Positions 1-64,000 of a stretch of 64,000 nucleotides of DNA are shown piece by piece. The notes under the pieces were generated by a model. That model saw only the letters and a list, made by a program, of their open reading frames with translations, had not been told where the DNA came from and ran no database searches. Source of the stretch: a bacterium. GTDB lineage: Bacteria > Patescibacteriota > Minisyncoccia > Moranbacterales > UBA2206. Within the stretch, counting starts at the first letter, position 1. Each line of letters opens with the position of its first letter. The translations under genes were made by a program, and so were the position numbers. The stretch lies in contig JAYSLY010000014.1 in assembly GCA_043725085.1 (NCBI GenBank), positions 2,748-66,747 on the forward strand, read 5' to 3'.

Positions 1-51
1 TTTCCAATCCCATTAATCCCGTAAATAGCGATGAATTTCCCTTTTTGCATA

Positions 52-552
52 TTAGTAAATTATTTTGTATTTTAAAACAACTGAATCAGTATTAATCTTT
101 TCCACATTCAATAGCTTTAAGTTTAAATCAAAATCTCCCTTAAAAAGCGAAAGGCCTTCGCCAAATATCTTCGGTTCAATTGTAATATATATTTCGTCAA
201 CCATTTTATGTTCCAAAAACAAACCATTAAGAAATGCCCCTCCGCCGAGCACTGCTAAATCATAGCCCATTTTTTCTAATTCTTTGATGACATCTTCTGG
301 CTCGCCAGAAACCCACTTCACCCCGTCAATCAGCTTTGGATTTTTTTCCAGCGTGAAAACCACATTCAAACGATCTTTTAGTGGCGAGGGAAAAGTGAAA
401 AAGGTTTTATCTCCCATAATCACGACTCCTGCTTCTTTGGAAGTTTTGGCAAAAAAAATTTTATCTTCTTTGCTTGTCCAATCAGGAAAATGCTCACTTG
501 TTTTAGCAATTTTTCCATCCAGCGTCATTGCCATCATCATTATGATTTTCAT
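52..552 (-). CDS. dihydrofolate reductase family protein (RibD C-terminal/DHFR-like)
   Basis: The 166-aa ORF has a DHFR-like N-terminus (MKIIMMMAMTLDGKIAK...) and the motifs GVVIMGDKTF and LAVLGGGAF. It sits directly downstream of thyA in the same orientation. Confidence 0.7.
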   Translation of the reverse strand: MKIIMMMAMTLDGKIAKTSEHFPDWTSKEDKIFFAKTSKEAGVVIMGDKTFFTFPSPLKDRLNVVFTLEKNPKLIDGVKWVSGEPEDVIKELEKMGYDLAVLGGGAFLNGLFLEHKMVDEIYITIEPKIFGEGLSLFKGDFDLNLKLLNVEKINTDSVVLKYKIIY

Positions 553-563
553 AGTTTTTATTT

Positions 564-1376
564 CTAAATTGCGATCGGTGCTTTAATTCCAGGATATGGA
601 TCATATCCGACTAATTCAAAATCTTCAAACTTAAAATCAAAAATATCCTTTACTTCCGGGTTAATTAACATCTGCGGTAATTTTCTCGGCTCGCGGGAAA
701 GTTGCAAATCAACTTGTTCAAAATGATTTTTATAGATATGCACGTCGCCCAGTGTATGGACAAATTCACCTGGTTGAAGTCCGCAAGCTTGAGCCATCAT
801 CATCGTCAGTAATGAGTATGAGGCAATATTAAAAGGCACTCCCAAAAATACATCGCAACTTCTTTGATAGAGCTGGCAAGATAATTTTCCATTAGCAACG
901 TAAAACTGAAATAATAAATGACACGGTGGCGGGGATGTTTTGGTCCCGCGCACCAATCCGCGTAAATCTCCGACATTCCAGCCACTGACCATAATGCGAC
1001 GTGAATCGGGATTTTTTCTAATCATTTCTTGCGCCTCAGCGATTTGATTGATTTTTATTCCATCATTAGCTTCCCAACGCACCCACTGCTTGCCATAGAT
1101 TGGTCCCAGCTCACCATTCTCATCCGCCCACTCATCCCAAATTGTCACGCCATGATCGTTTAGATATTTAATGTTTGTATCACCCTTCAAAAACCAAAGT
1201 AATTCATAGATAATTGATTTCAGATGGGTTTTTTTTGTCGTCACCAAAGGAAAGCCTTCACTCAAATCAAAGCGCATTTGGTAACCGAACAGGCTACGCG
1301 TCCCCGTTCCGGTCCGATCACTTTTATCAACGCCTTTTTCTTTAATCGTTTTTAATAAATCCAAATAATTTTGCAT
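564..1376 (-). CDS. thyA: thymidylate synthase
   Basis: The 270-aa ORF carries the conserved ThyA motifs [21 protein letters not shown] and the PPCH..FQFYV region with the catalytic Cys. Confidence 0.92.
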
Positions 1377-1419
1377 AATTATTTTTTCTGTTTTTTACTA
1401 AATTAGCTTTTATTAAAAA

Positions 1420-1917
1420 TTACATATCCGCATAAGTCTGCATTTTTGCGTTGACTAAGTTATAGGCGATTCCGGCTTCTTGGAAAATTTCCTTACTTCT
1501 CTCTCCTGCATGATAATCTAAGTTACATACTACTTTTTTAATCCCAGCATTAATAATCATCTTGGCACAAGTATAGCAAGGGGTCATATGGCAATATAGC
1601 GTTGCCCCTTCCAATGAAATGCCAAAACGTGCGGCGTTTGCAATTGCATTTAATTCCGCATGGCTTGTTCTAATGCAATGCCGAGTTTCTTTGCCATCTT
1701 CATGCGTAACAGTGTGCATTTCATGGCCAATTTCGTCACAATGCTTTGTGCCAATCGGCGAACCGACATATCCTGTTGAAAGTATTCTTTTATCTTTGGC
1801 GATAACACAACCGGAACGACCACGATCGCAGGTGCCTCTTGAGCCTACTAATTCCACCAGGTTTAAAAAATATTCGTCCCAAGACGGTCGCCGATATTGC
1901 TCTTTTTCTTCTTCCAT
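1420..1917 (-). CDS. deoxycytidylate (dCMP) deaminase
   Basis: The 165-aa ORF has the zinc-binding cytidine/dCMP deaminase motifs HAELNA and PCYTCAKMI, consistent with a ComEB/dCMP-deaminase-like protein. Confidence 0.85.
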   Translation of the reverse strand: MEEEKEQYRRPSWDEYFLNLVELVGSRGTCDRGRSGCVIAKDKRILSTGYVGSPIGTKHCDEIGHEMHTVTHEDGKETRHCIRTSHAELNAIANAARFGISLEGATLYCHMTPCYTCAKMIINAGIKKVVCNLDYHAGERSKEIFQEAGIAYNLVNAKMQTYADM

Positions 1918-1918
1918 A

Positions 1919-2476
1919 TTATTTTCCCTCCCCCAAATCTTTAATTATTTTATCCACTTGATGATAGAGCTCCAAAAATGTCCCTTCGTTGTTGACCACA
2001 AAATCAGCGTAATTTTTCAAATCCTTAATCTGCGACTCCGCTTCTCTTTGATGATCTGCCACAAATTCAGAATAAGGCTTGTGAGCATCATCGGTATTTT
2101 CTCGTCTATTGATAATCCGCTGATAGCGAATGTCGATATTCGCCTCAACATAGATTAATTTGAAACCTTCCAGGTTTTTGAGATATTTGATATCCGCCAT
2201 TCTGCGCACACCGTCAATTGCCACGATTTGATGCGAGTCTTCCTCGGCGTCATGCGCCACAACCATTGAGAGAATATCGTCATTGAAATTTTCGCGAAAA
2301 ATAGTGGAAATTTTTTGCAAATTTTCCCGACTTTCTTCCAAATGCATCCTTCTTGCCACGTCACGAAGCGCTGTTGAAAAGCGATGCGAGCTGCCTTTGT
2401 GTTTTTCTTCAATATGCTTTGCTAGTGTGCCCTTTCCGCTGGCAATCTCTCCGGCAATGCCCAAAATTATTTTCAT
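1919..2476 (-). CDS. P-loop nucleotide/nucleoside kinase (dNMP-kinase / dephospho-CoA-kinase-like fold)
   Basis: The N-terminus carries a Walker A motif (GIAGEIASGKGT). The gene lies in the thyA/dCMP-deaminase cluster; the substrate cannot be called from sequence alone. Confidence 0.5.
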   Translation of the reverse strand: MKIILGIAGEIASGKGTLAKHIEEKHKGSSHRFSTALRDVARRMHLEESRENLQKISTIFRENFNDDILSMVVAHDAEEDSHQIVAIDGVRRMADIKYLKNLEGFKLIYVEANIDIRYQRIINRRENTDDAHKPYSEFVADHQREAESQIKDLKNYADFVVNNEGTFLELYHQVDKIIKDLGEGK

Positions 2477-2537
2477 GTCATTTTTCTTTTAGTGCTTATC
2501 TAGTTTTTATATTCTACTAGATTTAGCTTCGGGCGTC

Positions 2538-2574
2538 AAAAAACAAAAAGCCATCAAGTGATTCCCCTGATGAC
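2538..2574 (-). terminator. putative rho-independent terminator downstream of ftsX
   Basis: On the minus strand the stem GTCATCA...TGATGGC (7 bp, one G·U wobble) has an 11-nt loop and is followed by TTTTTGTTTTTT. Confidence 0.45.
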
Positions 2575-2596
2575 TTTTTTGAAATTTGTCAAATGC

Positions 2597-3505
2597 CTAA
2601 ATTTTAAGATATTTTCTAATCGCAAACCAGCTGCTAATTGATCCCAGGAGCGCCCCGATCAGAAGTTGCATGCCAAAAATTACCACCAAATTAGAAAGAA
2701 AAAGTGAAATCATGTTGACACTTGGGATGAGATGCGTTGTGAAGCGCTCTGAGGACTTCAGGGCGATAAATAGCAGCAGTGTGGAGATAATTGAAGCGAC
2801 AAGGCCATAGATAATGCCTTCAAAAATAAACGGCAAACGGATGAAAGTATTAGACGCGCCGACCAAGCGCATCACTTCCACCTCTTTTCTGTGGGTATAG
2901 ATTGTGATCCGCACAGTATTAAAAATAATCAAAAGTGAAATAATTGAGAATAATCCCGCCACGCCCAATCCGATTTTTCGCACTTCCGCCACAATACTGT
3001 TCAGTCGATCAATCACTTCCTTATTTTTTCCATAATTTACCCGGCTAATGTCATCTTTAAAAGAAGCGTTTCCCAAATAGGCGCCCACCATTTCATACTG
3101 ATTTGGATCATTCGCCTGAATAATCAAATAGGAAAGCAACGGATTACCGCCAATTTCGTCCAATGATTGCAAAATTACCGGCTCTGAGGCACTATTTTTC
3201 TTGAAATTTTCCAAGGCTTGCTCTTTCGTGACATATTCCACTGATTTTATCTCGCTATAATTTTCCAGATCTTGTTTGGCTTTCAAGATTGATTCCTCAG
3301 GCACACTGGATTTGAAATAGACACTGACATTCACTTTCTCTTGCATATTTTGAAGAACATTATCCGCAGTGAGCACGATAACATAGAGAGAGCTGACAGT
3401 GAAGAGGCACAGAAGCATCACGCTAACCGCAGCCACACTCAAATAGCCATTGCGAAAAAAATTATTCCATCCGCCTTTGATTGTTCGTCTAATAGTTAGA
3501 AACAT
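2597..3505 (-). CDS. ftsX: cell division permease FtsX
   Basis: The 302-aa ORF has the FtsX topology: an N-terminal TM segment, an extracellular loop domain and C-terminal TM helices. It lies immediately downstream of ftsE. Confidence 0.8.
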   Translation of the reverse strand: MFLTIRRTIKGGWNNFFRNGYLSVAAVSVMLLCLFTVSSLYVIVLTADNVLQNMQEKVNVSVYFKSSVPEESILKAKQDLENYSEIKSVEYVTKEQALENFKKNSASEPVILQSLDEIGGNPLLSYLIIQANDPNQYEMVGAYLGNASFKDDISRVNYGKNKEVIDRLNSIVAEVRKIGLGVAGLFSIISLLIIFNTVRITIYTHRKEVEVMRLVGASNTFIRLPFIFEGIIYGLVASIISTLLLFIALKSSERFTTHLIPSVNMISLFLSNLVVIFGMQLLIGALLGSISSWFAIRKYLKI

Positions 3506-3510
3506 AGTAT

Positions 3511-4200
3511 TTAGGAAATCTTATATTTACCTTTTTCGTCATCAAAAATAACCCGACCTTTCTCGAGCACAACCACTCTCTTTGCCGCTTTATTTACGAT
3601 ATCTCGGTCATGACTAGCCAGCACAACTGTCGTGCCTAGTTTGTTAATTTTCAAAAGTAGCTGCATAATTTCCAAAGAAGAAACCGGATCAAGATTGCCT
3701 GTCGGCTCATCAGCGATGATTACTAATGGTTTGTGAATAAGCGCTCTTGCCATAGCAACTCGTTGCTGCTCCCCGCCGGAAAGTTCGTGGGGATATTTAT
3801 TTTGCTGATCTCCTAAGCCCACGATTTCCAATATTTGAGGTACATCCTCAAGAATTTCCTCTCGCGGTGCGCCACAAACTTCCAGGGCATAGGCCACGTT
3901 TTCAAATGCGGTTTTTTTGTTCAGCAATTTAAAATCCTGAAAAACTGTCCCGATATTTCTTCGATGCTCCGAGATGCGCCTTCTACTGATACTATCAAGA
4001 GGTTTTTCGGCAAAAAATACTTGCCCCTCGGTTGGAGCCTCTTCGGCATAAATCATCTTGAGGATTGTTGATTTTCCGGCACCACTCTGACCAACAATGG
4101 AAACGAACTCCCCTGCTTTGATTTCCAGATTAATATCCTCCAGCGCGATATAGTTATCTTTATAGATTTTCGAAACCTTATCAAACTTAATCATTGCCAT
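3511..4200 (-). CDS. ftsE: cell division ATP-binding protein FtsE
   Basis: An ABC ATPase with Walker A (GQSGAGKST), the ABC signature (LSGGEQQRV) and Walker B (VIIADEPTGNLD), paired with ftsX. Confidence 0.9.
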   Translation of the reverse strand: MAMIKFDKVSKIYKDNYIALEDINLEIKAGEFVSIVGQSGAGKSTILKMIYAEEAPTEGQVFFAEKPLDSISRRRISEHRRNIGTVFQDFKLLNKKTAFENVAYALEVCGAPREEILEDVPQILEIVGLGDQQNKYPHELSGGEQQRVAMARALIHKPLVIIADEPTGNLDPVSSLEIMQLLLKINKLGTTVVLASHDRDIVNKAAKRVVVLEKGRVIFDDEKGKYKIS

Positions 4201-4238
4201 TTCTCTTTTTATTATTATTTCATTTGTAACCTCTTATA

Positions 4239-5331
4239 TTATACACCGCTTTTAAAATATTTCAAATAGCTTTCCATAAATTCTTTCAAATTCCCCGCTA
4301 AAACGTCGTCGACTTGAGCTGTTTCCCATTTAGTCCTGTGATCTTTGACTAATTTATAGGGATGAACAACATAGGAACGAATCTGACTGCCCCATTCCGC
4401 GCTCGACTTCTCGCCACGCAACTTTCTTTTTTCCGCTTCAACTTCTTCCAAATATTTTTTGTGCAATTTGGCAGTGAGAATTCGCATCGCTTGTTCCTTG
4501 TTTTGCAACTGACTCCTTTCATTTTGACACGAAGCCACCGTTCCCGTGGGAACGTGGGTAATCCGCACTGCGCTATCAGTCGTGTTCACGCTTTGCCCGC
4601 CAGCTCCCGAAGAACGATAAACATCCACCCGCAAATCCTCCGGATTGATTTTTACTTCCTTGATTTCTCCGATAATTGGCAGGATTTCTACGACTGCAAA
4701 AGAAGTTTGGCGCAGATTATCTGAATTAAAGGGCGAGAGTCGCACCAACCGATGCGTACCCATTTCACTTTTTAGGTAGCCATAGCTATAGGCACCAGCA
4801 ACTTCCAGCGTCGCGCTTTTTATTCCTGCTTCTTGTCCGCGCGTTTCATCAACAAGTTTCATCTTGAAACCATTTTTTTCACCCCATTTCAGATACATTC
4901 GCAAAAGCATTTCCGCCCAATCCTGCGCGTCCACGCCGCCGGCACCGGAATAGATATTCAAAATAGCGTCATTTGCATCATACTCTCCACCCAAAAGCGT
5001 CTTGAATTCCAGTTCTGAAATGGCCTTCTCCACTTCGACGATTTTTTGCTCCAACTCTTTTTCATCTTGCAACGTTTCAACCATTTTGGAAAATTCAATC
5101 AGCTCATCCAACTCTTTTTCCAAGCTTTCGAAAGAAGCTATTTCTGTGCTTAGTCTCTCCAATTCTCGCATAACTTGCGAAGCTTTTTGATTATCACTCC
5201 AGAAATCCGTCGCGCGCGACTGGTCCTCAAGCTCAAAAACTTTCTGTTTTTTTTGGGCTAAGTCAAAGACAGTCCCGAAGATTCGGGAGTTTATTTTTTA
5301 GCTCTTCGATTTTTTGAGTAAAGTTTTGCAT
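4239..5331 (-). CDS. prfB: peptide chain release factor 2 with programmed +1 frameshift
   Basis: The GGQ motif (SGAGGQSVNTTDSAVRITHVPTG) is present. Frame 1 starts at ATG 5331 (MQNFTQKIEELKNKLPNLRDCL) and runs into CTT TGA C at 5268..5262. A +1 shift there continues as DLAQKKQKVFELEDQ... in frame with the 310-aa ORF. Confidence 0.9.
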
Positions 5332-5335
5332 GTTG

Positions 5336-6073
5336 TTATTCCACTAAGAGTATTCCTAACATTAACCCGATTCCGACTAAAAATGCAAGTACTTGAAAAA
5401 TCCCTTTTTTGGCTTCATTTTGCTTGTGAAGCTCCGGGATCAAATCTGTTCCTGCGACATAGATGAATCCGCCAGCCGCAAAAGGAATGAGAAATCGTGT
5501 TGGATCGATATTGGCATTAATTGCCAGCACTATCACAGCGCCAATTATCGCCACAAGAGCACTGAGAAAATTGTAGAGCAAAGCTTTTCCAACAGAAAAA
5601 CCGCCATACAAAAGCGACGCAAAATTACCAAACTCGTGAGGAATTTCATGAAAAATCACCGCTATGGTTGTGGCGATGCCCAAAGGCACGCTCACGATGA
5701 AACTTGCGGCAATCACCATTCCATCAATAAAATTATGCAATGCGTCTCCAACCAGAATTATGTAGGAAAAGGGATGCGGATGATCGGCACAAGGCTCCTC
5801 GTGGCAATGTCGCCAATGCAACACTTTTTCTAAAATAAAAAAAAGGAAAATTCCTCCCAGGATGTAGAGCGATGGCCAAATGTTGGAACTTTCACGAAAA
5901 GCATTGGGAATGAGATGGATAAAAGCATCGCCCATCAAAGTCCCTGCCGAAAGACTCACGAGATAAATCAAATATTTATATAATTTATTGCGGTCTATCG
6001 CAAGAGTAAAAACCCCGATAAGTGAAATCAGGCTAACAATGAAAACCGAGCATAAAGTATAAATCCAGAGCAT
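5336..6073 (-). CDS. ZIP family metal (zinc) transporter
   Basis: The 245-aa polytopic membrane protein has the ZIP signature HEIPHEFGNF and a His-rich loop (HWRHCHEEPCADHPHP). Confidence 0.8.
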   Translation of the reverse strand: MLWIYTLCSVFIVSLISLIGVFTLAIDRNKLYKYLIYLVSLSAGTLMGDAFIHLIPNAFRESSNIWPSLYILGGIFLFFILEKVLHWRHCHEEPCADHPHPFSYIILVGDALHNFIDGMVIAASFIVSVPLGIATTIAVIFHEIPHEFGNFASLLYGGFSVGKALLYNFLSALVAIIGAVIVLAINANIDPTRFLIPFAAGGFIYVAGTDLIPELHKQNEAKKGIFQVLAFLVGIGLMLGILLVE

Positions 6074-6106
6074 AAAAAAATAAATGACACCTGCGTACGT
6101 ATAAAA

Positions 6107-6625
6107 TTATAAAAACCTTTTAATAAGTTCAATATGTCCCATCTCCGCTTGCATTATCGCGCCAAAAAACTTGCGCACATGTTCTTCTGATGCTTCGACT
6201 GCAAATTTTTTATACAGCTCAACAGCATGATCTTCCAACTCGATTGTTTTTTTGAAATTCTCCAAATCATCACTGGAACAATTTTCCGCTTTTATTTCCG
6301 GCATTGTAATGTTCAAAAGTTTGGTTGCGATAATCGCGTGCTCCAATTCCACTTTCGCCAAGCGCTTATACATTTTTACGATCTTATATTCCTTCGCTTC
6401 CCCCGCCATGCAAAGATAAATTGCATTTGCCCGTGTTTCCAGCGCCAATGTTTCCATGAGATTTTTTTTGGAAAGCTCGCTAATTTCAGTTTTAATTTCC
6501 GCTATCGGCTCGGCCTGCGATCCGTTTTTGATAAAATTTCCCTTTGCTCCGCAAAAAGGACAATCACTCGGCCGCTCTTCGCCAATATAGGCATCACCGC
6601 AAATTTCACAGATATATAGTTGCAT
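6107..6625 (-). CDS. rubrerythrin-like ferritin-fold protein with N-terminal rubredoxin-like zinc ribbon
   Basis: An N-terminal CEICGD...CPFCGA motif is followed by E..H diiron-type helices (ELEHAI, EMGHIE), a domain order reversed from canonical rubrerythrin. Confidence 0.6.
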   Translation of the reverse strand: MQLYICEICGDAYIGEERPSDCPFCGAKGNFIKNGSQAEPIAEIKTEISELSKKNLMETLALETRANAIYLCMAGEAKEYKIVKMYKRLAKVELEHAIIATKLLNITMPEIKAENCSSDDLENFKKTIELEDHAVELYKKFAVEASEEHVRKFFGAIMQAEMGHIELIKRFL

Positions 6626-6669
6626 ATAGTTGAATTATTTAGTTATTTATTATATTATAAATTAGTTGC

Positions 6670-6686
6670 CATCTTAGCTCAGTTTC
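6670..6686 (+). repeat. 17-nt duplicate of the 5' end of tRNA-Thr (partial tRNA remnant)
   Basis: GCCATCTTAGCTCAGTT is identical to the first 17 nt of the tRNA at 6747. It is followed by the GC-rich hairpin CCGCC-AGA-GGCGG and no tRNA cloverleaf can be completed. Confidence 0.6.
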
Positions 6687-6746
6687 CGCCAGAGGCGGAC
6701 AGGGTCCGAGCGACGGCCGATTGACGCATTTTTGAAAACCAGACAA

Positions 6747-6822
6747 GCCATCTTAGCTCAGTTGGTAGAGCGACGGTATCGTAAACCGTAGGTCATCAGT
6801 TCGATCCTGATAGATGGCTCCA
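6747..6822 (+). tRNA. tRNA-Thr (anticodon CGT)
   Basis: A manual cloverleaf gives acceptor GCCATCT/AGATGGC, D arm GCTC..GAGC, anticodon stem ACGGT/ACCGT with loop ATCGTAA, a TΨC loop TTCGATC, and an encoded CCA. Confidence 0.85.
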
Positions 6823-6856
6823 AAATCTAAGCTTACGCAAAATAACCCCACACAGG

Positions 6857-8938
6857 TTACGGCGTCGTAGCATTGAGAATCACTTCGACTCTTTTTTCAT
6901 TCATCGGAATTTTGCTGACAAAAAGTTGTGGGAAATATTCCACTTCTGCTTTTTCTATGTTAGGATAGGTTTTCAAATATTCCCCCAACTCGTCATTATT
7001 TTTTCCCAAAATCCCTCTCTTTAAATTCCCCAAGTCAATATTGGGCTGCATAACATTCGAAGCATGCGTTTTTATCTCAATTGTTCCAAGTTTGAAATTA
7101 GCATTAGGCTTTCCATAATCAATAAGTACCGTTCCACTATCAATATTAATCTTGCCATTTCCCGATTTAGCAATAACAGAATTGGCAACTTTCTTAATAT
7201 CACTCTCGAAAAAAACCAACGCTCGCGCATGCGCCTGAACTTTAATTTCAAAACTATCGGCTGTCTCGCCTTCTGAATTTGAAACACGATACACAGGTTC
7301 ATCAATTACAATTGCGTCATCCAAAACTACTGTTCCGGCAGCTGATTCTTTTACCTTATCCTTAATCGCACTATTTATTTCCAAAGAAATCTTGTCCTTA
7401 GCACCACTAATATCTTTATCCGTCACTACCTTGACAGCATCGTTGCCATTGCCACCACCCGCCATCTTCATTTCCGATTTAGCATAAATTTTAGTGTATT
7501 TATCATTTCCGCTGCTTTTGAACCCGGGAATAGTGAAACTAGTTGCATCAATATTATAGCTATCTCCCGCTTCATCCGCAACAATGTCTGCTTCCACCAC
7601 GCCAGGCTTAGTTTCACTGCCAACCACAGTTGTGCCGGGAACAGTCACTCCTTGCACCAGACGAAACATTTTCTGATTGTCACTCAAAAATCTTGTCGTT
7701 GCCACAAGTGGTTGCGGTGAGGAGCTAAATTCATTATAGATAGTAATTTTCCCTTTGGCTTTTTGATTGGAAACATTTTTTGAGCCAGTAGCATCAAAAG
7801 TCTTTGCCACCTCCTCATCAAATTCCATCAGTTTTGCCGGAATAATTGATTTGTCATAATCAATACTATCCGCGTTCACATCTCCAGTGATTGTCATATC
7901 AGCTGATTTAACTTCTTTTTTAGCAAAAATAGTAACTGTTGCCTTAGGAACATAAATATAGGCAACATAAGCTAATCCCAAAACCAAAACAACCGCTCCC
8001 AAGATCGTAACCGCCTTCAAAAATCTCCCGCTCTTTCCATTCGCCTCCTGTTTGCTGGAATCATATTTTTCCCCATTTTTATCTGAAAAATTATTAGCAT
8101 AAAAAAAGTTTTCCAGCTGCTTGTCTCTTGGAATTTCTTTTTGCTTGGTTTCATAGTCACGTGAAACATTTTGATCATACCCTTTTCGCGTTTTGCTAAA
8201 AGGAATTTCTGAAAATTCTTCAGGTACCGGATAAGTGTCAATACTTGCTTTTTGAGCAGGCACAGCACTTCGCATAGACCTACCCGCATCATTACGTGAA
8301 GCATTGCGGGCAGGCCCGCCTGCATCGTTATGCGAAGCATTTCGGGCAGGAGCCGACACATCCATTGTAGCCATATTTCGTTTTCTTGAGGCACCGCCAT
8401 CGCTCAAATTGCCATTAGCCACAGCCATTGTTTTTTCACCAAGGCCGACTTCAGGCAAAACTTCTTTTTCTTTTATCCTGTCTAGTTCATTCCAGTCCGC
8501 TTTCTGATCAGAAAAACTGCTATCGCGACTACCGGTCGCAAAATATTCCGCGGAACCAATTTTTTCTAAATTTCTCTTGCTGCGAGAATTAGTATCTCCC
8601 AATTCAGCTGTTTCTATTTCTTTTTTAAATTCCCGCTTGGGCCGATCATCTTCATCGCTAGCATCCCGCAATTCTTCAAGGCTATCTTCCAGCTTTTGCT
8701 GAAGAGAAATTCCGGCTTTTTTAACAAGCATCTTACCTAATTTATCTTGAGTAACAATACTGATTTTGAGCCCCAAATCATCAGCGACCTTTCGTAGCAA
8801 TTTCAGATTAACAATGCTTTGGATAAGCAATGCTCTTTTTGGCACAACCATGACTGCTTCCGGTGCTTCAGTTTTTCTCAATTTTTCCACAATCGAAGTT
8901 ATCTCTTCATCGATGTCGATATAAAATGTTTGATGCAT
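6857..8938 (-). CDS. hypothetical single-pass membrane protein (cytoplasmic N-domain, large extracellular region) downstream of ftsA
   Basis: The 693-aa ORF has one central TM helix (FLKAVTILGAVVLVLGLAYVAYIYV). A 13-aa tandem repeat (ARNAS[HR]NDAG x2) is encoded by a 39-bp DNA repeat near 8260..8340. Confidence 0.4.
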   Translation of the reverse strand: MHQTFYIDIDEEITSIVEKLRKTEAPEAVMVVPKRALLIQSIVNLKLLRKVADDLGLKISIVTQDKLGKMLVKKAGISLQQKLEDSLEELRDASDEDDRPKREFKKEIETAELGDTNSRSKRNLEKIGSAEYFATGSRDSSFSDQKADWNELDRIKEKEVLPEVGLGEKTMAVANGNLSDGGASRKRNMATMDVSAPARNASHNDAGGPARNASRNDAGRSMRSAVPAQKASIDTYPVPEEFSEIPFSKTRKGYDQNVSRDYETKQKEIPRDKQLENFFYANNFSDKNGEKYDSSKQEANGKSGRFLKAVTILGAVVLVLGLAYVAYIYVPKATVTIFAKKEVKSADMTITGDVNADSIDYDKSIIPAKLMEFDEEVAKTFDATGSKNVSNQKAKGKITIYNEFSSSPQPLVATTRFLSDNQKMFRLVQGVTVPGTTVVGSETKPGVVEADIVADEAGDSYNIDATSFTIPGFKSSGNDKYTKIYAKSEMKMAGGGNGNDAVKVVTDKDISGAKDKISLEINSAIKDKVKESAAGTVVLDDAIVIDEPVYRVSNSEGETADSFEIKVQAHARALVFFESDIKKVANSVIAKSGNGKINIDSGTVLIDYGKPNANFKLGTIEIKTHASNVMQPNIDLGNLKRGILGKNNDELGEYLKTYPNIEKAEVEYFPQLFVSKIPMNEKRVEVILNATTP

Positions 8939-8965
8939 AGCATTTCTCTTTACTAATTACTAAGC

Positions 8966-10264
8966 TTATTTCTGAATCATTTTCACTGCGCGCCTGAGGA
9001 TTCCTGCCAGCACTTTTTCCTCTCCAACCAATTCTATGACTAAATTTGCCAGACCCATTGGGGTAATATCTTGCGGATCTCGCAATTCCCTTGTCTCATC
9101 AAATATATTGACCACATCCTTTGGTTGCAGAAAACTTACCTCCACTTCCTTGGCAAAAGGCAAATTCTTCGTCCAAGTCGAGGTCGTGAGTGCTTTTTTG
9201 ACACCCGGCAATCCCGATCCTCCGCCACACAAAAATATCTTATTTGGCAACAAGTCATTCTCGGAAAATTCAGAGAGCGACAACTCCACTCCGGAAAGCC
9301 AGACGTTGCAATCATCGGCAAACATTTTTTCAATTTTTCCTGAAACATCCTTTCCTAGTTTCCCTTCGGCATACCTGATCTTGAAGCTTTCCGCTTCTTC
9401 AAAGCCTACACTCAATTCAACTGCTAATCTTTTCGTAAACGCTCTGCCGCCCAAAGCAAACATTTTTGTTCCCTCAAGACCGCCATTTCTTACGAGCGCA
9501 ATATCAGTTGTTCCGCCGCCGATATCAATGAAAATAGCACTGAAGTCCACAATATCATCCACGCCCATTGATTTTGCCACAGCATATGGTTCGGCTGCAA
9601 TAGAGAGAAGATCGAGCTTCAATTCATCCGCGATTGTTTGCAGTGCCCCCAGGTGCACCATTGGCGCATAGGCATTAAAGACAGAGATAGAAACATCTTT
9701 TCCCTGAAAACCCAAGGGATTAGTAATTTTATACCCGTCAATCCGCACATCCACAATTGCTGCGTTGATAAGTTTTACCTCGATTTCGTTATGTCCGGTT
9801 TCCCAGGCTAATTGTTGGCGGATACGATCAAAAGCCTTCCATTGAACTTTTTGAATAATATTTTTCAGTTCCGGAAAATCGATCCGCATTTCCGGTTTAA
9901 TTCTCTCATAGTGCACTGTCGTTGTCGTGCCTTTAACCAACTCACCGGCAATGCCCACAATCGCCTTTTCCACCTTTTTTATTCCCGCCATTTGTGTTGC
10001 CGCATCAATCGCATGTCGACAATTTTCAATCACCCCGGTGATGTCAGAAACGGCCCCGCTATGCATATCTTTCAGTCCTTGTCTCGCCCGTCCAACGCCT
10101 TTTATAATCCCTGTTCCGTTTTCTGCATCAACCTTAAAAACGAGAGCTTTCACCACTTCCGTTCCAATATCAAGCGACAGATAATAATCCGACGAAGATT
10201 TCCCTGTGCTAAAAATTTTAGAAAAAATTCCCATTGAAAAAATTCTTTTTTGTATTTCACCCAA
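8966..10264 (-). CDS. ftsA: cell division protein FtsA (actin-like ATPase)
   Basis: Actin-fold phosphate motifs (LSLDIGTEVVKALVF; IDIGGGTTDIALV) are present. The ~430-aa length and a C-terminal amphipathic tail fit FtsA rather than PilM. Confidence 0.7.
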   Translation of the reverse strand: MGEIQKRIFSMGIFSKIFSTGKSSSDYYLSLDIGTEVVKALVFKVDAENGTGIIKGVGRARQGLKDMHSGAVSDITGVIENCRHAIDAATQMAGIKKVEKAIVGIAGELVKGTTTTVHYERIKPEMRIDFPELKNIIQKVQWKAFDRIRQQLAWETGHNEIEVKLINAAIVDVRIDGYKITNPLGFQGKDVSISVFNAYAPMVHLGALQTIADELKLDLLSIAAEPYAVAKSMGVDDIVDFSAIFIDIGGGTTDIALVRNGGLEGTKMFALGGRAFTKRLAVELSVGFEEAESFKIRYAEGKLGKDVSGKIEKMFADDCNVWLSGVELSLSEFSENDLLPNKIFLCGGGSGLPGVKKALTTSTWTKNLPFAKEVEVSFLQPKDVVNIFDETRELRDPQDITPMGLANLVIELVGEEKVLAGILRRAVKMIQK

Positions 10265-10307
10265 CAGCTTTATTATAAAACAAAAGGTGATTTATTACAA
10301 ATAGAAT

Positions 10308-11243
10308 CTATTGTTTTTTACGACTTTTCAAATACATCGGAAAAGCAACAAAACTGAGAAGCATCTGGAGAAATCGCCCCAAGATTGCAGCAACAATAAT
10401 GGGAGCGCTGCTTACTCCGAAAAAACCAAAAAAGGTCACGTAGGCCCATTCCTTGAGACCGATGTTATTGACTGTAACAGGAATTGCCGAAACAATTGTA
10501 ATAAGAAAAATAACCGACAGATAATTAAGAAAACTAATTTGCACACCAAGCGCTTTCAAAAGCACTAAATTTGCCATCGCCATTCCCACCATCGCAAACA
10601 AACCACCCCAAGCAATTGATTTCCACAACACACCATGATCTTGATTGTAGGCTTGCAGCTCACGAAAAAAATGACGGATTTTTTCAGGCAAAAATCTTGC
10701 GGATAGTTTTTGCAAAAAAGCAAAATTCCTGATTTTCATAATTAACAAATCCACCACCAAAAATCCGACAATCGCCAGATTAAAAAGCACTAAAACTTTG
10801 TTTTCTGCGACAACTTTCCAATTCAAAAGACTAAAAAACAAGGCCAAAATCGTAGCAGCAACAAGACCAGTCAGTCGATCCATCACCACAGTCGAAGCAG
10901 CCTCGGGATATTTTTTTTCCGGTCGGCCGATTTGATAGGCGCGATACGTGTCTCCACCAATAAAAGACGGCATAAAATTATTTACAAAAGAACCAGTCAG
11001 ATAAAACTTAAAAAAGTCCCCAAATGGACTATGAATTTTTTTGTGATTAGCCAGGATCTTCCACTTATACGACGAAATGAGCATACCAACAACTACCAAA
11101 GCCAGGTACAATACTATTTGCCAAATTTGCACACGCACAAGATAGGTCCAGGCTTCATGCCAATTAATCTTGAGAATTACCCAAGTCAAAAGTCCAAGAC
11201 TAACTAATAATTTTAGAACAAACTTTGCTATTTTTTTTGGCAT
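10308..11243 (-). CDS. lysylphosphatidylglycerol-synthase-TM-region-like (UPF0104, flippase-like) membrane protein
   Basis: The 311-aa polytopic membrane protein carries the conserved PSFIGGDTYRAY-type motif of this family, which is often linked to glycosyltransferases. Confidence 0.55.
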   Translation of the reverse strand: MPKKIAKFVLKLLVSLGLLTWVILKINWHEAWTYLVRVQIWQIVLYLALVVVGMLISSYKWKILANHKKIHSPFGDFFKFYLTGSFVNNFMPSFIGGDTYRAYQIGRPEKKYPEAASTVVMDRLTGLVAATILALFFSLLNWKVVAENKVLVLFNLAIVGFLVVDLLIMKIRNFAFLQKLSARFLPEKIRHFFRELQAYNQDHGVLWKSIAWGGLFAMVGMAMANLVLLKALGVQISFLNYLSVIFLITIVSAIPVTVNNIGLKEWAYVTFFGFFGVSSAPIIVAAILGRFLQMLLSFVAFPMYLKSRKKQ

Positions 11244-12418
11244 TATTTCTTTTTACTAATTTGTCTATACACTTCCGCATATTTCTGCGCTACATTTTCC
11301 CAGCTCATTTTCTCTGCAATTTTTCGACTTTCAATACCCATACTCTTAGTTAGCGCAGGGTCGTTGATTAATTTTTCCAGTTTTTCAGCGATATCTCCAC
11401 TGTCTTTAAATTTAACGATATAGCCATTCACACCCTCATCGATAAGCTCATCAGCTCCGCCAGTCGGAGTCATAATAATCGGCATTCCGCTAGCCATTGC
11501 TTCTAGCATATTATTACTCATTCCTTCATTGTCAGAAGGTAAAACAAAAACATCCGAAGCGCGATGATGAATCACAAACTCCGTGTTAGGCGTGACCAGA
11601 CCAGTGAAGTGGACTAAATTTTCAAGTCCAAGTTTTTTAACTTGCTCTTTCAATTCTCCCTCGGCATTGCCCTCTCCGCCAGCAATAGTCAAGCGAAGAC
11701 TGGGATACTTTTTATAAATTTTAGCAAAAGCATCAATTACATAATTAAACCCCTTTCTCCGAGAAAGCCGAGAAGCACAAAGAATCGTGAAATTTTCGTG
11801 CAATGTCGGATTCTCCAGTGGCTTAAAAATATCAGTGTAAACTCCGTTATAGATAACTCCGATTTCTTGGTGTCGGCTACTCTTCAGTGCAAGCTTTTTA
11901 ATCACAAGGCTATTAGCAATCACAGCGGCAGCCATTTTCCAGATAAACACAATCGGCCATTTAAGAATATAATAAATCCAAGTAAAACGTTCGCTATACC
12001 AAGGAACATCGGAGCCACGAAGAGAAATAATATAGGGCAAGCCAAATTCAAATCTGAGTAGCATCGACACAAATCCACAAGGCACCGTAAAAAAAGAATG
12101 TGTCAAATTATATGGCTTTTTTTCTAAGCTTGCCTTTTTGATTAATTTTCTTGCAAATATGAAGGCTTTCCAAGAATACACAATTAAATCTTTTTGCGAT
12201 TGATACATCGCATTTTCACTATTTTTCCCAATCGGCAAAAGATGAACACGAATATTTTCACTGATTTTATATAGATGATATTCGCTATTAAAAGAAGAAC
12301 TAACGAAATCAACTTCCAAACCGGAAAGTTTAGCATATTCTTTTAATATGCTCTTGGACGCATTCGCCGCTCCCCCGCCCAAAGGCGGATACTCATAGTT
12401 GAAAAATAATATTTTCAT
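11243..12418 (-). CDS. glycosyltransferase family 4 (GT-B)
   Basis: It has the GT4 N-terminus (MKILFFNYEYPPLGGGA) and a C-terminal E..E-type GT-B motif region. Confidence 0.8.
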   Translation of the reverse strand: MKILFFNYEYPPLGGGAANASKSILKEYAKLSGLEVDFVSSSFNSEYHLYKISENIRVHLLPIGKNSENAMYQSQKDLIVYSWKAFIFARKLIKKASLEKKPYNLTHSFFTVPCGFVSMLLRFEFGLPYIISLRGSDVPWYSERFTWIYYILKWPIVFIWKMAAAVIANSLVIKKLALKSSRHQEIGVIYNGVYTDIFKPLENPTLHENFTILCASRLSRRKGFNYVIDAFAKIYKKYPSLRLTIAGGEGNAEGELKEQVKKLGLENLVHFTGLVTPNTEFVIHHRASDVFVLPSDNEGMSNNMLEAMASGMPIIMTPTGGADELIDEGVNGYIVKFKDSGDIAEKLEKLINDPALTKSMGIESRKIAEKMSWENVAQKYAEVYRQISKKK

Positions 12419-12427
12419 AAATTGAGA

Positions 12428-13762
12428 TTACAAAGAAGCGCGACCGATTGAATGATATTCGAAGCCCTGTTCTTTCATTTTCTTTGGATCATACAGAAGG
12501 CGTCCATCAAAAACCACGGGTTGTTTTAGGCGTTTTTTTATCTCATCAAAATCAACACTGCGAAATTCTTTCCACTCCGTGATGATGAGCAGCGCATCAG
12601 AATGATCAATTGCATCATATTTACTTTCAAAATAAGCAATGTTTTCATTGTCGCCAAAATATTGAGGAGTTTTGGCCATATTCATTGCCTCCGGATCATG
12701 CGCTTGGATTTTTGCCCCGCGCGCGATAAGATCGTTGATAATCGTTATAGCAGCGGATTCGCGCATATCGTCAGTTCCCGCCTTGAACGCCAAACCCCAA
12801 ACAGAAAACGTCTTGCCTTTCAGATCCTCGCCAAATTTGTCGACTACCATGTTGCTGAGAACGTGTTTTTGTTTTTCGTTCGTCGCAAGAGTTTGTCGAA
12901 ACATTTCCGCATCATAGTTGTAATCTTTGGCAATTTTCACCAGTGCTTTGACGTCTTTCGGAAAGCAACTACCTCCAAATCCCACTGAAGCATAGATAAA
13001 CGCTTCACCGATTCTTGGATCGGCACCAATCGCTTTTCTGATGTGATCAAAGTCTGCCCCGACACGAGCACAGATATTAGCCAGCTCATTACTAAGTGAA
13101 ACTTTAGCCGCCAAAAAACTATTGGCCGCATATTTGACAGTCTCGGCTGTTTTGGGGTCCATGGCAAAAAAACGGCTTTCTCTGCGCATAAATGGCCCAT
13201 ACAATTCTCGCATTGTTTCAATTACAACCGGGTCATCTGCCCCAATGACCACTCGGCTAGGCTCCATAAAATCCTTAACAGCTGTTCCTTGAGCCAAAAA
13301 TTCCGGATTACTGACAACGTGAAAAGGAATATCAGATCCACGCTTTGCTTGCTCTTCAGCAATTGTTTTTCTAACTAACTCAGCAGTGCCAACAGGCACG
13401 GTTGATTTGTCCACCACAATCAATGGATGGTCGATTATTTGCCCGATTGAACGAGCCACGTCGAGCACATGGGTGAGATCAGCGCTACCATCTTCATTGG
13501 GCGGAGTCCCAACAGCAATAAAAAGAATGTTGCTAGCCTTTAGGGCTTCCTCAAAATTAGTGGTGAAACGCAAAGTCTTCGCCTTGAGATTTTCCCTAAC
13601 CAATTCATCCAAATCATCCTCATGCAACGGCACATTACCGGAACTAAACTGATCAATTTTTTTCTGATCCTTGTCAACACAAATAACTGTATTGCCCATC
13701 TCAGCAAAACACGCTCCCGTAACCGAACCAACATAACCTGTTCCAATGACTGCGATCTTCAT
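12428..13762 (-). CDS. ugd: UDP-glucose 6-dehydrogenase / nucleotide-sugar dehydrogenase
   Basis: A Rossmann N-terminus (MKIAVIGTGYVGSV) and the catalytic-Cys motif GFGGSCFPKD are present in a 444-aa ORF. Confidence 0.85.
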   Translation of the reverse strand: MKIAVIGTGYVGSVTGACFAEMGNTVICVDKDQKKIDQFSSGNVPLHEDDLDELVRENLKAKTLRFTTNFEEALKASNILFIAVGTPPNEDGSADLTHVLDVARSIGQIIDHPLIVVDKSTVPVGTAELVRKTIAEEQAKRGSDIPFHVVSNPEFLAQGTAVKDFMEPSRVVIGADDPVVIETMRELYGPFMRRESRFFAMDPKTAETVKYAANSFLAAKVSLSNELANICARVGADFDHIRKAIGADPRIGEAFIYASVGFGGSCFPKDVKALVKIAKDYNYDAEMFRQTLATNEKQKHVLSNMVVDKFGEDLKGKTFSVWGLAFKAGTDDMRESAAITIINDLIARGAKIQAHDPEAMNMAKTPQYFGDNENIAYFESKYDAIDHSDALLIITEWKEFRSVDFDEIKKRLKQPVVFDGRLLYDPKKMKEQGFEYHSIGRASL

Positions 13763-13830
13763 GGTTTCTCTACGAATTACAAATTTGTACGAATGTACGA
13801 ATCCGCACTCGCCTAATTAATAAATTATTT

Positions 13831-14769
13831 TTAGCTTTCAATTATTTCTTTAATCGAATAATTCATATGTCCTTGGCTCTTGTAGTAATTCTTAATAAGG
13901 ATATCGGCGAGAAGTCCGAAAATGAAAAGTTGGATTCCAACGAGCACTAAAAATATTCCAACGAGTGGCCAGATCCTGTCTGAAAGCGAAGCATGAAAGA
14001 AGATCTTATCAATCATCATCCAAACTAAGATTAAAAACCCGACAAAAGACAAGACGATTCCACTGCCGCCAAAAAGATGAAGCGGCCGATTGGCATATTT
14101 GCGCCAAAACCAAATCGAAATCATATCTACAAAACCTTTCATGCCACGACGCCAGTTATATTTTGTTATGCCGTGCACACGAGGATGATGAGATACCTTC
14201 ACTTCTCCAACCCTATAACCCTGCATTTCCAAAATTGCCGGAATGAAACGATGCATCTCACCAAACAAGTCAACATCCTTAAAGCATTCTCGCTTATACG
14301 CCTTAAGACTACAGCCGCTATCATGAATTTTATCTTGAATTAAAATCTTGCGCAAAAAATTCGCCGCGCGCGAAAAAACTTTTTTGGAGAAACTATCTTT
14401 TCTTTGCCAACGCCAACCAGCTACCACGTCATAACCCTTATCCATCTCTTCCAAAAGCAAAGGAATATCAGCCGGGTCATTTTGCAAATCGCCATCCATC
14501 ATAATAATAACCTCGCCCGAAGACGCTTTAATGCCAGCATCAAAAGCAGCGGTTTGACCGAAATTTTTGCGAAATTTAATCAGCCGCAATGGCGTCAAGC
14601 CCTTGCATTCCTCAACTGTTGCATCCTGAGAACCATCATCAATAAAAATAATTTCATAATTCTTGCCCAACTCTGTGCAAGCCGCTTTGATTCGCCTGTG
14701 CATCTCAATAACATTTCCGGCTTCATTTTTGAGCGGAATAATGACAGAAAGGTCTTTTTTTTCTTCCAT
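13831..14769 (-). CDS. GT2 polyprenyl-phosphate sugar synthase (Dpm1/GtrB-like)
   Basis: A GT2 catalytic domain (DDGSQD, DGDLQ) is followed by two C-terminal TM helices, as in DPM1, GtrB and ArnC. Confidence 0.75.
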   Translation of the reverse strand: MEEKKDLSVIIPLKNEAGNVIEMHRRIKAACTELGKNYEIIFIDDGSQDATVEECKGLTPLRLIKFRKNFGQTAAFDAGIKASSGEVIIMMDGDLQNDPADIPLLLEEMDKGYDVVAGWRWQRKDSFSKKVFSRAANFLRKILIQDKIHDSGCSLKAYKRECFKDVDLFGEMHRFIPAILEMQGYRVGEVKVSHHPRVHGITKYNWRRGMKGFVDMISIWFWRKYANRPLHLFGGSGIVLSFVGFLILVWMMIDKIFFHASLSDRIWPLVGIFLVLVGIQLFIFGLLADILIKNYYKSQGHMNYSIKEIIES

Positions 14770-14792
14770 AAACCAAATTGGTTAATATTTAG

Positions 14793-15164
14793 TTAATTCT
14801 TAGCCATTATAGCACTCTCTTTTTCGTCATGCAATTCATAAAAAGCCAGCACGGCTGTAAAAATCATAAGATAATAGGCCCAAATTGCGCTTGTTTCGGC
14901 CCAACTGTCTTGCTTGATTGCAAGCAAAATTGCTGTCGCGACGAGAAAAACAATGGCACCGATTGCGGAAAAGCGACTTGCAATCGGATGAATAATCAAT
15001 ATAATGAACAGAATAAAAAATACGAAATTAGCAGTTTCCCATTGGAAATACCAGCCCAAAAAAAATGCCGCCAAAAGCACAAAAACTTCAAGCATTTTTC
15101 CTCCCAGGGTTTTTTGTGAAAATTCTTTAAGCATATTTTGCAATATTAGCATTTTATTCATCAA
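14793..15164 (-). CDS. small polytopic membrane protein (possibly GtrA-like)
   Basis: The 123-aa ORF has ~3-4 TM helices and lies directly downstream of the GtrB-like GT2. No diagnostic motif was recognised. Confidence 0.3.
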   Translation of the reverse strand: MMNKMLILQNMLKEFSQKTLGGKMLEVFVLLAAFFLGWYFQWETANFVFFILFIILIIHPIASRFSAIGAIVFLVATAILLAIKQDSWAETSAIWAYYLMIFTAVLAFYELHDEKESAIMAKN

Positions 15165-15173
15165 AACAAATAT

Positions 15174-16844
15174 CTATTTGATCCTCAAATCTGCGGTGAT
15201 TTGTAAATTTTTTAGCGAGAAAGAGCGACCCTTACTAGTATCATTTGGATCATAGGTAATCTTGAAATAAACCGTTCGGACATCTTTTGTCGGAACGATA
15301 TCCGCATTAAAGACTTGCGCGGTTTCCTGTGTTGCCACATCACTTTGACCACTGGAGTTATCAGCAGAATTGTTATTATCACTATTATTGTCAGAATTGC
15401 CACTATCCGCGCCGCTTGATTGATCGAGAGGCAAGCTACCAATAGCATTACTAACAGCTTCTGATTTTTCCGAGAAAGGCAAATCAACCCAGCTGTTTTG
15501 ATCGAAAGAATAGCTCACTTTGACATTTTTCCAGCCTGCCTTGAGTTGCTTGGCGGAAAAATTCATCTTGCTAATGGGATAGAGAGTGTTAACGTCATAG
15601 CTAAAACTTGCATTATTGAGAGCCGGGGCATAGATAGCCTTATCACCATCACTAAACGCTGTCCCGAGAGAGGCGGTTTCCAGATCAAACAGATCAATAA
15701 ATTTCCCATTGGTAGCATAGGAATATTTGCCGATTCCCTTGCCTAAATCCTCAATCTTGGCACCATTCAAAATTCTCACCCCGTTTTCCAAAGAAAGATC
15801 TGCCCCATAAATCTTAAAATATAAATCGCCATCAATCGGATAGAGCTCCTTGCCTTTTCTCATCACAGCTGAACCGTCGGGATAGCTGCTATCGTCCTTG
15901 CCTCCCTTGAATTCCAAATAATTTTGATCACTGACTTCCACTTTCGAGTTATCAATACTAATAAGATAATATTTATCTTTTTGAAGCGCGCCATACATCG
16001 GGAAAAGAAATGTGCCATCAATCTGACGATATTTTTCAATACCACTAATCGAAAAAGGGCTGTCAGCAATCACCGGACCATTTAGGGAAACTTTTTCTCC
16101 ATCATAATTAACTTCTCGCAAACTTAAATCATATTGTCGATTGCCGGGATTGAGATTTTTGTTTATATCAATCTTAAGCGCTACACCGGAAATAATATCG
16201 TCTTTCGCTTGAAAAACTTGCCCAAGCATAGTTTTTGCTTCTTTAAGCCAGGGGAAAGAGTAATCGGAAACCGACTGACTAATTTTGACCGTATCTATAT
16301 TCGTCTCGCCTATGACAGTTTTTTTCATTGACGCCAGCTCAGCTTGGCTGGTAATATTGAGCTTAGTGATGCTTTCCATTTCAATAAAAGTGTTTCCCGC
16401 CGAATTGAGATTTTCTTTTTGAAACAGCAAACTATCGAAACCATCCGGCAAAAAGAAAAAGGCTTCTTGTTTTTGAAATTGAGCCGAAGGGCTAAGCACC
16501 AGTTCTTCAATTTGATTTTCTTTTTCGGTGTACGTGCTCAACTTTAACAATACTTTTTCCGCCTGATCCGATTTTGCGCGAAAAGTTAGGCGATAATAAC
16601 CGGATTCTTGATTTTTGAATAAATCGTCAACATAGTAATAGCCAGTATCTTGTGATAGTTGCGGTTTTTCCGGCGAGCTGGTTAAGCATTTTCCATTAGC
16701 ACATGATTCAGCGGTTTTTTTGTAATTGGCGTAAAGCGCATAATTAACCAGCAGGGCTAAAAATAAAAAAGCCAGCGCAAAAAAGCTGCGTTTTTCTTTT
16801 TTCACAAAGCTCAAGGTTTTTTGATAATTCCAGTTTTTCATCAT
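15174..16844 (-). CDS. hypothetical membrane-anchored secreted protein
   Basis: The 556-aa ORF has an N-terminal TM/signal anchor and a D/N/S-rich low-complexity stretch near residue 480. Confidence 0.4.
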   Translation of the reverse strand: MMKNWNYQKTLSFVKKEKRSFFALAFLFLALLVNYALYANYKKTAESCANGKCLTSSPEKPQLSQDTGYYYVDDLFKNQESGYYRLTFRAKSDQAEKVLLKLSTYTEKENQIEELVLSPSAQFQKQEAFFFLPDGFDSLLFQKENLNSAGNTFIEMESITKLNITSQAELASMKKTVIGETNIDTVKISQSVSDYSFPWLKEAKTMLGQVFQAKDDIISGVALKIDINKNLNPGNRQYDLSLREVNYDGEKVSLNGPVIADSPFSISGIEKYRQIDGTFLFPMYGALQKDKYYLISIDNSKVEVSDQNYLEFKGGKDDSSYPDGSAVMRKGKELYPIDGDLYFKIYGADLSLENGVRILNGAKIEDLGKGIGKYSYATNGKFIDLFDLETASLGTAFSDGDKAIYAPALNNASFSYDVNTLYPISKMNFSAKQLKAGWKNVKVSYSFDQNSWVDLPFSEKSEAVSNAIGSLPLDQSSGADSGNSDNNSDNNNSADNSSGQSDVATQETAQVFNADIVPTKDVRTVYFKITYDPNDTSKGRSFSLKNLQITADLRIK

Positions 16845-16904
16845 GTTCTAATATTCTCCAGCTTTATTATAATAGCCTAATTATACCCAAAAAACAAGCG
16901 AACT

Positions 16905-18683
16905 TTACCCTCCAAATGCATCACGCCAGATTGTTTGCTGAGGTATGCGGATATATTCAAAACTGTCAGGCAACTTCGGCACATCAATGTCTGTTACCCT
17001 GTCTGTCCTGGGAGTTAACTCATACAGAGTAATTGTTCCAAAGTCCTTCTTGCTTAAAATTTCATAATCTTGTAAATATGCCTTCAAGCCACCAACTCTT
17101 CTTGTTCTAAATATTGCAAAATTATTGGCATGCAGAAAAACCTTGCCTTTCTCGAGCGGACCGGAAGGAGCACCCATTTTTTCCGTTAGATACATAAATG
17201 AACGAAAATACAATAACTCACTATCCATAAGAACGGGGTAATGGTTTTCTTGATAACTATTAGCCATTGCTCGGGATACGGCTTCGAATTGCCTTAATGA
17301 AACTCGCTCCGGTTCTTTTAGGATGCGATCAGAATGAACAGGAATCAATTTTTCACCGGCACCTGCTAAATCCGAAAATCTTTGCAAAATTCTCGAAAAA
17401 TTAGTATAAGAGAACAAAAGGATGATGCATAAAAAAATAATCTTAGCAATAAGTGAATTTTTTTGCCAAATAAATTCTATGATATTCCCCAGAAAAAAGA
17501 ACGGGAGCGGAGCAACCAAAAGATAGAAGCGCGGCTCAAGAGAAATCCGCGTAAAAATCAAAAATGTCACCAGAAAGAATAGCCCGATAATAATTATTGT
17601 TTTTTTTCTTTTAACCATCTGCCAAATAAGCAGAAGCACCCCAAAAAGAAAAAACCCGATTGCCGAATATGACAACCAATGACTAGTTTTTTTGCAAGAA
17701 TTTTTGCAAGAAACATCAATCCAACCGTCCTTAAATCTTATCTCCGGCGTCCAAATCCGATCATTGCCGCTTAGAATCATGGCGTAGCTTTCTGCGCCGG
17801 AACGAACGGTGTTAATCGTTTTTACTGAAAATGAATCCGTATGCTCCGTCTTTGTCGCAAATGCTTGGACAAATTGCCTTGTATTAAATCCCTTCATTAC
17901 CACATCACTGACTACCACCGGAATGTAAAACATCACAACAATACCAACACTCGCTAGCCAAACTTTCCAAGAAAACTTTGGACGCATATATAGAAGATAT
18001 GCCACTAGAAAAATTGGCAAAGCGAAGAAAGCAACAAAGTGAAGCTGTGTCGCTATGCAAAAAAGAATCATGCAAATAACAAACCATCGGCCCGGATGCT
18101 TTGTTTTTTTCTCAGTTGCACGCAACAGACAATAAATTCCCACTATCACAAAAAATGGCAAAAGATTTGGATTCCAGCCAAAGCGAGAATAGATTACCAT
18201 GAAAAAACTGATTGAATACAGATAGGCCAGACCAAGCGAGATTGTAGTGTTAAAAAATTTTTTTGAAAGCATATATAGACCCAGAACTGATGCAATCGAA
18301 AAAATCGCTACAAAATAGGCATGCCCCTGGGGCGTATCGCCAAAAACAAAGGCGCTAACATACTCAAAATAATAATATATCGGCCCGACACGCAACTGGG
18401 TGCCGTCCGCCCGAGGACCCATCATCGGCAGACTACCCAGCCCTTTTTTCAATGCTTCGGAAACCAAAATATTGTCCCGCGACTGATCAAATTCATAGTG
18501 TAACCAATCTGCAAAATGGAAGAGTCTGAGCCACGCAGAAAGCAGAATAATTACTACAATAATCCATACATGCCAATACTGCCTATTGAACAATGTTTTT
18601 AATTTAAGATTCTTTCCACCAAATTTTTGACGACAGTCTGCGACAAACCCATTCAATCCGGTTAGTAAATTTTGTTTTTTCAT
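16905..18683 (-). CDS. GT-C family glycosyltransferase (ArnT/PMT-like, polyprenyl-P-sugar dependent)
   Basis: The 592-aa protein has an ~400-aa polytopic N-domain carrying a DxSRD loop motif (YEFDQSRDNILVSE) and a C-terminal soluble domain. Confidence 0.55.
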   Translation of the reverse strand: MKKQNLLTGLNGFVADCRQKFGGKNLKLKTLFNRQYWHVWIIVVIILLSAWLRLFHFADWLHYEFDQSRDNILVSEALKKGLGSLPMMGPRADGTQLRVGPIYYYFEYVSAFVFGDTPQGHAYFVAIFSIASVLGLYMLSKKFFNTTISLGLAYLYSISFFMVIYSRFGWNPNLLPFFVIVGIYCLLRATEKKTKHPGRWFVICMILFCIATQLHFVAFFALPIFLVAYLLYMRPKFSWKVWLASVGIVVMFYIPVVVSDVVMKGFNTRQFVQAFATKTEHTDSFSVKTINTVRSGAESYAMILSGNDRIWTPEIRFKDGWIDVSCKNSCKKTSHWLSYSAIGFFLFGVLLLIWQMVKRKKTIIIIGLFFLVTFLIFTRISLEPRFYLLVAPLPFFFLGNIIEFIWQKNSLIAKIIFLCIILLFSYTNFSRILQRFSDLAGAGEKLIPVHSDRILKEPERVSLRQFEAVSRAMANSYQENHYPVLMDSELLYFRSFMYLTEKMGAPSGPLEKGKVFLHANNFAIFRTRRVGGLKAYLQDYEILSKKDFGTITLYELTPRTDRVTDIDVPKLPDSFEYIRIPQQTIWRDAFGG

Positions 18684-18709
18684 ATATACACCTTACGTTT
18701 TATTATTAC

Positions 18710-20485
18710 TCAAATACCCAAATTCCCTGTCCGTATTTTGCTAAGCGCATCGCCCCAGGTAATCTGAAAAGGCACCGCTATATACCGAAAACTATCCACC
18801 AACGGAGGAACTTCAACTGCTGAACTTTTTGGCGCTTTTGGACTGAGCTCAAATAAGCTAAGCGTCCCAAATTCCTTCTTATTGATAAGATCATAATTAT
18901 TTAGATAAGCATTTATATTCTTGGATCTTTTAGTCCGGAGAATAACAAACGGATTGGCATGAAGATAGACACTATTTTTATCAAGCGGACCGGAAGGAGC
19001 ACCCATTTTTTCCGTTAGATACATAAAAGAGCGAAAATAAATATTCTCGGCACTTATAAGTACGGGATAGCCATTTTCTTCGTACTTTCCTGCCATATAC
19101 CTAGAAATAGCTTGAAATTGCTTCAACGAGATACGTTCAGGTTCGTTAATTACTCGATCAGCCTCAACTGAAATCATTTTTTTATCAGCGTTACCTAATT
19201 CTGAGAACCGCTGAAGTACGCGAGATATGTTGGTGTAGGAAAAAATAATCACAAAACCGACCAGAATTATTTTTGCCACCAAGGCATTTCTTTGCCAGAT
19301 TAGCTCGATTATATTTCCAAGAAAAAAGAAAGGCATAAGGATAACCAAAAAATAGAAGTGCGACTCTATTGCACCGGAAATTTGAACAAACATAAGAAAC
19401 ACGATCAGAAAAAAAAGTCCGATAATGATAAATTGTTTTTTTCTCGCAAACATTCTCCAAATAAAAAGTAGCGCACCAAAAAGAAAAAAGCTCATAGCCG
19501 AATAGTTCACCCAGGGACTAGTTTTTTTGCAATGATTTTTACATGACAGACCAACCCAGCCTTTTTCGAATTTTATCCTTGGTGTCCAAATGCGATCGTT
19601 GCCACTCAAGATTAATGCATAATATTCTGATCCTGATCGCATCACAATAATGGACTTTTCTAAAATAGTCTCTTTTTGATCGGACTTCACCGAAAATGCT
19701 CTCACAAACTCTCGAAAATTATACCCATCAAGTGCGATATCATTTATTACTACGGGAATATAAAGCGCAATGATTATTAGAATACTGGCGCCCCAGGCTT
19801 TATAGGAAAATTTGGTTCGCTTGTAGAGAAGATAGCAAATGGTCAGCGCCGGTAAAGCAAAGAATGCGACAAAATGAACCTGAGTTGCCACGCCAAAGAG
19901 AAAAGCACAAGCCACAAACCATCTTCCAGGATATTTTGATTGCCCATCTGTTGCTCGCAAAAGACAATAAATTCCCGCTATCACAAAAAATGGCAACACG
20001 TTAGGATTCCAACCGTAACGCGAATGTATCACCACAAAAAAACTGATTGAATAAAGATACGTCAGAGAAAGCGAAATGGCTATATTAAAAAACCGATGCA
20101 AAAGCAGATAGAATATCAGGATTGATGCAATGGAAAGCAGGGGCACAAAGAAAGCATGTCCCTGTGGCGTATCGCTAAAAATAAGAGCGCTAAAATATTC
20201 CAGATAATAATAAGCCGGCCCAAGCCGCAGCTGCGTACCGGACGCCCTGGGGCCAAGCAACGGCAAGCTAGATGGCCCATGCTTAATCGCCTCTGCCACA
20301 AGAATATTGTCTCGTGACTCATCCGCTTCATAGTGAATCCAATCGGCAAAATGGTATAGCCTAAGCCATGCACCAAAAGAAATAACCAGAAAAAATAGGG
20401 CAAAAAAAAATATTTTTTTTCGACCTATTTTTTGAAAACTTTTTTCAATAAAATCAAATATTTTTTTAACCAATCCGTTTTGCAT
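18710..20485 (-). CDS. GT-C family glycosyltransferase (ArnT/PMT-like), tandem paralog
   Basis: It is colinear with 16905..18683 at roughly 55-60% identity (YEADESRDNILVAE). The start was set at the internal Met (MQNGLVKK, ATG ~20485) that aligns with the paralog and removes the overlap with the upstream gene. Confidence 0.55.
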   Translation of the reverse strand: MQNGLVKKIFDFIEKSFQKIGRKKIFFFALFFLVISFGAWLRLYHFADWIHYEADESRDNILVAEAIKHGPSSLPLLGPRASGTQLRLGPAYYYLEYFSALIFSDTPQGHAFFVPLLSIASILIFYLLLHRFFNIAISLSLTYLYSISFFVVIHSRYGWNPNVLPFFVIAGIYCLLRATDGQSKYPGRWFVACAFLFGVATQVHFVAFFALPALTICYLLYKRTKFSYKAWGASILIIIALYIPVVINDIALDGYNFREFVRAFSVKSDQKETILEKSIIVMRSGSEYYALILSGNDRIWTPRIKFEKGWVGLSCKNHCKKTSPWVNYSAMSFFLFGALLFIWRMFARKKQFIIIGLFFLIVFLMFVQISGAIESHFYFLVILMPFFFLGNIIELIWQRNALVAKIILVGFVIIFSYTNISRVLQRFSELGNADKKMISVEADRVINEPERISLKQFQAISRYMAGKYEENGYPVLISAENIYFRSFMYLTEKMGAPSGPLDKNSVYLHANPFVILRTKRSKNINAYLNNYDLINKKEFGTLSLFELSPKAPKSSAVEVPPLVDSFRYIAVPFQITWGDALSKIRTGNLGI

Positions 20486-20495
20486 CTTCTCTTTT

Positions 20496-22763
20496 CTATT
20501 TAGCTTTATTAGCGAGAGCTCTCCCTCTTTGCTTTTTCCAGGCATAGCCCAAATATGCAATGCAGCAAAGAAGAGTTAGGCCTGAGACAACTACTCCGTA
20601 ATTAAAATATTTTGCCGGTTTGAAATATAATGTCAACTCCAAATCTATTGAGCCATCAGGATTTTCTTTGTAATCACTCTTAGGGAAGTTTTTTCGGATA
20701 TCTTGCGGATCAATTGTCCAGCCGTTGGCATAATCAAAGACCAAATCGTGCGATCCGCTGACAAATGTCCTGTCATCCGGCGTGAAATGCAATTCCCAGA
20801 GCTTATGATATGGATCCAAAAATACCAACTTTTCTTTTTCCGCCAGGTTGCTAATTTTAATTTGATACGCGGAGCTGGAAATTTTTTCATAGCTCACTTG
20901 AGAAAAATCATGCGGAACTTTTTCAATCGTATTTGTCAGGTATATTTTTTCATTATCAAATTGATCATTTATCCTATAGAGCGAATAACGCTTCCCAAAA
21001 TCACGCACTTTGTCACCCAAAACAACATCAAAAAGATCCTTTTGCTGAGCATTGTAGAGCACACTTTTATAGAAATAGCTTTGTTGCAAGTCCGGCGAGA
21101 TATCATTATTAACAATGATATATTTAACATTCATCCCCTGCATGAATTTGCCCACACTCGCGTAGTCCCTGTCTAAAATTAAGTTTTGCAAATAAACATT
21201 AAATTTTCCAAAGCTCATAAAGCCCGCAAAATCAGAAGTGTTTGCTAAAAACTGCAGCGGTGAAGTGCCGGCATAATAATGATTATCCAAATTCTTATCT
21301 TGAATCAATGTATAGCCCGCGCGGTTCATCGGCAACCAAAGATAGCGCGATGCTTCATGATTATTTTTTAGATAATCCAAAAGGTCATAGAAATCGGCAT
21401 TAAAATCTTTGATTGTATTGTGCGTATTTTTCGTTGTCCAAATCGGACTCTCATAGTAATCACCAAATATAAACGGCTTAGCGCCTAGGATTGTAATCAA
21501 AAAAATGCTAACCAGGACAATTTTCTTAATTAAAATTTTATCCAAATTCTCAAAAAATATCTTCAAACTGATCGCCAGCAAAAAAGCATAGCTAAAAGCA
21601 AGCGCCAAGCCAAACTTATCATGCATATTGCGAAACATCGAAAATCCCGGGATGTTGGTGTTGAGCCAAAGAAAAACCGACGTGCCCCAAGAACTGACAT
21701 GGGCAGTAAAAAAGAATAACCCGATCACCCAAGCTGCCAGAGATGCGATAAACAAACCACGCCTGTCTCGATTGGATTTACTGGCATAAAAAGCTCCCAA
21801 AAAAACAATTAGCAAAAAAATCAAATTCAAGGAAAAAAACTTAAGATTCCAATCTCGATAAATTCCATAATTCGCCCAATGAGAAGTTTCCTGAAGTTGC
21901 TTATGAAAAAGATTGAACATGGGATACATCAGCTGATTATGCCGAGAAACATCCATAATAATCCCATTATTATCCTCTCTAAATTGCGAGGAGGTTACGC
22001 TAGATATAGCATCTCCACTATTGTCGGAGCTAAACGGCGCATAAACAAAGTGGACCAGCCAATAAAAATTCACGAGTACCGCCAGGGATAAAAAAATGAC
22101 CACGGCTTTGGCAAATACTTTCTTATTCTTTAGAAATACATAAAAAACTAACGGGGATGTGGAAATAATCAAAGCCATTAGCCATGGGGTCGTCCACAAA
22201 ACAACGCTGAACAAAAAACTCACAATAGCGGCTGTGACCAAATAGATATAGTTTTTTTTCAAGACAGCCTTGATGAATAAATAAAATAACAAGGGAAAAA
22301 CAGAAACCAGATACACTGAAAAAAGCTGAAGACTCCAGACAGTGAAAAAAGAAAAGGTGGAAAATAAATAAAAAAGACCGGAAAATATTTTAATAAAAAA
22401 ACTATCCCAGTCATCATCCGTGATAAACAGGCCAAGAGAAAGATAGAAAAATAAAAAACCTCCGGCAAGATTGAGACCGAATAAGAGCGATTGGGTGTCT
22501 AAAAAATAAAATGCCCATTTTACCATTCCAATAAAAGTCAAAAATGGGATTGCAAATTGAATTGGGAAATATGACCCCAGCGAACCAGCCGAATTATCTG
22601 AAATAATGCTATTCCTGTAACTCGAAATTTGTTCAAAAGGAAATTGGTAGTATAGTTTTCCATCATCACCTCCAACACGAAAAAAACCATGATTCCAAAA
22701 AAATGGCACTAAAATAAGCAAAAATGCGCAAACTATCAGGATGAGGTTCTGTTTTTTTCGCAT
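20496..22763 (-). CDS. large polytopic membrane protein (possible GT-C/YfhO-like) with C-terminal TM anchor
   Basis: The 755-aa ORF has more than 10 TM helices in its N-terminal half, a soluble domain, and a terminal TM followed by a basic tail (...YAWKKQRGRALANKAK). Confidence 0.4.
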   Translation of the reverse strand: MRKKQNLILIVCAFLLILVPFFWNHGFFRVGGDDGKLYYQFPFEQISSYRNSIISDNSAGSLGSYFPIQFAIPFLTFIGMVKWAFYFLDTQSLLFGLNLAGGFLFFYLSLGLFITDDDWDSFFIKIFSGLFYLFSTFSFFTVWSLQLFSVYLVSVFPLLFYLFIKAVLKKNYIYLVTAAIVSFLFSVVLWTTPWLMALIISTSPLVFYVFLKNKKVFAKAVVIFLSLAVLVNFYWLVHFVYAPFSSDNSGDAISSVTSSQFREDNNGIIMDVSRHNQLMYPMFNLFHKQLQETSHWANYGIYRDWNLKFFSLNLIFLLIVFLGAFYASKSNRDRRGLFIASLAAWVIGLFFFTAHVSSWGTSVFLWLNTNIPGFSMFRNMHDKFGLALAFSYAFLLAISLKIFFENLDKILIKKIVLVSIFLITILGAKPFIFGDYYESPIWTTKNTHNTIKDFNADFYDLLDYLKNNHEASRYLWLPMNRAGYTLIQDKNLDNHYYAGTSPLQFLANTSDFAGFMSFGKFNVYLQNLILDRDYASVGKFMQGMNVKYIIVNNDISPDLQQSYFYKSVLYNAQQKDLFDVVLGDKVRDFGKRYSLYRINDQFDNEKIYLTNTIEKVPHDFSQVSYEKISSSAYQIKISNLAEKEKLVFLDPYHKLWELHFTPDDRTFVSGSHDLVFDYANGWTIDPQDIRKNFPKSDYKENPDGSIDLELTLYFKPAKYFNYGVVVSGLTLLCCIAYLGYAWKKQRGRALANKAK

Positions 22764-23042
22764 ATACCAAACTAATAATACCAGCTAACCCAGCAATCTA
22801 CAATTAAGTTAATGACCTGTTTTATTGTATCAAAATATCCCCAGCCTGTCACTTTCTGCGCCGAAACTAGTTAGCTTGACAAATATCCCACCAGCCCTCT
22901 ATGAAAAAAAAGGGGGTTATTTTTTCAGCGTTCAGAAATGAGCTTTTCTTTTATCATCCTGGTTACAGTTTTTTTGGCCCAATTACTACCATTTTGATCC
23001 CTGACTAATCCACAAATAGCATCAACAAGACGAATAAAAGCA

Positions 23043-24058
23043 TTATTTTCTTTTCTTTTTCTGCGCCCCTAGCACTTTTTTTATTTCACGATCAAAATCA
23101 GAAACATAATCCATATCTTGCTTCACATGATATTTTTCATATTCACCGAGCGCCAAACTTTCCGCCACTTCGTGACTAATTTTCCCTGCATTCATCAAGA
23201 TTTCATATTCGGTAAATTTAAGAAAAGCATTAAGTTTAGCCACCCAATCTTTCATTGTCATTGCCCTGCCTCGAATCGCTTGCATTTCAGCGTAGTCTAG
23301 GTACATATTCCCAATGCGATTTAAGTGCTCAAGCTCTTTTTTAGCAAGATAGTTTTTGGCAATTACCACGTCACTTGGCATAATTTTCCCCTTCGGAGAC
23401 CGTTGCCAAGAAGTCAGCCCCATTTTTTCTTTCTTGCTACTCACACGCTCTGTAATAATCTCCGCCGCCGTTTTTCCGGTAATAGCAAAATGCAGCTTAT
23501 TTTGGACTGTCGCAAAGAATTTTTTACTTTCATAAGCTTTAGGCGAGTAATCAATTGCCGTTGCATAAATATCGGTAATTTTTTGATAAATCCTTCGCTC
23601 ACTGGTGCGAATATCTTTTATTTCTTCATACAGATCTTCGAAATACCTAGCACTAAAGCGAGAACCATATTTCATCCTATCAATATCCAGTGCATAGCCT
23701 TTATGGATATAATTTTTCAAAATTCCAGTCGCCCACTTGCGAAATTGCGTGCCTCGCTCAGAATTTACCCGATAACCAACAGCAATAATCGCTTCGAGAG
23801 AATAAAATTTCGTCTTGTAGTTTTTCCCATCCCTAGCAGTTATTAAGAAATCCTTAATAACTGAACCTTCATCCAATTCCTTCTTCCTAAATACGCTTTT
23901 TAAGTGCATATTAACATTTGGCACCGTCGTATCAAAAAGCTCCGCCATACGTTTTTGTGGCAACCAAATATTTTCCTCAGAATATAGCACCTCAATGTTT
24001 ACTGAGCCTTCCGGTGTTTGATAAAAGGCGATCTGATCATCCGGCAATTTGTTTTTCA
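23043..24058 (-). CDS. RhuM-family (virulence-RhuM/Fic-DOC-related) DNA-binding protein
   Basis: The conserved block FYSLEAIIAVGYRVNSERGTQFRKWAT is typical of PF13310 family members. Confidence 0.65.
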
Positions 24059-24097
24059 TATTTTTTCTTTTAGTCTTATCATACTGATATAATAACA

Positions 24098-26779
24098 CTA
24101 AACTATTTTCCGGTCAAGCTTTTTTTGTTTGCGCCTCTTTTTCCAGTCATAAACTAAATACCCAATGCACGCTAGCAATGTCGACAAAGATATCGCCAAG
24201 CCTATATAAAAAAGTCTCTGCGGCCAAAATTCCACCACCATTTCAAAATCATACGTCCCGTCGGGATTCCTAATACATTTAATATTGCCACCAGCACAAA
24301 CTTGATTTGTATCAATCACCCAAGAATTAGCATAGCCATTGGCTGTCAGATGATTGGCATTATTTTCAATCGGACGCCGAAACCAGGTCTCCCAAAAATG
24401 CCCGTTTGGCAAATTATCATTCTGAATTGTGCCTTGAAAATTTTTGGACACAAAGTCAATATTATATTTTTCCGCATAATCCAACTGCTCCTGCCCGCTT
24501 GCCCCGTGATCGTCAGCAGACGATTTTACGGGGTCGGCCCATTTTTTATGTTCGATCGTTTTTTCCTTTCCATCCCCCAGTGTCGTCACATAACCATTGT
24601 CAAGATCATTCTGCAATTCATCTTTTGTCGCCTGATCCTCCGCATTACCGTCTAATGTTTTATATTTGCTTAAGTTGTCATTCCCGCGTAGGCGGGAATC
24701 CACTCCTTGATTTACTAAATAGCTTTTCCATCCATCATGAAAACTTTCAGAAAATACTAGTGGGAAAACTCCGCTTGCACCATGCACCCGCACGCGATAT
24801 TTGGTCGGATTGATTTTTTTGAATTCCAAAGTTGGCGACACCACGCCACCTTTATCTACACAATTATTATTACCGGAATCACTGCTATTTTGATTATTAC
24901 TACTCTTTAATTTTTCCAGAACATTCTCTCGTCCAACATTTTGCCCTGCAAAGAATACTGCTGAACGAGTTTGCCAATCGGGGCTAGAAAGAATTTTTGG
25001 CAAGTCATCAATGGTTCTTTGTGAAATTATAGAATTTTGAGAAGTGTAAAAAAATGCAGCTTGCGAATTGTTTATCTTGTACACATTAAAGTAGCTGTTG
25101 TCTTCAATTTTTGTAATCAAATTGTTTTTTTCGTAATACTCAATCTTGCCCATTGTTTGTGCAACAAATTGATCTGCTACGTCTTTATGAAAAATAATAT
25201 ATTTAATACCCAGGAGATCAACAAAAGGAATAAGCCACCCGGAATTCTCTTCATTCTGCTCATTCCAGATCTTACCATAATTCCAGTTACCAAAAGCTTG
25301 TGGGGCATTCATTTGCACCACTGGTTGATTAAATAACTGGATAGTCGGATCAGATCCAATCGCTTTCCACTTGGGAAAATTAATCCAGCCGATAGAGTTA
25401 AGCACATTATAGGGGGCGCTAAAAAGTCTAAAGTCCAATCTTCTCATCGCCAATCTATTACTCAATGCATAATATTCGTCAGGAATTTTTACTATATAGG
25501 CGTACTCGCTTGATTTATAATCCTTACCAATATCGATACCCATATAATTAGTTAGCAGCTTACCCTGAAAAGCTGGATATAGCGGAACAGTGGTAAAAAA
25601 TAAAAACAAAACGCTAACAACATAACTAGTTTTTTTATTTTCAATACTCCCTAAAAACAGCAGGATTACAATGAGCATAAAAAATGGAAGAAAAATCAAA
25701 GTCTTGTCTAGACTTCGAATGGAAGAAAAAATCGGATTTCCGCCAAAAATTTCCATAACTGCCTCCTTACTTAAGATACCCTTGCCCTTGTTAATCAAAA
25801 AAATTGCAAAAAAAACCAAGCTAGCAAAAATAGCAACGATTTTAGTTTTTTCGTGTAAATGCTTTTTACGAATGGCAATGATAAAAAAAATAAAAAGAGT
25901 CATTCCGGGCAAAAGAGCAGCTATTGAATATATTTTCGTCATCCCCAAAATATCATCAGAAAAAAACCACAAACCCCTAAAGTCCAATGCCTGCCAGAAT
26001 ATCCATTCATCTAGATTAAAATAACCGCCGCCGCCAGAAAAATTACTAACCATATTGAGTAGCCCGGGTATCTGAGGAATAATAGCTATAAAGCTAGTTA
26101 AAAAGAAAAGACCATAAAAAATCAAAGCTTTTTTGAAAAATAAAACAAACTTTATAGTTTTTCTATGCAAAAACAACACCAGTAGCAAAAAGACGAACAA
26201 AAAGATGTTTAGGGATATAAAAAAAGCCGCATTACCGAAAGCAATATTTGCAACAAACAAAACTATGCCCAAAATCGACAAGTTCACATCAATCAGCTTG
26301 CTTTTTAAGAAATACTTATAAGTCAAAGCAAAAATTGGCGGAATAACTAAATAAAGAAAAGAGAATGGCGTAGGAGAAATAAATTTATTAAAAGTGTAAA
26401 TATTCAATGCATAAGTAAAGGAAAGCACATTGATAATAAATTCTTTTTTAGCAGAAAAAAAAGCTCTAGAAAATATTCTAAAAGATAAGAAGCTGCTCAA
26501 TAAAAAAAAGGCTGAATAAAAAATGAGAATGTGATTTACCCCTACTATTTCCTGAATAATCGCAAAAAAAATAAAATAAGGAAAATAGCTGAATAGAATA
26601 GAAAAACCGCCAAGTCCATAACTTGCCCAATTATATTTTAGAGTTTCCAGGACAAAAGAAAAATTTAGGATCTGAGCAAAATCGCCACTTAAAAAAATAT
26701 ACCCAGCTGGAATATTATTAGCAATGCTGATAGCAAAAATTGCAAACAAAAAAATATAGGTATTTTTCCGCAAAATCAT
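24098..26779 (-). CDS. very large polytopic membrane protein (possible GT-C/YfhO-like) with C-terminal TM anchor
   Basis: The 893-aa ORF has many TM helices and the same C-terminal TM-plus-basic-tail architecture (...YLVYDWKKRRKQKKLDRKIV) as 20496..22763. Confidence 0.4.
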   Translation of the reverse strand: MILRKNTYIFLFAIFAISIANNIPAGYIFLSGDFAQILNFSFVLETLKYNWASYGLGGFSILFSYFPYFIFFAIIQEIVGVNHILIFYSAFFLLSSFLSFRIFSRAFFSAKKEFIINVLSFTYALNIYTFNKFISPTPFSFLYLVIPPIFALTYKYFLKSKLIDVNLSILGIVLFVANIAFGNAAFFISLNIFLFVFLLLVLFLHRKTIKFVLFFKKALIFYGLFFLTSFIAIIPQIPGLLNMVSNFSGGGGYFNLDEWIFWQALDFRGLWFFSDDILGMTKIYSIAALLPGMTLFIFFIIAIRKKHLHEKTKIVAIFASLVFFAIFLINKGKGILSKEAVMEIFGGNPIFSSIRSLDKTLIFLPFFMLIVILLFLGSIENKKTSYVVSVLFLFFTTVPLYPAFQGKLLTNYMGIDIGKDYKSSEYAYIVKIPDEYYALSNRLAMRRLDFRLFSAPYNVLNSIGWINFPKWKAIGSDPTIQLFNQPVVQMNAPQAFGNWNYGKIWNEQNEENSGWLIPFVDLLGIKYIIFHKDVADQFVAQTMGKIEYYEKNNLITKIEDNSYFNVYKINNSQAAFFYTSQNSIISQRTIDDLPKILSSPDWQTRSAVFFAGQNVGRENVLEKLKSSNNQNSSDSGNNNCVDKGGVVSPTLEFKKINPTKYRVRVHGASGVFPLVFSESFHDGWKSYLVNQGVDSRLRGNDNLSKYKTLDGNAEDQATKDELQNDLDNGYVTTLGDGKEKTIEHKKWADPVKSSADDHGASGQEQLDYAEKYNIDFVSKNFQGTIQNDNLPNGHFWETWFRRPIENNANHLTANGYANSWVIDTNQVCAGGNIKCIRNPDGTYDFEMVVEFWPQRLFYIGLAISLSTLLACIGYLVYDWKKRRKQKKLDRKIV

Positions 26780-27534
26780 TATTTTCTACTTATTGAAATT
26801 AAAACCGGACGATTTTTTTTAGGGGACGCTCCTTGGGATATGAAAAAAATATACCAAACCAAATCGACTAATCGAGTGATCGCTGGCAACACAATCTTTT
26901 TTAGCACTTTCTTTAATAACTTGTTATCATTAGGCGCATAGGCAACTAATTCTTTTATCATAATATTTTTCGGTTTAAATCCTGCCAGAAGCAATATCTC
27001 TTGCATGGATTCTGGAGTATACAATATTTCGTGTGTTATATCGACATAGCGATCATGACTTCCGCTTATCGCGTTATTTCCATTGGGAATATTAATAATC
27101 AGCACTCCGTCTTTTTTCAATGAACTCTTTAATATTTTTAAGAAACTTATTATTTCTTCTTTTTTAATATGCTCGACAACATGATAAATTGTAATCACAT
27201 CAAAAAAATCATTCTTTCCTTTTAAATACTCCTCTGCTAAAACTTTTTCCACGTGGAAACCTTTTTTTTCGCAAAAAGCGATACACTCAGAAGAGATATC
27301 AATTCCCGTAAAATTTTTATAGCCTAATCGAGAGAAAGTGTATAGATTTTGGCCCAATCCGCACCCAATATCTAAAATTCGACTGTTTTTGTCCCTTGGC
27401 AGATGACTGCCAACATATTTCTTGTTCCAAAAATAAAGATTGGCATACTCCTTCTCGATATTCGCATTTCGATCTGATGAGGAGTAGACCACTGACATAT
27501 AATTTTCGAATATTTCTCTTTCCATAGTAATCAC
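26779..27534 (-). CDS. class I SAM-dependent methyltransferase
   Basis: Motif I (ILDIGCGLGQ) and an acidic post-I residue are present in a 251-aa ORF. Confidence 0.75.
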   Translation of the reverse strand: MITMEREIFENYMSVVYSSSDRNANIEKEYANLYFWNKKYVGSHLPRDKNSRILDIGCGLGQNLYTFSRLGYKNFTGIDISSECIAFCEKKGFHVEKVLAEEYLKGKNDFFDVITIYHVVEHIKKEEIISFLKILKSSLKKDGVLIINIPNGNNAISGSHDRYVDITHEILYTPESMQEILLLAGFKPKNIMIKELVAYAPNDNKLLKKVLKKIVLPAITRLVDLVWYIFFISQGASPKKNRPVLISISRK

Positions 27535-27549
27535 GAGGTATTAAAAAAA

Positions 27550-28455
27550 TTAATTTATTTTGTGCAAGATCGAGTAGAAAATCAATCCCCTGTTCGGAAA
27601 TATCTTTTTTAGAAAATCGAGTTTTTTGCTTTTTTTCAAATAATTACACGTACCATATTCGAGAATTCCAAAATTGGGCAAACACTCTTTTCTAACTTTT
27701 TGAAAATCAATGCCGCCCCTAGCCACATGGATGTCAATAATTCCAAAAATTTCATCAAGTTTCAACTCATGCCCTATTACTCCCTCCTTTAACAATTGAT
27801 CATTTATTTTTTGGCAGATTTTCTTATACTCATTTTCTCCGGTCAACTTGCTAAATTTGTCATATAGGCCTAATTTCAAAACTAAGTCAAAACAAGCATC
27901 CTTCGGACTGATTATAAAGTTAATCATTTTAAGCAAGACAGATCTGCTGGCCTTATAGTTTGGCTCATGCGCAACCATCAAAATTCCATCCTTCTTCAAT
28001 AATCGATCAAATTCTCTTAGTACTTTTTTATAATCTGGCAGATGATGCAAAACAGAATTCACGGTTATGGCATCAACTGAGTTACTTGGAATTTCTGACA
28101 TAGTATCGGAATCTATTTTAATATACTCAAAATTAACCGTAAAAACTTGGGAAAATTTTTTCTTACAAATTTCTAGTTTTTCTCTTGAGATGTCAACTAG
28201 TTTCATTTCACTGCCATCAGCGAGATAATCTAGCATCACAGAAGGAACAAAACCGGTGCCAGCACTAAAATCCAAAACTACCATAGCGCCTTTGCCTGAA
28301 AAATATCTCTTTGACCATTCTTTCCAATTCATTGCTTCGTCAACGAAAATTTCATCATGAATATTATCATATTCATTGCCCTCAAGATCACTAAATAACT
28401 CGTTTACTCTTTTTACCAAATTAGCAGATACCTCTTTCTTTGCCATAATTTTCAT
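27550..28455 (-). CDS. class I SAM-dependent methyltransferase
   Basis: It has the motif VVLDFSAGTG and a downstream VDAITVNSVLHHL block. Confidence 0.7.
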   Translation of the reverse strand: MKIMAKKEVSANLVKRVNELFSDLEGNEYDNIHDEIFVDEAMNWKEWSKRYFSGKGAMVVLDFSAGTGFVPSVMLDYLADGSEMKLVDISREKLEICKKKFSQVFTVNFEYIKIDSDTMSEIPSNSVDAITVNSVLHHLPDYKKVLREFDRLLKKDGILMVAHEPNYKASRSVLLKMINFIISPKDACFDLVLKLGLYDKFSKLTGENEYKKICQKINDQLLKEGVIGHELKLDEIFGIIDIHVARGGIDFQKVRKECLPNFGILEYGTCNYLKKSKKLDFLKKIFPNRGLIFYSILHKIN

Positions 28456-29584
28456 TTATAAGTTTAACATATTTCCCCGTAATTAATTCGGGACTGAAAC
28501 ATTTAGCGAAATATTCACGCTGAAGAGCTGTTTTTACTTTAGCCTCGGCATAATTTTCAATAATTGCGTCTATTTTTTCCATAAACTCATTCTCATCATT
28601 CTGACTCGTGACAACATTATCATAATCAGAAAATGTCCTAATATACTCCGCTACTCCACAATTCCTTGTTATAATCGTTGGCGTTCCAAGAGTAATGGAT
28701 TCTACTGCGGTATAGAGGAATGACTCAAACTGTGATGGCAGGATGACCAATTTTGCATTCTTAATAATGGGATGAAGTCTTCCTTTTTCTCCAATATAGC
28801 CCAAGAAAATTACCCTATCATTCCCCTCGAAGAACCCAGACATGCCTTCGCAATCTCTTCCAACAATTACAAAGAGTGCTTCTGGATATCCAATCATTAT
28901 TCGCTCTATTATTCTTTTCAGGATAGCGCTACCTTTCTTTTTCTGCAAACTCCCATAGAAAAGAAAATAATCCTTTCCCACCAACTTCTCTGGCAAAATA
29001 CCACACTTAGTCTCATGCTTTTCTAATGTTATTGGAAGAGGAAGGATGCTCATTCTGGAAAAATCAATATTCCAGAGAAAGAATGAATATACCCCCATCA
29101 AAGAAGAGTTTGCAATAATCAACCTAGCTCTTTTTACAATAAACTTCTCAAATAAATTCAAAACAGTTCTGAAGATAAGATATTTTAGACTATTTTTTCT
29201 TTCCAAAGAATAAACTTCATGGCTTGTGCCATGCAGTCGAGCAATATATTTGTATTTTTTTCCTAAAATCATTTTAGCAAAAACCGCATAACCGCCAAAA
29301 ATTTCATCTTCTATTAAATCATATTTTCTATAGTTTCTCAGCAGCCACCAGGAAATAGCCCAATAGACCCCAAGAGGATTATGGCGATTGGCCTTCACAC
29401 GTATCACTTCAATATCCTCCTCTCGAGTCCTTTTGCTTTTCTCGAAAGAAACACTCAAAACAGAAACTTCCATAACTTGATTATGACGCTTTATGGCCTT
29501 CGCCATTTCGTACACGTAAGTTCCGATCCCGCCCGCCCCTGTTTCGGGTGGATATTCAGGGGAAATAAAGAGAATATTTTTCAT
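28421..29584 (-). CDS. glycosyltransferase (GT4/GT1, GT-B fold)
   Basis: It has a GT-B N-terminus (MKNILFISPEYPPETGAGG) and a C-terminal EGFG-type region. Confidence 0.7.
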   Translation of the reverse strand: MKNILFISPEYPPETGAGGIGTYVYEMAKAIKRHNQVMEVSVLSVSFEKSKRTREEDIEVIRVKANRHNPLGVYWAISWWLLRNYRKYDLIEDEIFGGYAVFAKMILGKKYKYIARLHGTSHEVYSLERKNSLKYLIFRTVLNLFEKFIVKRARLIIANSSLMGVYSFFLWNIDFSRMSILPLPITLEKHETKCGILPEKLVGKDYFLFYGSLQKKKGSAILKRIIERIMIGYPEALFVIVGRDCEGMSGFFEGNDRVIFLGYIGEKGRLHPIIKNAKLVILPSQFESFLYTAVESITLGTPTIITRNCGVAEYIRTFSDYDNVVTSQNDENEFMEKIDAIIENYAEAKVKTALQREYFAKCFSPELITGKYVKLINENYGKERGIC

Positions 29585-29589
29585 AGCTA

Positions 29590-31071
29590 TTATTTTCTAT
29601 TAACTACAAAATTCCACGCGTATTTTTCAATTGGAAATCTGTAAATATTATTCCTCAAAACAAACCCGAGCCACTTATTAGCAATTTTTCTGATATTTCG
29701 AGAAACTACCCCGAGATTGCCACGAAGGTTCATGGTGCCGATATAAAGATAGAGAAAAAGATTAAGTGTGTCGACATACTCCGGATTCTCCAGCCAAGGC
29801 ATTTCTTTTGTCTTGCACATATTGCCGATTGTATCATCAGAAAGTTCCGCAATCCATTCCTCATTGCTTGTCGGAATCTTGAATCCATATTCTTTTGCAT
29901 CCTCAATCAATGGCGATCCAGGGTAGGGACGATAAAGTTGCGGACCAAAAATTTTAGCATTAGGATTTTCATCAAGAAGTCTTATAATAAAATCTTTTGT
30001 CTTCAAAATCTCTGCGTAAGTTTCACCAGGTATTCCAATAATGAAAGACAAACCGATTTTAATCCCGGCTTCTTTGCACATTCGATTAGCTTTTTCAATT
30101 TCAGCAACGGTAATATTTTTGTTTAATAAATTCAGAACTCTTTGACTGCCACTTTCTGCGCCAAGATCCAGCTCAATGCAGCCCTCTTCTTTTAAGATCT
30201 TCAGAAACTCCATATCCACAACTGTTTCAAAGAGATTAGCTCTGATATTTGCAAACCAATAAAATTTCAGGTTTTTTTCTTTTTTCATTCGAATAAACTC
30301 CCGCACTCTTTGAATGGATCCAAAGAAAAATTCATCCCCAATATTAAAGTATCTAATATCATATTTTTGGATAAGTGCCTCAATCTGAGAAACAAACTCG
30401 CCCATATCCATCGCCCGCCACGTTCTGTTTTCTGCAACATTGATACAGAAACGGCATTTATACGGACAGCCAACCGAGGAAATAACATCGGCAAAACGGA
30501 CAAGCTGACTCCCATTTAAACTATTTCGTCGGTAGCCGTCAATATTTAGAAGATTGTACGGAAAAGACTTTAAGGAATACGTTTTTGATTTAACCTCCGG
30601 ATTAATTCTTACCCGTTCTCCGTCATGAAAGCAAATTCCATCGACATTCTTCCAATCCCTACCATCCGTAATTCGCTCAAATATTTCGGCTACGGTTTCA
30701 TGCCCTTCTCCGAGAACTCCAGCATCGACTTGAAAAATTTTTGCAATTTGCTCTGGAAATAGAGTAACATGGGAACCACCCCAAATAATTAGACTATTTG
30801 GAGAATTTTTTTTTATCTGCTCACTAATCATAATTGCTCTCTGAAGGTTATGAGTCATCACCGAAAGACCCACCATTTTTGGTTTGAAATTTTGGAAATA
30901 TTTACCTATTTGATTTAGGAAATCTCCATCAACTGCTTCATCATAAATATCCACAGTAACATTGCGAGCAACAAGGCTTCCAGCAACAGCTAAAATCCCC
31001 AGCGGCATAACGGCATTACCACTCCCTGGGACAACATTGCTGATATTTATCAATAAACATGTATTAGTCAT
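29590..31071 (-). CDS. B12-binding domain radical SAM enzyme
   Basis: An N-terminal cobalamin-binding-like Rossmann domain is followed by the radical SAM motif CPYKCRFC. Confidence 0.8.
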   Translation of the reverse strand: MTNTCLLINISNVVPGSGNAVMPLGILAVAGSLVARNVTVDIYDEAVDGDFLNQIGKYFQNFKPKMVGLSVMTHNLQRAIMISEQIKKNSPNSLIIWGGSHVTLFPEQIAKIFQVDAGVLGEGHETVAEIFERITDGRDWKNVDGICFHDGERVRINPEVKSKTYSLKSFPYNLLNIDGYRRNSLNGSQLVRFADVISSVGCPYKCRFCINVAENRTWRAMDMGEFVSQIEALIQKYDIRYFNIGDEFFFGSIQRVREFIRMKKEKNLKFYWFANIRANLFETVVDMEFLKILKEEGCIELDLGAESGSQRVLNLLNKNITVAEIEKANRMCKEAGIKIGLSFIIGIPGETYAEILKTKDFIIRLLDENPNAKIFGPQLYRPYPGSPLIEDAKEYGFKIPTSNEEWIAELSDDTIGNMCKTKEMPWLENPEYVDTLNLFLYLYIGTMNLRGNLGVVSRNIRKIANKWLGFVLRNNIYRFPIEKYAWNFVVNRK

Positions 31072-31085
31072 ACTCTTTTAACTTT

Positions 31086-31622
31086 TTACGTTGTTGATTC
31101 TGCTAATTTTTGTTTTTTAGAAAAATAGCTGGTCACAAACTCAAAAAAACCAAAAATAATAACTGAGTAAACCAAATCGCCAGCGATAGTGTTTCTAAAG
31201 AATGGGATTGCCATCATAAAACACGTCTCCAGTCCAGCGAGTGTTTTAGGATACCAGGAAGTAAAAATCCAAACCGATGCATTAGTAAACAGAAAGAAAA
31301 TTACCGAGCTAATAATGGACACAACGATCAAGATATACCACCTTTTATGATTTGAATAGACTCGTCCCAATAAAAAGGTCGCCAAAAAACACAAATACAC
31401 AAAAAACATTAATTTTATATCATAAAGTCCAATAAATAAATCACTAATAAATAATGCCAAAAATGGGACAATAAGCCAGCGATATTTCTTCATATAGCAC
31501 CCAGAAAATAATGCCATAGCAGTAATAGGAGTAAAATTAAGTGGGTGCTTTATCAATCTAGCGCTGGCCAAAAGCAAAATAACACCAATGATTATTATCC
31601 TGTCTAAATATTTCTTACTCAT
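31086..31622 (-). CDS. hypothetical polytopic membrane protein
   Basis: The 178-aa ORF has 4-5 TM helices; no family was recognised. Confidence 0.3.
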   Translation of the reverse strand: MSKKYLDRIIIIGVILLLASARLIKHPLNFTPITAMALFSGCYMKKYRWLIVPFLALFISDLFIGLYDIKLMFFVYLCFLATFLLGRVYSNHKRWYILIVVSIISSVIFFLFTNASVWIFTSWYPKTLAGLETCFMMAIPFFRNTIAGDLVYSVIIFGFFEFVTSYFSKKQKLAESTT

Positions 31623-33456
31623 AGTATTTCCTGTGCCAATAATTAAAATTAAAAATTCTCAAAAGTTTAAAACGATGATCCATCTTGCCTGTCATATGTT
31701 CATCATAGATCAGCTTTACATATCCTAGATCAAAAAATCCATTGTCTTTAAATAAAAATTCTTGAAATAAGTCCTTTAGTTCCCGCCTAATCCACTTGTC
31801 CAATGGTACACCAAAACCGCTTTTTTTTCTATAGACAAGATCTTGGTCGAAATATTTGCTGGCTAGTTTTTTTAGAACATATTTTTGCTCGCCATTTCTA
31901 ATTTTCCATTTTCCAGAAAGCGAAAAAGCAAACTCCGCTAAATCCTTGTCCAAAAGCGGATTGCGCATCTCAAGCGATGTCGCCATTGTCGCCCGGTCCC
32001 CCTTCACAAGATACCAGTCAGGCAATTGAATTTTGCAATCTAAAAATAAACTTCTGTTTATCGCATCTTTTTGTTCGAAAGTATTTTCATATTTTCGCGC
32101 TTCTTCAAAAACCAGATCGAGTTTTATTGGTTTTTTTAATAATTTTTCCGCTTCTTCCGGTAGAAAGCTACCGCTGCCAAAAATAAACTGACGCGCACTA
32201 AAATCCAAACCGAAGCTTTTCAATAATTTATAATATGGGCTTTTTTTAGAGATAAGTTTTCCGCCAAGTTCGGAAAGGAAACCCAAAAAACCAAAGTCCT
32301 CAATAAATTTCTGCGCTTTATATTTATTATATCCTCCAAAAATTTCATCCCCACCATCACCGCTCAAAACTACAGTAATTTTATCCTTAGCAAATTTAGA
32401 AACGAAATAGAGTGGAATGATTGCTGCATCCGCCATTGGTTCATCCAGATAATCCAAAATTTCTAAGAAATTTTCCTGGACAATTTGGTCTTCAAAATAG
32501 CAAAGATTATAATTTATGCCCAGCTTATTTGCCACTCTCTTGGCATACTCCGATTCATCCGCTTCAGGCGAATTCTTATAGCAAACAGTAAACGCATTTG
32601 TTTGTGGAGAATATCCGGAAAGATACTTTGCGATTAAACTACTATCCACACCTCCGCTCAAAAAGATTCCTAAGGGAACATCTGCCATTAGTCTTTTTTC
32701 AACTGATTTCTTAATTAATTCCTCTACTCTGCTCAATACTTCATTCTCTGGATAATTATTTTTTATTTTAACATCTTCCAATTTCCAAAAATCATATCTA
32801 TTGATTATTTTCCAATTCTTCAAATCAAACTGGAAAGTAGTCGCCGGTTCTAGTTTTTTTATTTTGTCAAATATGCTATTAGGCGAAGGAATGTAGCCAT
32901 AAAATAAATATTTTGCTAAGGATGACTCGTCAATTTTTAATTTTTGTTTAATTTGCGGATTCTCAATAATCGCCTTAAGCTCTGATGCAAAACAAAAAAT
33001 TTCTTCGTCCAAATAGTAATACAGCGGTTTTTTCCCAAAATGATCACGCGCCAGCGTCAGGAGATTATTTTTTTTGTCATAAATAGCAAAGGCAAACATC
33101 CCCTCGATTTTTTCCACTATTTTTTGCCCAAACTCCTCATAGCCATGAATCAAAACCTCCGTGTCTGACTTGCTTTTCCACTGATGATCGCCTCCCAATT
33201 CTTTTTTAACATTTTGATAATTATATATTTCGCCATTGAAAATTATGGCGATACTTTCATCTTCATTAAACATTGGCTGCTTTCCAGCTTCTGAAAGATC
33301 AATGATAGAAAGACGTCTTTGACCCAAGGCAATATTATCAACAAAAAAATCACCCGACTGATCGGGGCCTCTTTTTTTGAGAGTATTGAGCATTTCCGAA
33401 AATAGCTCTTGATTTACCGGTCCAGTTCTATTTAATTGTCCTAAAATTCCACACAT
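31615..33456 (-). CDS. asnB: asparagine synthase (glutamine-hydrolysing) family amidotransferase
   Basis: The N-terminal nucleophile MCGI and the PP-loop SGGVDSS are present in a 613-aa ORF. Confidence 0.85.
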   Translation of the reverse strand: MCGILGQLNRTGPVNQELFSEMLNTLKKRGPDQSGDFFVDNIALGQRRLSIIDLSEAGKQPMFNEDESIAIIFNGEIYNYQNVKKELGGDHQWKSKSDTEVLIHGYEEFGQKIVEKIEGMFAFAIYDKKNNLLTLARDHFGKKPLYYYLDEEIFCFASELKAIIENPQIKQKLKIDESSLAKYLFYGYIPSPNSIFDKIKKLEPATTFQFDLKNWKIINRYDFWKLEDVKIKNNYPENEVLSRVEELIKKSVEKRLMADVPLGIFLSGGVDSSLIAKYLSGYSPQTNAFTVCYKNSPEADESEYAKRVANKLGINYNLCYFEDQIVQENFLEILDYLDEPMADAAIIPLYFVSKFAKDKITVVLSGDGGDEIFGGYNKYKAQKFIEDFGFLGFLSELGGKLISKKSPYYKLLKSFGLDFSARQFIFGSGSFLPEEAEKLLKKPIKLDLVFEEARKYENTFEQKDAINRSLFLDCKIQLPDWYLVKGDRATMATSLEMRNPLLDKDLAEFAFSLSGKWKIRNGEQKYVLKKLASKYFDQDLVYRKKSGFGVPLDKWIRRELKDLFQEFLFKDNGFFDLGYVKLIYDEHMTGKMDHRFKLLRIFNFNYWHRKYYE

Positions 33457-34371
33457 TTATTTTCCCAAAGAATTTCTTAGTTTTCCGGTAAGAAAATACC
33501 ACATTCCGTCAAGAAATCCCTTCCAATAGAGTTTGATTAAGTCAAATCTTCTCTCCCGAAGCATCAAAATAGAATAGGTCAATGGCCAAAACCAGGAAAA
33601 AACTATCAGATATACAACTTTCTGATACCACTTGCCATAGCGAGAAACCATCACTGCCCTGTTTCGCATTAAGCAATAGGCTTTTTGCGTATACTGTCCG
33701 CCCAATGCCCTTGAACGCATGACATCATCCGAGCTAACGTCGTGATAAATCTTGGCCTTTTTTATTATTCCACATTTATAACCATACTTTCTAGCATTAA
33801 AAGCAAAGTCTGGTTCAGTGAAAGTCTGAATTAATTTTTCATCAAAAAGACCACATTCATCAAAAACTTTTTTTCTGATCAGAAAGGCGTTAGGAATGCC
33901 ATCACTCTCACAAACTGACCGACCTGCCTTATCAATCATTCCTGAAGTTTTTCCGGTTAATAAATTTATCCTCTGAAAATCCAAATACTTTTCCTTGGTG
34001 CTTAAATAATACATTGATGGACCAACTATACCATAAATTTTATTTCTTTGAGCAAAATCAACCAATTCATTCAGCATCTCCGAATCAAACACGTTGTCAT
34101 CATCAATAAACATCAGATACTCACCGATTGACTCCTTAACGCCAATATTCCGCGATTTAACCATCATTTTCTGTTTGACATTGTGAACAATTTTTATGTT
34201 AGAAAAATCAAAATCTTTAATCTCAAGTTTCTCGGTTCCATCATCAGAGCTATCATCAACAATTATCAGTTCCCACTCTAGCTTTTTAAAATTAGATCGG
34301 CGTACCGATTCAAGACACCTAATCAGATCCTTTTTTCTATTTCTTGTTGTTATGATAATTGATAGATCCAT
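33457..34371 (-). CDS. glycosyltransferase family 2
   Basis: It has the GT-A N-terminus (LSIIITTRNRKKDLIRCLESV) and a DDD-type motif (FIDDDN). Confidence 0.75.
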   Translation of the reverse strand: MDLSIIITTRNRKKDLIRCLESVRRSNFKKLEWELIIVDDSSDDGTEKLEIKDFDFSNIKIVHNVKQKMMVKSRNIGVKESIGEYLMFIDDDNVFDSEMLNELVDFAQRNKIYGIVGPSMYYLSTKEKYLDFQRINLLTGKTSGMIDKAGRSVCESDGIPNAFLIRKKVFDECGLFDEKLIQTFTEPDFAFNARKYGYKCGIIKKAKIYHDVSSDDVMRSRALGGQYTQKAYCLMRNRAVMVSRYGKWYQKVVYLIVFSWFWPLTYSILMLRERRFDLIKLYWKGFLDGMWYFLTGKLRNSLGK

Positions 34372-34379
34372 TTTTTTGA

Positions 34380-34880
34380 TTATTTATGGTCCTCATTAAA
34401 TCTGTTTTTTATAAATCTCGCAGGAACCCCACCAACTATCGTGTAGGGATCAACGTTTTTTGTTACTACTGCATTAGCGCCAACAATAGAACCCTCCCCG
34501 ATTGTTACACCCGGAGACACAACAACGTTTGCCCCAAGCCAAACGTCATCTTTTATCACCACCAGGCCCATACTTTCTCCCTGAGACATCATTGGAACTC
34601 CTCTTTTCCTATACTCATGATTTGACGTCAATATATTGCAATTTGGAGCAATCATTACATTATTGCCGATTCTCAATCCGCCCTGGCCCGATATTGTCGT
34701 ATAACGATTAATACTGACATTGTTTCCAATTTCAATTCCAAAAGGACTCATAATATAGCATCCCTTCATGATATATACGCCCACGCCCATTTTTTTGCAA
34801 AACAGACCCCAAAAAACGGCCCGCATTCTGGAGGTTAAAAATACCGTTTTATTGAAAATTTTTTGCGACAAAACCCCTAA
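34380..34880 (-). CDS. hexapeptide-repeat (LbH) acetyl/acyltransferase
   Basis: Left-handed beta-helix hexapeptide repeats are present (GANVVVSPGVTIGEGSIVGANAVV...GGVPARFI). The start is uncertain and was trimmed to avoid overlap with the upstream GT4. Confidence 0.7.
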   Translation of the reverse strand, partial: LGVLSQKIFNKTVFLTSRMRAVFWGLFCKKMGVGVYIMKGCYIMSPFGIEIGNNVSINRYTTISGQGGLRIGNNVMIAPNCNILTSNHEYRKRGVPMMSQGESMGLVVIKDDVWLGANVVVSPGVTIGEGSIVGANAVVTKNVDPYTIVGGVPARFIKNRFNEDHK

Positions 34881-34882
34881 CA

Positions 34883-36070
34883 TTAAGTTACTTTTTTTAC
34901 ATTTTTTGTTAAAATCAATTCCAATTCTTCTCTGAAAACTACATCCCAATTAAACTTTTTCGCATATGCAATGGCATTTTTGCGATATTCTTTCAAAGTT
35001 TTTTCATCTTTGAGAAGAGCCACCACCTTCTGAGCAATCTCGTTTTTATCTTGACTAATGATGAATCCACAATGCTTTTCCTCGATTTCTTTTGCATTGT
35101 GTGAAACATCGGAAAGCAAAATTGGCAACCCTCCTGCTAAATAAGCTTTAATTTTCCCCGGATCGGAAAAATTTGTAAAACTCAGATTGCCATTTTGATC
35201 GTATTTTTCATACAACGCAACCGCGCAAGCACACCGGGAAAGCATTTTTTCCACATCACTATGCTTTTCCACATAACCGGTAAATTCGATAAATTCCGCC
35301 ACTTCCAATTTTCTCGCTTGCTCTTTTAATTTTTCCAGATATTCTCCGCCACCAATTACTAGAAATTTAAAATCGGAAACTTCCTTTATTATAGCAGGAA
35401 TTGCTGAAATAACATATTGCACGCCCTGTTTTTCCAGAATATGCCCCATAAAGACCAGCTTGCGCTTTTCAATCTGAGAAAAATCTAACCGCGGAAAACG
35501 CGAAAACCAAATCCCAATGGGAACTGTTTTTTGCGTTCCTCCGCTAAAATTAAAGTATTTTTTCCGCCCTTCCGCCATTCGAGAAGACAGATTCCAGGTT
35601 TCATCAGCGCACTTAACGCAAAACTGATCAAGTTTGTGGTAGATATAATTTAAAAAAGTATTCTGAAATCGCTTAGGATTGTAGTCAATAACATAATAAG
35701 CGACCTTTTCGACTTTACCTAATTTCCTAAGAATAATTCCTGAAAAAGCATTTAGATTATCACTGCCGACATACAAATTCCATTTTTCACCAGTTGTCCA
35801 AGTCCAAAAAATATTCAGAAAAATATCCTTGAGATACGCGATTGGCGCAGGAATTCTCCTTATTTTTCCATAGCTTTTCTTTTTAAGTTCTCCCTTTTCA
35901 TACTGCTCATAGCCAGAACCCTTTAACTTTTTATTATAAAACAACGGGTGTCCAATAAATAGAATTTTCCCACTTTTTTCCTTTAGCAAATATTCCCGCA
36001 AATCCTGCGCTGGTCCGGTTGTATAGACATGCGTAGCAATCACTATTTTTTTATCTTCCAACTCAAGCAT
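34883..36070 (-). CDS. glycosyltransferase family 4
   Basis: The 395-aa ORF has a GT-B fold and a C-terminal GGLPILLSD...E motif. Confidence 0.7.
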   Translation of the reverse strand: MLELEDKKIVIATHVYTTGPAQDLREYLLKEKSGKILFIGHPLFYNKKLKGSGYEQYEKGELKKKSYGKIRRIPAPIAYLKDIFLNIFWTWTTGEKWNLYVGSDNLNAFSGIILRKLGKVEKVAYYVIDYNPKRFQNTFLNYIYHKLDQFCVKCADETWNLSSRMAEGRKKYFNFSGGTQKTVPIGIWFSRFPRLDFSQIEKRKLVFMGHILEKQGVQYVISAIPAIIKEVSDFKFLVIGGGEYLEKLKEQARKLEVAEFIEFTGYVEKHSDVEKMLSRCACAVALYEKYDQNGNLSFTNFSDPGKIKAYLAGGLPILLSDVSHNAKEIEEKHCGFIISQDKNEIAQKVVALLKDEKTLKEYRKNAIAYAKKFNWDVVFREELELILTKNVKKVT

Positions 36071-36992
36071 AGTTTTCCAAAAAATAACTTATCGTCATTT
36101 TTAAACCCTTATCTAAATCAATTTCGTGTTTCCAACCAAGATTGTTAAGCTTGCTAACGTCAAGTAGTTTGCGAGGCGTTCCATCCGGCTTCTGAGTATC
36201 CCAAACAATCTCACCGGCAAAACCAATTATCTTTTTGATTTTCTCCGCTAGCTCCTTAATACTAACATCCTTGCCTGTGCCAATATTAATAATTTCTTCG
36301 CTAGAATAGTTATTCATCAAATATACACAAGCGTCCGCCAAATCATCAACATGCAAAAATTCCCGCTTCGGCGTTCCCGTGCCCCATAAAATTACTTCTT
36401 TTTTATTTTCTCTTTTTGCCTCGTAAAATTTTCGAATTAAAGCCGGAAGAACATGGCTCGATTCCAGATCAAAATTATCATTCGGACCATATAAATTTGT
36501 CGGCATAACTGAGATAAAATTAGTACCATATTGCTCATTAAAGCTTTGGCACATCTTTATTCCGGCAATTTTAGCCATCGCATAAGCATCATTAGTCTCC
36601 TCAAGCGGTCCGGTCATAAAATATTCCTCCTTGATGGGTTGTGAACAAAGTTTAGGATAAATACACGACGAACCCAGAAATAAAAGCTTTTTTACACCAG
36701 ATTTCCAAGCCGCATGAATGACATTATTTTGAATTTCCAAATTTTCATAGATAAAATCCGCTTTTTTGGCTTTATTCGCCATAATTCCTCCAACTTTAGC
36801 TGCAGCCAAAAAAACATACTCCGGTTTTTCCAGAGCAAAAAAATTTTCCACTGCCATTTTGTCTAAAAGATCAAGACTCACACGATCTTTTAAGATTAAA
36901 TTTGAAAAACCCTCCGCAGAAAGTTTGCGCACCAACGCTGAGCCAACAAGACCTCTATGCCCAGCCACAAAAATTTTTGCGTTTTTTTCCAT
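36063..36992 (-). CDS. fcl: GDP-L-fucose synthase (GDP-4-keto-6-deoxymannose 3,5-epimerase/4-reductase)
   Basis: It is an SDR with an Fcl-type N-terminus (KIFVAGHRGLVGSA) and lies immediately downstream of gmd. Confidence 0.85.
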   Translation of the reverse strand: MEKNAKIFVAGHRGLVGSALVRKLSAEGFSNLILKDRVSLDLLDKMAVENFFALEKPEYVFLAAAKVGGIMANKAKKADFIYENLEIQNNVIHAAWKSGVKKLLFLGSSCIYPKLCSQPIKEEYFMTGPLEETNDAYAMAKIAGIKMCQSFNEQYGTNFISVMPTNLYGPNDNFDLESSHVLPALIRKFYEAKRENKKEVILWGTGTPKREFLHVDDLADACVYLMNNYSSEEIINIGTGKDVSIKELAEKIKKIIGFAGEIVWDTQKPDGTPRKLLDVSKLNNLGWKHEIDLDKGLKMTISYFLENYA

Positions 36993-38033
36993 TTATTTAT
37001 TCAACCTCATTTCTTCTTGCAAGTCCGCTTCGGCCATAATCTTGACCAACTCTTTGAATTTTGTTTTTGCGCTCCAGCCAAGCTGTGTTTTAGCTTTGGT
37101 CGGATCGCCAATTAACAGGTCGACTTCCGCCGGTCGGAAATATTTCGGGTCAATCTCGATGATTACTTTTCCGGTTTTTTTATCGATGCCTTTTTCATTC
37201 ATATCTGCTCCTCTCCACTCCAAATCAAACCCTAAATGCACCGCTGTTTCTTCAATAAACTCTCGCACCGTGTGCGTTTCTCCCGTTGCCAAAACATAAT
37301 CATCCGGTTTTTCTTGTTGGAGCATAAGCCACATTCCTTCGACATAGTCTTTAGCATAGCCCCAATCTCTTTTAGCATTGATATTTCCCAGATAGAGTTT
37401 TTCTTCCAAGCCCAATTTAATCCTTGAGAGTCCCCGCGTGATTTTCCTGGTCACAAAAGTTTCCCCGCGCCTTGGCGACTCATGATTAAACAAAATTCCA
37501 TTACAAGCAAACAAATCATAACTCTCTCTGTAATTAACAGTAATCCAGTAAGCATAAATTTTAGCACAAGCATAAGGCGAACGCGGATAAAAAGGAGTAG
37601 TTTCCCGCTGAGGAATCTCTTGGACTTTTCCATACAGCTCGCTGCTTGATGCTTGATAAAATTTGGTATTAATGCCTGTCTCTTTTATAGCATCCAGAAG
37701 TCTAAGTGTCCCTAGGCCCGTAACATCTCCGGTATATTCAGGTATGTCAAAACTAACCCGAACATGTGATTGCGCTGCAAGATTATATATCTCATCCGGC
37801 TTTATCTTTTCAATAATTCGAGAGATATTACTTCCATCAGACAAATCGCCATAGTGCAAAAAAAGTCGTACTCCATTAATGTGAGAGTCTTCATAGAGGT
37901 GATCAATTCTTTTCGTGTTGAAAGTTGAGGCACGACGGATTACTCCATGTACCTCATAGCCTTTTTCTAAAAGCAACTCCGCCAAATATGACCCATCCTG
38001 TCCTGTTATTCCTGTTATTAATGCTTTTTTCAT
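36993..38033 (-). CDS. gmd: GDP-mannose 4,6-dehydratase
   Basis: It has the Gmd N-terminus [30 protein letters not shown]. Confidence 0.9.
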
Positions 38034-38160
38034 ATTTATATTTTATAATCAGTTTTGCAAAGATAAATTACTGCAAAAACTATCCGGCATTTTTTATATC
38101 CCGCTTGAAAAAATTTACACCAAAGCTTTTTCCAATTTTATCAAATATCGCTTCTAAACG

Positions 38161-38688
38161 CTATTTATCCCTCACCACCATCCCGCCAGCCAACGTTTTT
38201 TGATTCAGCGCTTTTTCGATTCGTTCCAGCTTAGCTTCAATTTGTTTTCTCCAAGATAAATCCCAACCCTTCTTTTCGTAATTTTCTTCCAGATCTTTTC
38301 TGAGCCTTTGCAAGTCATCTTCGATGTGCGAAAGATAATCAAGAATTTGAGCTTGTCCGGATTTCAGATCTGACACATCTACTTTCAAAACAGACACATC
38401 GGATTTTAGGTCAGCTACATCAGTTTTCAGAATAGAAACATCAGATTTCAAAACTGACACATCAGATTTTAGAATTGACACGTCGGATTTGAGAACAGAA
38501 ATATCTGCCTCCATATGATCCATCTTCCCCTCCATGCGATCCATACGATCATCCAATTTACCAATAGACCGATCCAATCCTTGATGCCCTTCTGCTATCA
38601 ATTTCATATCACTCCGCATATCTTCCAGCAGAATTGTTAAGTAGTCCTTCTTTCTATCCTCTTCTTTTTTAGCTTTTTTTATTGCCAT
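38161..38688 (-). CDS. small coiled-coil protein with seven tandem heptad repeats
   Basis: The repeat (I/V)SVLKSDVS x7 is encoded by 21-bp tandem DNA repeats at ~38380..38510. Its N-terminal ~45 aa is homologous to ORF 47730..48140. Confidence 0.5.
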   Translation of the reverse strand: MAIKKAKKEEDRKKDYLTILLEDMRSDMKLIAEGHQGLDRSIGKLDDRMDRMEGKMDHMEADISVLKSDVSILKSDVSVLKSDVSILKTDVADLKSDVSVLKVDVSDLKSGQAQILDYLSHIEDDLQRLRKDLEENYEKKGWDLSWRKQIEAKLERIEKALNQKTLAGGMVVRDK

Positions 38689-38727
38689 AAACTTAAGTTA
38701 AGATTCGTAACCGGCATTTTTCCATTA

Positions 38728-38761
38728 TAGCACATCCTGGCTATTGCTTCCAATTTTCCCG
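38728..38761. repeat. 34-bp direct repeat copy 1 (TAGCACATCCTGGCTATTGCTTCCAATTTTCCCG)
   Basis: It is identical to 40207..40240, and the pair flanks the AlbA_2-domain gene. Confidence 0.85.
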
Positions 38762-38800
38762 CCAAAAAAGTATTTCGACTCCTCATCCGATCCGCCACTT

Positions 38801-40195
38801 TTAGGACTGCAAAACCTCCCAATGTCCGCCTTTGTCCGGACCAATTCTTTTGATTATACCTTTCTCCTTTAACACACTAAGATTCCATTCAACTCCTCTT
38901 CGGCTAAGACCGGTTTTCATTATCAGCTCTTTTGTGGTAATAGCAGGAGCTTCCCTGATCATATCGACTATTTTCTCCACAGTTTTCTCCACAGTTTTCT
39001 CCCTAGCTTTCTCTCCAAATTCTTTACTCAAAATAGTAAACCTAAAACCTCCGGAACTCTCTTCGATTAAAGGCTCAGCCAGTCCATATTCTTTTATTTG
39101 TTCAATAGCCCGCTTAACCCCGCTGCCGTATCTTTCAATCAATCCAGCATCACGAAAAATTTCCGCTACCAGTTTGTTGCGTGGTTTCGATTCACGTTTT
39201 CCCTCCTTAACATCTTCAATGGTAAAATCAAAAGGCAACCAACCACTATTCCAAAGCACGAGCTTGTCAAAATAAACTCGAAATTGGGAATGAGTCCCTT
39301 CTTGATAATCCCGATGAATGATCGCGTTGATCACTATTTCTCGGATAGCGTCAATGGGATATTGCCACCTTTCTTCCCGTTGTGGACGACCGGTTATAAT
39401 AAATTCTTTCAAGATATACGTCTTGATAAAATCCATCACTTCATCCGCCTCGCTAATTAAATCCTGCCGAATTATTTTGTTTTTCTTAATCGTGATATCA
39501 TCCTGGAATAAGCCTATTTGGATATCGGTTTGCCGAGAAGGAACTTTTGAAAATAACAGCAAACTGGCATTGGCTGGATAGTCATTACCATCTTCTTCCA
39601 CTATTAAAGAATATTTGCGCAAAAAATTGAAAGCACCACCCAAATCAATCCCTAGATTGCTTTCGATCATACCCTTGACTTTCTCAATTTTTTCCAAATC
39701 TAAATCATCCAAACTTTTTTCTTTATTGGGATAAAAATCCCAACTGGAGTTTTTTGTCCGCAGATACATCTCGGATATTTCCTGCAAAGTCAAAAGATGA
39801 TTACCATTATTTTTTCGCAAATAAAAACGCCCCTTGAAAGACACGGGCTTCAAGGGAAATTCAGCTACCTCAAAAATAACAACCGTTTTATTGTCAATTA
39901 TTCGATTTTCGATTTCAACACTCAGAAAGGGTTGCGTTTTACTTCTGATTTCGCTAGCCCAAGACCCAATACTCTCCCGATTCAAGTCTATGCCCTTAAT
40001 TTTTCTATTATCGGATACGCCAATAATCACCACCCCGCCTCGATGATTCGCCATAGCAACCAAGCTGATAATTACCTCATCGGAAAAAGATGATTTCAAT
40101 TCAACATTCACACTCTCCCCGTTTTTTATCAGTTCTTTTATTGTTTTTGTGTCCATAAACCAAAATAAAAAATCAGCCAGTAGCTTTTCTTTCAA
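38801..40195 (-). CDS. AlbA_2 (Schlafen-like 'divergent AAA') + HATPase_c_4 + C-terminal wHTH putative nucleic-acid-binding ATPase/regulator
   Basis: The 464-aa ORF shows the RecG-C-terminal-like/AlbA_2 N-domain pattern (VELKSSF...ANHRGGVVIIGV), an HATPase_c_4-like middle region, and a C-terminal winged HTH (ITTKELIMKTGLSRRGVEWNLSVLKEKGII). Confidence 0.6.
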   Translation of the reverse strand: MKEKLLADFLFWFMDTKTIKELIKNGESVNVELKSSFSDEVIISLVAMANHRGGVVIIGVSDNRKIKGIDLNRESIGSWASEIRSKTQPFLSVEIENRIIDNKTVVIFEVAEFPLKPVSFKGRFYLRKNNGNHLLTLQEISEMYLRTKNSSWDFYPNKEKSLDDLDLEKIEKVKGMIESNLGIDLGGAFNFLRKYSLIVEEDGNDYPANASLLLFSKVPSRQTDIQIGLFQDDITIKKNKIIRQDLISEADEVMDFIKTYILKEFIITGRPQREERWQYPIDAIREIVINAIIHRDYQEGTHSQFRVYFDKLVLWNSGWLPFDFTIEDVKEGKRESKPRNKLVAEIFRDAGLIERYGSGVKRAIEQIKEYGLAEPLIEESSGGFRFTILSKEFGEKAREKTVEKTVEKIVDMIREAPAITTKELIMKTGLSRRGVEWNLSVLKEKGIIKRIGPDKGGHWEVLQS

Positions 40196-40206
40196 CTTTT
40201 CTATTC

Positions 40207-40240
40207 TAGCACATCCTGGCTATTGCTTCCAATTTTCCCG
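40207..40240. repeat. 34-bp direct repeat copy 2
   Basis: It is identical to 38728..38761 and overlaps the last 7 codons plus the stop of the GT2 gene 40220..41254. Confidence 0.85.
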
Positions 40241-41254
40241 GCTCATTTCCGCTTGATTGAAAATTCCCGCCACTTTCCCCCAGCCATAGACGAAAAGTGT
40301 CACCCAGCAAGCGGGAACGTGAAAAAACCAGGCCAAATCCCTTTTGCGCTTGTAGCCGATGAGAGCTTGTCCAAGCAAGGGGAAAATGAAGATGGTATAA
40401 AAAATAAATTTCAAAAGGCCAAGAGACGATTCTCCGCCAATCTCGAATTTGCTCCAATCAAAAACGCGGGATTTGTTTTTTTTGTGAAAAGTATAATCTT
40501 TGATCCGTCTTTGTTGTTTTCTGATAAATTTACCAAAATCCGCTTCGCAAAAGGTGTGAATGATACCTACCTTGACTTTGGCAATATGAATCAACCCTTT
40601 TTCGGCGATTTCTTTGGCAATAACATCGATATCAAAAAGATACTTTCCCGTGTTAATTTCTTGCAAAAAAGCAGTGCGAAAGATTGTTCCATTTGCTCCA
40701 ACTGTCGGAATTCCCGCCTTGGTCAGTTTTATCTTAAGATATCCTGCAAAATCTTCTTCTTCGTGTGGCACAGCGGTCCATTTTTTGGTGAGATAATTCC
40801 AACGATCATAGTTACCCAAAAAAAGGCACACCGGATCATTCATCCCGATGAGCGCGCAGTAACGCTCAATGTAGCCGCCTTCTAAGCGGTAGGTATATTT
40901 GATTGGCTCAGATAGTTTTATTTCCGAATCAGAAAAAGGCGCAACCATTTTTCTAAGCCACCCCGAATCCGGCAAAAAATTATCCGAATCCAAAATCAGC
41001 ACCAATTCATTTTTTACCTCTTTGAGCGCAACCGCCTTGCCGGATTCTCCGGTTTTGAGCGGATTGGAAAAAACCCGTCCGCCATATTTTTTAGCAATCG
41101 CGATAGTTTTGTCAGTTGATCCGCCATCACCGACAACCAATTCGATCCGGTCTTGGGGATAATCTTGCGAAGTCAGGCGCTTGAGACATTCCTCGAGCAC
41201 TGCCTCGGCATTGAGCGTCGCCATGCAAACACTGATTTTTGGTAGATTTTCCAT
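40220..41254 (-). CDS. glycosyltransferase family 2 (Dpm1/ArnC-like)
   Basis: It has the GT-A N-terminus (ISVCMATLNAEAVLEECL; VVGDGGSTD) and a C-terminal TM region. Confidence 0.75.
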   Translation of the reverse strand: MENLPKISVCMATLNAEAVLEECLKRLTSQDYPQDRIELVVGDGGSTDKTIAIAKKYGGRVFSNPLKTGESGKAVALKEVKNELVLILDSDNFLPDSGWLRKMVAPFSDSEIKLSEPIKYTYRLEGGYIERYCALIGMNDPVCLFLGNYDRWNYLTKKWTAVPHEEEDFAGYLKIKLTKAGIPTVGANGTIFRTAFLQEINTGKYLFDIDVIAKEIAEKGLIHIAKVKVGIIHTFCEADFGKFIRKQQRRIKDYTFHKKNKSRVFDWSKFEIGGESSLGLLKFIFYTIFIFPLLGQALIGYKRKRDLAWFFHVPACWVTLFVYGWGKVAGIFNQAEMSRENWKQ

Positions 41255-41274
41255 CTATTTCTTATGCCTTGATT

Positions 41275-42276
41275 TTACTTATCATACCCATTCGGATGCC
41301 CCGCATACCATTTTTTCAAACTTTCCACGCTCTCGGCGATACCTTTTTTGGAATGCCACTTGAGAATTTTTTGCGCCTTTTTGGGATTGGCAAAAATATT
41401 GGCGTATTCCCCTTTTCTAGCCTTAGCCTTTTTCTTTTTTAATTTTATTCCGAAATTCTTTTCCACTTCATTTACAATTTCTTTGACTGAATAGCCCTTG
41501 CCATTGCCCAGGTTGAACACTTCGCTTTTTCCACCTTTTTCCAAATACTCATAGGCGGCGAAATGCGCCTCAACCAAATCTTCCACGTCGATATAATCGC
41601 GAATCGGTGTGCCATCGGGCGTTTTTACTTTGGCACAAGTGAAGGCAAATGGCTCGATTCCCATTGCCCCGCGCACAGCATTTTGCACCAAAAGCTGAGA
41701 CGGTTTTTTACTGTCTCCGATTATGCCTGAAGTGGCTGCGCCACAAATATTGAAATAGCGCAAAATCACATGTCGAATCCCGAAAGCTTCATACCAGGGC
41801 AGCATTTTCTCTACCAATAGCTTTGATTCGCCATAGGGATTGATCGGATCTTGCGGATGCGCTTCATCGACTGGCAAATATTTGGTCTCGCCATAGGTCG
41901 CGCAAGTTGAAGAAAAAATGATTTTCCCGACTTTGTGCTTTTTCATTGCTTCCAAAAGGTTGAGGCTCCCCAAAACGTTGTTGTCAAAATATAGCCCCGG
42001 GTTTTCCATCGACTCGTTCACGAGACAAAGCGCGGCAAAATGCAAAACTCCATCAATTCTATGTTTGCGGAAAACTTTTTCAATGTCCGCTTTGTTTCTC
42101 AAATCACCTTCCACAAAATCTAGCTTACCAATCTTTTTCAGAATGTTAATCGGCTCGCGAAAGCCACGAAACAGATTATCAAAAACCACCACGTCGTAGC
42201 CCTTTTCCAGGAATAACTTAACGGCGTGAGAGCCGATATATCCCGCGCCGCCGGTGATTAGTATTTTCTTTTTCAT
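41275..42276 (-). CDS. galE: UDP-glucose 4-epimerase
   Basis: An SDR N-terminus ([14 protein letters not shown]) and the YxxxK catalytic dyad are present in a 333-aa ORF. Confidence 0.85.
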
Positions 42277-43211
42277 AGAGTTATTCCTCGAAAATATTCA
42301 ATTGTCTTTTTTAGTCCCTCTTCCAATTGAATTGTCGGCTCCCAGTCCAATTCTTTTTTGGCGAGAGAGATGTCCGGTTTTCTTTGTTTTGGATCGTCTT
42401 GTGGCAAATCTTTGAAGATAATTTTACTCGTACTTTCCGGAATCATCGCAATCACTTTTTCGGCTAATTCTTTGATAGTAAACTCGACCGGATTGCCAAT
42501 GTTTACCGGCCCGACAAAGCCATTTTCATTATTCATCATCTTGGTCATCCCGGCAATCAGGTCGTCAACATATTGAAAGCTGCGTGTTTGCATTCCGTCG
42601 CCATAGATTGTGATATCTTCATTTTTGAGCGCTTGCACAATGAAATTTGAAACGACGCGCCCATCATGCGGATGCATATTTGGTCCATAAGTATTGAAAA
42701 TTCTGATCACGCGAATAGGCAAATTGTGCTGCCTGTAGTAGTCAAAAAAAAGAGTTTCAGCACAACGCTTGCCTTCGTCATAGCAAGAGCGGATTCCAAT
42801 CGGATTGACGCGCCCCCAATAACTTTCCACTTGCGGGTGCACTTCCGGATCGCCATAGACTTCCGAAGTGGAAGCCTGCAAGATTTTGGCTTTGGTTCTT
42901 TTGGCGAGTCCAAGCATATTGATCGCGCCATGCACGGAAGTTTTGGTTGTTTGAACCGGATCAAATTGATAGTGAATAGGAGAAGCCGGGCAAGCTAGAT
43001 TGTAGATTTGATCAACTTCAACGTAGAGTGGAAAAGTAACATCGTGACGCATAAATTCAAAACGCTTATTCTCCATCAAATCAAGGATGTTGTTTTTGTT
43101 CCCTGTGAAAAAATTATCCGCACAAATCACTTCATTCCCCTCCGCAAGAAGTTTACGACAAAGATGCGACCCGATAAATCCCGCACCACCCGTTACTAAG
43201 ATTTTTTTCAT
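42273..43211 (-). CDS. UDP-glucuronate decarboxylase (UDP-xylose synthase)
   Basis: It carries the UXS/ArnA-decarboxylase-type SDR signature ([16 protein letters not shown]...ADNFFTG) in a 312-aa ORF. Confidence 0.8.
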
Positions 43212-43225
43212 AGTATTTTTATTAT

Positions 43226-43771
43226 TTAATCAAATTTAACTTCTACTCTTTTTTTGAGATACTTTTCATAATTTTGCGGACTGTTGATGTAGTAAATGTC
43301 AAAATTGTGTTTTATGCGATAGACTATGGAATAGGACTTAATTGGCGTTTCATCAATAACAACATCAGCGCACAAATGGAAAAAAAGTCCTAGAGCAAGA
43401 CTCAAAAAAATTGTTTTCGCATATTTATTTCTGAGTAGCAGTGTTAATAGCACGAGGATTATAACATACTCCCAACCGTGAAACAAAACGTAAATTTTCC
43501 CCGATTTCAAAAATTGATAGCCATTTTTGAAATATTCCCAATTCCAATTCCAACCAAAAGCCAGATAATAATCAATAAAGTGGTCAAGATCAACTAAAAA
43601 ACCTCCGATAATACCAAAGGTGAAAGCTAAAAACGGTTTTTTCCAAATTCGCCAAACAATCCCTCCAGCCAGCAGACTGAAAAATATATGAATAGAGAGA
43701 TGTGTAGGCAGCGATAGAATCATAGAAAAAAATTTATCAGCATTCTTCTTTTTTTGATTTAGAAAAATCAA
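43226..43771 (-). CDS. membrane-bound metal-dependent hydrolase-like protein (YdjM/DUF457-like)
   Basis: A polytopic membrane protein carrying LPTHLSIH and DLDHFID motifs. Confidence 0.4.
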
Positions 43772-45212
43772 TCATCTTTCCCAGCCATTTCCAACCAGCC
43801 ATAAACAGGAATTTGATATCGGCAAAATTTCTGATGGAAATTACTTTCCGCCAGATAAACTGCGGGCTGGCAAAAGATTTATACAGTCCTTGCACGAGAT
43901 TTTTTGCTTCTTGCGAACTGATCTGGGATTTCATTACCATTTCTCTTTGATCATAATGAGCATAATCCTTAGTAAGCAATAAATCGTTTTCTTGGCAGTA
44001 TTTATGCAATGGCGTTCCAGGATATGGAATAGTAATTGTACCTTGCAAAGTGTCAACGTAGCCTTTTTTGAAAAGTGTTGCAGCGAGGTTGATCGTCCGC
44101 TCAGCCATTTCCTTTGTCTCCCAAGGATAGCCAATCATAGCGGTGATATGCGGCTCGAGTCCGGCATCTTTGCAAAGTTTCAGCCCCGGCTCAATTTCCT
44201 CAACTTTGAGATTCTTATCAATCCGATCGAGTGTTTCTTGATTAGCCGATTCAAGGCCAAAAAGCACAAAGCGGAAACCGGCTTTTTTCATGAGCGCCCA
44301 AATTTTTGGATCGCGAATTCCGGTGATGCGCATATTGCAACTCATGGTAATTTTTTTGTTGTACCCGCGCGCAATCATGCCATTGCAAAATTCCTCGAGC
44401 CACTGCCCGATCGGAAGCGATCCGGAATCTTCCATAATTTCGCGCGCACCCAATTTGATCAGATTTCCCACTTCGTCAAGTGCTTTCTGAGCCGACATAG
44501 TACGGAAATTTTTCCCCGGAAAAAGAATGGTCCAAGCACAAAAAGTGCACCTTCCCCACCAACAATCTCGCCCGCTCATCATATATGCTCCGGGAGTATA
44601 TTTGAAATTACCATTTTTATACGCATAGAGTTTCCATTTTGTCAGCTCTCGATCAATGAGAGGCAAGCTATTGAGATCATGTTTGGACAAATCAGCCGGA
44701 CCGGAATTGGTAACTTTTCCCTCTCCATTGCGAAACCAAAATCCACCCTCCAAAGCTTCGCCGGTTTTCAAATGATTCGCTAGATTTAGAAGCATAAAAT
44801 CATAATCACCACTGGCAATCACAAAATCTGCAAGCGAATTTTGCATCGACTCCTCGGGAAATGCCGTGACATGATCGCCCATAAGCACTATTTTTGTCTT
44901 GGGAAGTTCTGTTTTTAGTCTGGCAATAACATCCCAATGCATCTTGATGACAGGGGTTTTCGTTTCGAGCGCAATAAGCTCCGGCGCTTCAGTCACAATT
45001 CTTTTTTTCCAAGCTTCAAAACTCAAACCTTCAGCGATACCTTCGTCCCAAAACACATCATAGCCCTTCTTTTTAAGCAAGGATGCGGCATAGGCCGGAA
45101 TGACCGGATAGATATAGGTTGGGGTGCTAAACCATTGGAATTGACGATTTTGACCAAGACAAGCAATACCCTTATTTGATTTTAGGGGCGGATAGGAAAT
45201 AGCGATTTTCAT
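43737..45212 (-). CDS. B12-binding domain radical SAM enzyme
   Basis: An N-terminal B12-binding-like domain precedes the radical SAM motif CWWGRCTFC. The start was set at MKIAISYPP to avoid overlap with rnc. Confidence 0.75.
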   Translation of the reverse strand: MKIAISYPPLKSNKGIACLGQNRQFQWFSTPTYIYPVIPAYAASLLKKKGYDVFWDEGIAEGLSFEAWKKRIVTEAPELIALETKTPVIKMHWDVIARLKTELPKTKIVLMGDHVTAFPEESMQNSLADFVIASGDYDFMLLNLANHLKTGEALEGGFWFRNGEGKVTNSGPADLSKHDLNSLPLIDRELTKWKLYAYKNGNFKYTPGAYMMSGRDCWWGRCTFCAWTILFPGKNFRTMSAQKALDEVGNLIKLGAREIMEDSGSLPIGQWLEEFCNGMIARGYNKKITMSCNMRITGIRDPKIWALMKKAGFRFVLFGLESANQETLDRIDKNLKVEEIEPGLKLCKDAGLEPHITAMIGYPWETKEMAERTINLAATLFKKGYVDTLQGTITIPYPGTPLHKYCQENDLLLTKDYAHYDQREMVMKSQISSQEAKNLVQGLYKSFASPQFIWRKVISIRNFADIKFLFMAGWKWLGKMIDFSKSKKEEC

Positions 45213-45264
45213 AATTATTTGATTAATTAATTTTCCGTAAAAAGCCGCTTTATGGCTCCTCAAG

Positions 45265-45957
45265 TTACCAACCCTTCTCCTCTAATGCTTTTTCCGCCGC
45301 ATTTCTTTGCGCTTCTTGTTTGGAAAGTCCCTCGCCTTTAGCTGCCATTTCTTCTCCCACATAGGCGCCAACAATGAATTTCTTATCATGATCCGGTCCG
45401 GTTTCTTCAAGAACTCGATAAGACGGAGTAAGTCCTGTTCGTTCTTGCGCTTCCTCTTGAAAGCGACTTTTCGCATCAAGGTATAATTTCTTTTCAATAA
45501 TATTAGGCAGTTTTGTCACAACATATTTCAAAATGAATTTTTTGCAAGCATTATAACCTTTTGTTTTTTGATCAAGATAAATTGCTCCGGTAATCGCCTC
45601 GAAGGCATTGGCCAAAAGATATTGACGCGCTCGCCCAGTATCCTTCGCCTCACCGCGACTCATCATCAAATATTCTTCCACGCCGATTTCTCGAGAAATC
45701 ACAGCCAACATTTCGCCGTTTACCAACGCCGCTCGCCAGTTCGTCATCTCCCCTTCGGGATTGTCGGGATAATTATTATAGAGGTACTCTGTCACAACCA
45801 ATTCCAAAACTGCGTCACCCAAAAATTCAAGGCGTTCATTGTGCTCCAGCTTATACTCCCGATGCTCGTTCAAATAGGACCGGTGGGTAACGGCTTGTTG
45901 CAAAAGATCTAAATTATTAAATTTTACACCGACTTTTTTTGCTAATTCCTCAATCAC
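45265..45957 (-). CDS. rnc: ribonuclease III
   Basis: It has the RNase III signature ERLEFLGDAVLE and a C-terminal dsRBD. Confidence 0.9.
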   Translation of the reverse strand: MIEELAKKVGVKFNNLDLLQQAVTHRSYLNEHREYKLEHNERLEFLGDAVLELVVTEYLYNNYPDNPEGEMTNWRAALVNGEMLAVISREIGVEEYLMMSRGEAKDTGRARQYLLANAFEAITGAIYLDQKTKGYNACKKFILKYVVTKLPNIIEKKLYLDAKSRFQEEAQERTGLTPSYRVLEETGPDHDKKFIVGAYVGEEMAAKGEGLSKQEAQRNAAEKALEEKGW

Positions 45958-46048
45958 AAGAATAGATTTCTAATTTCCAATTTTTAAATAATTTACAATG
46001 CTTAAATTTTTAAAAATTATAAAACTAAAAATTTAAAATTAAAAAAAA

Positions 46049-46555
46049 TTAATCAACTTTTTCTTCCTTGGGTTTTGACACGCCCTTATCTTTGACTAGC
46101 TTTTTGTTCTTCTTGGTTGTATCGTCTTTCATTGGCTCGCCGAGTTCTCGATAGATTGTGCCAAGCACTCCGTTCACAAATCGTCCCGAAGATTCTCCAC
46201 CGAAAGACTTGGCTAGCTCAATCGCTTCATTGATTGCTACTTTTGGCGGCACTTCTTTATAGTTACCAAAAAGCAACTCGCAAATCCCTAGGCGCAAGAT
46301 GTTACGATCAACCAGTGTTACTTGATCCAATGGCCATTCTGGCGCGCATTTTTCAATTAAAGGATCAATTTTGTCTTGATTATCTAAAGTTGTTTTCACC
46401 AATAACTCCACAAAAGAGCAATCGTCCATTCCAGGCGCGAACTCTCGAATGTTTTTTTGTATAATTTCCGCGATTGTCTCGTTTTTTCCACCCTTAAAAT
46501 CCCACTCATAGAGAGACTGCATCGCTATTGATCTGGATAGGTGCCGATTTGCCAT
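46049..46555 (-). CDS. nusB: transcription antitermination factor NusB
   Basis: It has a NusB-like all-helical fold with the N-terminal motif [13 protein letters not shown]. Confidence 0.85.
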
Positions 46556-46578
46556 TTTTAAGAAATACTAGGAAATGT

Positions 46579-46785
46579 TTATTTTTTCTTCGCTTTACGA
46601 GCCAATTTTTTGGTTGTGTCAATCACTTCTTTGCCCTTATATTGGCCACAATTACTGCAAACAATGTGGGCTTCGATTTGAGTCTTACAATTCGTGCATT
46701 CCACTAAATTTTTTGGTTTTAGTTTATAGAACACTCGAGCGCGGTCTCTTCTGGCCTTAGTATGGCGTTTTCTTGCTACTGGCAT
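46579..46785 (-). CDS. rpmF: 50S ribosomal protein L32
   Basis: An N-terminal basic RHTKARRDRAR motif and a C4 zinc ribbon (CTNCKT...CSNCGQYKGKEV) are present. Confidence 0.7.
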   Translation of the reverse strand: MPVARKRHTKARRDRARVFYKLKPKNLVECTNCKTQIEAHIVCSNCGQYKGKEVIDTTKKLARKAKKK

Positions 46786-46854
46786 AGTTTAAATATAATA
46801 GTTAATCTGTTATGCAATATATCACTAATATTGTTATTTGGCAAACATGCGCCC

Positions 46855-46927
46855 CGTACACACCCCGTAGAGACGCCCGGCTGGGGCGTCTTTGCATTAT
46901 CGTTACATTATAGACGCCCCAGCGGGG
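46855..46927. promoter_or_regulatory. GC-rich twin-hairpin element between the cyclophilin gene and rpmF (terminator and/or structured element)
   Basis: Two near-identical hairpins, AGACGCCC-GGCTG-GGGCGTCT (46861..46881) and AGACGCCCC-AGC-GGGGCGTCT (46902..46922), are separated by an AT-rich 20-mer and bracketed by CGTAG...CTACG. Confidence 0.5.
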
Positions 46928-46938
46928 CGTCTCTACGA

Positions 46939-47706
46939 TCATTTATCCAAAGGCGTAACGCTCACAATACTCACGTCCTCCACCGGGCGATCAGGCGAAG
47001 TTGTCTTGACACTTTCAATCTTAAGCGCGGTGTCCATGCCGCTCACCACCTCACCAAAAACCGTATAACTTGGCGGCAACGCTACGCTGGGATCAGCCGT
47101 CACAATGAAAAATTGACTGCCATTGGTATCGGGACCGGAATTGGCCATTGCCAATGTTCCTTGCGGATATTTTTCTGTACCTTTTAACTCATCAGGAAAT
47201 TTATACCCTGGGCCACCGGTTCCCCAACTGCCTTTTGCGGCATCATCTTTAGAAAGAGGATCTCCGGTTTGAATCATAAAACCCTTAATCACGCGATGGA
47301 ATTTTGTATTGGCATAGAAATTTGCTTGGGCTAGTTGTAGAAAATTAGTCACAGTGAGTGGCGTGTCAGTGCCATAAAATTTTACCTTAATATCCCCCAG
47401 ACTGGTTTTGATTGTGGCAAAAGGATATTTTTTGATCAAATCCTGATTGACCACTGGTGCTTTTGGTGCGTTTGTACTCATGTTATTTTCTTCATTTAGC
47501 GAGTTACTTAGGTTAGTATTTTCTTTTTGTGTTGCATCGGACACATTTTCTTGTGCCTTCTTTTTGGCATCAATCAGGCCACTTGCCAGTCCCGTCGCTT
47601 GACCTGCAGCTTTGTCCGCCGCACTGTTATCCCCATTAGAACAACCAGAAAACACCATAAGCAGAAAAAACAATCCTACCAAACTGATAGCTCTTTTTGT
47701 TTGCAT
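46939..47706 (-). CDS. cyclophilin-type peptidyl-prolyl cis-trans isomerase, secreted/lipoprotein
   Basis: A signal peptide with lipobox-like SGCS is followed by cyclophilin motifs (FHRVIKGFMIQTGDP; LAMANSGPDTNGSQFFI). Confidence 0.85.
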   Translation of the reverse strand: MQTKRAISLVGLFFLLMVFSGCSNGDNSAADKAAGQATGLASGLIDAKKKAQENVSDATQKENTNLSNSLNEENNMSTNAPKAPVVNQDLIKKYPFATIKTSLGDIKVKFYGTDTPLTVTNFLQLAQANFYANTKFHRVIKGFMIQTGDPLSKDDAAKGSWGTGGPGYKFPDELKGTEKYPQGTLAMANSGPDTNGSQFFIVTADPSVALPPSYTVFGEVVSGMDTALKIESVKTTSPDRPVEDVSIVSVTPLDK

Positions 47707-47729
47707 ATTACAAAAAAATTAAAAAAATA

Positions 47730-48140
47730 TTACGCTGATTTAAGCGCTACCTTCCTCTTCATAAAAGCTCTATATCTCATCATTTCTTTTTCCAACATTT
47801 CCACTCGCCTAGAAAGAGAATCGTTTTCCTTCGGGGTAAGCTTTTTCTCGCCAATACTGACCAGTTCGGATTTAATCTCTTTCAATTCTTTTTCCATCGC
47901 TTCCAGCCTGTCATCAACGCCAAAGAGATGCTTGAGAGAAATATTTTGATTAGCCTCGAGTTGCTTAAATCTAACATTGGCTTGCTCGAATCCGGCACCC
48001 ATTCCTCGTTCCAGCCCCATTAAACCTTCCGCAACCAATTGAATACTATCATCCATTTTTTCCAAAAGCATTATTACCTGACTCTCACTGAATATTTTTT
48101 TTACCTCCCTATCTTCTGAAATTCGTTTTATTTTTTTCAT
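47730..48140 (-). CDS. small coiled-coil protein, paralog of 38161..38688
   Basis: It shares the N-terminal block LLEKMDDSIQLVAEGLMGLERGMG with its paralog (LLEDMRSDMKLIAEGHQGLDRSIG), followed by coiled coil. Confidence 0.4.
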   Translation of the reverse strand: MKKIKRISEDREVKKIFSESQVIMLLEKMDDSIQLVAEGLMGLERGMGAGFEQANVRFKQLEANQNISLKHLFGVDDRLEAMEKELKEIKSELVSIGEKKLTPKENDSLSRRVEMLEKEMMRYRAFMKRKVALKSA

Positions 48141-48239
48141 AAAGTTTAATTTTAAGCATTGACAATAACTCCCTTATTATACTCAAAAACTAACACCTAG
48201 TCAAACAAGCGAACGAACAATAATTATGATAAAAAAGGC

Positions 48240-49010
48240 TTATTTTGCCACAGTCAATTCGCAGATACTCTTCGTGCTTATACAATCATAGACCACATCG
48301 GAAGACTCATCCGTTCGCAGAATTTTAATTTTATCATCTTGCAAGCGATTCAAAACTTCCGTAGTCGGATGGCCATAGCGATTGCCCTTTCCCACAGAAA
48401 CGATCGCTTCTTCCGGTTTCACCGCATCCAAAAATTGGGTGCTCGTGGCTGATTTTGATCCGTGATGAGAAACTTTCAAAACTTTTGTTGGCGAAAACAA
48501 ATTTTCTTTGAGCATTTCGCTTTCTGTTTCCAAGGGCAAATCACCGGTCAAAAGAAAACTATTTTCGCCATAGGTCAGTCGCGCCACAATGCTCGCCGAA
48601 TTGGTGTCTTTCGAGTCTTTGGTATTTTTTTCCTCCGGACCAAGCACTTCCAACTGCGCTTCATCTGAAAGTTTTATTTTCATTCCCCTTCTTGCCAATT
48701 GTTTTTCCACTTTTTTATCGGAAATTATTTTTTCCAATGCGCCAAAAACTTGCGACTCGCTTTTCGCTCCGCTTTCAATCACCTCGTCAACAGCATAGTT
48801 TTTCAAAACATCGACGAGGCCCGTAATGTGATCCGCGTCCGGATGTGTCGCAATCACAATATCAATCTTGCGATCCCAAAACGGCACATATTCTCCAAGT
48901 TTTTCCATCAATTTTTGTCCGCTTGGTCCGCCGTCAATGAGAATTTGTTTTTCACCCGCCGAAATCAAAATCGCGTCCCCCTGCCCCACATCCAAAAACG
49001 CCACAGACAA
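48240..49010 (-). CDS. comEC: ComEC C-terminal metallo-beta-lactamase domain (3' fragment of a frameshifted comEC)
   Basis: It has the MBL motif HPDADHITG and the ComEC-type start FLDVGQGDAILI. Its frame stays open upstream to 49124, encoding a TM helix (KLIYFSLSGLLLVGLTFFALISHA) with no canonical start codon. Confidence 0.7.
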   Translation of the reverse strand: MSVAFLDVGQGDAILISAGEKQILIDGGPSGQKLMEKLGEYVPFWDRKIDIVIATHPDADHITGLVDVLKNYAVDEVIESGAKSESQVFGALEKIISDKKVEKQLARRGMKIKLSDEAQLEVLGPEEKNTKDSKDTNSASIVARLTYGENSFLLTGDLPLETESEMLKENLFSPTKVLKVSHHGSKSATSTQFLDAVKPEEAIVSVGKGNRYGHPTTEVLNRLQDDKIKILRTDESSDVVYDCISTKSICELTVAK

Positions 49011-49102
49011 TTTTTGATTTTGCGCATGCGAAATCAGGGCAAAAAATGTCAGCCCGACCAGAAGTAATCCGGATAAAGAAAAATAGATTAGTTTACGGTT
49101 GT

Positions 49103-50680
49103 TTATATGTTTGTTTTTATTTTTTTATTTTTCACAAAATACACCACACATATTATGATAGCATACCAAACCACCATGCCTTGCCACGAAAGGCCGACCT
49201 CCAGCGCGGCATATTTCAAACTTGCTGCGTAGTTGATGACATCTACCTCATAGCGTAAAGGCAAATAGGTTAGCCAGGAAAAAACAATGGCGAGCGGCCA
49301 AAAAAGAAAACTGATTGCTACCGCCAAAAATCCCAAAAGCATTGTGAGCGGTAAAATTGGCAAAACCAAAACATTCGTCAGCGGAGAGATGAGTGAAAGT
49401 TTTTGAAAATTAAAAAGAATAATCGGCAACACAAAAACTTGCGCGCTCAGTGACATAAACAGAATTTCCGCAATGAAAGAAAAAACGGCCGGATATTTTT
49501 TCAACTTTTCACCAAAATATTTTTCGAACAGCGGATAGAAATAGACAATGCCGATTGTCGCCAGAAATGACAGCTGAAATCCGACGTCATAGCGAAGAAG
49601 GAGCGGATTCCAAAAAAGCATCACGGCGGCGGCAAAAATAATTGCATTTTGGGCATTAGCCAGCCTTCCATTTTTCATTGCATAAAGGAGCAGCGTGCCC
49701 ATCACACCGGCGCGAATGGCTGAAGCGGGAAAACCGGTCATTAAAATAAAAATCCAAATGCCCAAAAGCGCAAACCAAAACGCTTGCCGACGCCAGAGAC
49801 CCAAAAACAATCCCAAGAGCATCAAATATTCCGCCACAATCGTGATGTTATACCCTGACACTGCCACAATATGCGTCATGCCGGTACGTGAAAAATTATC
49901 TTGAATACTTTTAGAAAGCTTATCATCCCCGCCAATAATCAAGCCTTCCAAAAGTCCCGCTTCCGGCGCGGGAATGAGCAATGAAATCTTGGCGCTGAAT
50001 TTGTTTTTCAAACTAATCACTGCGCCATAAAAAATATTTCCCAAATTTTTTCGTCCGCCAGCCGGCGGATTTTCAATTTGCGGTTTTTGGCAAAGATAGA
50101 AAATATCATCTCGCGCCAAATAGGCCACGTAGTCAAAATCCGAGTCTTCTCTGTTTTTTGGTTTGGTTAAGTTGCAAGTCAACTTCAACTCCTCGCCATA
50201 GGCATAACTTTCATAGATACTTTCTTGAATGAGCACGTTGTAGTTTTCACCTTCGGGAGCAAAGATGATTTCTTGCACTTTTTCCTTGATTTTCGGTTCG
50301 CGTGCAATCATCCCTTGTCCGGAAAAATCAATTTCCTCTGGCGCGCTCTCGAATGAATTTATTTTATCGATTTTTTTCTGAGTCAGATGAAAGCCAAAAA
50401 CAAACATAATGAGCGCGCCGCAAATCAGCATCACCATTTTATTTTTATAGAAAACAAAAAGAGCGCTAAGCGTAAAAAGCAAAAGTATATATGAAAATGC
50501 CGTGCCAAAAATAGCGGGATAGAAAAATGAAGCGCAAAAAACTCCAAAAATAAAACTCAAAGAAAACAGCAAAAATATTTTCGCTTTGGTCATTTTTGAC
50601 ATGAGTTTATTATAGCAGAAATTATCCAGACCCCTAAAAACAGCTATACTTGACTTTGCATACCAATGCATCTTATCCAA
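49103..50680 (-). CDS. comEC: ComEC N-terminal OB (DUF4131) + competence membrane domain (5' fragment of a frameshifted comEC)
   Basis: It contains the competence-domain motif (TGMTHIVAVSGYNITIV). It ends ...FVKNKKIKTNI* inside the A-rich run AAAAATAAAAAAATAAAAAC, and a +1-nt change there joins it to the downstream MBL frame. Confidence 0.7.
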   Translation of the reverse strand: MDKMHWYAKSSIAVFRGLDNFCYNKLMSKMTKAKIFLLFSLSFIFGVFCASFFYPAIFGTAFSYILLLFTLSALFVFYKNKMVMLICGALIMFVFGFHLTQKKIDKINSFESAPEEIDFSGQGMIAREPKIKEKVQEIIFAPEGENYNVLIQESIYESYAYGEELKLTCNLTKPKNREDSDFDYVAYLARDDIFYLCQKPQIENPPAGGRKNLGNIFYGAVISLKNKFSAKISLLIPAPEAGLLEGLIIGGDDKLSKSIQDNFSRTGMTHIVAVSGYNITIVAEYLMLLGLFLGLWRRQAFWFALLGIWIFILMTGFPASAIRAGVMGTLLLYAMKNGRLANAQNAIIFAAAVMLFWNPLLLRYDVGFQLSFLATIGIVYFYPLFEKYFGEKLKKYPAVFSFIAEILFMSLSAQVFVLPIILFNFQKLSLISPLTNVLVLPILPLTMLLGFLAVAISFLFWPLAIVFSWLTYLPLRYEVDVINYAASLKYAALEVGLSWQGMVVWYAIIICVVYFVKNKKIKTNI

Positions 50681-51671
50681 AATGATCCGTCTCCTTCAAC
50701 TTCTGCTGCAACTTCTTCCCATTTCCATGTCGCAACATTCCCAAATACGAAGTCAACCTTCCTGGATCGTAATTTCTTCGCATCTTTTTTATCATTCTTC
50801 TTTTGGTACTTGTCCTCAACACCCTGTGATCAGAAAAATTTACCCAACCCAGAAAATCCACACCAGAAGAAAAAGTTTTGATAAAAACTTTACTAGGATG
50901 CAGTTTTAATTTCAGTTTAGTTTCCAAAAAATCGGATATTTCAGGAATTAAACTCTCCAAATGGTTTTTATCTTCTGACAAAATCACAAAATCATCCGCG
51001 TAACGGATATAGTATTTGACTTTCAATTTATGTTTCATAAACTGATCGAATTTGTTCATGTAAATATTGACGAATAATTGCGAAGTTAAATTGCCCAGTG
51101 GCAATCCGACATTCGTCTTTCCTGGAGTTGCAAAACTTTCAATCACATTTTTCAAAAGCCAGATGATGTTTTCGTCCGGAACATGTTCGGCTAAAATGTT
51201 TTTGAGTATTTGATGATCAATATTGGCAAAGAATTTTCTGATGTCGCATTCCAGAATCCAGCAAGTTTTCGTATTATTTTGACTGACTTTCTGAAAATAT
51301 TTTCTAAACTTGTTAATTGCTTTATGTGTGCCTTTATTATTCCGGCAGGAATATGAATCAGCGATAAAAGTCTTGTCGAAAAAGGGATAGAGTTTTCGAT
51401 AGATGGCATGATGAAGGAGTCTGTCTTTAATGCAAGCTTTGTGGATGTCTCTCGGTTTGGGATCGTTGATTTTGAAAGCTTGATAGCTGCCGTGTTTGTA
51501 GGTATGATGAAGAAGCTCGTGGTGCAGTGAAAAGATGTTGTCCATGAGACAAAGAGAAAATTCCTGGACATCATATTTCTTCCTTTTGCCGTTTTGGAAT
51601 TCTTTCCAGGCCAAAAGTAAGTTTTCCAGGCTAATAATATCTTCAAAACTATGAGTCAGTTGAATTTTCAT
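50673..51671 (-). CDS. diversity-generating retroelement (DGR) reverse transcriptase
   Basis: The 332-aa ORF has RT motifs 1-7, with YIRYADDFVIL in motif 5. Motif 4 reads GLPLGNLTSQLFVNIYMN, the DGR-diagnostic (I/L)GNLTSQ form. There is no maturase or endonuclease domain. Confidence 0.85.
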   Translation of the reverse strand: MKIQLTHSFEDIISLENLLLAWKEFQNGKRKKYDVQEFSLCLMDNIFSLHHELLHHTYKHGSYQAFKINDPKPRDIHKACIKDRLLHHAIYRKLYPFFDKTFIADSYSCRNNKGTHKAINKFRKYFQKVSQNNTKTCWILECDIRKFFANIDHQILKNILAEHVPDENIIWLLKNVIESFATPGKTNVGLPLGNLTSQLFVNIYMNKFDQFMKHKLKVKYYIRYADDFVILSEDKNHLESLIPEISDFLETKLKLKLHPSKVFIKTFSSGVDFLGWVNFSDHRVLRTSTKRRMIKKMRRNYDPGRLTSYLGMLRHGNGKKLQQKLKETDHFG

Positions 51672-51744
51672 AGCAAAAATTTTAATCCGTTAACGCCCCC
51701 CCCCAAGACTTCCGCAGGTTTTTGAAAAAGTAAAATCGCTCTAT

Positions 51745-52080
51745 TTGGCTTGGTATGAATATTATCAGATTTTACCAACCACCCATCGATATACTCTGGG
51801 ACAAAAAATCGATAAATACTTTACGGAAATTATTGAATCGATTGCCATTGCTGCTTTTCTGAAACCGGAAGAAAAAATACCGTATGTCCGGTTGGCTATT
51901 CGCAAATCCGATGTTTTGAAAATTTTTCTGAATATTCTTTGGGAAACAAAATCTTTGGATGACAAGAAATATATTTTGCTTTCGGATAAATTAAATTCTG
52001 TCGGTCGCGATCTTGGTGGCTGGAGTGGAAGCCTTACAAAGAAAAACTCTCCCGATTCAAAACAGGGAGAGCGAAAATGA
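51745..52080 (+). CDS. avd: Avd-like accessory variability determinant (four-helix-bundle protein), TTG start
   Basis: The 111-aa ORF is basic and helical, and its C-terminus (VGRDLGGWSGSLTKKN) resembles Bordetella phage Avd (VGRILGSWIARVNRKG). It lies between the RT and TR but on the opposite strand. Confidence 0.55.
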   Translation: MAWYEYYQILPTTHRYTLGQKIDKYFTEIIESIAIAAFLKPEEKIPYVRLAIRKSDVLKIFLNILWETKSLDDKKYILLSDKLNSVGRDLGGWSGSLTKKNSPDSKQGERK

Positions 52081-52089
52081 AAATAGTTT

Positions 52090-52211
52090 CGGGGCGACGA
52101 ACGCAAACCCATCGTCATCGTTCCACCTGTTGTCAGGCCTGTCATACGCAGTGTTCAACCACCGACCATCATCGTTGCGGTTGGCGTTGAGCAGGTTCGG
52201 ATCGCCGTCAG
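52090..52211 (-). repeat. DGR template repeat (TR) including IMH*-like 3' end
   Basis: It aligns to 52577..52699. All 15 mismatches over 101 aligned nt are TR adenines (minus-strand sense) opposite non-A bases in VR. The GC-rich end reads TTTGCGTTCGTCGCCCCG. Confidence 0.85.
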
Positions 52212-52475
52212 TTTTGCGCGATATGCCTTCCTTGCCACTGCCCGTTGAATACTCTCCGGGCTGAATCGAATTCCGCATCTTAAATGCGCTAGCATACCAC
52301 ACCAAGTATCTTCATTTTTTTGAAGTTTCTGCATACGCCACTTTATCCGAAACCGTGATCGCGGATAATCTCGACGTATGGATACTGGATTCGGAAGCGG
52401 GAAACCTACCTACCGGCAGGCAGGCGTGATCGCCCGCATTCTTCCCTACTACCTTTTTTATTTTACCAAATTTAA

Positions 52476-52521
52476 GAGCCTTGTGCGAGAATTCAACACA
52501 AGGCTCCGTTTTTAATTTTTT
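52476..52521. terminator. strong hairpin with T-run between TR and VR (terminator-like, plus-strand sense)
   Basis: A perfect 10-bp stem GAGCCTTGTG...CACAAGGCTC with an 11-nt loop is followed by CGTTTTTAATTTTTT on the plus strand; the minus-strand side is weaker (TTAAATTTGG). Confidence 0.45.
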
Positions 52522-52522
52522 A

Positions 52523-52563
52523 GGACTGAGTTTTTGAGGACTAGTCCTCAGTAGCTGAGTCCT
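52523..52563 (-). promoter_or_regulatory. hairpin/cruciform immediately 3' of VR/IMH (DGR homing-associated structure)
   Basis: A perfect 14-bp palindrome GAGGACTAGTCCTC (52536..52549) overlaps the target stop codon and is nested within AGGACT...AGTCCT arms. Confidence 0.6.
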
Positions 52564-53216
52564 GAGCACTGACTTGCGGGGCGACGAACGCAAAACCCAA
52601 CGTCACCGCACCACCTGTAGTCAGGCCTGTCAAACGCAGAGTCCAACCACCGACCACCATCGCGGCGGTAGGCGCTGAGCAGGCGCGGATCGCCGTCAGA
52701 ATCTTTGATGGGCTCGTGCATTACCACGACCCACCAGAGACCCATCGCTTCGATTTCCTCATCCGCGAATTTCTCCCGGATAAGACAGGCTACTTCGGCA
52801 TTCGGCTTCTCGAGCTTCCGCTCATCGGCTTCGGCGCGAATGTTCTTGGTAATGCGATCGCTATCTTTCCACAGATTGCCCTTGAGGACAATGATGTGGT
52901 AGGACACTCCATTCGTCGGCTTGAAGTCTCCCGACATAAGGACGCTCTTCGCGTAATCACCGACTCTGAAACCCTTCTTCTCGAGTCTTTTGATCCACTC
53001 GAGTCCGGTCGTTCCGTCGGAAGTCATGATACCGAGATCGATCACGCCGTCTTGTTCCTTCCATGAGCGCACGACTTCAGAAACGATCCATTCTTTGGAA
53101 TTGATCCTGCGAACAGCTTCGTTCGCGTCGGCGATTCCCATCTGACTCATGATGGTTTTCACCATCGCATTGAGTTTTCCCGGCATAACTTCCGCAATTG
53201 CAAATCCGTCTGACAT
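52548..53216 (-). CDS. DGR target protein with C-terminal variable region (minimal C-type-lectin-like VR)
   Basis: The 222-aa ORF ends in the VR-encoded tail ...GDPRLLSAYRRDGGRWLDSAFDRPDYRWCGDVGFCVRRP. The TR translation is GDPNLLNANRNDDGRWLNTAYDRPDNRWNDDDGFAFVAP, with AAY(Asn) codons at the variable sites. No signal peptide is evident. Confidence 0.75.
   Translation of the reverse strand: MSDGFAIAEVMPGKLNAMVKTIMSQMGIADANEAVRRINSKEWIVSEVVRSWKEQDGVIDLGIMTSDGTTGLEWIKRLEKKGFRVGDYAKSVLMSGDFKPTNGVSYHIIVLKGNLWKDSDRITKNIRAEADERKLEKPNAEVACLIREKFADEEIEAMGLWWVVVMHEPIKDSDGDPRLLSAYRRDGGRWLDSAFDRPDYRWCGDVGFCVRRPASQCSGLSY
52577..52699 (-). repeat. DGR variable repeat (VR) with IMH at 3' end
   Basis: See the TR entry for the alignment. 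The IMH reads TTTTGCGTTCGTCGCCCCG in minus sense and differs from the TR copy by one T. Confidence 0.85.
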
Positions 53217-53469
53217 AATAACCTCCTTGCGCTAAGTCGCGCAGTTTTATTTTCCTCTTATCCGAGGAAGGAGCCATGTCCACCCATTTGGTCATAGCCA
53301 AGAAATGCCATTCTATGGAATTTTTTGGCTACGACCAATGCAAGTCAATTAAAAAGAGCTTTCCGAAACTGAATAAGTAAGTATACACTAAATCGCTGTT
53401 TTGTCAATGTTTTCACAATTAAATGGCTAGAACAAGCCATTTTTAGAACAATTTAGGTAAATTCTTGCG

Positions 53470-53697
53470 TTATTTTTCATCATCCACATCCACCATCTTC
53501 CTCCTCGCCGTTTTTCCGCCGACAATCGTCACGGCGGATTTTGGCACGCCAAAAAATTTCGCCACAAGCTCAATGAGTGCTTCATTGGCTTTGCCGTCCA
53601 CTGGTGGAGCGTTTAGCCAAGCGCGATATTCCCCTTCGCTGATTTTTTCCAGTCTGTTTTGCGAAGAGCGCGGAATAACTTTAAGATAAATACGCAT
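53470..53697 (-). CDS. DUF167 (YggU/UPF0235) family protein
   Basis: The 75-aa ORF has the motifs VDGKANEALIELVAKFFGV and VTIVGGKTARRK typical of YggU-like proteins. Confidence 0.6.
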   Translation of the reverse strand: MRIYLKVIPRSSQNRLEKISEGEYRAWLNAPPVDGKANEALIELVAKFFGVPKSAVTIVGGKTARRKMVDVDDEK

Positions 53698-53979
53698 CTA
53701 AATTTTCAGATCGGAAAACTCACGCAAAGTTTTTAGCGTCGCCTCCACTGTCACATTTTCCGTGTTGAGCAATTGGACGTTTTTGAACCGCTTAGCCAAT
53801 TTTGTCACCACCTCATCCGCCCAAGATGGCGTCAACACCTTAACGCCAGAAAAGTCAATTTCTATCTCCTCATTTTCGTTAAGATCTTTTAAGTTATAAG
53901 CAGACATCGCCAAAAACGCTTCCCTTCCCGCAGGACGAGAAATTAACACTTCGCCAAATTTTTTTAGTTCAATGCGCAT
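53698..53979 (-). CDS. STAS-like domain protein (DUF4325-like)
   Basis: The start was taken at MRIELKKFGEVLISRPAGREAF. It is a small alpha/beta protein matching the DUF4325/STAS-like pattern, a low-confidence call. Confidence 0.35.
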   Translation of the reverse strand: MRIELKKFGEVLISRPAGREAFLAMSAYNLKDLNENEEIEIDFSGVKVLTPSWADEVVTKLAKRFKNVQLLNTENVTVEATLKTLREFSDLKI

Positions 53980-54263
53980 AATAATGCAAGACTTTATAAT
54001 GTTATAACTGCCAAGCAACCTTGAATGTTTTCCGGATTTTTTTCTATCAGCATTTTTTCATTCAGCTCCGCCTTGCCTGTCCCTGAAATAAAAGTTAGAT
54101 GCATTTTTTTAGCTTTTATATTTTCTCTTACAAATTTTAGTCCATTTCCTCTTGACTCAGGCGCCCTTCCTGAAATTCTTTCAGTAAAAGCGGTTTAGCA
54201 AATCATTTTCCATACCTGCAGTCTAACAAAAATGCGCTCCATCGTCAAAGAAAAACAAATCGC

Positions 54264-55130
54264 CTAATCTGCTTCGATTTTTTTAGCAAAAATAGCATTT
54301 TTTAGTTTCAGCAGAAGCGCCAGCGCAAGCATACCAGCCAAATATAAATTTAACCCGAGAAAAATTTCTCGCGCCAAACCGGTTTTGAGATCCGTGCCTA
54401 GATAGTAAGCGTGAAAAAAAGCCACGGCATAAAGCGCAATATTCAAAAAATGGGTAATACGCCAAACGCGATAAGTTAGATATTTGCGAAAATAGGAAGT
54501 CAAAATGAGCGCCAGCATCAGATACATCCCCAAAACTCCCAACGTAACGAGTTCAGGTTTGTATGTTGAAGCAAGCGGCACAAAAATATCTTTGAGACTA
54601 AAGTTAAGATATTTGTCGGTTAAAAGAACCAACGAATGAATGAAAACAAAAATAAGCGCTTGAACGGAAATCCAACGATGCAGCTCATATGAATAAATCG
54701 GCTCTAGCATCTTTTTGAGCCAAGGAAAACTGATCGCTATTCCAAAAAAGATTGAAAGATAGAGCAGAAAAAATGAAATCAAGCCGCCGGCACGCGAAAG
54801 GTACCACGACCATAATTCTTTTTCTTGCTCAGGATATTGCAAAACCGTAATATTTTTTACCGCGCTTGGGTCATTCGGATCTAGCGGATTGGTTCCCGCT
54901 TTTACCTCCGCGCCGTCCATCATTCCATCACCGTCTGTGTCAGGATTGTTCGGGTTGGTATGATAGATTTGTTTTTCGCCTTCATCAGTGAGACCATCCA
55001 GGTCGCTGTCTAGAATTGGATTATTTCCATAATCAACCGTTTTTGGCGCTTCTGCCGCTAGCGCCACGCCAAAACGCGAACCTAAGAGAATTATTGCGAT
55101 AATAAATGCGATTTTTTTCATTAGTTTCAT
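54264..55130 (-). CDS. ferric-reductase-like transmembrane domain protein with N-terminal thrombospondin-type-3 Ca-binding repeats
   Basis: A signal peptide is followed by DxDxDG repeats (DSDLDGLTDEGE; DTDGDGMMDG; NPLDPNDP). A 6-TM domain then carries conserved His residues (HRWISVQ; FHAYYLG). Confidence 0.5.
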   Translation of the reverse strand: MKLMKKIAFIIAIILLGSRFGVALAAEAPKTVDYGNNPILDSDLDGLTDEGEKQIYHTNPNNPDTDGDGMMDGAEVKAGTNPLDPNDPSAVKNITVLQYPEQEKELWSWYLSRAGGLISFFLLYLSIFFGIAISFPWLKKMLEPIYSYELHRWISVQALIFVFIHSLVLLTDKYLNFSLKDIFVPLASTYKPELVTLGVLGMYLMLALILTSYFRKYLTYRVWRITHFLNIALYAVAFFHAYYLGTDLKTGLAREIFLGLNLYLAGMLALALLLKLKNAIFAKKIEAD

Positions 55131-55275
55131 AGCTTACGCGTTTACCCGAGTCAACCGTATTGGCTAAAAAAATCCTGTTTGAGCATGCCTTTTTTCTTTA
55201 AAATTTTCCATTGGTTGCCGTCGAGGGAGGGGAAATTTTAAAAAAGAAAAAAGAGTGTGCGAGTTATTTTTTTAG

Positions 55276-56241
55276 TCAATGCGGTTGTGAGGTGCAATGC
55301 GTAACTCCTAAGTTTTTTGAAAAATTATTTTTAATCTCTTTTGAAACCCAAGCGTTCCCTCGATAATCCAAAAAAATGCTTTTGAGCTTTCTCTCCTCGG
55401 ACAATTTTTGACCTTTTTCTTTGCCTAAGATAAATAATACTTTGGCCCAAAAATCTGCTTCAATCGCATTTTTTGCAACAACTGTAACGGATTGCAAATC
55501 GAAAGAAAAATTTTCAGGACTTTTTGGATTGATCAAATGATGAAATCTTTTTTCTCCTCGCTCCCATTTGCGTTTGCCAATTCCGGATGTCACAATTGCT
55601 TCATCTTTTAGTATAACGAGGATTTTTTCCTGCGCAATGCCTTCCACATCAACTCGATAGTTTTCTCCATTTTTATCCTTGCCGATTGCCAAAATATCCC
55701 CACCGGAATCAAGCAAAAAATTTTCCCCTCCCGCCTGTTTCAAAATTTCTCCCACCGTGTCAGTGATATACCCTTTGGCAATCCCGGCAAAATCCATCCG
55801 CTCTCTAAACATAATTTTACCACCGCGAACAACCAAATCCTTTTCTAGACTTTGCGTGCTCGTCGCAGGGAAAATTCTTTCGTGATGAGGTATGACCTTA
55901 GTCTCTTTGAAATCCTTGTCATATCCGATCCATTCTAACACTCCGATAATCCGCGGGTCAAACAGGCCTTCGCTCAGTTTGTGGTAATATAGAATTTTTT
56001 CTGTTAGCGCCAAAAAATGCGCTGAAGCCGGAAGAAATTTTCCCAAATTATTATTAAAATAATTCAACTCGCTATTTTCATCAAAGCGGCTAAAAGTTTT
56101 TTCGGCTTGTCGATAAAAATCCACCACTGCTTCCAAGTCCTTTTTGGCTTTTTCTTTTCGACTTTCAGCGCAGACTAATTGCAAATAAACGTCCGTCCCC
56201 AAAGCCTTAAATTCTTTTTCCACCGCTTCCAACTTTTCCAT
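55276..56241 (-). CDS. apbE: FAD:protein FMN transferase (ApbE family)
   Basis: It has the ApbE motifs ALGTDVYLQLV, DFAGIAKGYITD and LDSGGDILAIG. The start was taken at the internal Met (MEKLEAV...), so it does not overlap 56246..56581. Confidence 0.8.
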   Translation of the reverse strand: MEKLEAVEKEFKALGTDVYLQLVCAESRKEKAKKDLEAVVDFYRQAEKTFSRFDENSELNYFNNNLGKFLPASAHFLALTEKILYYHKLSEGLFDPRIIGVLEWIGYDKDFKETKVIPHHERIFPATSTQSLEKDLVVRGGKIMFRERMDFAGIAKGYITDTVGEILKQAGGENFLLDSGGDILAIGKDKNGENYRVDVEGIAQEKILVILKDEAIVTSGIGKRKWERGEKRFHHLINPKSPENFSFDLQSVTVVAKNAIEADFWAKVLFILGKEKGQKLSEERKLKSIFLDYRGNAWVSKEIKNNFSKNLGVTHCTSQPH

Positions 56242-56245
56242 TTGC

Positions 56246-56581
56246 TTATTTTTCAAATTGATCAACAATCCCGTTTTTATTATCATCCACCACAATATAT
56301 ATCTCAGGAATATTCGGGTGCGGATCATTTCCGTCCAACAGTCCGTCCCCATCGCTGTCTTTTTGGACTGTGGTTTTCGTGACCACATCCGTTGTTACTT
56401 TTGTCTCGGTTTTGGTCGATCCGCTGCCGGAACTGGAGGAGTTTGCGCTGGTTGATTTGGTCACCGTAGGTTGATCTTCTTTACCCACCTCATTATCATC
56501 CGCCAAAATAAATCTTACCGCAATCAGAGAAGTTACTCCAGCTAAGAAAAGTATTAAATAAAATTTAATATTTTTTTGCAT
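56246..56581 (-). CDS. small membrane-anchored Ser/Thr-rich protein with TSP3-like Ca-binding motif
   Basis: An N-terminal TM segment is followed by an S/T-rich linker and a DSDGDGLLDGNDPHPN motif. Confidence 0.35.
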   Translation of the reverse strand: MQKNIKFYLILFLAGVTSLIAVRFILADDNEVGKEDQPTVTKSTSANSSSSGSGSTKTETKVTTDVVTKTTVQKDSDGDGLLDGNDPHPNIPEIYIVVDDNKNGIVDQFEK

Positions 56582-56585
56582 ATAT

Positions 56586-56921
56586 TTATGATTTTTTTGT
56601 TGTACGACTGCTAGATTTGCTCGAGCTGCTTGATGAATTTGTCGAAGTTGGTTTGGTCACTGCCGTCGTAGTTGTTGTTGTCACTTGCTGTGTTTTTAGG
56701 GCCTGCGGGGTATTATTCAGTTGACGCAATTTATTTTCCCGATCAGTCGAGATCATATTTTGGGCATCGAGCACCTTTTGGTCAATCGGGGCAAGAATCG
56801 ATTCTGTGCTAGTTTCAGTCGCCAAGTTTTTCCGATCTTGTTCTTTGATTATCAAAACAGCAACCACCATCAGTAAAATATTAACAACAAAGATCAGAAC
56901 CTTATGAAGATGTTTTTGCAT
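56586..56921 (-). CDS. small membrane-anchored Ser/Thr-rich protein
   Basis: An N-terminal TM segment is followed by a poly-T/S low-complexity tail; it has an MQK start and the same architecture as its neighbour. Confidence 0.3.
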   Translation of the reverse strand: MQKHLHKVLIFVVNILLMVVAVLIIKEQDRKNLATETSTESILAPIDQKVLDAQNMISTDRENKLRQLNNTPQALKTQQVTTTTTTAVTKPTSTNSSSSSSKSSSRTTKKS

Positions 56922-57067
56922 AATTTATTTCAATTAGCCAATTAAACCAAGGTTTCGTGAATTATACCCCCGGCTCGTAAACTTGTAAACGCGCGCGCAG
57001 TACTCGATTAGAAACGCAATTTACCACAGCTTATTATTTCATTATAAAGACACCCTTTATGGCGTCT

Positions 57068-57772
57068 TTATCTGCGGATTCCCATTTCCTCGAAGTTTTT
57101 TTCAATCGACTTTTTAATTTTTTCCAAATCAATCTTTTTGCCTTTAGTTTTCTTTTTTAAGTTCTTATCCAAAATCACATCTTCGCGATATTCCTGGAGA
57201 TAATAGGCACGTGAGCCCGAGAGCCATTTGGCAATTTCCAAAAAATCTTTTTCCGTGTGGATTCCCGGCACAACCGTGGTGCGAAATTCATAGGACAGAC
57301 GACTGTTTCTGATGAGCTCCACGCTAAGTTTTATGCGCTCCGTGTCCACTTTCACGCCCACCGTTTCGCTGTAACGCGCAAGTTGATTTTTAATATCCAT
57401 CGCCACAAAATCCAGCAGTTTCAAATCCAAGAGTTTTTTCAAAATATCCGGCCGCGCCCCATTCGTGTCAAGCTTAATTCGAAATCCCAATGCACGGACT
57501 TTCTTTATGAAATCAATAAGATCCGGCTGCAAAGTCGGCTCCCCTCCTGTGATGCAAACGCCTTCCAATTTTCCCTTTCGCTTTTTGAGAAATTCAAAAA
57601 ATTCCTGTTCCGTTTTATTTTCCGTTCCTGAAGCAATTTGACCCGCACCCAAAACTAATTCCGGGTTATGACAAAATGGGCAACGAAAATTACAACCCAC
57701 AGTAAAAACAGTGGCCGCCAGAGTTCCCGGAAAGTCAATTAAAGTTAATTTTTGATAGCCGCCGATGTTCAT
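57068..57772 (-). CDS. nrdG: anaerobic ribonucleoside-triphosphate reductase activating protein (radical SAM)
   Basis: It has the cluster motif CNFRCPFCHN and is adjacent to nrdD. Confidence 0.8.
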   Translation of the reverse strand: MNIGGYQKLTLIDFPGTLAATVFTVGCNFRCPFCHNPELVLGAGQIASGTENKTEQEFFEFLKKRKGKLEGVCITGGEPTLQPDLIDFIKKVRALGFRIKLDTNGARPDILKKLLDLKLLDFVAMDIKNQLARYSETVGVKVDTERIKLSVELIRNSRLSYEFRTTVVPGIHTEKDFLEIAKWLSGSRAYYLQEYREDVILDKNLKKKTKGKKIDLEKIKKSIEKNFEEMGIRR

Positions 57773-57832
57773 GAGTTAAAATTCAGGGCAATCCCGTCAA
57801 AAAAACAAGATTGCCCCACTATCTTTCTTTAT

Positions 57833-58096
57833 TTAGCAAACGCAGGTTGCATCCCCTAGCTTGAATTCCTTGCGATCAGAAAATTCTGCCTGTTTGCCTC
57901 CGTTCCATTGCGCGACTGGACGAATGTAACCCACGACGCGCGAATAGACTTCCGTTCTTTGAAAATTGCGAAGAACCGGATCTGCCTCGTGACAACTCTT
58001 ACATTTGCAAAACTCACCGCTTTCGGAAGCATAATTCATAAATTCTTCGTTCATCTTGAGCTCTCGGCCACAGTCGTGGCATATTTGTTTTTGCAT
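57833..58096 (-). CDS. mini NrdD-C-terminal paralog: zinc-ribbon + glycyl-radical motif protein (candidate glycyl-radical spare part)
   Basis: The 87-aa ORF has Cys pairs CHDCG...CKCKSC followed by TEVYSRVVGYIRPVAQWNGGKQAEFSDRKEF. This is ~97% identical to the NrdD C-terminus, with ~84% DNA identity over ~95 bp (57866..57960 vs 58163..58257). Confidence 0.55.
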   Translation of the reverse strand: MQKQICHDCGRELKMNEEFMNYASESGEFCKCKSCHEADPVLRNFQRTEVYSRVVGYIRPVAQWNGGKQAEFSDRKEFKLGDATCVC

Positions 58097-58133
58097 ATTG
58101 TTTTTATTATTGATTATTTTATTTTAAATTTAA

Positions 58134-60365
58134 CTAGTTTTTATTGTTCTCCACCTTAAACTCCTTACGATCGTCAAATTCTGCCTGTTTCCCTCCGTTC
58201 CATTGTGCGACTGGGCGGATATAGCCCACAACACGGGAATAGACTTCGGTTTTTTGTTCCATCACGCATTTCGGACAAAATGGATGCTCGCCGTTGATGT
58301 AGCCATGCACCGGGCAAATGCTGAAAGTTGGCGTGAGCGTGAAATACGGTAAAGAATAATTTTCAGCAATTTTTCGCACTAACTGTTTGGTTGTTTCAAT
58401 GTCCCAAATTCGCTCCCCCAAAAATCCATGCAAAACTGTCCCCCCTGTATACTTCGTTTGCAATTTGTCTTGCAAATCAAGCGCTTCAAAAATATCTTCA
58501 GTATGATGCACCGGCAGCTGCGACGAATTGGTATAATACGGCTCAGCATTTTTCTCTTTAACATTCTGATCGTTGGCAAAAATAATTTCCGGATATTTTT
58601 TGCGATCAATTCTGGCCAGGCGGTAGGATGTGCCTTCGGCCGGCGTAGCTTCCAGGTTGTAGAGATTGCCAGTTTCTTTTTGATATCCGATAATTCTTTG
58701 GCGCATGTGCGAGAGAATTTCTTCGGCCAATTTCTGTCCCGCTTGAGTTGTGATATCTTTACCGATTAGATTCACTAGCGCTTCATTCATCCCCACAAGA
58801 CCAATGGTTGAGAAATGATTGGCCCAATACTGCCCGCGACGCATCTTGATTGGAGCAAGATAGAATTTAGTGTAGGGATAGAGTCCGCCTTCAGTCAGTT
58901 TTTCCACCATCGTTCTTTTGGTTTCCAAACTTTCCCTCGCTAAATCCATGAGGTGGTTTAGTTGTTTTAGGAATTCTTTTTTATTCTTCGCCACATGTCC
59001 CACGCGCGGCATGTTAATTGTTACCACACCGACTGAGCCGGTGAGCGGATTGGCCCCAAACAGTCCGCCGCCACGCTTGTGAAGTTCGCGATTATCCAAA
59101 CGCAGCCGGCAACACATTGAGCGCGCATCATCCGGATCCATGTCAGAATTCACGAAATTAGCAAAGTATGGGATGCCATATTTAGCCGTCATTTCCCAAA
59201 TCGCGTCAAACCGCCTGTCCGTCCAATCAAAATCCTTGCCAATGTTATAGGTCGGAATCGGAAAAGTGAAAATTCGCCCATTCGCATCCCCCTCTGTCAT
59301 CACTTCCGCAAAAGCGCGGTTAATCATATTCATCTCTTCTTGAAATTCACCATAGGTTTCCTTTTGAGGAAAACCGCCAAAAATCACCGCTTCGTTTTTG
59401 AGATTCTTGGGACAAGTAATGTCCATCGTAATATTGGAAAATGGCGTTTGAAATCCCACGCGAGTAGAAACATTCATATTGAACACGTAGGACTGAATTT
59501 CTTGTTTCACTTGATCATAGGTCAATTTGTCATAGCGAATGAAAGGAGCCAGTAGTGTGTCAAAATTGGAAAATGCTTGCGCGCCAGCCACTTCGCCCTG
59601 GGTTGTGTATGTGAAATTCACCATCTGTCCCAAAATTGAACCCAAATGTTTGGCCGGTTTGCAGGCCACTTTTCCCGGCACGCCAGTGAAACCACGCCTG
59701 AGCAGATCTTGCAGATCCCAACCGCAACAATAGGCGGCGAGGAGTTGCAAATCGTGGATGTGAAAATCTCCGCCTTCATGCGCTTCGCGAATCTCTTTCG
59801 TGTACACCCGATTCATCCAATATTTCGAACTGACGATTGATGAAATATAGTTATTCAAACCCTGGAGAGAATAGGCCATATTGGCATTTTCTTTCACCTT
59901 CCAATCAATTTCTTGAATATATTTATCCACCAAATTAACTGCTTCGTCCAGCGATTCTTGCGCCTCACGATTTTTTCTGTGCTGTTCGCGATAAAGTATA
60001 TAGGCCTTAGCCGTTTCTTCAAAATCCAAAATCATGAGCACTCTTTCCACAAGATCTTGAATCTCTTCAATTTCCGGCACATAACCTTCTTTGTGTTTTC
60101 TCCCCAAGAGCTTTACTACTTTTTCAGTTACTTTTTTAGCATCATCCAAAGTGCCTTCTTTGGTTGAAGTGAGAGCCTTAGCCACACCTTTTGCAATCTT
60201 GCTCTCGTCGAAATTTGCAATAACGCCATTGCGCTTGATAACTTTTTTAATTTTGATTTCGTCTTTCTTTACTTCTTTTTTTACGATTCTAACTACCGCT
60301 TTCTTAGCAGCCTTCGCTTTTTTTGCACCATTCCCCTTTCCCCCTTTTTTCATTTTTGTTTTCAT
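58134..60365 (-). CDS. nrdD: anaerobic ribonucleoside-triphosphate reductase (class III) with Lys-rich N-terminal extension and ATP-cone
   Basis: The 743-aa ORF has an ATP-cone (VIKRNGVIANFDESKI), a C-terminal Zn ribbon (CPVHGY...CPKC) and the glycyl-radical motif SRVVGYIRP. Its first ~45 aa are about 50% Lys (MKTKMKKGGKGNGAKKAKAAKK...). Confidence 0.9.
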   Translation of the reverse strand: MKTKMKKGGKGNGAKKAKAAKKAVVRIVKKEVKKDEIKIKKVIKRNGVIANFDESKIAKGVAKALTSTKEGTLDDAKKVTEKVVKLLGRKHKEGYVPEIEEIQDLVERVLMILDFEETAKAYILYREQHRKNREAQESLDEAVNLVDKYIQEIDWKVKENANMAYSLQGLNNYISSIVSSKYWMNRVYTKEIREAHEGGDFHIHDLQLLAAYCCGWDLQDLLRRGFTGVPGKVACKPAKHLGSILGQMVNFTYTTQGEVAGAQAFSNFDTLLAPFIRYDKLTYDQVKQEIQSYVFNMNVSTRVGFQTPFSNITMDITCPKNLKNEAVIFGGFPQKETYGEFQEEMNMINRAFAEVMTEGDANGRIFTFPIPTYNIGKDFDWTDRRFDAIWEMTAKYGIPYFANFVNSDMDPDDARSMCCRLRLDNRELHKRGGGLFGANPLTGSVGVVTINMPRVGHVAKNKKEFLKQLNHLMDLARESLETKRTMVEKLTEGGLYPYTKFYLAPIKMRRGQYWANHFSTIGLVGMNEALVNLIGKDITTQAGQKLAEEILSHMRQRIIGYQKETGNLYNLEATPAEGTSYRLARIDRKKYPEIIFANDQNVKEKNAEPYYTNSSQLPVHHTEDIFEALDLQDKLQTKYTGGTVLHGFLGERIWDIETTKQLVRKIAENYSLPYFTLTPTFSICPVHGYINGEHPFCPKCVMEQKTEVYSRVVGYIRPVAQWNGGKQAEFDDRKEFKVENNKN

Positions 60366-60406
60366 ACGGTTTTTGTTTATCCCCCGACAATTTAATTAAA
60401 AAATTT

Positions 60407-60856
60407 TTATTTATCAAACGTATCCAACTCTTTTTTGAAACTCTCCACGCTGGCAAATGATTTGTAGACGCTGGCAAATCTGACATAGGCCACTTCATCC
60501 AGTTCGCGCAGTTTCTTGAGAATGATTTTGCCGATTTCTTTTGAAGTAATTTCCGGTTTTTCTTTCGAACTGATTTCATATTCCACCTCTCCGATAAACT
60601 GCGTAATTTTTTCCTCTGTCACCGGACGCTTTTCAAGTGCTTTTCTCACACCGGTTTCGATTTTCGATTTGTCATAGTCCACTTTGAGACCATTCTTTTT
60701 GAGCACGCTCAGCCGCAAAAGCTCTATCTCTTCATAGGTGCTGAAACGCGACTCGCATTTCAGACATTCCCGACGCCGGCGCGTGATCTTGCCTTCATTG
60801 GTTTCTCGCGAATCAACCACCTTGGTTTCTGTGTTATTGCAAAACGGGCAATTCAT
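60407..60856 (-). CDS. nrdR: transcriptional repressor NrdR
   Basis: It has an N-terminal zinc ribbon (MNCPFCNN...CLKC) and an ATP-cone. The start was set at MNCPFC. Confidence 0.85.
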   Translation of the reverse strand: MNCPFCNNTETKVVDSRETNEGKITRRRRECLKCESRFSTYEEIELLRLSVLKKNGLKVDYDKSKIETGVRKALEKRPVTEEKITQFIGEVEYEISSKEKPEITSKEIGKIILKKLRELDEVAYVRFASVYKSFASVESFKKELDTFDK

Positions 60857-60991
60857 ACTTTTTTCTCTTTTTATACTATATATAGTGTAACGCAATAGAA
60901 TTATACCACAATGAGAATTAATGCCAAGGGGTATATTTTAAGCCAAAAAGAAGAGTTATCCACAGGAGGGATTTTGTAAATAAATTATAAC

Positions 60992-63184
60992 CTACTTCGA
61001 AACCCGAAGACTATTCAGGACAACCGAGACTGAACTAAATGACATTGCCGCGGCGGCAATTGCCGGGGTGAGAAAACCGAGCATCGCGAGTGGAATGGCG
61101 ACGATGTTATAGAAAAAAGCCCAAAACAAATTTTGCCTAATCGCGCGGAAGGTTTTGCGGGAAATCAGAATCGCTTCTATCACTTTTTTGAGACTGTTTT
61201 CCAGCATCACAATTTGCCCCGCTTCCTTGGCAATATCCATCGCGCTTCCCATGGCAATCCCGAGATCGGCTTGGATGAGACTTGGGGCATCATTAATTCC
61301 GTCACCGATAAAGATGACTTTTTCGCCTTGCAGTTGAAATTTCTTGATCACTTCCAATTTCTCATGTGGCAAAACATCAGCGATAATATTATCAATCCCC
61401 AAATCCTTTGCTACCGCCTGCGCCACAACCATACGATCCCCCGTAATCATTCCGATTTTCATGTGCATTTTTTTGAGCGTTTTCACTACTTCCTTTGCTT
61501 CATCGCGAATCTCATCTTCAATAAGAAATGCTCCAAGCACCACACCGTCACACGCTACAAAAAGAAGCGCTCCTGCCTGATTTTTTGGGTCTTTTTCCAT
61601 TTCAGCAATCCACGAGCTCGCAAGCTTGTTTTCTGTGATAATCTTAGCATTACCCAAAAAAACTTCTCTGCGCTTATCATCCACACCGGAAAGCCCCCGA
61701 CCTTTATGCTCCTTGCTGTCACTAACTCTTTTGCCATCTGCCACTAAATTCAAACTATTGGCATAGGCTACGATTGCCTTGGAATAGGGATGTTCGGAAT
61801 TAAGCGCAAGATTGTGCGCAAGAGCCAACAAGTCGGCGTCAATATTTTTCGCTTGGGGATTTCTCAATATTTCCCTTACAACCGGCTTGCCCTTGGTCAA
61901 TGTTCCTGTTTTATCAAAAATGACCATCGATATGTCCTTTATCCGTTCAAAACTTTCTCCGCTTTTGAAAAGAATTCCTTGCTTTGCTCCACGTCCTGCC
62001 CCCACCATAATCGCGGTTGGCGTCGCAAGGCCAAGAGCGCATGGGCAAGCAATAACCAGTACGGAAACAGCATAAATAACTGCTCTGGTCATATCGTGCG
62101 CGAAAAATGACCAGCTCAAAAAAGTGAAAAGAGCGAGCACAAGCACAGTTGGCACAAAAATTCTTGAAGCTTTATCTGCCAATTTTTGAATCGGCGTTTT
62201 GGAATTTTGCGCTTCTTCGACCGTCCTGATAATTTGTGCCAAAGCCGTTCCCTCGCCGGTTTGCGAAACGCGCACTTTGAGAATTCCGTCTTCATTAAGC
62301 ATGGCACCAAAAACGTAATCACCTTTTTTTTTCTCTACTAAAAGTGACTCGCCCGTGAGCATTGACTCGTCAACTGCTGAACGCCCTTCCAGGACATAGC
62401 CATCCAGCGGAATCTTCTCACCCGGTCGCACCACCACAACATCTCCAATCTTAAGCTCAGAAATTTCCACTTCTCTCTCTTCTCCGCCAACAAGAATGCG
62501 CGCCCGCTTTGCTCCCAGTTCCATTAGTTTTCGCATTGCTTCTCCCGTCTTTTGCACACTAATATCTTCCAAATATTTTCCCAAAAGAATAAAAATAATA
62601 ATCACCGCTGCTGTTTCGAAATATTCTTTTTGCCCATAAAAAACTGCCCAGAGACTGAAAAAATAGGCCACCAAAGTTCCCATAGAAATCAAGCTATCCA
62701 TATTAGCTTCCTTTTTTTTCGCCTGGAGGTAAGCCATACGATGAAAGGGCCAACCCAAGATAAACACAACAAAAGTTGCCAAAAATATGTGTACCCACAT
62801 TACAAAATCAATTCCCAAAAGCATTACTCCGGATTTATACTTAAAAAACATGCCGAGAAGAATGGGAAAGGAAAAAATTATGGCCAACACAAGCCGCACT
62901 TTCACATTGCCAAAAAGTTCATTTTTATACTGAGCATATTTATTGATAATCTGATATTTCCGCACACGATCACCGCCAATCCCATAGCCATTGGAAAGAA
63001 TAATTTTTTTAACTTCCGCTTCGCTTAGCAGCTTGTCATCATATTCCACAAAGGCTTTTTTCGTAGCAAAATTAACAGCGGCTTTTTTAATTCCCAAAGT
63101 CTTAGCAAGCACCCGTTCATTACTCGCGCTGCAACTCGCACAAGTCATCCCGGTTATCTCAAAAATGATTTTTTTCGTTGGCAT
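60992..63184 (-). CDS. copA: copper-translocating P-type ATPase
   Basis: It has an N-terminal HMA motif (GMTCASC), CPC in TM6 ([10 protein letters not shown]), DKTGTLT and GDGINDAP motifs. Confidence 0.9.
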
Positions 63185-63329
63185 ATACTTCTTGAATTTG
63201 AAATTTTAAATTATAAATTTTAATTCAAATCTAAATTATTAAATTTTTAATTATCAATTATTCCTTTGAACATTTATTCATTTGACCTTGATTTTAAATT
63301 TCAGATTTAAAATTTAAAATTGCTTGGCA

Positions 63330-63989
63330 TTATTCCACAATAAATTTACCACGAACCATACCCATCCAGCAACTGAATGGAATTTCTTCGATTTTATCGG
63401 GAGTGAAGCTTATGACGTTATCCCCGGAACTGATACTCTCGGAAATTTTGAGACTCGGCACGATAATTTTGCTTGTACAACTTGTCACATTATCCCCTTT
63501 TACCACCCAGCGCACCTTCACGCCTTTTTTGATATGCAGCACGCTCGGTGAAAATCCGGCATTAGTCACATGCATTTCCACCACTTGCTCCGCCACATCA
63601 TTTGCCACGCTTTTCACCTGTTCTTTTTGACTATTTTGATTGCCAAAAACATTGCCGGATGCGCCAATCAGCGCCAACCCGGAATTAAAAGCATAGAAAG
63701 CAAAAAGGATAATGAGCATCCCGGCTACTTTTTGAAAGATCGCCGCGTTTTTGCTCTTGCTCCAAGAAGTTGTCACCCCAAGTGCAAGAAGAGACGGCAC
63801 TGTGCCAAGCGCAAAGAAAAACATTCCCAGTCCCCCGCGCATAAAACTACCCGAAGTAATCGCGAGAATTTGCATGCTCTGCGTGAAACCGCAAGGCAAA
63901 AAGAAAGTCATCACACCCAAAAGAAACGGCGCCGCTGGGTTCTCTGATTGTTTCAACTTGCCCCACGGAGAGCTGAAAAATCTCGGCAT
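63330..63989 (-). CDS. membrane protein with C-terminal cupredoxin-like/metal-binding beta domain (N-terminus may lie beyond window)
   Basis: An N-terminal 4-TM region (TauE/CcdA-like, LPCGF) is followed by a C-terminal soluble domain with Cys/Met/His candidate ligands (FSCWMGM). It lies adjacent to copA. Confidence 0.35.
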   Translation of the reverse strand: MPRFFSSPWGKLKQSENPAAPFLLGVMTFFLPCGFTQSMQILAITSGSFMRGGLGMFFFALGTVPSLLALGVTTSWSKSKNAAIFQKVAGMLIILFAFYAFNSGLALIGASGNVFGNQNSQKEQVKSVANDVAEQVVEMHVTNAGFSPSVLHIKKGVKVRWVVKGDNVTSCTSKIIVPSLKISESISSGDNVISFTPDKIEEIPFSCWMGMVRGKFIVE

Positions 63990-64000
63990 TCGAAGTCCCA

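Follow-up and report, generated by a model that had tools for sequence, protein, structure and literature searches.

A Patescibacteria DGR with reversed avd probably produces its template RNA from a minus-strand unit of its own and may be phase-variable through a poly-C tract in avd

How is the template RNA of a DGR produced when avd lies reversed beside the template repeat (TR)? A preliminary description of the 64-kb stretch of DNA analysed here (the window) raised this question on finding avd on the opposite strand from TR, reverse transcriptase (RT) and target gene; it called the architecture atypical and the origin of the TR RNA unclear. Comparison with relatives, drawn from Moranbacteria/Patescibacteria MAGs, indicates that the locus is very likely an ordinary DGR of the CPR/Patescibacteria class, of architecture B3, in which the TR RNA would have its own promoter, leader and terminator and transcription would be divided among three units. 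This reading draws on gene identities, adenine-specific differences between TR and VR, a covarying leader, a conserved promoter and 3′ hairpin with U-run, and conservation of the layout, all of them comparative evidence.

The layout itself is as first described: RT, TR, VR and target gene are on the minus strand, while avd, lying between RT and TR, is plus-strand (Table 1). The avd ORF with the TTG start originally assigned to it (the TTG-ORF) diverges from RT across a 73-nt gap, and its stop codon (52080) lies 6-10 nt from the TR, in agreement with the 10 bp given earlier. The window's 60 non-overlapping ORFs of 80 aa or more are minus-strand without exception (60/60), and as a tRNA-Thr gene (6747..6822) lies on the plus strand, avd is the sole plus-strand CDS of the window, as had been noted, but not its sole plus-strand gene. 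The label "atypical" holds only against the Bordetella prototype. According to Wu et al. (Nucleic Acids Res 2018; PMC5758913), architecture B3 is TR-(avd)-RT with avd reversed and makes up 90% of CPR DGRs; the window, judged by its own coordinates, has avd on the opposite strand between TR and RT, and TR and RT co-directional. RT and avd diverge in nearly all of 80 related genome loci, and wherever a TR/VR pair adjoining avd was detected (62 of these 80 loci and the window) the TR is antisense and ~10 nt past avd, with VR 460-530 nt beyond the TR. Reversed avd is the standard CPR DGR arrangement, catalogued in 2018, and order, orientation and host group of the CPR-set B3 DGRs are those of the window, with no architectural difference. 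That paper, as consulted here, describes no TR RNA promoter, 225-nt leader, terminator or poly-C tract.

Table 1. Features of the DGR locus, in window coordinates.
Feature	Position	Strand	Remarks
DGR reverse transcriptase gene	50673..51671	-	332 aa; PF00078, motifs, PDB relative
Probable true avd 5′ end, MSQLNFHSKNFNPLT	51651..51695	+	21-nt overlap with RT start; not in frame with Avd core in the assembly
-10-like hexamer TAAAAT	51679..51684	-	7 nt before RT ATG; putative leaderless-type geometry
C9 homopolymer (G9 on RT strand)	51696..51704	+	SSR in avd 5′ coding region, 24 nt upstream of RT ATG
Avd core (four-helix bundle) and C-terminal tail	51705..52080	+	PF22296, homologues, predicted fold; TTG-ORF is 51745..52080
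Predicted TR RNA 3′ end: hairpin CUCUCCC/GGGAGAG (52071..52047) and U-run (52046..52038)	52038..52071	-	Antisense to avd codons K-K-N-S-P...G-E
UUUUCAUUUU segment directly 3′ of TR	52074..52083	-	Spans avd stop; complementary to invariant leader motif; tentative long-range helix
Template repeat (TR)	52087..52211	-	125 nt; 87% identity to VR
Structured leader of predicted TR RNA	52212..52456	-	245 nt here, ~225 nt in relatives; includes near-invariant motif AAAAAAUGAAGAUACUUGG (52321..52302)
Putative extended -10 promoter of TR RNA, TGGTAAAAT	52460..52468	-	Just past putative target terminator hairpin; predicted start near 52453
10-bp hairpin, T-rich tails on both strands	52476..52521 (stem-loop 52476..52506)		Putative target-gene terminator, here probably bidirectional
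Inverted repeat, 21-nt arms, no spacer	52522..52563		11 nt beyond VR end; spans target stop codon
DGR target gene	52548..53216	-	222 aa; VR 52574..52699 in C-terminus

The RT ORF matches PF00078 (E=5e-26) and bears the DGR hallmarks LGNLTSQ at residue 192 and YADD at residue 224, which fit the [I/L]GxxxSQ (motif 4) and YxDD of the DGR clade; its nearest solved structure is the Bordetella DGR RT (8ub7_A, E=1e-42). For Avd, the TTG-ORF matches PF22296 (bAvd) with 30.8 bits (E=4e-7), under the 40-bit Pfam cut-off, and its 365 homologues are mostly CPR "four helix bundle" proteins with PF22296, a precomputed match to this family being present in all close ones. Searching PDB sequences with a profile built on the Avd alignment gave no match, so that a fold comparison was needed. 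The AlphaFold (AF2) model (pLDDT 91; helices 8-24, 29-54, 58-84 and 90-117) found in Foldseek 4dwl (TM 0.79/0.91, rmsd 1.5 Å), 2gsc, 2rld and the Avd chains of 8ub7, and the proposed identity is thereby upheld, the protein being a four-helix bundle superposable on the Avd of 4dwl.

The TTG codon at 51745, by contrast, does not hold as the avd N-terminus, since it would cost the protein most of helix 1 (residues 8-24 of the extended translation). The homologues P0001, P0004 and P0032 begin with MxQLxFH...PPP.LP, and the homologous N-terminus in the window runs upstream through the C9 tract, whose length puts the 51651 ATG and the core in different frames. Loss of one C or gain of two at the tract joins the ATG segment to the Avd core in a protein of 141 or 142 aa, and among relatives without a tract an uninterrupted ORF from ATG crosses the avd 5′ position in 10 of 11.

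TR and VR differ by 17 substitutions, all 17 at TR adenines when read on the minus strand (A>T 7, A>G 7, A>C 3), and by one 1-nt indel, a deletion in the TR relative to VR 18-21 nt from the TR 3′ end, which would be detrimental should this stretch be copied into VR. Past the last A-difference the two repeats share TTTGCGTTCGTCGCCCCG, save for the 1-nt indel, and then diverge. The target protein gave no Pfam match and no PDB sequence match. Beyond VR, the inverted repeat 52522..52563 is by analogy a candidate counterpart of the hairpin/cruciform downstream of IMH; similar hairpins beyond VR in relatives have a mean z of -2.2, with z < -2 in 36/63.

The neighbouring stem-loop 52476..52506 had been read as an intrinsic terminator in the plus sense, downstream of avd. 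Its stem is indeed perfect and folds in both senses (dG -17.8 plus, -20.2 minus; z -3.0 and -5.5, respectively), and the plus-sense tail, CGTTTTTAATTTTTT, has a good T-run (CGUUUUUAAUUUUUU); the minus-sense tail, UUAAAUUUGG, is weaker in the window, with a clear U-run in most relatives. Terminating avd is, however, not its primary role: in relatives the hairpin lies 20-95 nt beyond the target stop with the T-run mostly on the minus-sense side, after the target gene, and a plus-sense T-run is found only in the window and a few closer relatives (L005, L012, L010, L018 and L056). Across the family the hairpin would be mainly the target-gene terminator, and in the window it is probably bidirectional. 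It is absent from a generic terminator scan, which was limited to loops of 8 nt, its own loop having 11 nt.

For the TR RNA, whose origin had seemed unclear, the comparative model offers a promoter conserved on the minus strand, a leader that covaries and a 3′ end resembling a terminator. Of 161 unique loci, 154 place a TAnnnT hexamer 2-14 nt ahead of the leader motif; the distance is 6-7 nt in 123 of these, and 106 have TG at the extended -10 position. A generic sigma-70 scan of the window passed over this promoter because a -35 element is lacking. For the leader, RNAalifold on 56 sequences gave 56 pairs, 45 of them with compensatory changes; 96.7% of cells were paired, against 37-49% with partners slid and with 0/500 shuffles reaching the observed value, and compensatory cells numbered 500 against 146 in shuffles. 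Both the conserved G-U pairs and the alifold energy (-98.7 versus -70.5) point to the minus strand as the leader strand. The greater length of the window's leader is due to a 19-nt hairpin insert at ~52408..52426. No family of Rfam 15 matched the leader at E<=5, a search with 51500..53400 returning noise only, and the RT-1 to RT-19 motifs (Weinberg et al., 2017) gave no match.

On the other side of the TR, a hairpin followed by a T-run occurs in the minus sense in 121/132 relatives (shuffled mean 7.7) and in the plus sense in none, with 93 different stem sequences and inner pairs that covary. The segment just 3′ of the TR may in addition pair with the near-invariant leader motif: a G->A change in the leader is matched by C->U in the partner in 5/5 leaders, and L060 pairs A->G with U->C; support for this helix is limited to ~7 bp, and U>C, a second G>A and A>C variants are uncompensated. 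The TR RNA would then be a discrete minus-strand ncRNA of ~415 nt, overlapping avd only at its 3′ end (~45 nt), so that the antisense relation to avd pointed out earlier does exist but is confined to about the last 45 nt of the gene. We infer the promoter and terminator from consensus; the positions of the RNA ends, recognition of these RNA elements by RT and Avd, and any current activity are likewise inferred.

Two other accounts of transcription over the TR can be weighed. According to one, which we regard as a tentative, minority possibility, the avd mRNA continues through the antisense of TR and leader to the plus-sense terminator 52476..52521, is the dominant RNA over the TR and regulates or interferes with the TR RNA through ~440 nt of complementarity. 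The plus-sense tail of that hairpin in the window, and the plus-sense T-runs in the five closer relatives named above, are consistent with this, and as 0/132 loci have a plus-sense terminator-like hairpin at the avd stop, avd transcription probably does enter the TR region. Most relatives, however, lack a plus-sense T-run after the hairpin, which argues against a conserved class feature, and the conserved structure belongs to the minus strand; avd read-through, moreover, leaves production of the A-bearing template RNA unexplained. It is compatible with a separate minus-strand TR RNA and can coexist with it as a regulatory layer.

The other account, which appears unlikely, has a single long minus-strand transcript, TR-(antisense avd)-RT, serving as both template and RT mRNA, with the hairpin and U-run after the TR acting only as an Avd-binding stem-loop. 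Co-transcription of TR and RT in canonical DGRs, described in PMC5758913, would fit, as would the Avd-binding stem-loop that Handa et al. (bioRxiv 10.1101/2023.10.23.563531) place immediately after the TR, and termination at intrinsic terminators can be incomplete. Hairpin plus U-run in the minus sense only, at the 121 of 132 loci, is nevertheless a terminator signature; Wu et al. do not make TR/RT co-transcription a requirement; a read-through RNA would include ~380 nt of antisense avd; and RT has its own -10-like hexamer, the arrangement of a G-run, then exactly TAnnnT, 7 nt and the RT ATG recurring in at least 34 relatives besides the window. The 3′ hairpin could still be an Avd-binding stem-loop instead of, or besides, a terminator, with the RNA then reaching further into antisense avd. 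Separately, the poly-G run was considered as a Shine-Dalgarno sequence for RT and rejected, the spacing of 13-25 nt being too long at most loci.

With a discrete TR RNA as the preferred reading, the locus would work as follows. The target-gene transcript (minus) would stop at the hairpin 52476..52506; a second unit would start from the promoter at 52468..52460 and yield the ~415-nt minus-strand ncRNA, consisting of a ~245-nt leader, the 125-nt TR and a hairpin with U-run antisense to the avd end; and RT (minus) and avd (plus) would be transcribed divergently, their 5′ ends overlapping. Bound to the TR RNA, RT and Avd would make an adenine-mutagenised cDNA of the TR; this cDNA would replace VR, with the inverted repeat 52522..52563 possibly marking the target. 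As avd is out of frame at C9 here, Avd would be made only after a change in tract length or by slippage.

The DGR of Bordetella phage BPP-1 (mtd-avd-TR-brt; Handa et al., 2018, PMC6182149; bioRxiv 10.1101/2023.10.23.563531) shares with the window an IGxxxSQ-type RT, the pentameric-type four-helix Avd fold, A-specific transfer from TR to VR, a stem-loop directly downstream of the TR, pairing of the TR flanks (tentative in the window) and an inverted repeat after VR. BPP-1 has avd upstream of the TR and in the same direction; its essential structured RNA (140-nt Sp) follows the TR, and 20 nt upstream suffice; in the window, by contrast, avd is antisense, only ~45-50 nt separate TR and U-run, and a large structured domain (~225 nt) lies upstream. 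This topology suggests a rearranged DGR RNA, whose ~225-nt leader may, by analogy, hold the RT- and Avd-binding functions located downstream of the TR in Bordetella. Stem-loops just downstream of the TR and duplexes between upstream and downstream segments have been described across DGR taxa, CPR among them (Handa et al., bioRxiv 10.1101/2023.10.23.563531). If correct, our reading provides a testable template-RNA model (promoter, 225-nt leader, TR, terminator antisense in avd) for the DGR class most numerous on Earth, with a topology unlike that of Bordetella, the sole DGR RNA studied biochemically.

Within the 64 kb, no C or G run reaches 8 nt apart from the C9 tract that separates the avd ATG from the core. 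Tracts of C6-16, or (CA)n, occupy this site of avd in 132/143 relatives, (CA)n replacing the C tract in L146 and L152. The frame set by the tract is random, with the gene ON in 44/132 relatives and OFF in 88, 87 of these 88 being rescued by ±1 C. Tract length also differs among contigs with identical flanks (C9 in seven, C10 in two and C11 in one; C8/C9/C9; C12/C10/C10; C8/C11). The window's C9 is OFF, and C8 or C11 would be ON. An independent Logan contig, identical over 3602 nt, carries the same C9; being the only other copy of the exact locus, it gives no information on tract variation in the species, and scanning metagenomes for the flanks specific to the window on either side of the C-run (AATCCGTTAACG N5-18 AAGACTTCCGCAGG) gave no match. 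With avd frameshifted in both assemblies, this copy may currently be inactive.

A decaying element, in which avd is a pseudogene (frameshifted at C9 and lacking a usable start ahead of helix 1), the TR has lost 1 nt and the DGR is dead, is a further reading, to which we attach very little probability. The out-of-frame ATG 51651, a TTG-ORF without most of helix 1, the same C9 in the independent Logan assembly and the TR/VR indel all agree with it. But two-thirds of the 132 relatives are likewise out of frame and yet have intact, well-conserved Avd cores, almost all of them one C away from restoration, while RT, leader, promoter and TR of the window are intact, and the TR indel falls within a region that is uncopied in the Bordetella element, whose cDNA starts at TR G117 of 134.

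A repeat within the reading frame whose length variation among close relatives switches the frame, as found here for avd, is one mark of SSR contingency genes, and the length-varying tract suggests phase-variable DGR activity. That DGRs of this CPR clade are phase-variable through an SSR toggling the avd frame, and possibly the geometry of the RT promoter, with the covarying TR leader as a second new element, is a proposal to which we give an even chance. Tract variation might also stem from homopolymer assembly error, or Avd might be made through transcriptional or translational slippage. The likeness to SSR contingency loci of Neisseria, Campylobacter, Haemophilus and Helicobacter (PMC5084427, PMC11868660) comprises a 6-16-nt G/C homopolymer early in the coding region, random frames, restoration of ON by ±1 unit, variable length in identical sequences and dinucleotide replacement. 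Those loci are known mostly for surface-structure or restriction-modification genes of host-associated pathogens, whereas the avd tract would control an auxiliary protein of a mutagenic CPR retroelement and adjoins the -10 region of a divergent RT. A literature search that did not extend to the principal paper on CPR DGRs (Paul et al., Nat Microbiol 2017) found no link between DGRs and SSR phase variation.

Were avd phase-variable, full-length Avd and target diversification would be available in only about one-third of cells or lineages at a time, a stochastic on/off switch layered over targeted hypermutation. Such switching by a conserved, length-polymorphic repeat would bear on how the cost of a mutator is limited and on the apparent inactivity of many metagenomic DGR loci; Avd would also be systematically truncated by gene callers in such genomes, as with the TTG start here.

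Two other explanations of the tract were considered and set aside. The first puts the avd start (TTG/ATG) directly beyond the tract, on the "L" codon of the conserved LP motif, and would turn the tract into 5′-UTR; this codon is CTT in the window and start-like in 44/123 scorable tract-bearing loci, and the ON fraction is alike with a start-like LP codon (17/44) and without one (25/79). With start-like codons in a minority and equal ON fractions, such a start explains some lineages only, for example that of P0045, which has ATG there. The second, selection for poly-Pro, was dropped, as the tracts do not come in multiples of 3 and can be replaced by (CA)n.

The preliminary description placed the reverse transcriptase (RT) gene, template repeat (TR) and target on the minus strand and avd on the plus strand. 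The coordinates confirm this. TR and the variable repeat (VR) differ, besides one 1-nt indel, by 17 substitutions, all 17 at TR adenines in the minus-strand reading. The layout itself, taken then to be atypical, is architecture B3 of Wu et al. 2018 (PMC5758913), TR-(avd)-RT, in which parentheses denote the reverse strand, and recurs in relatives. Among 80 genomic loci encoding relatives of the window Avd, all from MAGs labelled mostly as Moranbacteria, other Parcubacteria or Patescibacteria, RT lies immediately upstream of avd and divergent from it in essentially every case. A TR/VR pair adjoining avd was found in 62 of the 80, and in all of these, as in the window, TR begins ~10 nt after the avd stop codon, its adenine strand is opposite to avd, and VR is 460-530 nt beyond TR. 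The window DGR (diversity-generating retroelement) is hence typical of a very large class that was already catalogued, its architecture being the known CPR norm.

Features of the DGR locus, in window coordinates
Feature	Position	Strand	Remarks
RT gene	50673..51671	minus	332 aa; PF00078 E=5e-26
C9 homopolymer	51696..51704	plus	interrupts avd reading frame
Avd ORF as first called	51745..52080	plus	TTG start; PF22296 (bAvd-like) E=4e-7, below Pfam's cut-off
Predicted TR RNA 3' end	hairpin 52071..52047, U-run 52046..52038	minus	within avd 3' codons
TR	52087..52211	minus	125 nt
Predicted TR RNA promoter (extended -10)	52468..52460	minus	TGGTAAAAT; predicted start near 52453
Inverted repeat	52522..52563		21-nt arms, no spacer, 81% complementary; starts 11 nt past VR, spans target stop
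Target gene	52548..53216	minus	222-aa ORF, VR at 3' end
VR	52574..52699	minus	126 nt, in target ORF

The window RT has the DGR hallmarks LGNLTSQ and YADD, and its nearest solved structure is the Bordetella DGR RT (8ub7_A, E=1e-42). The target protein gave no Pfam or PDB sequence match, and no second VR was found elsewhere within the 64-kb window; judged by eye, the VR terminus ...GGRWLDSAFDRPDYRWCGDVGFCVRR recalls C-type-lectin-fold DGR targets. All 60 of the 60 large non-overlapping ORFs are on the minus strand, an extreme strand bias, and the only plus-strand genes detected were avd and a tRNA-Thr (CGT; 6747..6822), so that avd is indeed the sole plus-strand CDS.

We consider it likely that the DGR is organized in three units: a target gene whose transcript would end at a terminator, bidirectional in the window; a separate, structured TR RNA, made from the minus strand between a promoter and a terminator of its own; and RT and avd as divergent genes. 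Alignment of the TR-to-VR interval of the relatives brought out four conserved features. A G+C-rich hairpin occurs 20-95 nt beyond the target stop codon and, because most loci have its T-run on the minus-sense side, it is predicted to be the terminator of the target gene. Its window counterpart is the 10-bp hairpin 52476..52506, whose existence was confirmed and which folds stably in either sense. Its proposed role as a plus-sense terminator finds support in so far as the window has a plus-sense T-run, but this additional run is shared with only a few of its closer relatives; in all of these loci, the window included, the hairpin probably acts in both directions.

Next along the minus strand, immediately past this hairpin, comes an extended -10 element, TGnTAnnnT. 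TAnnnT occurs just upstream of the conserved start of the leader, the structured RNA region 5' of TR, in 154 of 161 unique loci, with a spacing of 6-7 nt in 123 and with TG in 106. Leader length is markedly constant among relatives (mode 225-228 nt), and the 245 nt of the window leader (52212..52456) are due to a 19-nt hairpin insert. RNAalifold, applied to 56 leader sequences, predicted 56 pairs, and compensatory double changes occur in 45 of these; 96.7% of cells were paired, compared to 37-49% with partners slid by 1-3 columns, and double-change cells numbered 500 versus 146 in shuffles, none of 500 shuffles reaching the observed values. Conserved G-U pairs (for example 29-57, 130-160 and 249-366) and an alifold energy of -98.7 kcal/mol, against -70.5 kcal/mol for the reverse complement, assign the leader RNA to the minus strand. 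It matched no Rfam 15 family at E<=5, and is an undescribed RNA. The window insert (~52408..52426) is a ~19-nt G+C-rich mini-hairpin (CCTGCCTGCC/GGTAGGTAGG-like) in a leader loop; similar ones are found in other leader loops of the related loci L045, L065, L023, L018 and L059, as if one small module had been inserted repeatedly.

On the 3' side of TR (minus sense), within the last avd codons, a hairpin followed by a U-run was found in 121 of 132 unique loci, whereas shuffles would give 7.7 and the plus sense gave 0. Its 93 different stem sequences indicate that the stem is kept by compensation. These conserved elements supply an origin for the TR RNA, which had seemed unclear: we infer a self-contained gene of ~415 nt, with predicted ends, convergent with avd and overlapping it by only ~45 nt. 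AAAUGAA, the leader motif with the strongest conservation (within 52302..52321), may moreover form 7 bp with UUCAUUU directly 3' of TR (52074..52083). G>A in the leader is matched by C>U in the partner in all five cases, and A>G by U>C in one locus, while other leader variants lack compensation, and we propose this pairing tentatively. Handa et al. (bioRxiv 10.1101/2023.10.23.563531) predicted stem-loops just 3' of TR and duplexes that pair the two flanks of TR with each other in 207 of 278 Avd-containing DGRs, CPR being among the taxa with such elements; our 3'-end and pairing predictions are consistent with theirs, to which the large upstream domain would be an addition.

The Avd-like identity of the plus-strand ORF was borne out. 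Besides its Pfam match, it has 365 homologues, of which almost all come from CPR/Patescibacteria MAGs and bear PF22296, and its AlphaFold model (alignment of 42 sequences) is a four-helix bundle (pLDDT 91) whose top structural matches are 2gsc, Avd (4dwl; TM 0.79/0.91, rmsd 1.5 Å), 2rld and the Avd chains of the DGR RNP 8ub7. The C-terminal tail, K-K/Q-N-S-P...G-E, is nearly invariant yet of low confidence in the model; its codons (52038..52080) are the antisense of the TR RNA hairpin and U-run, and its conservation is therefore probably imposed by RNA and not by protein. The TTG start, also picked by gene callers, has to be abandoned, as it would remove most of helix 1. Homologues have an upstream extension, M(S/N)QLNFH...PPP(R/G)LP, and the homologous peptide is encoded in the window from ATG 51651, with 21 nt of overlap with the RT start (51671, other strand), but out of frame with the Avd core because of the C9 run. 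In many relatives gene callers truncate Avd for the same reason.

Nowhere else in the 64 kb does a run of C or G reach 8 nt. Were this C9 a C8 or a C11, avd would be one continuous ORF (141 or 142 aa). Across the 80 genome loci and 120 metagenome loci retrieved by the leader motif, a C6-C16 tract (mode 10) occupies the equivalent site in 132 unique loci. The frame is random among them: an in-frame start is present upstream of the tract in 44 of these (33%), and a change of one C in either direction restores the frame in 87 of the other 88. Of 11 loci lacking the tract, 10 have an ORF that starts with ATG and runs unbroken through the site (Fisher p=2.6e-4). In two related loci, L146 and L152, (CA)9-14 replaces the tract at the identical site, which rules out poly-proline codons or poly-G as the conserved feature, this being, therefore, a slippery repeat. 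Tract length varies between contigs that have identical flanks but come from different samples (C9x7/C10x2/C11x1, C8/C9/C9, C12/C10/C10, and C8 vs C11), one further set being uniform (C10x3); homopolymer assembly error is an alternative source of these differences. Prevalence, frame, repeat replacement and polymorphism are, at the sequence level, signatures of simple-sequence repeat (SSR) contingency loci, and we give about even chances to the C run being a phase-variation switch that would render avd, and hence the DGR, phase-variable. Alternatively, transcriptional or translational slippage could make the avd frame irrelevant, or avd could in some lineages start just past the tract, where 44 of 123 scored loci have a start-like codon, but the window has CTT. 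A literature search that did not cover Paul et al. 2017, the main CPR DGR paper, found no papers linking DGRs with SSR phase variation.

With a self-contained TR RNA gene, RT would need its own promoter. On its strand the window has TAAAAT, 7 nt and then ATG (51684..51669), and 34 relatives have exactly a G-run, TAnnnT, 7 nt and ATG, with 13 nt from G-run to ATG, an arrangement suggestive of a leaderless RT mRNA and a promoter abutting the variable tract.

The TR/VR indel is TTT in TR (52105..52107) versus TTTT in VR (52592..52595; minus strand), TR being one T shorter (GGGTTTGCG vs GGGTTTTGCG) at 18-21 nt from its 3' end. If copied, this indel would shift the reading frame of the target, and its place is thus probably past the point where cDNA begins; since the final 17 nt of TR escape copying in the Bordetella element, it is probably a tolerated difference of the IMH/IMH* type. 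Past VR, the inverted repeat that spans the target stop has comparable hairpins in relatives (mean z -2.2; 36 of 63 below -2); it is a possible counterpart of the inverted repeat/cruciform downstream of IMH, and a better candidate for it than the hairpin at 52476.

What the first reader, a model, noticed from the sequence alone, without database searches (positions are those of the whole stretch)
52548..53216. Unusually small, apparently cytoplasmic DGR target with a minimal CLec-type VR
The target is 222 aa with no recognisable signal peptide or TM segment. Its N-terminal ~170 aa match no family I recognise. The VR occupies the last ~40 codons and ends ...RDGGRW...GFCVRRP, reminiscent of the RGGSW...GFRCAR end of C-type-lectin-fold VRs. 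The target stop codon lies inside the 14-bp palindrome of the downstream hairpin, so the homing-associated structure overlaps the coding end. The function of the diversified ligand-binding surface in a small non-secreted protein is open.
Basis: inference. Interest (0 to 1): 0.55.

Follow-up and report, generated by a model that had tools for sequence, protein, structure and literature searches.

The report
Leaderless DGR target, frameshifted tail
This 222-residue gene is the real hypermutation target of a complete retroelement in a Patescibacteria (CPR) genome, but it is an ordinary-sized member of a very large unannotated protein family, its "lectin-like" end motif comes from a one-base frameshift, and a C-type-lectin fold could not be confirmed.

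Summary
ORF 52548-53216(-) ends in a 123-nt VR (52577-52699) matching a TR (52089-52211). All 15 substitutions lie at TR adenines. A convergent avd, a DGR-type RT and a post-VR hairpin that contains the stop codon complete the cassette.

Three points of the interpretation need correction.
1. The VR has one extra T (TTTT 52592-52595; TR has TTT). The tail "GFCVRRP..." is therefore out of frame. The TR and every compared homolog read GFAFV(A/V)(P/S)QVS.
2. The protein is not unusually small. It belongs to a Patescibacteria family of 2,423 clusters at 50% identity, mostly 205-240 aa, with no Pfam, NCBIfam, PHROG, PADLOC or PDB sequence match.
3. The CLec fold is unproven. AlphaFold gives a confident model (pLDDT 91), but Foldseek finds nothing significant. 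The best weak hits are C-type lectins (TM 0.26-0.41), and HHalign against Mtd is null.

No signal peptide or TM segment is present, and the start codon is secure. About 5% of the divergent relatives checked replace the variable N-terminal ~45 residues with a Sec, lipoprotein or membrane-anchor signal, so the core is not inherently cytoplasmic.

Leaderless CPR DGR targets are already documented, so this is a new member of a known kind.

Found in passing: strongly covarying structured RNAs 5' of the TR and in the target's 5' UTR.

The parts
52548..53216 (-). DGR target gene, 222 aa as it stands. Residues 1-47 are a variable two-helix N-terminal module, residues ~48-216 are the conserved family core, and the last 14 residues are out of frame.
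52577..52699 (-). Variable repeat (VR), codons 173-214. Twelve codons differ from the TR.
52592..52595 (-). TTTT run. It has one T more than the TR (TTT) and than every relative (GGNTTYGC). It shifts the frame after Gly207-Phe208.
   Evidence: The same 222-aa product is encoded on a Logan contig.
52577..52591 (-). GC-rich IMH-like block GCGTTCGTCGCCCCG, identical in VR and TR. VR and TR diverge immediately 3' of it.
52522..52563 (-). Composite hairpin 3' of the VR. The outer stem is AGGACTcAG/CTcAGTCCT and the inner palindrome is TGAGGA-CTAG-TCCTCA (52550-52535). It contains the actual TGA stop (52550-52548) and the family-frame TAG (52543-52541).
   Evidence: Relatives have covarying stems at the same offset.
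52470..52507 (-). Intrinsic-terminator-like hairpin of the target gene, GAGCCTTGTG...CACAAGGCTC, followed by TTAAATTT.
52212..52454 (-). Conserved structured RNA leader immediately 5' of the TR. It is preceded by an extended -10-like box, TGGTAAAAT (52468-52460).
52089..52211 (-). Template repeat (TR). It has 28 A's, 7 AAC codons and 20 A-containing codons.
52041..52072 (-). Hairpin GCTCTCCC...GGGAGAGT plus a T-run, starting 17 nt after the TR. It is the likely 3' end of the TR RNA and lies antisense within the 3' end of avd.
51745..52080 (+). avd accessory gene, 111 aa, convergent with the TR.
   Evidence: PF22296, E 4e-7; NF033474, E 8e-12. Both scores are below the curated cut-offs.
50673..51671 (-). 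DGR reverse transcriptase, 332 aa, with LGNLTSQ at residue 192 and YADD at residue 224.
53217..53351 (-). Conserved structured 5' UTR of the target gene, with three hairpins. The last hairpin abuts the SD. A promoter-like site, TTGACA-16-TATACT, lies at 53407-53380.

Best explanation
The region is a complete DGR cassette of the Patescibacteria (CPR) type, in the order target, TR, avd (reversed), RT.

How the retroelement works:
- A discrete non-coding RNA is transcribed. It consists of an extended -10 box, a ~240-nt structured leader, the 123-nt TR and a terminator hairpin.
- RT and Avd copy the TR into cDNA and misincorporate opposite adenines.
- The cDNA replaces the VR. The identical GC-rich block and the hairpin just beyond it guide this step.
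- These steps are inferred from the A-only mismatch pattern here and from the Bordetella phage BPP-1 mechanism.

What the target is:
- It is a leaderless, soluble, single-domain protein of a very large unannotated family.
- It has a conserved ~170-residue alpha/beta core, residues ~48-216.
- The last three beta-strands and their loops carry 12-20 hypervariable positions on an invariant scaffold (L179, L180, R184, G188, W190, L191, P198, W202, G207, F208). That allows about 6e15 variants.
- The core is preceded by a variable ~45-residue N-terminal module. Here that module is two helices.
- The most likely role is a diversified ligand-binding module that stays in the cytoplasm in this lineage. 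This is inferred, at about 0.6 probability.
- The same core is exported or membrane-anchored in a minority of relatives.

The frameshift:
- The allele in this window carries a +1 T insertion that replaces the conserved last strand and tail (AFVAPQVSAQDSATED) with CVRRPASQCSGLSY.
- It probably arose at or after the last homing event.
- The next homing event should erase it if, as in BPP-1, transfer runs into the GC-rich block.
For: DGR signature:
- 15 of 15 substitutions lie at TR adenines (P about 5e-12).
- The RT has an RVT_1 domain with LGNLTSQ and YADD.
- Avd matches Avd models.
- The IMH-like block occurs only at the VR and the TR.

Family:
- 1,936 hits at E<=1e-3 in the indexed search.
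- 2,423 clusters at 50% identity.
- 258 loci among GTDB species genomes. The 80 listed are mostly named Patescibacteria-group MAGs, and the remaining titles are generic 'uncultured' labels.

Cassette layout and remote copies:
- The same target-TR-avd-RT layout occurs in 33-37 of 80 loci, and A-biased TR/VR pairs in about 41.
- Copies without a DGR keep the IMH and hairpin.
- One such copy matches a remote TR on the same contig with 20 A-to-N and 4 other differences.

Hypervariability:
- Family-wide entropy peaks at the AAC codons (3.0-3.6 bits) against 0.65 for the VR scaffold.

No export signal:
-.

Frameshift:
-. The same product is encoded on a Logan contig.

Structure:
- pLDDT 91.4, pTM 0.79, with secondary-structure order beta-alpha-alpha-(alpha)-beta-beta-beta-beta from residue 102.

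TR RNA:
- 58 base pairs, 43 with compensatory changes. 96.9% of cells are paired against 37-48% in slid controls.
- A terminator hairpin follows the TR in the TR-bearing loci examined.
Against: - No read-level data were available, so neither current DGR activity nor the reality of the fourth T in the population is shown.
- Localisation rests on simple hydropathy rules only. CPR bacteria may export proteins by routes that leave no recognisable signal.
- The ligand and cellular role are unknown. No conserved neighbour genes exist apart from DGR parts.
- The frameshifted allele may be non-functional.
- The assignment of the leader as part of the TR transcript rests on a -10-like box and on conservation, not on transcript data.
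Confidence: 0.72

Rival explanations
1. First reader's view. The C-terminal ~120 residues form a minimal but genuine C-type-lectin (CLec/FGE-like) fold, like Mtd or TvpA. The protein would then be a standard CLec variable protein that happens to be short and cytoplasmic.
For: - The secondary-structure order from residue 102 is beta, alpha, alpha, then four beta-strands, as in CTLDs.
- CTLD proteins recur among the best, non-significant Foldseek hits: NKR-P1, MCL, CD94, Clr-11, rhodocetin, mannose-receptor CRD-4, poxvirus C-type lectin and UL45.
- The VR scaffold pattern (W...P...W...GF at the C-terminus, variable residues at AAC codons) resembles CLec VRs.
- Roux et al. expect new CLec variants among CPR targets (PMC8144416).
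Against: - No Foldseek hit has E below 0.1, and TM-scores are 0.26-0.41 with rmsd 6-10 A, despite a confident model.
- No DGR variable protein appears in the top 50. FGE appears once, at E 4.5 and TMq 0.13, although Mtd is in the PDB sequence copy.
- None of 114 close members at E<=1 and none of 149 divergent members at E<=0.01 matches FGE-sulfatase, DUF1566 or Lectin_C.
- HHalign against Mtd gives probability 0.07.
- The conserved unit starts at residue ~48, not ~100.
Confidence: 0.4
2. The ~170-residue core is a previously undescribed fold that tolerates DGR hypervariation. It would be a further scaffold beside CLec and Ig.
For: - The model is high-confidence but has no significant structural neighbour in the PDB or BFVD.
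- No profile match exists anywhere.
- Wu et al. left six CPR VR classes (UVR1-6) unassigned to any fold (PMC5758913).
Against: - The weak hits are not random. They are enriched for CTLDs.
- Foldseek 3Di searches can miss divergent CLec variants.
- Model coordinates could not be inspected here.
Confidence: 0.27
3. The gene in this genome is a decaying or inactive allele. The frameshift destroys the conserved last beta-strand (GFAFV), so the protein is non-functional.
For: - F210 is at least 90% conserved and A209 is the majority residue (102 of 114). Here they are V and C, followed by two arginines.
- Other relatives also show tail lesions: L038 has a premature stop, L076 a frameshift and L020 a decayed VR.
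Against: - There are zero non-adenine substitutions over 123 nt, and the IMH, hairpin, TR, avd and RT are intact. That argues for a recently active element.
- Only the last 14 residues change.
- AlphaFold still models residues 206-211 as a strand.
- Frameshifting TR/VR indels are seen in 11 of 372 DGRs (PMC5758913).
Confidence: 0.3
4. The extra T is a sequencing or assembly error. The true gene ends GFAFVAPQVSAQDSATED-TAG.
For: - The insertion lies in a homopolymer.
- The corrected reading matches the nearest relatives almost exactly (P0002 ...GFAFVAPQVSTQDSESQV).
Against: - The identical 222-aa product is called on a separately assembled Logan contig, which is reported from 2 samples.
- A 3-to-4 T run is not a typical Illumina error site.
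Confidence: 0.15
5. The protein is exported without a classical signal and acts at the cell surface, as an episymbiont adhesin. This is what is usually proposed for CPR DGR targets.
For: - The same core carries Sec signals or lipoboxes (P0162, P0201, P0220, P0230, P0263) or an N-terminal membrane anchor (P0225, P0135) in divergent relatives.
- The N-terminal two-helix module is well conserved within the subfamily and could be a docking or export element.
Against: - The window protein and the 113 close homologs of A2 have no signal-like or TM-like N-terminus.
- No secretion-system genes are linked.
Confidence: 0.25

Closest known systems
CPR/Patescibacteria DGRs. These are 'RT clade 2' of Roux et al. 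2021 (PMC8144416) and the 'CPR set' with B3 architecture and unclassified VR classes UVR1-6 of Wu et al. 2018 (PMC5758913). They were first surveyed by Paul et al. 2017 (not readable here).
   Same: - Patescibacteria host.
- The cassette holds target, TR, avd and RT, with avd reversed.
- The target has no TM segment, signal peptide or known domain.
- The VR is C-terminal and rich in AAC codons.
- Some genomes have multiple or remote targets.
   Different: - No difference in kind was found.
- I could not check whether this exact family equals one of UVR1-6, because the supplementary data are not held.
- I did not read the paper's definition of B3, so the assignment to that architecture is by likelihood only. 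The paper says B3 covers 90% of the CPR set.
- The conserved 5' leader of the TR and the structured 5' UTR of the target are not mentioned in the papers I could read.
Bordetella phage BPP-1 DGR (mtd-avd-TR-brt)
   Same: - Adenine-specific TR-to-VR transfer.
- A GC-rich IMH-like block at the VR 3' end.
- A hairpin just downstream, with the stop codon drawn in the hairpin figures (PMC3240598).
- Avd plus RT.
   Different: - Mtd is a 381-aa phage tail-fibre protein with a proven CLec fold, and there is no profile similarity to it.
- avd here is convergent and lies downstream of the TR.
- The conserved structured RNA lies 5' of the TR, rather than in a TR-RT spacer (RT-10 motif, PMC5737381).
- The hairpin stem is shorter and less GC-rich. 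Its loops, CTAG or TTCA, do not fit GRNA.
TvpA (Treponema denticola) and LdtA (Legionella): cellular DGR targets with lipoprotein signals and FGE-type or DUF1566-type CLec domains
   Same: - A cellular, non-phage target with a C-terminal VR.
- A minority of relatives of the present family also carry lipoprotein signals.
   Different: - The window protein has no signal.
- There is no FGE-sulfatase or DUF1566 match in the 263 family members scanned against Pfam.
Predicted cytoplasmic DGR targets of multicellular bacteria (STAND or MoxR-associated CLec sensors; Doré et al. 2024, PMC10907252), and the CLec plus AAA-ATPase targets that the same paper cites as commonest in CPR
   Same: Predicted cytoplasmic location of a DGR-diversified binding domain.
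   Different: - There is no NTPase, effector or other signalling domain.
- There are no linked conflict-system genes.
- It is a stand-alone ~220-aa protein.

Membership tests
Diversity-generating retroelement (DGR) | TR/VR repeat pair whose differences are confined to adenines of the TR | tested here: met
   15 of 15 substitutions are TR-A to VR-N over 123 nt, plus one 1-nt indel. P is about 5e-12.
Diversity-generating retroelement (DGR) | Adjacent reverse transcriptase with the DGR-type motif-4 signature [LIV]GxxxSQ and a YxDD motif | tested here: met
   RVT_1 at E 4.6e-26. LGNLTSQ at residue 192 and YADD at residue 224. That this signature is DGR-specific is from my own knowledge.
Diversity-generating retroelement (DGR) | Avd accessory protein | tested here: met
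   PF22296 bAvd at E 4e-7. NF033474 DivGenRetAVD at E 8e-12. Both are below the curated cut-offs, but the gene is conserved next to the TR in 37 related loci.
Diversity-generating retroelement (DGR) | IMH-like GC-rich end of the VR, followed by an inverted repeat that is absent after the TR | tested here: met
   GCGTTCGTCGCCCCG is shared by VR and TR, and they diverge after it. The palindrome lies 26 nt downstream of the VR only. Relatives have covarying stems at a fixed offset.
Diversity-generating retroelement (DGR) | Ongoing diversification (VR heterogeneity within a population) | not testable with these tools
   No reads were available. Indirect support only: family-wide entropy peaks at AAC codons.
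C-type-lectin-fold DGR variable proteins (Mtd, TvpA/FGE-sulfatase, DUF1566 types) | Sequence or profile match to FGE-sulfatase, DUF1566, Lectin_C or Mtd | tested here: not met
   Pfam finds nothing for the window protein, for 114 close homologs at E<=1 or for 149 divergent members at E<=0.01. HHalign against Mtd gives probability 0.07. The PDB profile search finds nothing.
C-type-lectin-fold DGR variable proteins (Mtd, TvpA/FGE-sulfatase, DUF1566 types) | Three-dimensional similarity to a CLec/CTLD structure | tested here: inconclusive
   The model has pLDDT 91.4. The best CTLD hits reach TM 0.26-0.41 at E 0.27-5, and no DGR variable protein appears in the top 50.
C-type-lectin-fold DGR variable proteins (Mtd, TvpA/FGE-sulfatase, DUF1566 types) | Secondary-structure order beta-alpha-alpha-beta-beta-beta-beta, with the first and last strands paired | tested here: inconclusive
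   The order is present (E102-112, H123-132, H141-149, H152-157, E162-165, E177-183, E190-195, E206-211). Strand pairing could not be inspected because no coordinates are returned.
C-type-lectin-fold DGR variable proteins (Mtd, TvpA/FGE-sulfatase, DUF1566 types) | C-terminal VR with variable residues interleaved with an invariant scaffold | tested here: met
   Entropy is 3.0-3.6 bits at AAC codons against 0.65 at non-A codons. L180 and G207 are invariant.
CPR-type DGR cassette (Wu et al. CPR set; Roux et al. clade 2) | Patescibacteria host; cassette of target, TR, avd and RT; target without TM segment or known domain | tested here: met
   Layout. Related loci are mostly named Patescibacteria-group MAGs. 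No TM segment or domain. RT phylogenetic placement in clade 2 was not computed, and the B3 definition was not read.
Secreted or lipoprotein DGR targets (TvpA, LdtA type) | N-terminal Sec or lipoprotein signal | tested here: not met
   No signal-like region in the window protein or its 113 close homologs. A signal or anchor is present in 7 of the ~150 divergent family representatives checked.

The most novel reading that the evidence does not exclude
The ~170-residue core (residues ~48-216) is a new, non-CLec, non-Ig scaffold for DGR hypervariation. It is used mostly as a leaderless cytoplasmic binder across Patescibacteria. It is served by a DGR whose RT/Avd-recruiting RNA domain lies 5' of the template. 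That layout resembles a retron msr-msd arrangement more than the BPP-1 TR-spacer arrangement.
Probability: 0.2. Interest if true: 0.72.

Novelty: new member of a known kind. Interest (0 to 1): 0.4.

Why it matters
Roux et al. 2021 state that it is still unsettled whether CPR DGR targets are genuinely non-membrane-bound. This family is a convenient test case for four reasons:
- It is abundant.
- It is small and predicted soluble.
- It is confidently modelled.
- It exists in leaderless, Sec, lipoprotein and membrane-anchored versions of one core.

Solving one structure would settle whether CLec really is the near-universal DGR scaffold.

The cassette also shows that this DGR clade has dedicated, strongly covarying RNA domains. 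One lies 5' of the TR and one lies in the target's 5' UTR. I did not find these described in the papers I read, and they are absent from Rfam. They bear on how cDNA priming and termination work when avd lies convergent right after the TR.

For annotation, the practical lesson is that VR tails should be checked against the TR frame before motifs are read from them.

Tried and rejected
Searches that found nothing for the target:
- Pfam, NCBIfam, PHROGs and PADLOC.
- PDB sequence and profile searches. Only chance-level hits appeared, such as lysostaphin, a superantigen and an Ig-like repeat protein.

Structure searches:
- Foldseek of the full model against the PDB and BFVD, and of the C-terminal domain model against the PDB, gave no significant match.
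- HHalign against BPP-1 Mtd was null.

Other leads that led nowhere:
- An upstream alternative start or fused domain is excluded by an in-frame stop 6 codons upstream and by a conserved structured UTR.
- There is no second VR or paralog in the window.
- There are no conserved partner genes around family members. Flanks are unrelated housekeeping genes.
- Rfam had no relevant hit for any non-coding element of the cassette. Weak U4 and snoR12 matches fall below the gathering scores and were treated as chance.
- Paul et al. 2017 could not be read, and the Wu et al. supplementary files are not held.

Ideas considered but not supported:
- A papain-like or NlpC-type Cys-His enzyme, prompted by the near-invariant C144 and H167. 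No structural hit of that kind appeared, and I could not inspect coordinates.
- Programmed +1 frameshifting at UUU-U. Nothing supports it beyond the homopolymer.
Full report
**1. What is in the sequence**

- On the minus strand, ORF 52548-53216 encodes 222 aa.
- Its last ~41 codons (52577-52699) repeat at 52089-52211. The two copies have 15 substitutions, and every one is an A in the downstream copy.
- The downstream copy has 28 A's in 123 nt. The chance that all 15 substitutions fall on A's is about 5e-12. So 52089-52211 is a TR and 52577-52699 is its VR.
- Twelve codons differ. Seven TR codons are AAC and 20 contain A, which allows roughly 6e15 protein variants.
- Downstream of the TR lies a convergent 111-aa Avd homolog, 51745-52080(+), with bAvd at E 4e-7 and DivGenRetAVD at E 8e-12.
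- Next is a 332-aa RT, 50673-51671(-), with an RVT_1 domain, LGNLTSQ and YADD.
- The 15-nt GC-rich block GCGTTCGTCGCCCCG ends both repeats and occurs nowhere else in the window.
- 26 nt beyond the VR lies the palindrome TGAGGA-CTAG-TCCTCA (52550-52535), nested in a longer hairpin (52563-52522). The 181-nt stretch folded as DNA, which also contains the terminator hairpin, scores z = -3.6 against shuffles.
- A terminator-like hairpin follows (52507-52470).

**2. The tail is out of frame**

- The VR reads GGGTTTTGCG where the TR reads GGGTTTGCG. The extra T (52592-52595) shifts the frame right after Gly207-Phe208.
- The product ends GFCVRRPASQCSGLSY-TGA. The TR frame gives GFAFVAP.
- All 22 homologs aligned in full end GFAFV(V/A)(P/S)QVS.... 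A209 and F210 hold in 102 and 110 of 114 sequences.
- Among the 3' ends of related loci that were read, only this window and its Logan twin have the extra T.
- Without it the ORF would read GFAFVAPQVSAQDSATED and stop at TAG 52543-52541, in the hairpin loop. Its closest subgroup does exactly this (L052, L053, L059; P0002 ends ...GFAFVAPQVSTQDSESQV).
- The 'GFCVRRP ~ GFRCAR' resemblance is therefore an accident of the frameshift.
- The same 222-aa product is called on a separately assembled Logan contig seen in two samples. I therefore favour a real insertion over an assembly error, but only reads can decide.
- Frameshifting TR/VR indels are known in 11 of 372 catalogued DGRs (PMC5758913).
- By analogy with BPP-1, the transfer boundary lies inside the GC-rich IMH segment (PMC3240598). 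On that basis the T-run would be overwritten at the next homing event. This step is an inference.

**3. Size, start and localisation**

- The start is secure. AAGGAGG lies 5 nt upstream and an in-frame TAG lies six codons upstream. The upstream region is a conserved structured UTR rather than coding sequence.
- The maximum 19-residue hydropathy is 0.93, and there is no uncharged hydrophobic N-terminal stretch. The 113 close homologs of alignment A2 behave the same way.
- The size is not unusual. The indexed search returns 1,936 relatives, nearly all 212-224 aa. The exhaustive search finds 2,423 clusters at 50% identity, 829 of them below E 1e-30.
- A scan of one genome per GTDB species finds 258 loci. 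The 80 listed are mostly named Patescibacteria-group MAGs (Falkow-, Vogel-, Uhr-, Nomura-, Wolfe-, Lipton-, Taylor-, Moranbacteria and others). The remaining titles are generic 'uncultured' labels.
- In divergent relatives the match begins near profile position 48. The N-terminal ~45 residues are replaced by unrelated segments.
- In 7 of about 150 representatives that segment is one of the following:
  - a Sec signal (P0201, P0230);
  - a lipoprotein signal (P0162 LAGC, P0220 FGSC, P0263 FSGC);
  - a membrane anchor (P0225, P0135).
- So the conserved unit is a ~170-residue core (48-216) with an exchangeable N-terminal module that seems to set localisation. This subfamily is leaderless, but the core clearly also functions outside the cell in other lineages.

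**4. Fold**

- With a 114-sequence alignment, AlphaFold2 gives mean pLDDT 91.4 and pTM 0.79.
- The elements are H12-26, H31-39, E53-55, E58-67, H71-80, H87-93, E102-112, H123-132, H141-149, H152-157, E162-165, E177-183, E190-195, E206-211.
- Variable residues fall on the last three strands and their connecting loops.
- From residue 102 the order beta, alpha, alpha, then four strands is the order found in C-type lectin-like domains.
- CTLD proteins recur among the top Foldseek hits, but all are non-significant:
  - full model against the PDB: NKR-P1 at TMt 0.41, MCL, CD94, Clr-11; best E overall 1.3;
  - full model against BFVD: a poxvirus C-type lectin at E 0.11;
  - residues 96-222 modelled alone (pLDDT 81): rhodocetin at E 0.27 and TM 0.38, mannose-receptor CRD-4 at TM 0.39.
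- No DGR variable protein appears in the top 50, although Mtd is in the PDB sequence copy. FGE appears once, at E 4.5.
- None of 263 family members hits FGE-sulfatase, DUF1566 or Lectin_C. HHalign against Mtd gives probability 0.07.
- I therefore cannot file the protein as a CLec variable protein. A very divergent CLec-like topology and a new fold both remain possible. I put them at about 0.4 and 0.27.

**5. Evidence that the family as a whole is DGR-diversified**

- Across 114 homologs, entropy is 3.0-3.6 bits at the seven AAC positions. It is 0.65 at VR codons without A and 0.93 in the core. L180 and G207 are invariant, and L179, R184, G188, W190, L191, P198, W202, F208 and F210 are nearly so.
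- Of the 80 loci, about 41 have an A-biased TR within 900 nt, and 33-37 have the same TR, avd (reversed), RT arrangement.
- About 27 loci with full flanks have no DGR nearby but keep the conserved GGNTTYGCNTTCG...TCGCAA end and the downstream hairpin.
- In Falkowbacteria GW2011_GWF2_43_32, three copies lie on one contig. The TR next to L011 matches the VR of the distant copy L022 with 20 A-to-N and 4 other differences. These look like remote targets.
- The post-VR hairpin sits at a fixed offset, 48-50 nt after the GF codons, with covarying stems: GGGACT/AGTCCC, AGAACT/AGTTCT, AGGATTT/AAATCCT, AGGAAT/ATTCCT, GCGCT/AGCGC, and here TGAGGAC/GTCCTCA.
- In most loci the stop codon is 10 nt 5' of the hairpin. 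Only the window's subgroup runs the coding tail into the hairpin. The overlap is therefore incidental. The BPP-1 hairpin figures likewise mark the mtd stop codon (PMC3240598).
- No gene other than the DGR parts is conserved next to family members. The target has no defence-system or phage-family matches.

**6. How it most likely works**

- Shown by sequence: a complete DGR with an A-only mismatch signature, and a hypervariable, scaffolded C-terminal surface on a compact, soluble, leaderless protein.
- Inferred from BPP-1 biochemistry: RT-Avd copies the TR RNA with adenine misincorporation, and the cDNA replaces the VR up to the GC-rich block, helped by the hairpin.
- Inferred from family comparison: the core is a ligand-binding module, and its location is set by the N-terminal module. 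Here it most probably acts in the cytoplasm (about 0.6).
- Cytoplasmic DGR targets are not unprecedented (PMC10907252).
- CPR targets without TM segments or known domains have been reported repeatedly, with the explicit caveat that their localisation is unresolved (PMC8144416; PMC5758913).
- Verdict: a new member of a known kind, of moderate interest.

**7. Things found on the way that may be more novel than the target**

(a) *A structured RNA 5' of the TR.*
- The ~240 nt between the target's terminator and the TR (52212-52454) are conserved in 34 aligned loci. They start just after an extended -10-like box.
- RNAalifold gives 58 base pairs in three domains, 43 with compensatory double changes.
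- 96.9% of cells are paired, against 84.5% in shuffles (0 of 500 reach it) and 37-48% when partners are slid.
- The third domain is closed by a 12-bp stem whose 3' strand ends a few nucleotides before the TR.
- In the TR-bearing loci examined, the TR is followed after ~15 nt by a hairpin plus T-run that lies antisense in the end of avd (52072-52041).
- The TR therefore seems to be carried on a discrete ~430-nt RNA whose large structured domain is 5' of the template. In BPP-1 the known RNA elements lie in the TR-RT spacer and in a short upstream segment (PMC5737381; Handa et al. preprint, which examined only 40 nt upstream of TRs).
- Rfam 15 has no match.
- I suggest that the 12-bp stem plays the 'stop duplex' role and that the leader recruits RT-Avd. 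Both are hypotheses.

(b) *A structured 5' UTR.* The target's 5' UTR (53217-53351) is also conserved, with 25 pairs, 19 of them compensatory. Its last hairpin abuts the SD. It occurs in DGR-linked and DGR-less copies alike.

(c) *A GC-rich island.* The target gene is 54% GC with GC3 0.64, against 39.5% for the window, 36% for the RT and 37% for avd. In all 62 loci tested it is GC-richer than its flank, by a median of 11.6 points. I have no explanation.

Noticed in passing
window 52212-52454 (-), with a -10-like box TGGTAAAAT at 52468-52460: A ~240-nt conserved, strongly covarying structured RNA lies immediately 5' of the TR. It has 58 pairs, 43 with compensatory changes. 96.9% of cells are paired, against 37-48% in slid controls. 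It forms three domains, the last closed by a 12-bp stem that ends just before the TR. It has no Rfam match and is not described in the DGR papers I could read. It is possibly the RT/Avd-binding and cDNA-stop domain of this DGR clade, placed 5' of the template rather than 3'.
   Followed up: partly
window 52041-52072 (-), inside the 3' end of avd (51745-52080, +): A hairpin GCTCTCCC...GGGAGAGT plus a T-run starts 17 nt after the TR. It is conserved, with covarying distal stem pairs, in the TR-bearing loci examined. It is the likely terminator and 3' end of the TR RNA. On the other strand it encodes the Avd C-terminal tail.
   Followed up: partly
window 53217-53351 (-); promoter-like TTGACA-16-TATACT at 53407-53380: The target gene's 5' UTR is a conserved structured element. 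It has a 17-bp hairpin, then CCTC-GGATTA-GAGG, then GCGC-AAATTA-GCGC directly before the SD. Of 25 pairs, 19 show compensatory changes across 39 loci. It is present upstream of both DGR-linked and DGR-less family members. It has no Rfam match and its function is unknown.
   Followed up: partly
window 52548-53216 compared with its surroundings; loci L002-L081: The target gene is a GC-rich island. It is 54% GC with GC3 0.64, against 39.5% for the window, 36% for the RT and 37% for avd. In all 62 related loci tested the target is GC-richer than its upstream flank, by a median of 11.6 points. This is unexplained.
   Followed up: partly
window 52405-52425 (-); also L057, L023, L042, L022: A short palindrome, GCCTGCCTGCCGGTAGGTAGG, is inserted in the loop of the first leader hairpin. 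Near-identical GCCTGCCTGCCGGCAGGCAGG-type palindromes sit at different positions in other loci. This suggests a small mobile or repetitive palindromic element in these genomes.
   Followed up: no
relatives P0162, P0201, P0220, P0230, P0263, P0225, P0135; loci L084, L086: Divergent family members carry Sec or lipoprotein signals or an N-terminal membrane anchor in place of the two-helix N-terminal module. The two members whose contigs were fetched have no adjacent RT or avd.
   Followed up: partly
L011, L020, L022 (Falkowbacteria GW2011_GWF2_43_32, contig LCGL01000001.1); P0007: Three family copies lie on one contig, and only one has a DGR. The TR matches the distant L022 VR with 20 A-to-N and 4 other differences, so L022 looks like a remote target. 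L020 looks decayed (13 A-to-N and 12 other differences, early stop). P0007 (385 aa) is a tandem fusion of two family cores.
   Followed up: partly
window protein residues E141, C144, R147, H167 (codons within 52716-52796): C144 lies near the start of helix 141-149, and H167 lies just after strand 162-165. Both are at least 90% conserved across 149 divergent family representatives, together with E141 and R147. They could be structural or could form a functional or metal-binding site next to the variable sheet. This was not tested.
   Followed up: no
window 51596-51710 (-): A weak Rfam match to U4 snRNA (25.7 bits against a gathering score of 46; E 0.004) spans the avd-RT intergenic region and the RT start. 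I treated it as chance.
   Followed up: no

Follow-up and report, generated by a model that had tools for sequence, protein, structure and literature searches.

The window analysed here, a 64-kb stretch of patescibacterial DNA, carries a class III ribonucleotide reductase (RNR) operon in which nrdR, nrdD, a mini-ORF and nrdG all lie on the minus strand. The features of this locus are the following:

60927-60900, minus strand: sigma-70-like promoter at nrdR
60407..60895, minus strand: nrdR, transcriptional regulator and first gene of the co-directional cluster (NCBIfam TIGR00244, E 1.6e-50, 171 bits against a cut-off of 124.65)
58134..60365, minus strand: nrdD, complete class III RNR of 743 aa (Pfam NRDD, E 1.7e-196; NCBIfam NF006126, 1078 bits)
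58155..58316, minus strand: NrdD's own C-terminal radical domain (zinc site plus glycyl-radical segment)
58266-58316, minus strand: NrdD zinc site CPVHGY..CPKC, aa 684-700
58155-58250, minus strand: NrdD glycyl-radical segment TEVYSRVVGY...KEFK, aa 706-737
58221-58235, minus strand: RVVGY of NrdD, with Gly714
57833..58096, minus strand: mini-gene of 87 aa, stand-alone zinc ribbon plus glycyl-radical domain (Pfam NRDD, conserved homologues)
57992..58081, minus strand: zinc-ribbon half of the mini-protein, C6-H-D-C9 ... C32-K-S-C35 (4 Cys)
57860..57961, minus strand: glycyl-radical segment of the mini-protein (aa 48-79 at nt 57860-57955), copy 1 of a 102-nt direct repeat
57926-57940, minus strand: RVVGY of the mini-protein, with Gly56
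57836..57844, minus strand: C-terminal Cys pair C85-V-C87 of the mini-protein, a family hallmark with no counterpart in NrdD's own Lys-rich tail
57784..57818, minus strand: terminator-like hairpin between mini-gene and nrdG (A-tract, G+C-rich stem of 15 pairs, T-rich tail)
57068..57772, minus strand: nrdG, radical-SAM activating enzyme of 234 aa (Pfam Radical_SAM and Fer4_12; NCBIfam TIGR02495 NrdG2, 219.6 bits against a cut-off of 131)

The locus holds the components that define a class III RNR operon, i.e. a complete NrdD, an NrdG activase with a CX3CX2C motif (CNFRCPFC, aa 27-34, nt 57671-57694) and NrdR, whose translation probably begins at Met14 of the listed ORF. NrdD displays an ATP-cone at aa 40-130 (Pfam ATP-cone, E 1.8e-22), two adjacent cysteines on beta-A (CC, aa 213-214) and a finger loop with the motif MCCR (aa 417-420, nt 59100-59120), and it matches the solved NrdD structures of phage T4, Thermotoga maritima and Prevotella copri (PDB relatives 8p23, 4coi, 4u3e and 1h78). 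The mini-gene starts 37 nt past the nrdD stop codon, no promoter-like site was found between the two genes, and the hairpin that follows is kept in 12 related loci with compensatory changes in 5 of 13 consensus pairs, which suggests that the mini-gene is co-transcribed with nrdD. No stress-specific control is thus visible in the window, and neither a PerR nor a SOD homologue is found within its 64 kb. An Rfam scan of positions 56900-61100 gave no family match, hairpin included. The mini-gene is not preceded by a Shine-Dalgarno motif, which is uninformative since only 4 of the 44 long ORFs of the window have one.

As stated in the original prediction, the 87-aa ORF between nrdD and nrdG (57833..58096) duplicates the NrdD tail, with 31 of 32 residues identical over the glycyl-radical segment; the paralogy in fact extends to the whole C-terminal domain, zinc ribbon and glycyl-radical loop together. 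The mini-protein contains CHDCG (aa 6-10), CKCKSC (aa 30-35) and RVVGY (aa 53-57, including Gly56) and ends with ...ATCVC. Its sole Pfam match is NRDD, for which it passes the gathering threshold (48 bits against 26.2, E 1e-12) while aligning only to the last 54 positions of the profile (509-562 of 562), and it scores 38 bits for a cut-off of 326 with NCBIfam TIGR02487. Among the hallmarks of NrdD (PF13597, TIGR02487), it has the C-terminal zinc site and glycyl-radical loop (CHDC...CKSC and RVVGY) and lacks the ten-stranded catalytic barrel with its finger-loop cysteine. Because the end of the NrdD profile alone is covered, the database name "anaerobic ribonucleoside-triphosphate reductase" carried by 86-aa proteins is misleading. 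In the Pfam and NCBIfam scans, only NrdD models were matched, with no match for the PFL-type Gly_radical (PF01228) or GrcA models; judged by these profiles, the mini-protein is an analogue derived from NrdD, outside the GrcA family. AF2 predicts beta-strands 18-24 and 27-32 in the zinc-ribbon half, where the spacer counts 22 residues versus 11 in NrdD, and the N-terminal half is not disordered (block pLDDT 73-82, beta-strands). For the radical segment, the prediction is a beta-hairpin of two strands, 45-52 and 57-64, whose turn contains Gly56.

The mini-protein belongs to a large and strongly constrained family. The arrangement CHDC-22-CxxC-17-RVVGY is retained by at least 120 clusters whose proteins are 80-113 aa long, and a second (sister) subfamily also counts at least 120 clusters. 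CHDC and the 22-residue spacer are each found in 119 of the 120 listed members of the first subfamily, while the spacer of the second has 30 residues (versus 22 in the first and 11 in NrdD). The glycyl-radical motif is conserved among homologues, with RVVGY or RIVGY in 119/120 members of one subfamily and RVVGY in 120/120 of the other. In a 32-sequence alignment, C6, H7, D8, C9, C32, C35 and G56 are invariant. In related genomes the ORF is present, intact and under strong purifying selection: dN/dS is 0.03-0.09 over its full length and 0.02-0.12 in the non-repeated zinc-ribbon half. None of the outcomes that the original prediction had named as refuting was observed. A feature absent from the original prediction is the C-terminal Cys pair: at least two Cys occur in the last eight residues of 100/120 and 109/120 members of the first and second subfamilies (83% and 91%), and in genomes with both copies the pair is present in 15/16 mini-proteins versus 1/16 NrdD tails. 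It is missing from about 10-17% of members, and also from most viral and some Dojkabacteria versions. Expression is documented for one relative: according to entries of Table S2 in PMC10936435, a family member of Ca. Yanofskyibacterium (279 nt) reaches log2(RPKM+1) values of 13.7 and 14.3, compared with 0-12.7 for roughly 45 other genes in the same table.

These data leave little room for the alternative that a partial duplication left the mini-gene behind as an inert remnant. Only the 102-nt repeat and the location next to nrdD, its parent, speak for it, against hundreds of intact homologues, a dN/dS of 0.02-0.12 that includes the non-repeated half, invariant metal ligands and glycine, and transcription in one relative. 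We consider this alternative practically untenable and reject it.

The DNA-level similarity of the two copies had been taken as a sign of partial duplication, at 84% identity. The paralogy stands, and the argument from identity is weak in the window. The direct repeat (57860-57961 versus 58155-58256; 102 nt, 83% identity) is the sole one between 57000 and 60500 that reaches 30 nt, and the 32 shared codons differ by 13 synonymous changes and one non-synonymous change (S/D). Their DNA identity is 0.86, compared with 0.80 expected from an identical peptide and the codon usage of the genome (18 identical codons observed versus 14.0 +/- 2.5 expected). Since codon usage alone predicts 80% identity, a recent duplication in the window was rejected; the duplication is ancient and common to Patescibacteria rather than a recent local event. 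Among 21 genomes with both copies, identity is higher within genomes than between genomes (79.4/99 versus 68.8/99 nt), a value attained in none of 20,000 permutations. In several genomes it also exceeds the identity to the best orthologue, which implies gene conversion or co-evolution. In the same vein, lineage-specific variants (C-EVYSR...QWH versus T-EVYSR...QWN) are mirrored between mini-proteins and NrdD tails. Gene conversion could contribute to the maintenance of the NrdD loop.

The most informative loci are those in which NrdD has lost its own radical loop. Among the best 80 loci ranked by similarity to the mini-protein, to which all gene-state counts given here refer, at least 14 species-level genomes have an nrdD that ends just past the zinc ribbon (L003, L006, L007, L008, L013, L016, L022-L025, L027-L029 and L031). 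The truncated gene is followed by the mini-gene in each case and then usually by nrdG. Relics of a decayed loop persist at these loci (e.g. STVYLKVVMAD), where only one radical motif is found across all frames, while the NrdD cores remain under purifying selection (dN/dS 0.02-0.10). The truncated proteins end 11-35 residues past CPKC; oxygen cleavage at Gly714 would leave 13. As these NrdDs have no loop, the mini-protein is the only possible radical source, and comparative genomics indicates that it acts in trans in these relatives, where, as sole radical domain, it would be an essential subunit and not a spare. Five Dojkabacteria-type loci present an independent split with a radical-loop-only ORF of 44-46 aa. 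A programmed frameshift or read-through was rejected in this case, since the frame relation varies by species and each micro-ORF has a conserved MKKVTRQ start.

Elsewhere, both copies coexist or the mini-gene is absent. In the window (Gly714, own zinc site) and in 20 related loci, a complete NrdD with its own radical domain stands beside the mini-gene, and its loop is perfectly conserved, without frameshift or decay. Close relatives such as L042, L048 and L051, among others, have lost the mini-gene, so NrdD's own loop must suffice there. On the NrdD tree, the three states (both copies, mini-gene only, NrdD loop only) are interspersed, which implies that one copy or the other was lost repeatedly and thus that the two are redundant.

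Besides the operon-borne copies, the sister subfamily comes immediately downstream of a Fur-family gene, matched best by PerR models (E 1e-26). Its neighbours encode Fe/Mn SOD, rubrerythrin and desulfoferrodoxin, or hemerythrin, with the order PerR-like–mini–superoxide dismutase in such operons. In one Staskawiczbacteria genome, the PerR-linked mini-gene sits 310 kb from a complete NrdD and an NrdG-like activase gene on the same 737,971-bp contig, and this NrdD has its own radical loop. Viruses carry stand-alone versions as well: 72 of the 80 listed viral loci have one without any NrdD core signal in a six-frame HMM search that ignored stops, a result by which recoded stops hiding an NrdD beside the viral mini-ORFs were rejected. 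Among the deposited phage genomes of INPHARED, there are only four matches, one of them in ANMV-1 virus, where the stand-alone protein has 144 aa. As a side observation, the metagenome-assembled genome PMX_810_sub (866 genes) contains a mini-gene and an NrdG-like gene and no annotated NrdD, for which bin incompleteness or a different partner could account.

Taken from sequence comparison, the reading that we consider probable is that the 87-aa protein is an autonomous NrdD-type glycyl-radical cofactor serving as a spare part for oxygen-cleaved NrdD. Oxygen cuts glycyl-radical enzymes at the radical glycine, and cleaved pyruvate formate-lyase (PFL) is rescued by YfiD or Y06I (PMC8683613, PMC13450708). 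In the proposed mechanism, the four Cys would bind zinc and form a ribbon presenting the predicted beta-hairpin with Gly56 at its tip. NrdG would then act on Gly56 as on Gly714 of NrdD, by hydrogen-atom abstraction, which we infer from the near-identity of the 32-residue substrate segment and from the adjacency of nrdG. It has been reported that the radical domain must leave the barrel (flip out) for activation by NrdG (PMC12662201). When the resident loop is missing or destroyed, the radical hairpin of the mini-protein may insert in trans into the NrdD barrel beside the MCCR finger loop and so restore an enzyme cleaved at its radical glycine, as a class III RNR counterpart of GrcA/YfiD. Since NrdD is complete in the window genome, such a spare-part role, with its putative repair function, is the most likely selective value here. 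Some observations fit less well. NrdD, intact or cleaved, keeps its own zinc ribbon alongside the second one, and the terminal Cys pair is left unexplained by a pure spare-part model. The apparent co-transcription with nrdD, with no stress-specific control visible in the window, the sole-domain status in at least 14 relatives, the possible upkeep of the NrdD loop by gene conversion and the genome PMX_810_sub with no annotated NrdD also speak against it.

Alternatively, the class III RNR might normally work as two components, the NrdD core and the mini-protein as a small subunit that bears the radical; the NrdD loop would then be redundant and kept for now by gene conversion. The status of the mini-protein as sole radical domain in at least 14 relatives suggests that it may be the primary subunit here too, in a genome where the NrdD loop is not yet lost; the radical-loop micro-ORFs of five Dojkabacteria, the concerted evolution of both copies and the position of the mini-gene inside the operon between nrdD and nrdG, where it is probably co-transcribed, point in the same direction. 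However, the NrdD loop is perfectly conserved in 20/20 both-copy relatives and in the window, the loss of the mini-gene from L042, L048, L051 and others shows that this loop suffices, and genomes with a PerR-linked copy retain a complete NrdD, so that we regard this alternative as rather unlikely. It is improbable that the mini-protein works as a redox shuttle or accessory whose Cys pair re-reduces or protects an MCCR-type active site, with the radical-domain sequence serving mainly to dock the tail. The high frequency of the pair in both subfamilies compared with NrdD tails, the double-Cys MCCR finger loop and the CC on beta-A of NrdD, compatible with disulfide chemistry, and the class II RNRs, in which a C-terminal zinc finger and Cys pair are described as mediating turnover (PMC5704485), are consistent with it; yet about 10-17% of members lack the pair, in contrast to the essentially invariant RVVGY, and truncated NrdDs would still require a radical source. 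The same requirement, together with the co-variation with the NrdD tail and the SOD/PerR-like linkage, is left unaccounted for if the mini-protein were an NrdG decoy or buffer that soaks up or stores glycyl radicals or titrates the activase, thereby tuning NrdD activation. A substrate sequence identical to that of NrdD and the very high transcript levels in one relative would suit such a function, which we hold to be very improbable.

The spare-part reading places the mini-protein close to GrcA/YfiD of E. coli and Y06I of phage T4, the spare parts for PFL. All are encoded besides the complete enzyme, occur in cells and phages, and consist of a small stand-alone glycyl-radical domain with RVxGY preceded by an N-terminal extension; presumably, the mini-protein is likewise activated by the activase of its parent enzyme. 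The analogy with GrcA that had been drawn for the window gains support from the truncated NrdDs that depend on the mini-protein, the PerR-like/SOD operons beside complete NrdDs and the viral stand-alone copies. The term spare part does not extend to the many relatives in which the mini-protein is the sole radical domain. In contrast with GrcA, the parent is class III RNR and not PFL, the N-terminus is a conserved four-Cys zinc ribbon instead of a disordered segment, the gene belongs to the nrdD-nrdG operon or to a PerR-like/SOD operon, the protein has a conserved C-terminal Cys pair, and it has supplanted the enzyme's own radical domain in many genomes.

With the C-terminal domain of NrdD, the homology runs throughout (four metal ligands, RVVGY loop, then QWNxGK), but the mini-protein is free-standing without the catalytic barrel, its first ligand pair is CHDC and not CPxH, and its tail ends in Cys-x-Cys or Cys-Cys and is not Lys-rich. 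The relatives with truncated NrdD also recall class I RNRs (alpha plus radical-bearing beta), in that the radical is borne by a separate small polypeptide docking on the catalytic subunit. Unlike the metallo-cofactor tyrosyl radical of class I, a glycyl radical would be generated here by a radical-SAM activase, on a subunit of only about 45-100 aa that is predicted to enter the active-site barrel. The terminal Cys pair has its likeness in the Cys pairs of class I and class II RNRs, the latter also having a zinc module; those pairs shuttle reducing equivalents without a radical glycine. A second role of the pair as a mobile redox shuttle is a possibility, a redox function of the mini-protein being speculative.

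Beyond the window, we propose more tentatively that NrdD-type autonomous glycyl-radical proteins act as exchangeable radical-cofactor subunits of class III RNR and make up a large class not yet described. They may serve repair in Patescibacteria, in some lineages within a PerR-like peroxide regulon beside superoxide dismutase, take over fully elsewhere to yield two-subunit class III RNRs, and be stripped down in phages to 40-60-aa versions that keep the host NrdD supplying dNTPs during infection. Spare-part proteins have been validated only for PFL, and their existence for other glycyl-radical enzymes was left undetermined in the literature (PMC8683613, 2021; PMC13450708, 2026). This agrees with the earlier remark that no NrdD equivalent of GrcA is described, and we found no publication that describes a spare part for NrdD, nrdD in split form or an RNR radical domain standing alone. 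The family offers a concrete spare-part candidate for the enzyme making DNA precursors in anaerobes. If confirmed, the mini-protein would be the first spare part seen for a glycyl-radical enzyme besides PFL, and it would explain DNA synthesis through oxygen pulses in the ultra-small, largely anaerobic Patescibacteria. It would also establish that the radical of some class III RNRs resides on a separate subunit, bring a new auxiliary gene of phages to light and correct the routine mis-annotation of proteins of roughly 45-110 aa as "anaerobic ribonucleoside-triphosphate reductase". The set of proteins involved is short (NrdD, NrdG and the 87-aa protein), and the naturally truncated NrdD variants serve as ready controls. 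Among the carriers of the mini-gene is Minisyncoccus archaeiphilus, which is cultured and has a complete genome.

The small gene between nrdD and nrdG in the window (hereafter mini-gene, encoding the mini-protein) belongs to a cluster made of the following features:

60407..60895, reverse strand: nrdR, first in order, identity confirmed by an NCBIfam profile
58134..60365, reverse strand: nrdD, complete, 743 aa, with an ATP-cone and a full NRDD domain (Pfam)
57833..58096, reverse strand: mini-gene, 87 aa, starting 37 nt after nrdD
57836-57844: Cys pair of the window mini-protein
57784-57818, reverse strand: terminator-like hairpin (A-tract, G+C-rich stem, T-rich tail), directly 3' of the mini-gene stop codon
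57068..57772, reverse strand: nrdG, NrdG2-type activase with CX3CX2C, 60 nt after the mini-gene

The original prediction of an ORF carrying a copy of the NrdD tail at this place was confirmed in its coordinates and its repeat, the radical segments of both proteins being identical at 31 of 32 residues (13 synonymous and one non-synonymous changes). The window NrdD carries a finger loop with the double cysteine MCCR, a zinc site of its own (CPVHGY..CPKC) and RVVGY, in which the glycine is Gly714, and the mini-protein is laid out as MQKQI-CHDC-(22)-CKSC-(17)-RVVGY...ATCVC. An AF2 model of moderate confidence folds the latter into a zinc ribbon and a beta-hairpin whose turn contains Gly56. Its Pfam NRDD match covers the last 54 profile positions only (E 1e-12, above gathering), NCBIfam NrdD models are matched at their ends with scores far under the cut-offs, and the NCBIfam and Pfam scans gave no hit to GrcA or Gly_radical models. 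Pfam, NCBIfam and PHROG hold no curated family for it, and the database label 'anaerobic ribonucleoside-triphosphate reductase' misnames such free-standing NrdD C-terminal domains.

No sigma-70-like site was found between nrdD and the mini-gene. The hairpin that follows the latter is present in 12 related loci, with compensatory changes in five of 13 consensus pairs; its equivalent position is occupied in L001-L007 and L009-L012 (loci of other genomes), and it matched no Rfam family. We infer that it works as an intrinsic terminator or attenuator setting the expression of nrdD and the mini-gene above that of the catalytic activase. The absence of a Shine-Dalgarno motif before the mini-gene is uninformative because such motifs are rare in this genome, where only 4 of the 44 window ORFs of at least 200 aa have the core at -20 to -4. 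The G+C content of the window is 39.5%. Reading translations by eye, we also noted putative genes on the reverse strand for a heavy-metal P-type ATPase (GMTCASC) just upstream of nrdR (60992-63184), an ApbE-like protein (55276-56388) and a membrane protein with Asp-rich repeats of calcium-binding type (54264-55130). In some relatives, the mini–nrdG spacer reaches 180-290 nt versus ~60 nt, with extra predicted hairpins past the terminator-like stem:

L001:6265-6514, long mini–nrdG spacer
L002:6265-6552, long mini–nrdG spacer
L006:6265-6444, long mini–nrdG spacer
L012:6265-6445, long mini–nrdG spacer

Searched against 5.8 billion proteins, the mini-protein gave 628 matches. The best 120 of these 628 are all 80-113 aa long with 59-90% identity and come, where the source is named, from Moranbacteria, Pacebacteria and Parcubacteria; CHDC, the 22- and 17-residue spacers, and RVVGY or RIVGY are each found in 119 of the 120. 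The alignment shows no variation at C6, H7, D8, C9, C32, C35 and G56 or over most of the radical segment. Against the closest orthologues, dN/dS (Nei-Gojobori) is 0.03-0.09 for the whole gene and 0.02-0.12 for the half with the zinc ribbon, a part not covered by the repeat. The inert remnant considered as an alternative in the original prediction can thus be set aside, since related genomes keep the ORF present and in frame with its glycine motif, and dN/dS stays well away from ~1. Judged from these alignments, the mini-gene is a conserved family under constraint.

How NrdD obtains its radical domain differs between relatives. One genome per GTDB species was scanned and the best 80 loci, ranked by similarity to the mini-protein and therefore not indicative of frequencies, were classed by BLAST and all-frame motif counts. 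Twenty show the window arrangement of complete NrdD, mini-gene and nrdG (state A), including L034 from Minisyncoccus archaeiphilus PMX.108, a cultured obligate anaerobe with a complete genome, and 27 have only nrdD and nrdG (state N). In the 14 loci of state B, NrdD stops 11-35 residues past CPKC without a radical loop, of which relics are left (e.g. STVYLKVVMAD, TEVFLKVGEE), and the mini-gene follows. In the five loci of state C (Dojkabacteria/WS6-type), NrdD ends past the zinc ribbon (CPKC plus ~16 residues), and a separate radical ORF of 44-46 aa, MKKVTRQ[KR]CEVYSRVVGYIRPV.QWN.GKQAEW.DRKFFK.., lacks a zinc ribbon.

State B: L003, L006-L008, L013, L016, L022-L025, L027-L029, L031
State C: L055:4841-5101
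State C: L059:6013-6153
State C: L069:5989-6126
State C: L071:5983-6123
State C: L074:4845-4979

A frameshift was ruled out as the cause of the state C arrangement: the frame of the micro-ORF relative to nrdD varies between species, which makes it a true split. Each state B or C locus contains exactly one radical motif in all frames, and strong purifying selection acts on the NrdD cores (dN/dS 0.02-0.10); the radical of these enzymes can come only from the small protein. State B systems look like naturally two-subunit class III ribonucleotide reductases (RNRs). In a neighbour-joining tree of NrdD cores, built without support values, loci in state A, B or N are intermingled, and L003 (state B) and L042 (state N) nest among state A loci 89-94% identical to the window. 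Loss of one copy or the other has therefore recurred, and the copies are redundant for basic function. Most lineages of the Moranbacteria-type clade in this tree retain both copies intact. Downstream of a complete NrdD, a short ORF ending in ...KMEVYSRSVGYIYPV (L044:5947-6213) may be a decaying mini-gene relic.

It is very likely that the mini-protein acts as a radical domain for NrdD in trans. Outside the barrel, the radical domain gives up an H atom of its glycine to NrdG (PMC12662201), oxygen cuts glycyl-radical enzymes at the corresponding glycine, and YfiD and Y06I are small activated radical domains that replace the lost piece of pyruvate formate-lyase (PMC8683613, PMC13450708). On these grounds, we propose a repair function in this genome: NrdG would activate the mini-protein, as its established chemistry suggests, and the mini-protein loop would then enter an NrdD whose own loop was cleaved at Gly714, bringing activity back without remaking the 743-aa enzyme. 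Repair or replacement of a damaged loop is the role we favour here, with some reserve. Its main rival, a regular radical subunit even in this genome, would extend to the window what is seen in states B and C, and would do so beside an NrdD with an intact radical loop of its own; we consider it rather unlikely. GrcA, YfiD and Y06I are functionally the closest systems to the mini-protein, but by sequence it is no member of that group, being a free-standing NrdD C-terminal domain. According to a 2021 paper (PMC8683613) and a 2026 review (PMC13450708), formate lyases are the only enzymes with known spare parts, and whether other glycyl-radical enzymes have them is an open question. Neither a spare part for NrdD nor a split NrdD was described in the literature searched, in line with the original prediction that no NrdD equivalent of GrcA had been described.

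The 102-nt DNA repeat (57860-57961 versus 58155-58256) is 83% identical, and DNA identity had been put forward as an argument for duplication. The repeat itself stands, whereas a recent event does not follow from it: an identical peptide with the codon usage of the genome predicts 80% identity of the shared codons versus 86% observed (18 identical codons versus 14.0 +/- 2.5 expected), and synonymous sites are near saturation. Across 21 genomes with both copies, radical segments share 79.4 of 99 nt within genomes versus 68.8 of 99 between genomes, an excess reached in 0 of 20,000 permutations, and in L019, L037, L015 and L011 each copy resembles its partner more than its best orthologue. Evolution of the copies is therefore concerted, through gene conversion, co-evolution with shared partners, or both. 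L001 was also counted among loci with copies closer than the closest orthologue (maximum over these loci 91/99 nt), which points to gene conversion between direct repeats ~300 bp apart. Comparison across genomes shows that the mini-protein is conserved and constrained, that a functional NrdD can have it as its only radical domain, and that it co-varies with the cognate NrdD tail.

A sister subfamily (subfamily 2; the window type being subfamily 1), which connects the protein with oxygen stress, accounts for 13 of the best 80 loci. Its members, of 90-104 aa with a longer ribbon insert, adjoin neither nrdD nor nrdG.

Subfamily 2: L033, L035, L036, L038-L041, L043, L045-L047, L050, L053, L081-L087, L173

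In most of the 13 loci, the mini-gene and the end of a Fur-family gene overlap, and the 3' neighbours of the mini-gene encode a Fe/Mn superoxide dismutase (SOD), rubrerythrin and desulfoferrodoxin, or hemerythrin (Pfam). PerR models fit the Fur-family proteins best (E 1e-26 versus 1e-13 to 1e-14 for Fur), under curated cut-offs. Among five further metagenomic places, the gene order Fur–mini–SOD recurs in four; one place has Fur and mini without SOD, and another mini and SOD without a recorded Fur match. The subfamily comprises at least 120 clusters, with RVVGY in 120/120, a terminal Cys pair in 109/120 and usually ...SCC at the C-terminus. Its radical segment bears the NrdD-tail signature of its lineage (C-EVYSR...QWH), and that of subfamily 1 mirrors the Moranbacteria-type NrdD (T-EVYSR...QWN). 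Minis of the Minisyncoccus clade have the long-insert architecture yet are located between nrdD and nrdG, which ties the subfamilies together. A 737,971-bp Staskawiczbacteria contig carries a PerR-like–mini–SOD operon at ~351 kb and, 310 kb apart, a complete NrdD with its radical loop at ~662 kb, followed 3 kb further by an NrdG-like radical-SAM gene; an extra radical domain is thus kept in a peroxide-stress-type operon despite a complete NrdD. The members of a second possible mini/NrdD pair both come from assemblies whose longest contig is 844,674 bp. Divergent class I RNR genes (nrdAB) are found upstream of subfamily 2 minis in L036, L046 and L081, and copper ATPase and CsoR-like genes are near PerR-linked minis in L081, L083 and L086. 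Two types of small ORF, the second with the pattern ..C.VC.A.FEVWL.......EREEK......YCP.C.., lie between mini and SOD, neither with a Pfam or NCBIfam match:

L081:10328-10504, ORF of 52-63 aa
L083:10337-10495, ORF of 52-63 aa
L173:1301-1492, ORF of 52-63 aa
L033:3495-3719, ORF of 74-102 aa with two CxxC
L053:5219-5476, ORF of 74-102 aa with two CxxC
L039:6153-6461, ORF of 74-102 aa with two CxxC

The C-terminus carries a Cys pair (CC, CxC or CxxC) in 83% of subfamily 1 and 91% of subfamily 2 proteins (homologues P0001-P0240, 120 from each). In state A genomes, it occurs in 15 of 16 minis versus 1 of 16 NrdD tails, and some state B minis have a Lys-rich tail after the pair, like the NrdD tail. 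A published phylogenetic analysis considers that NrdD of the MCCR type can work with either formate or a disulfide/thioredoxin route. By analogy with class I and II RNR tails, a redox shuttle is conceivable, and the segment may serve as a mobile tail with a redox or metal-binding role.

Expression data concern a relative, Ca. Yanofskyibacterium parasiticum, in an anaerobic-enrichment metatranscriptome (PMC10936435, Table S2). PMX_810_sub_00056 (279 nt, annotated as hypothetical, sole Pfam match PF13597) has log2(RPKM+1) values of 13.65 at day 14 and 14.25 at day 31, the top of ~45 genes from two parts of the table (others 0-12.7). As a caveat, the bin (866 genes, multi-contig MAG) carries an NrdG-like gene (00348) but no annotated RNR catalytic subunit of any class.

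Stand-alone versions also occur in viruses. Among the best 80 IMG/VR loci found with the same profile (L088-L167), 72 have a small ORF of 40-195 aa as the sole NrdD-like signal within +/-5 kb; a six-frame search ignoring stops ruled out an NrdD hidden by stop codons beside these ORFs. No NrdG was detected within the same distance. The viral ORFs have no PHROGs family of their own and align to the NrdD family over positions 663-715 (of 718) only. Many, with a length of 40-60 aa, follow the pattern M..[KR]Q[KR]CEVYSRVVGY.RP..WN.GKQAEF.DRK.FK, and some bear the CHDC ribbon. Their neighbours are phage genes, the one immediately upstream in L102, L108 and L161 encoding a DNA repair exonuclease (phrog_7339), and the deposited genome of the ANMV-1 virus encodes a 144-aa stand-alone version (L168:2686-3120).
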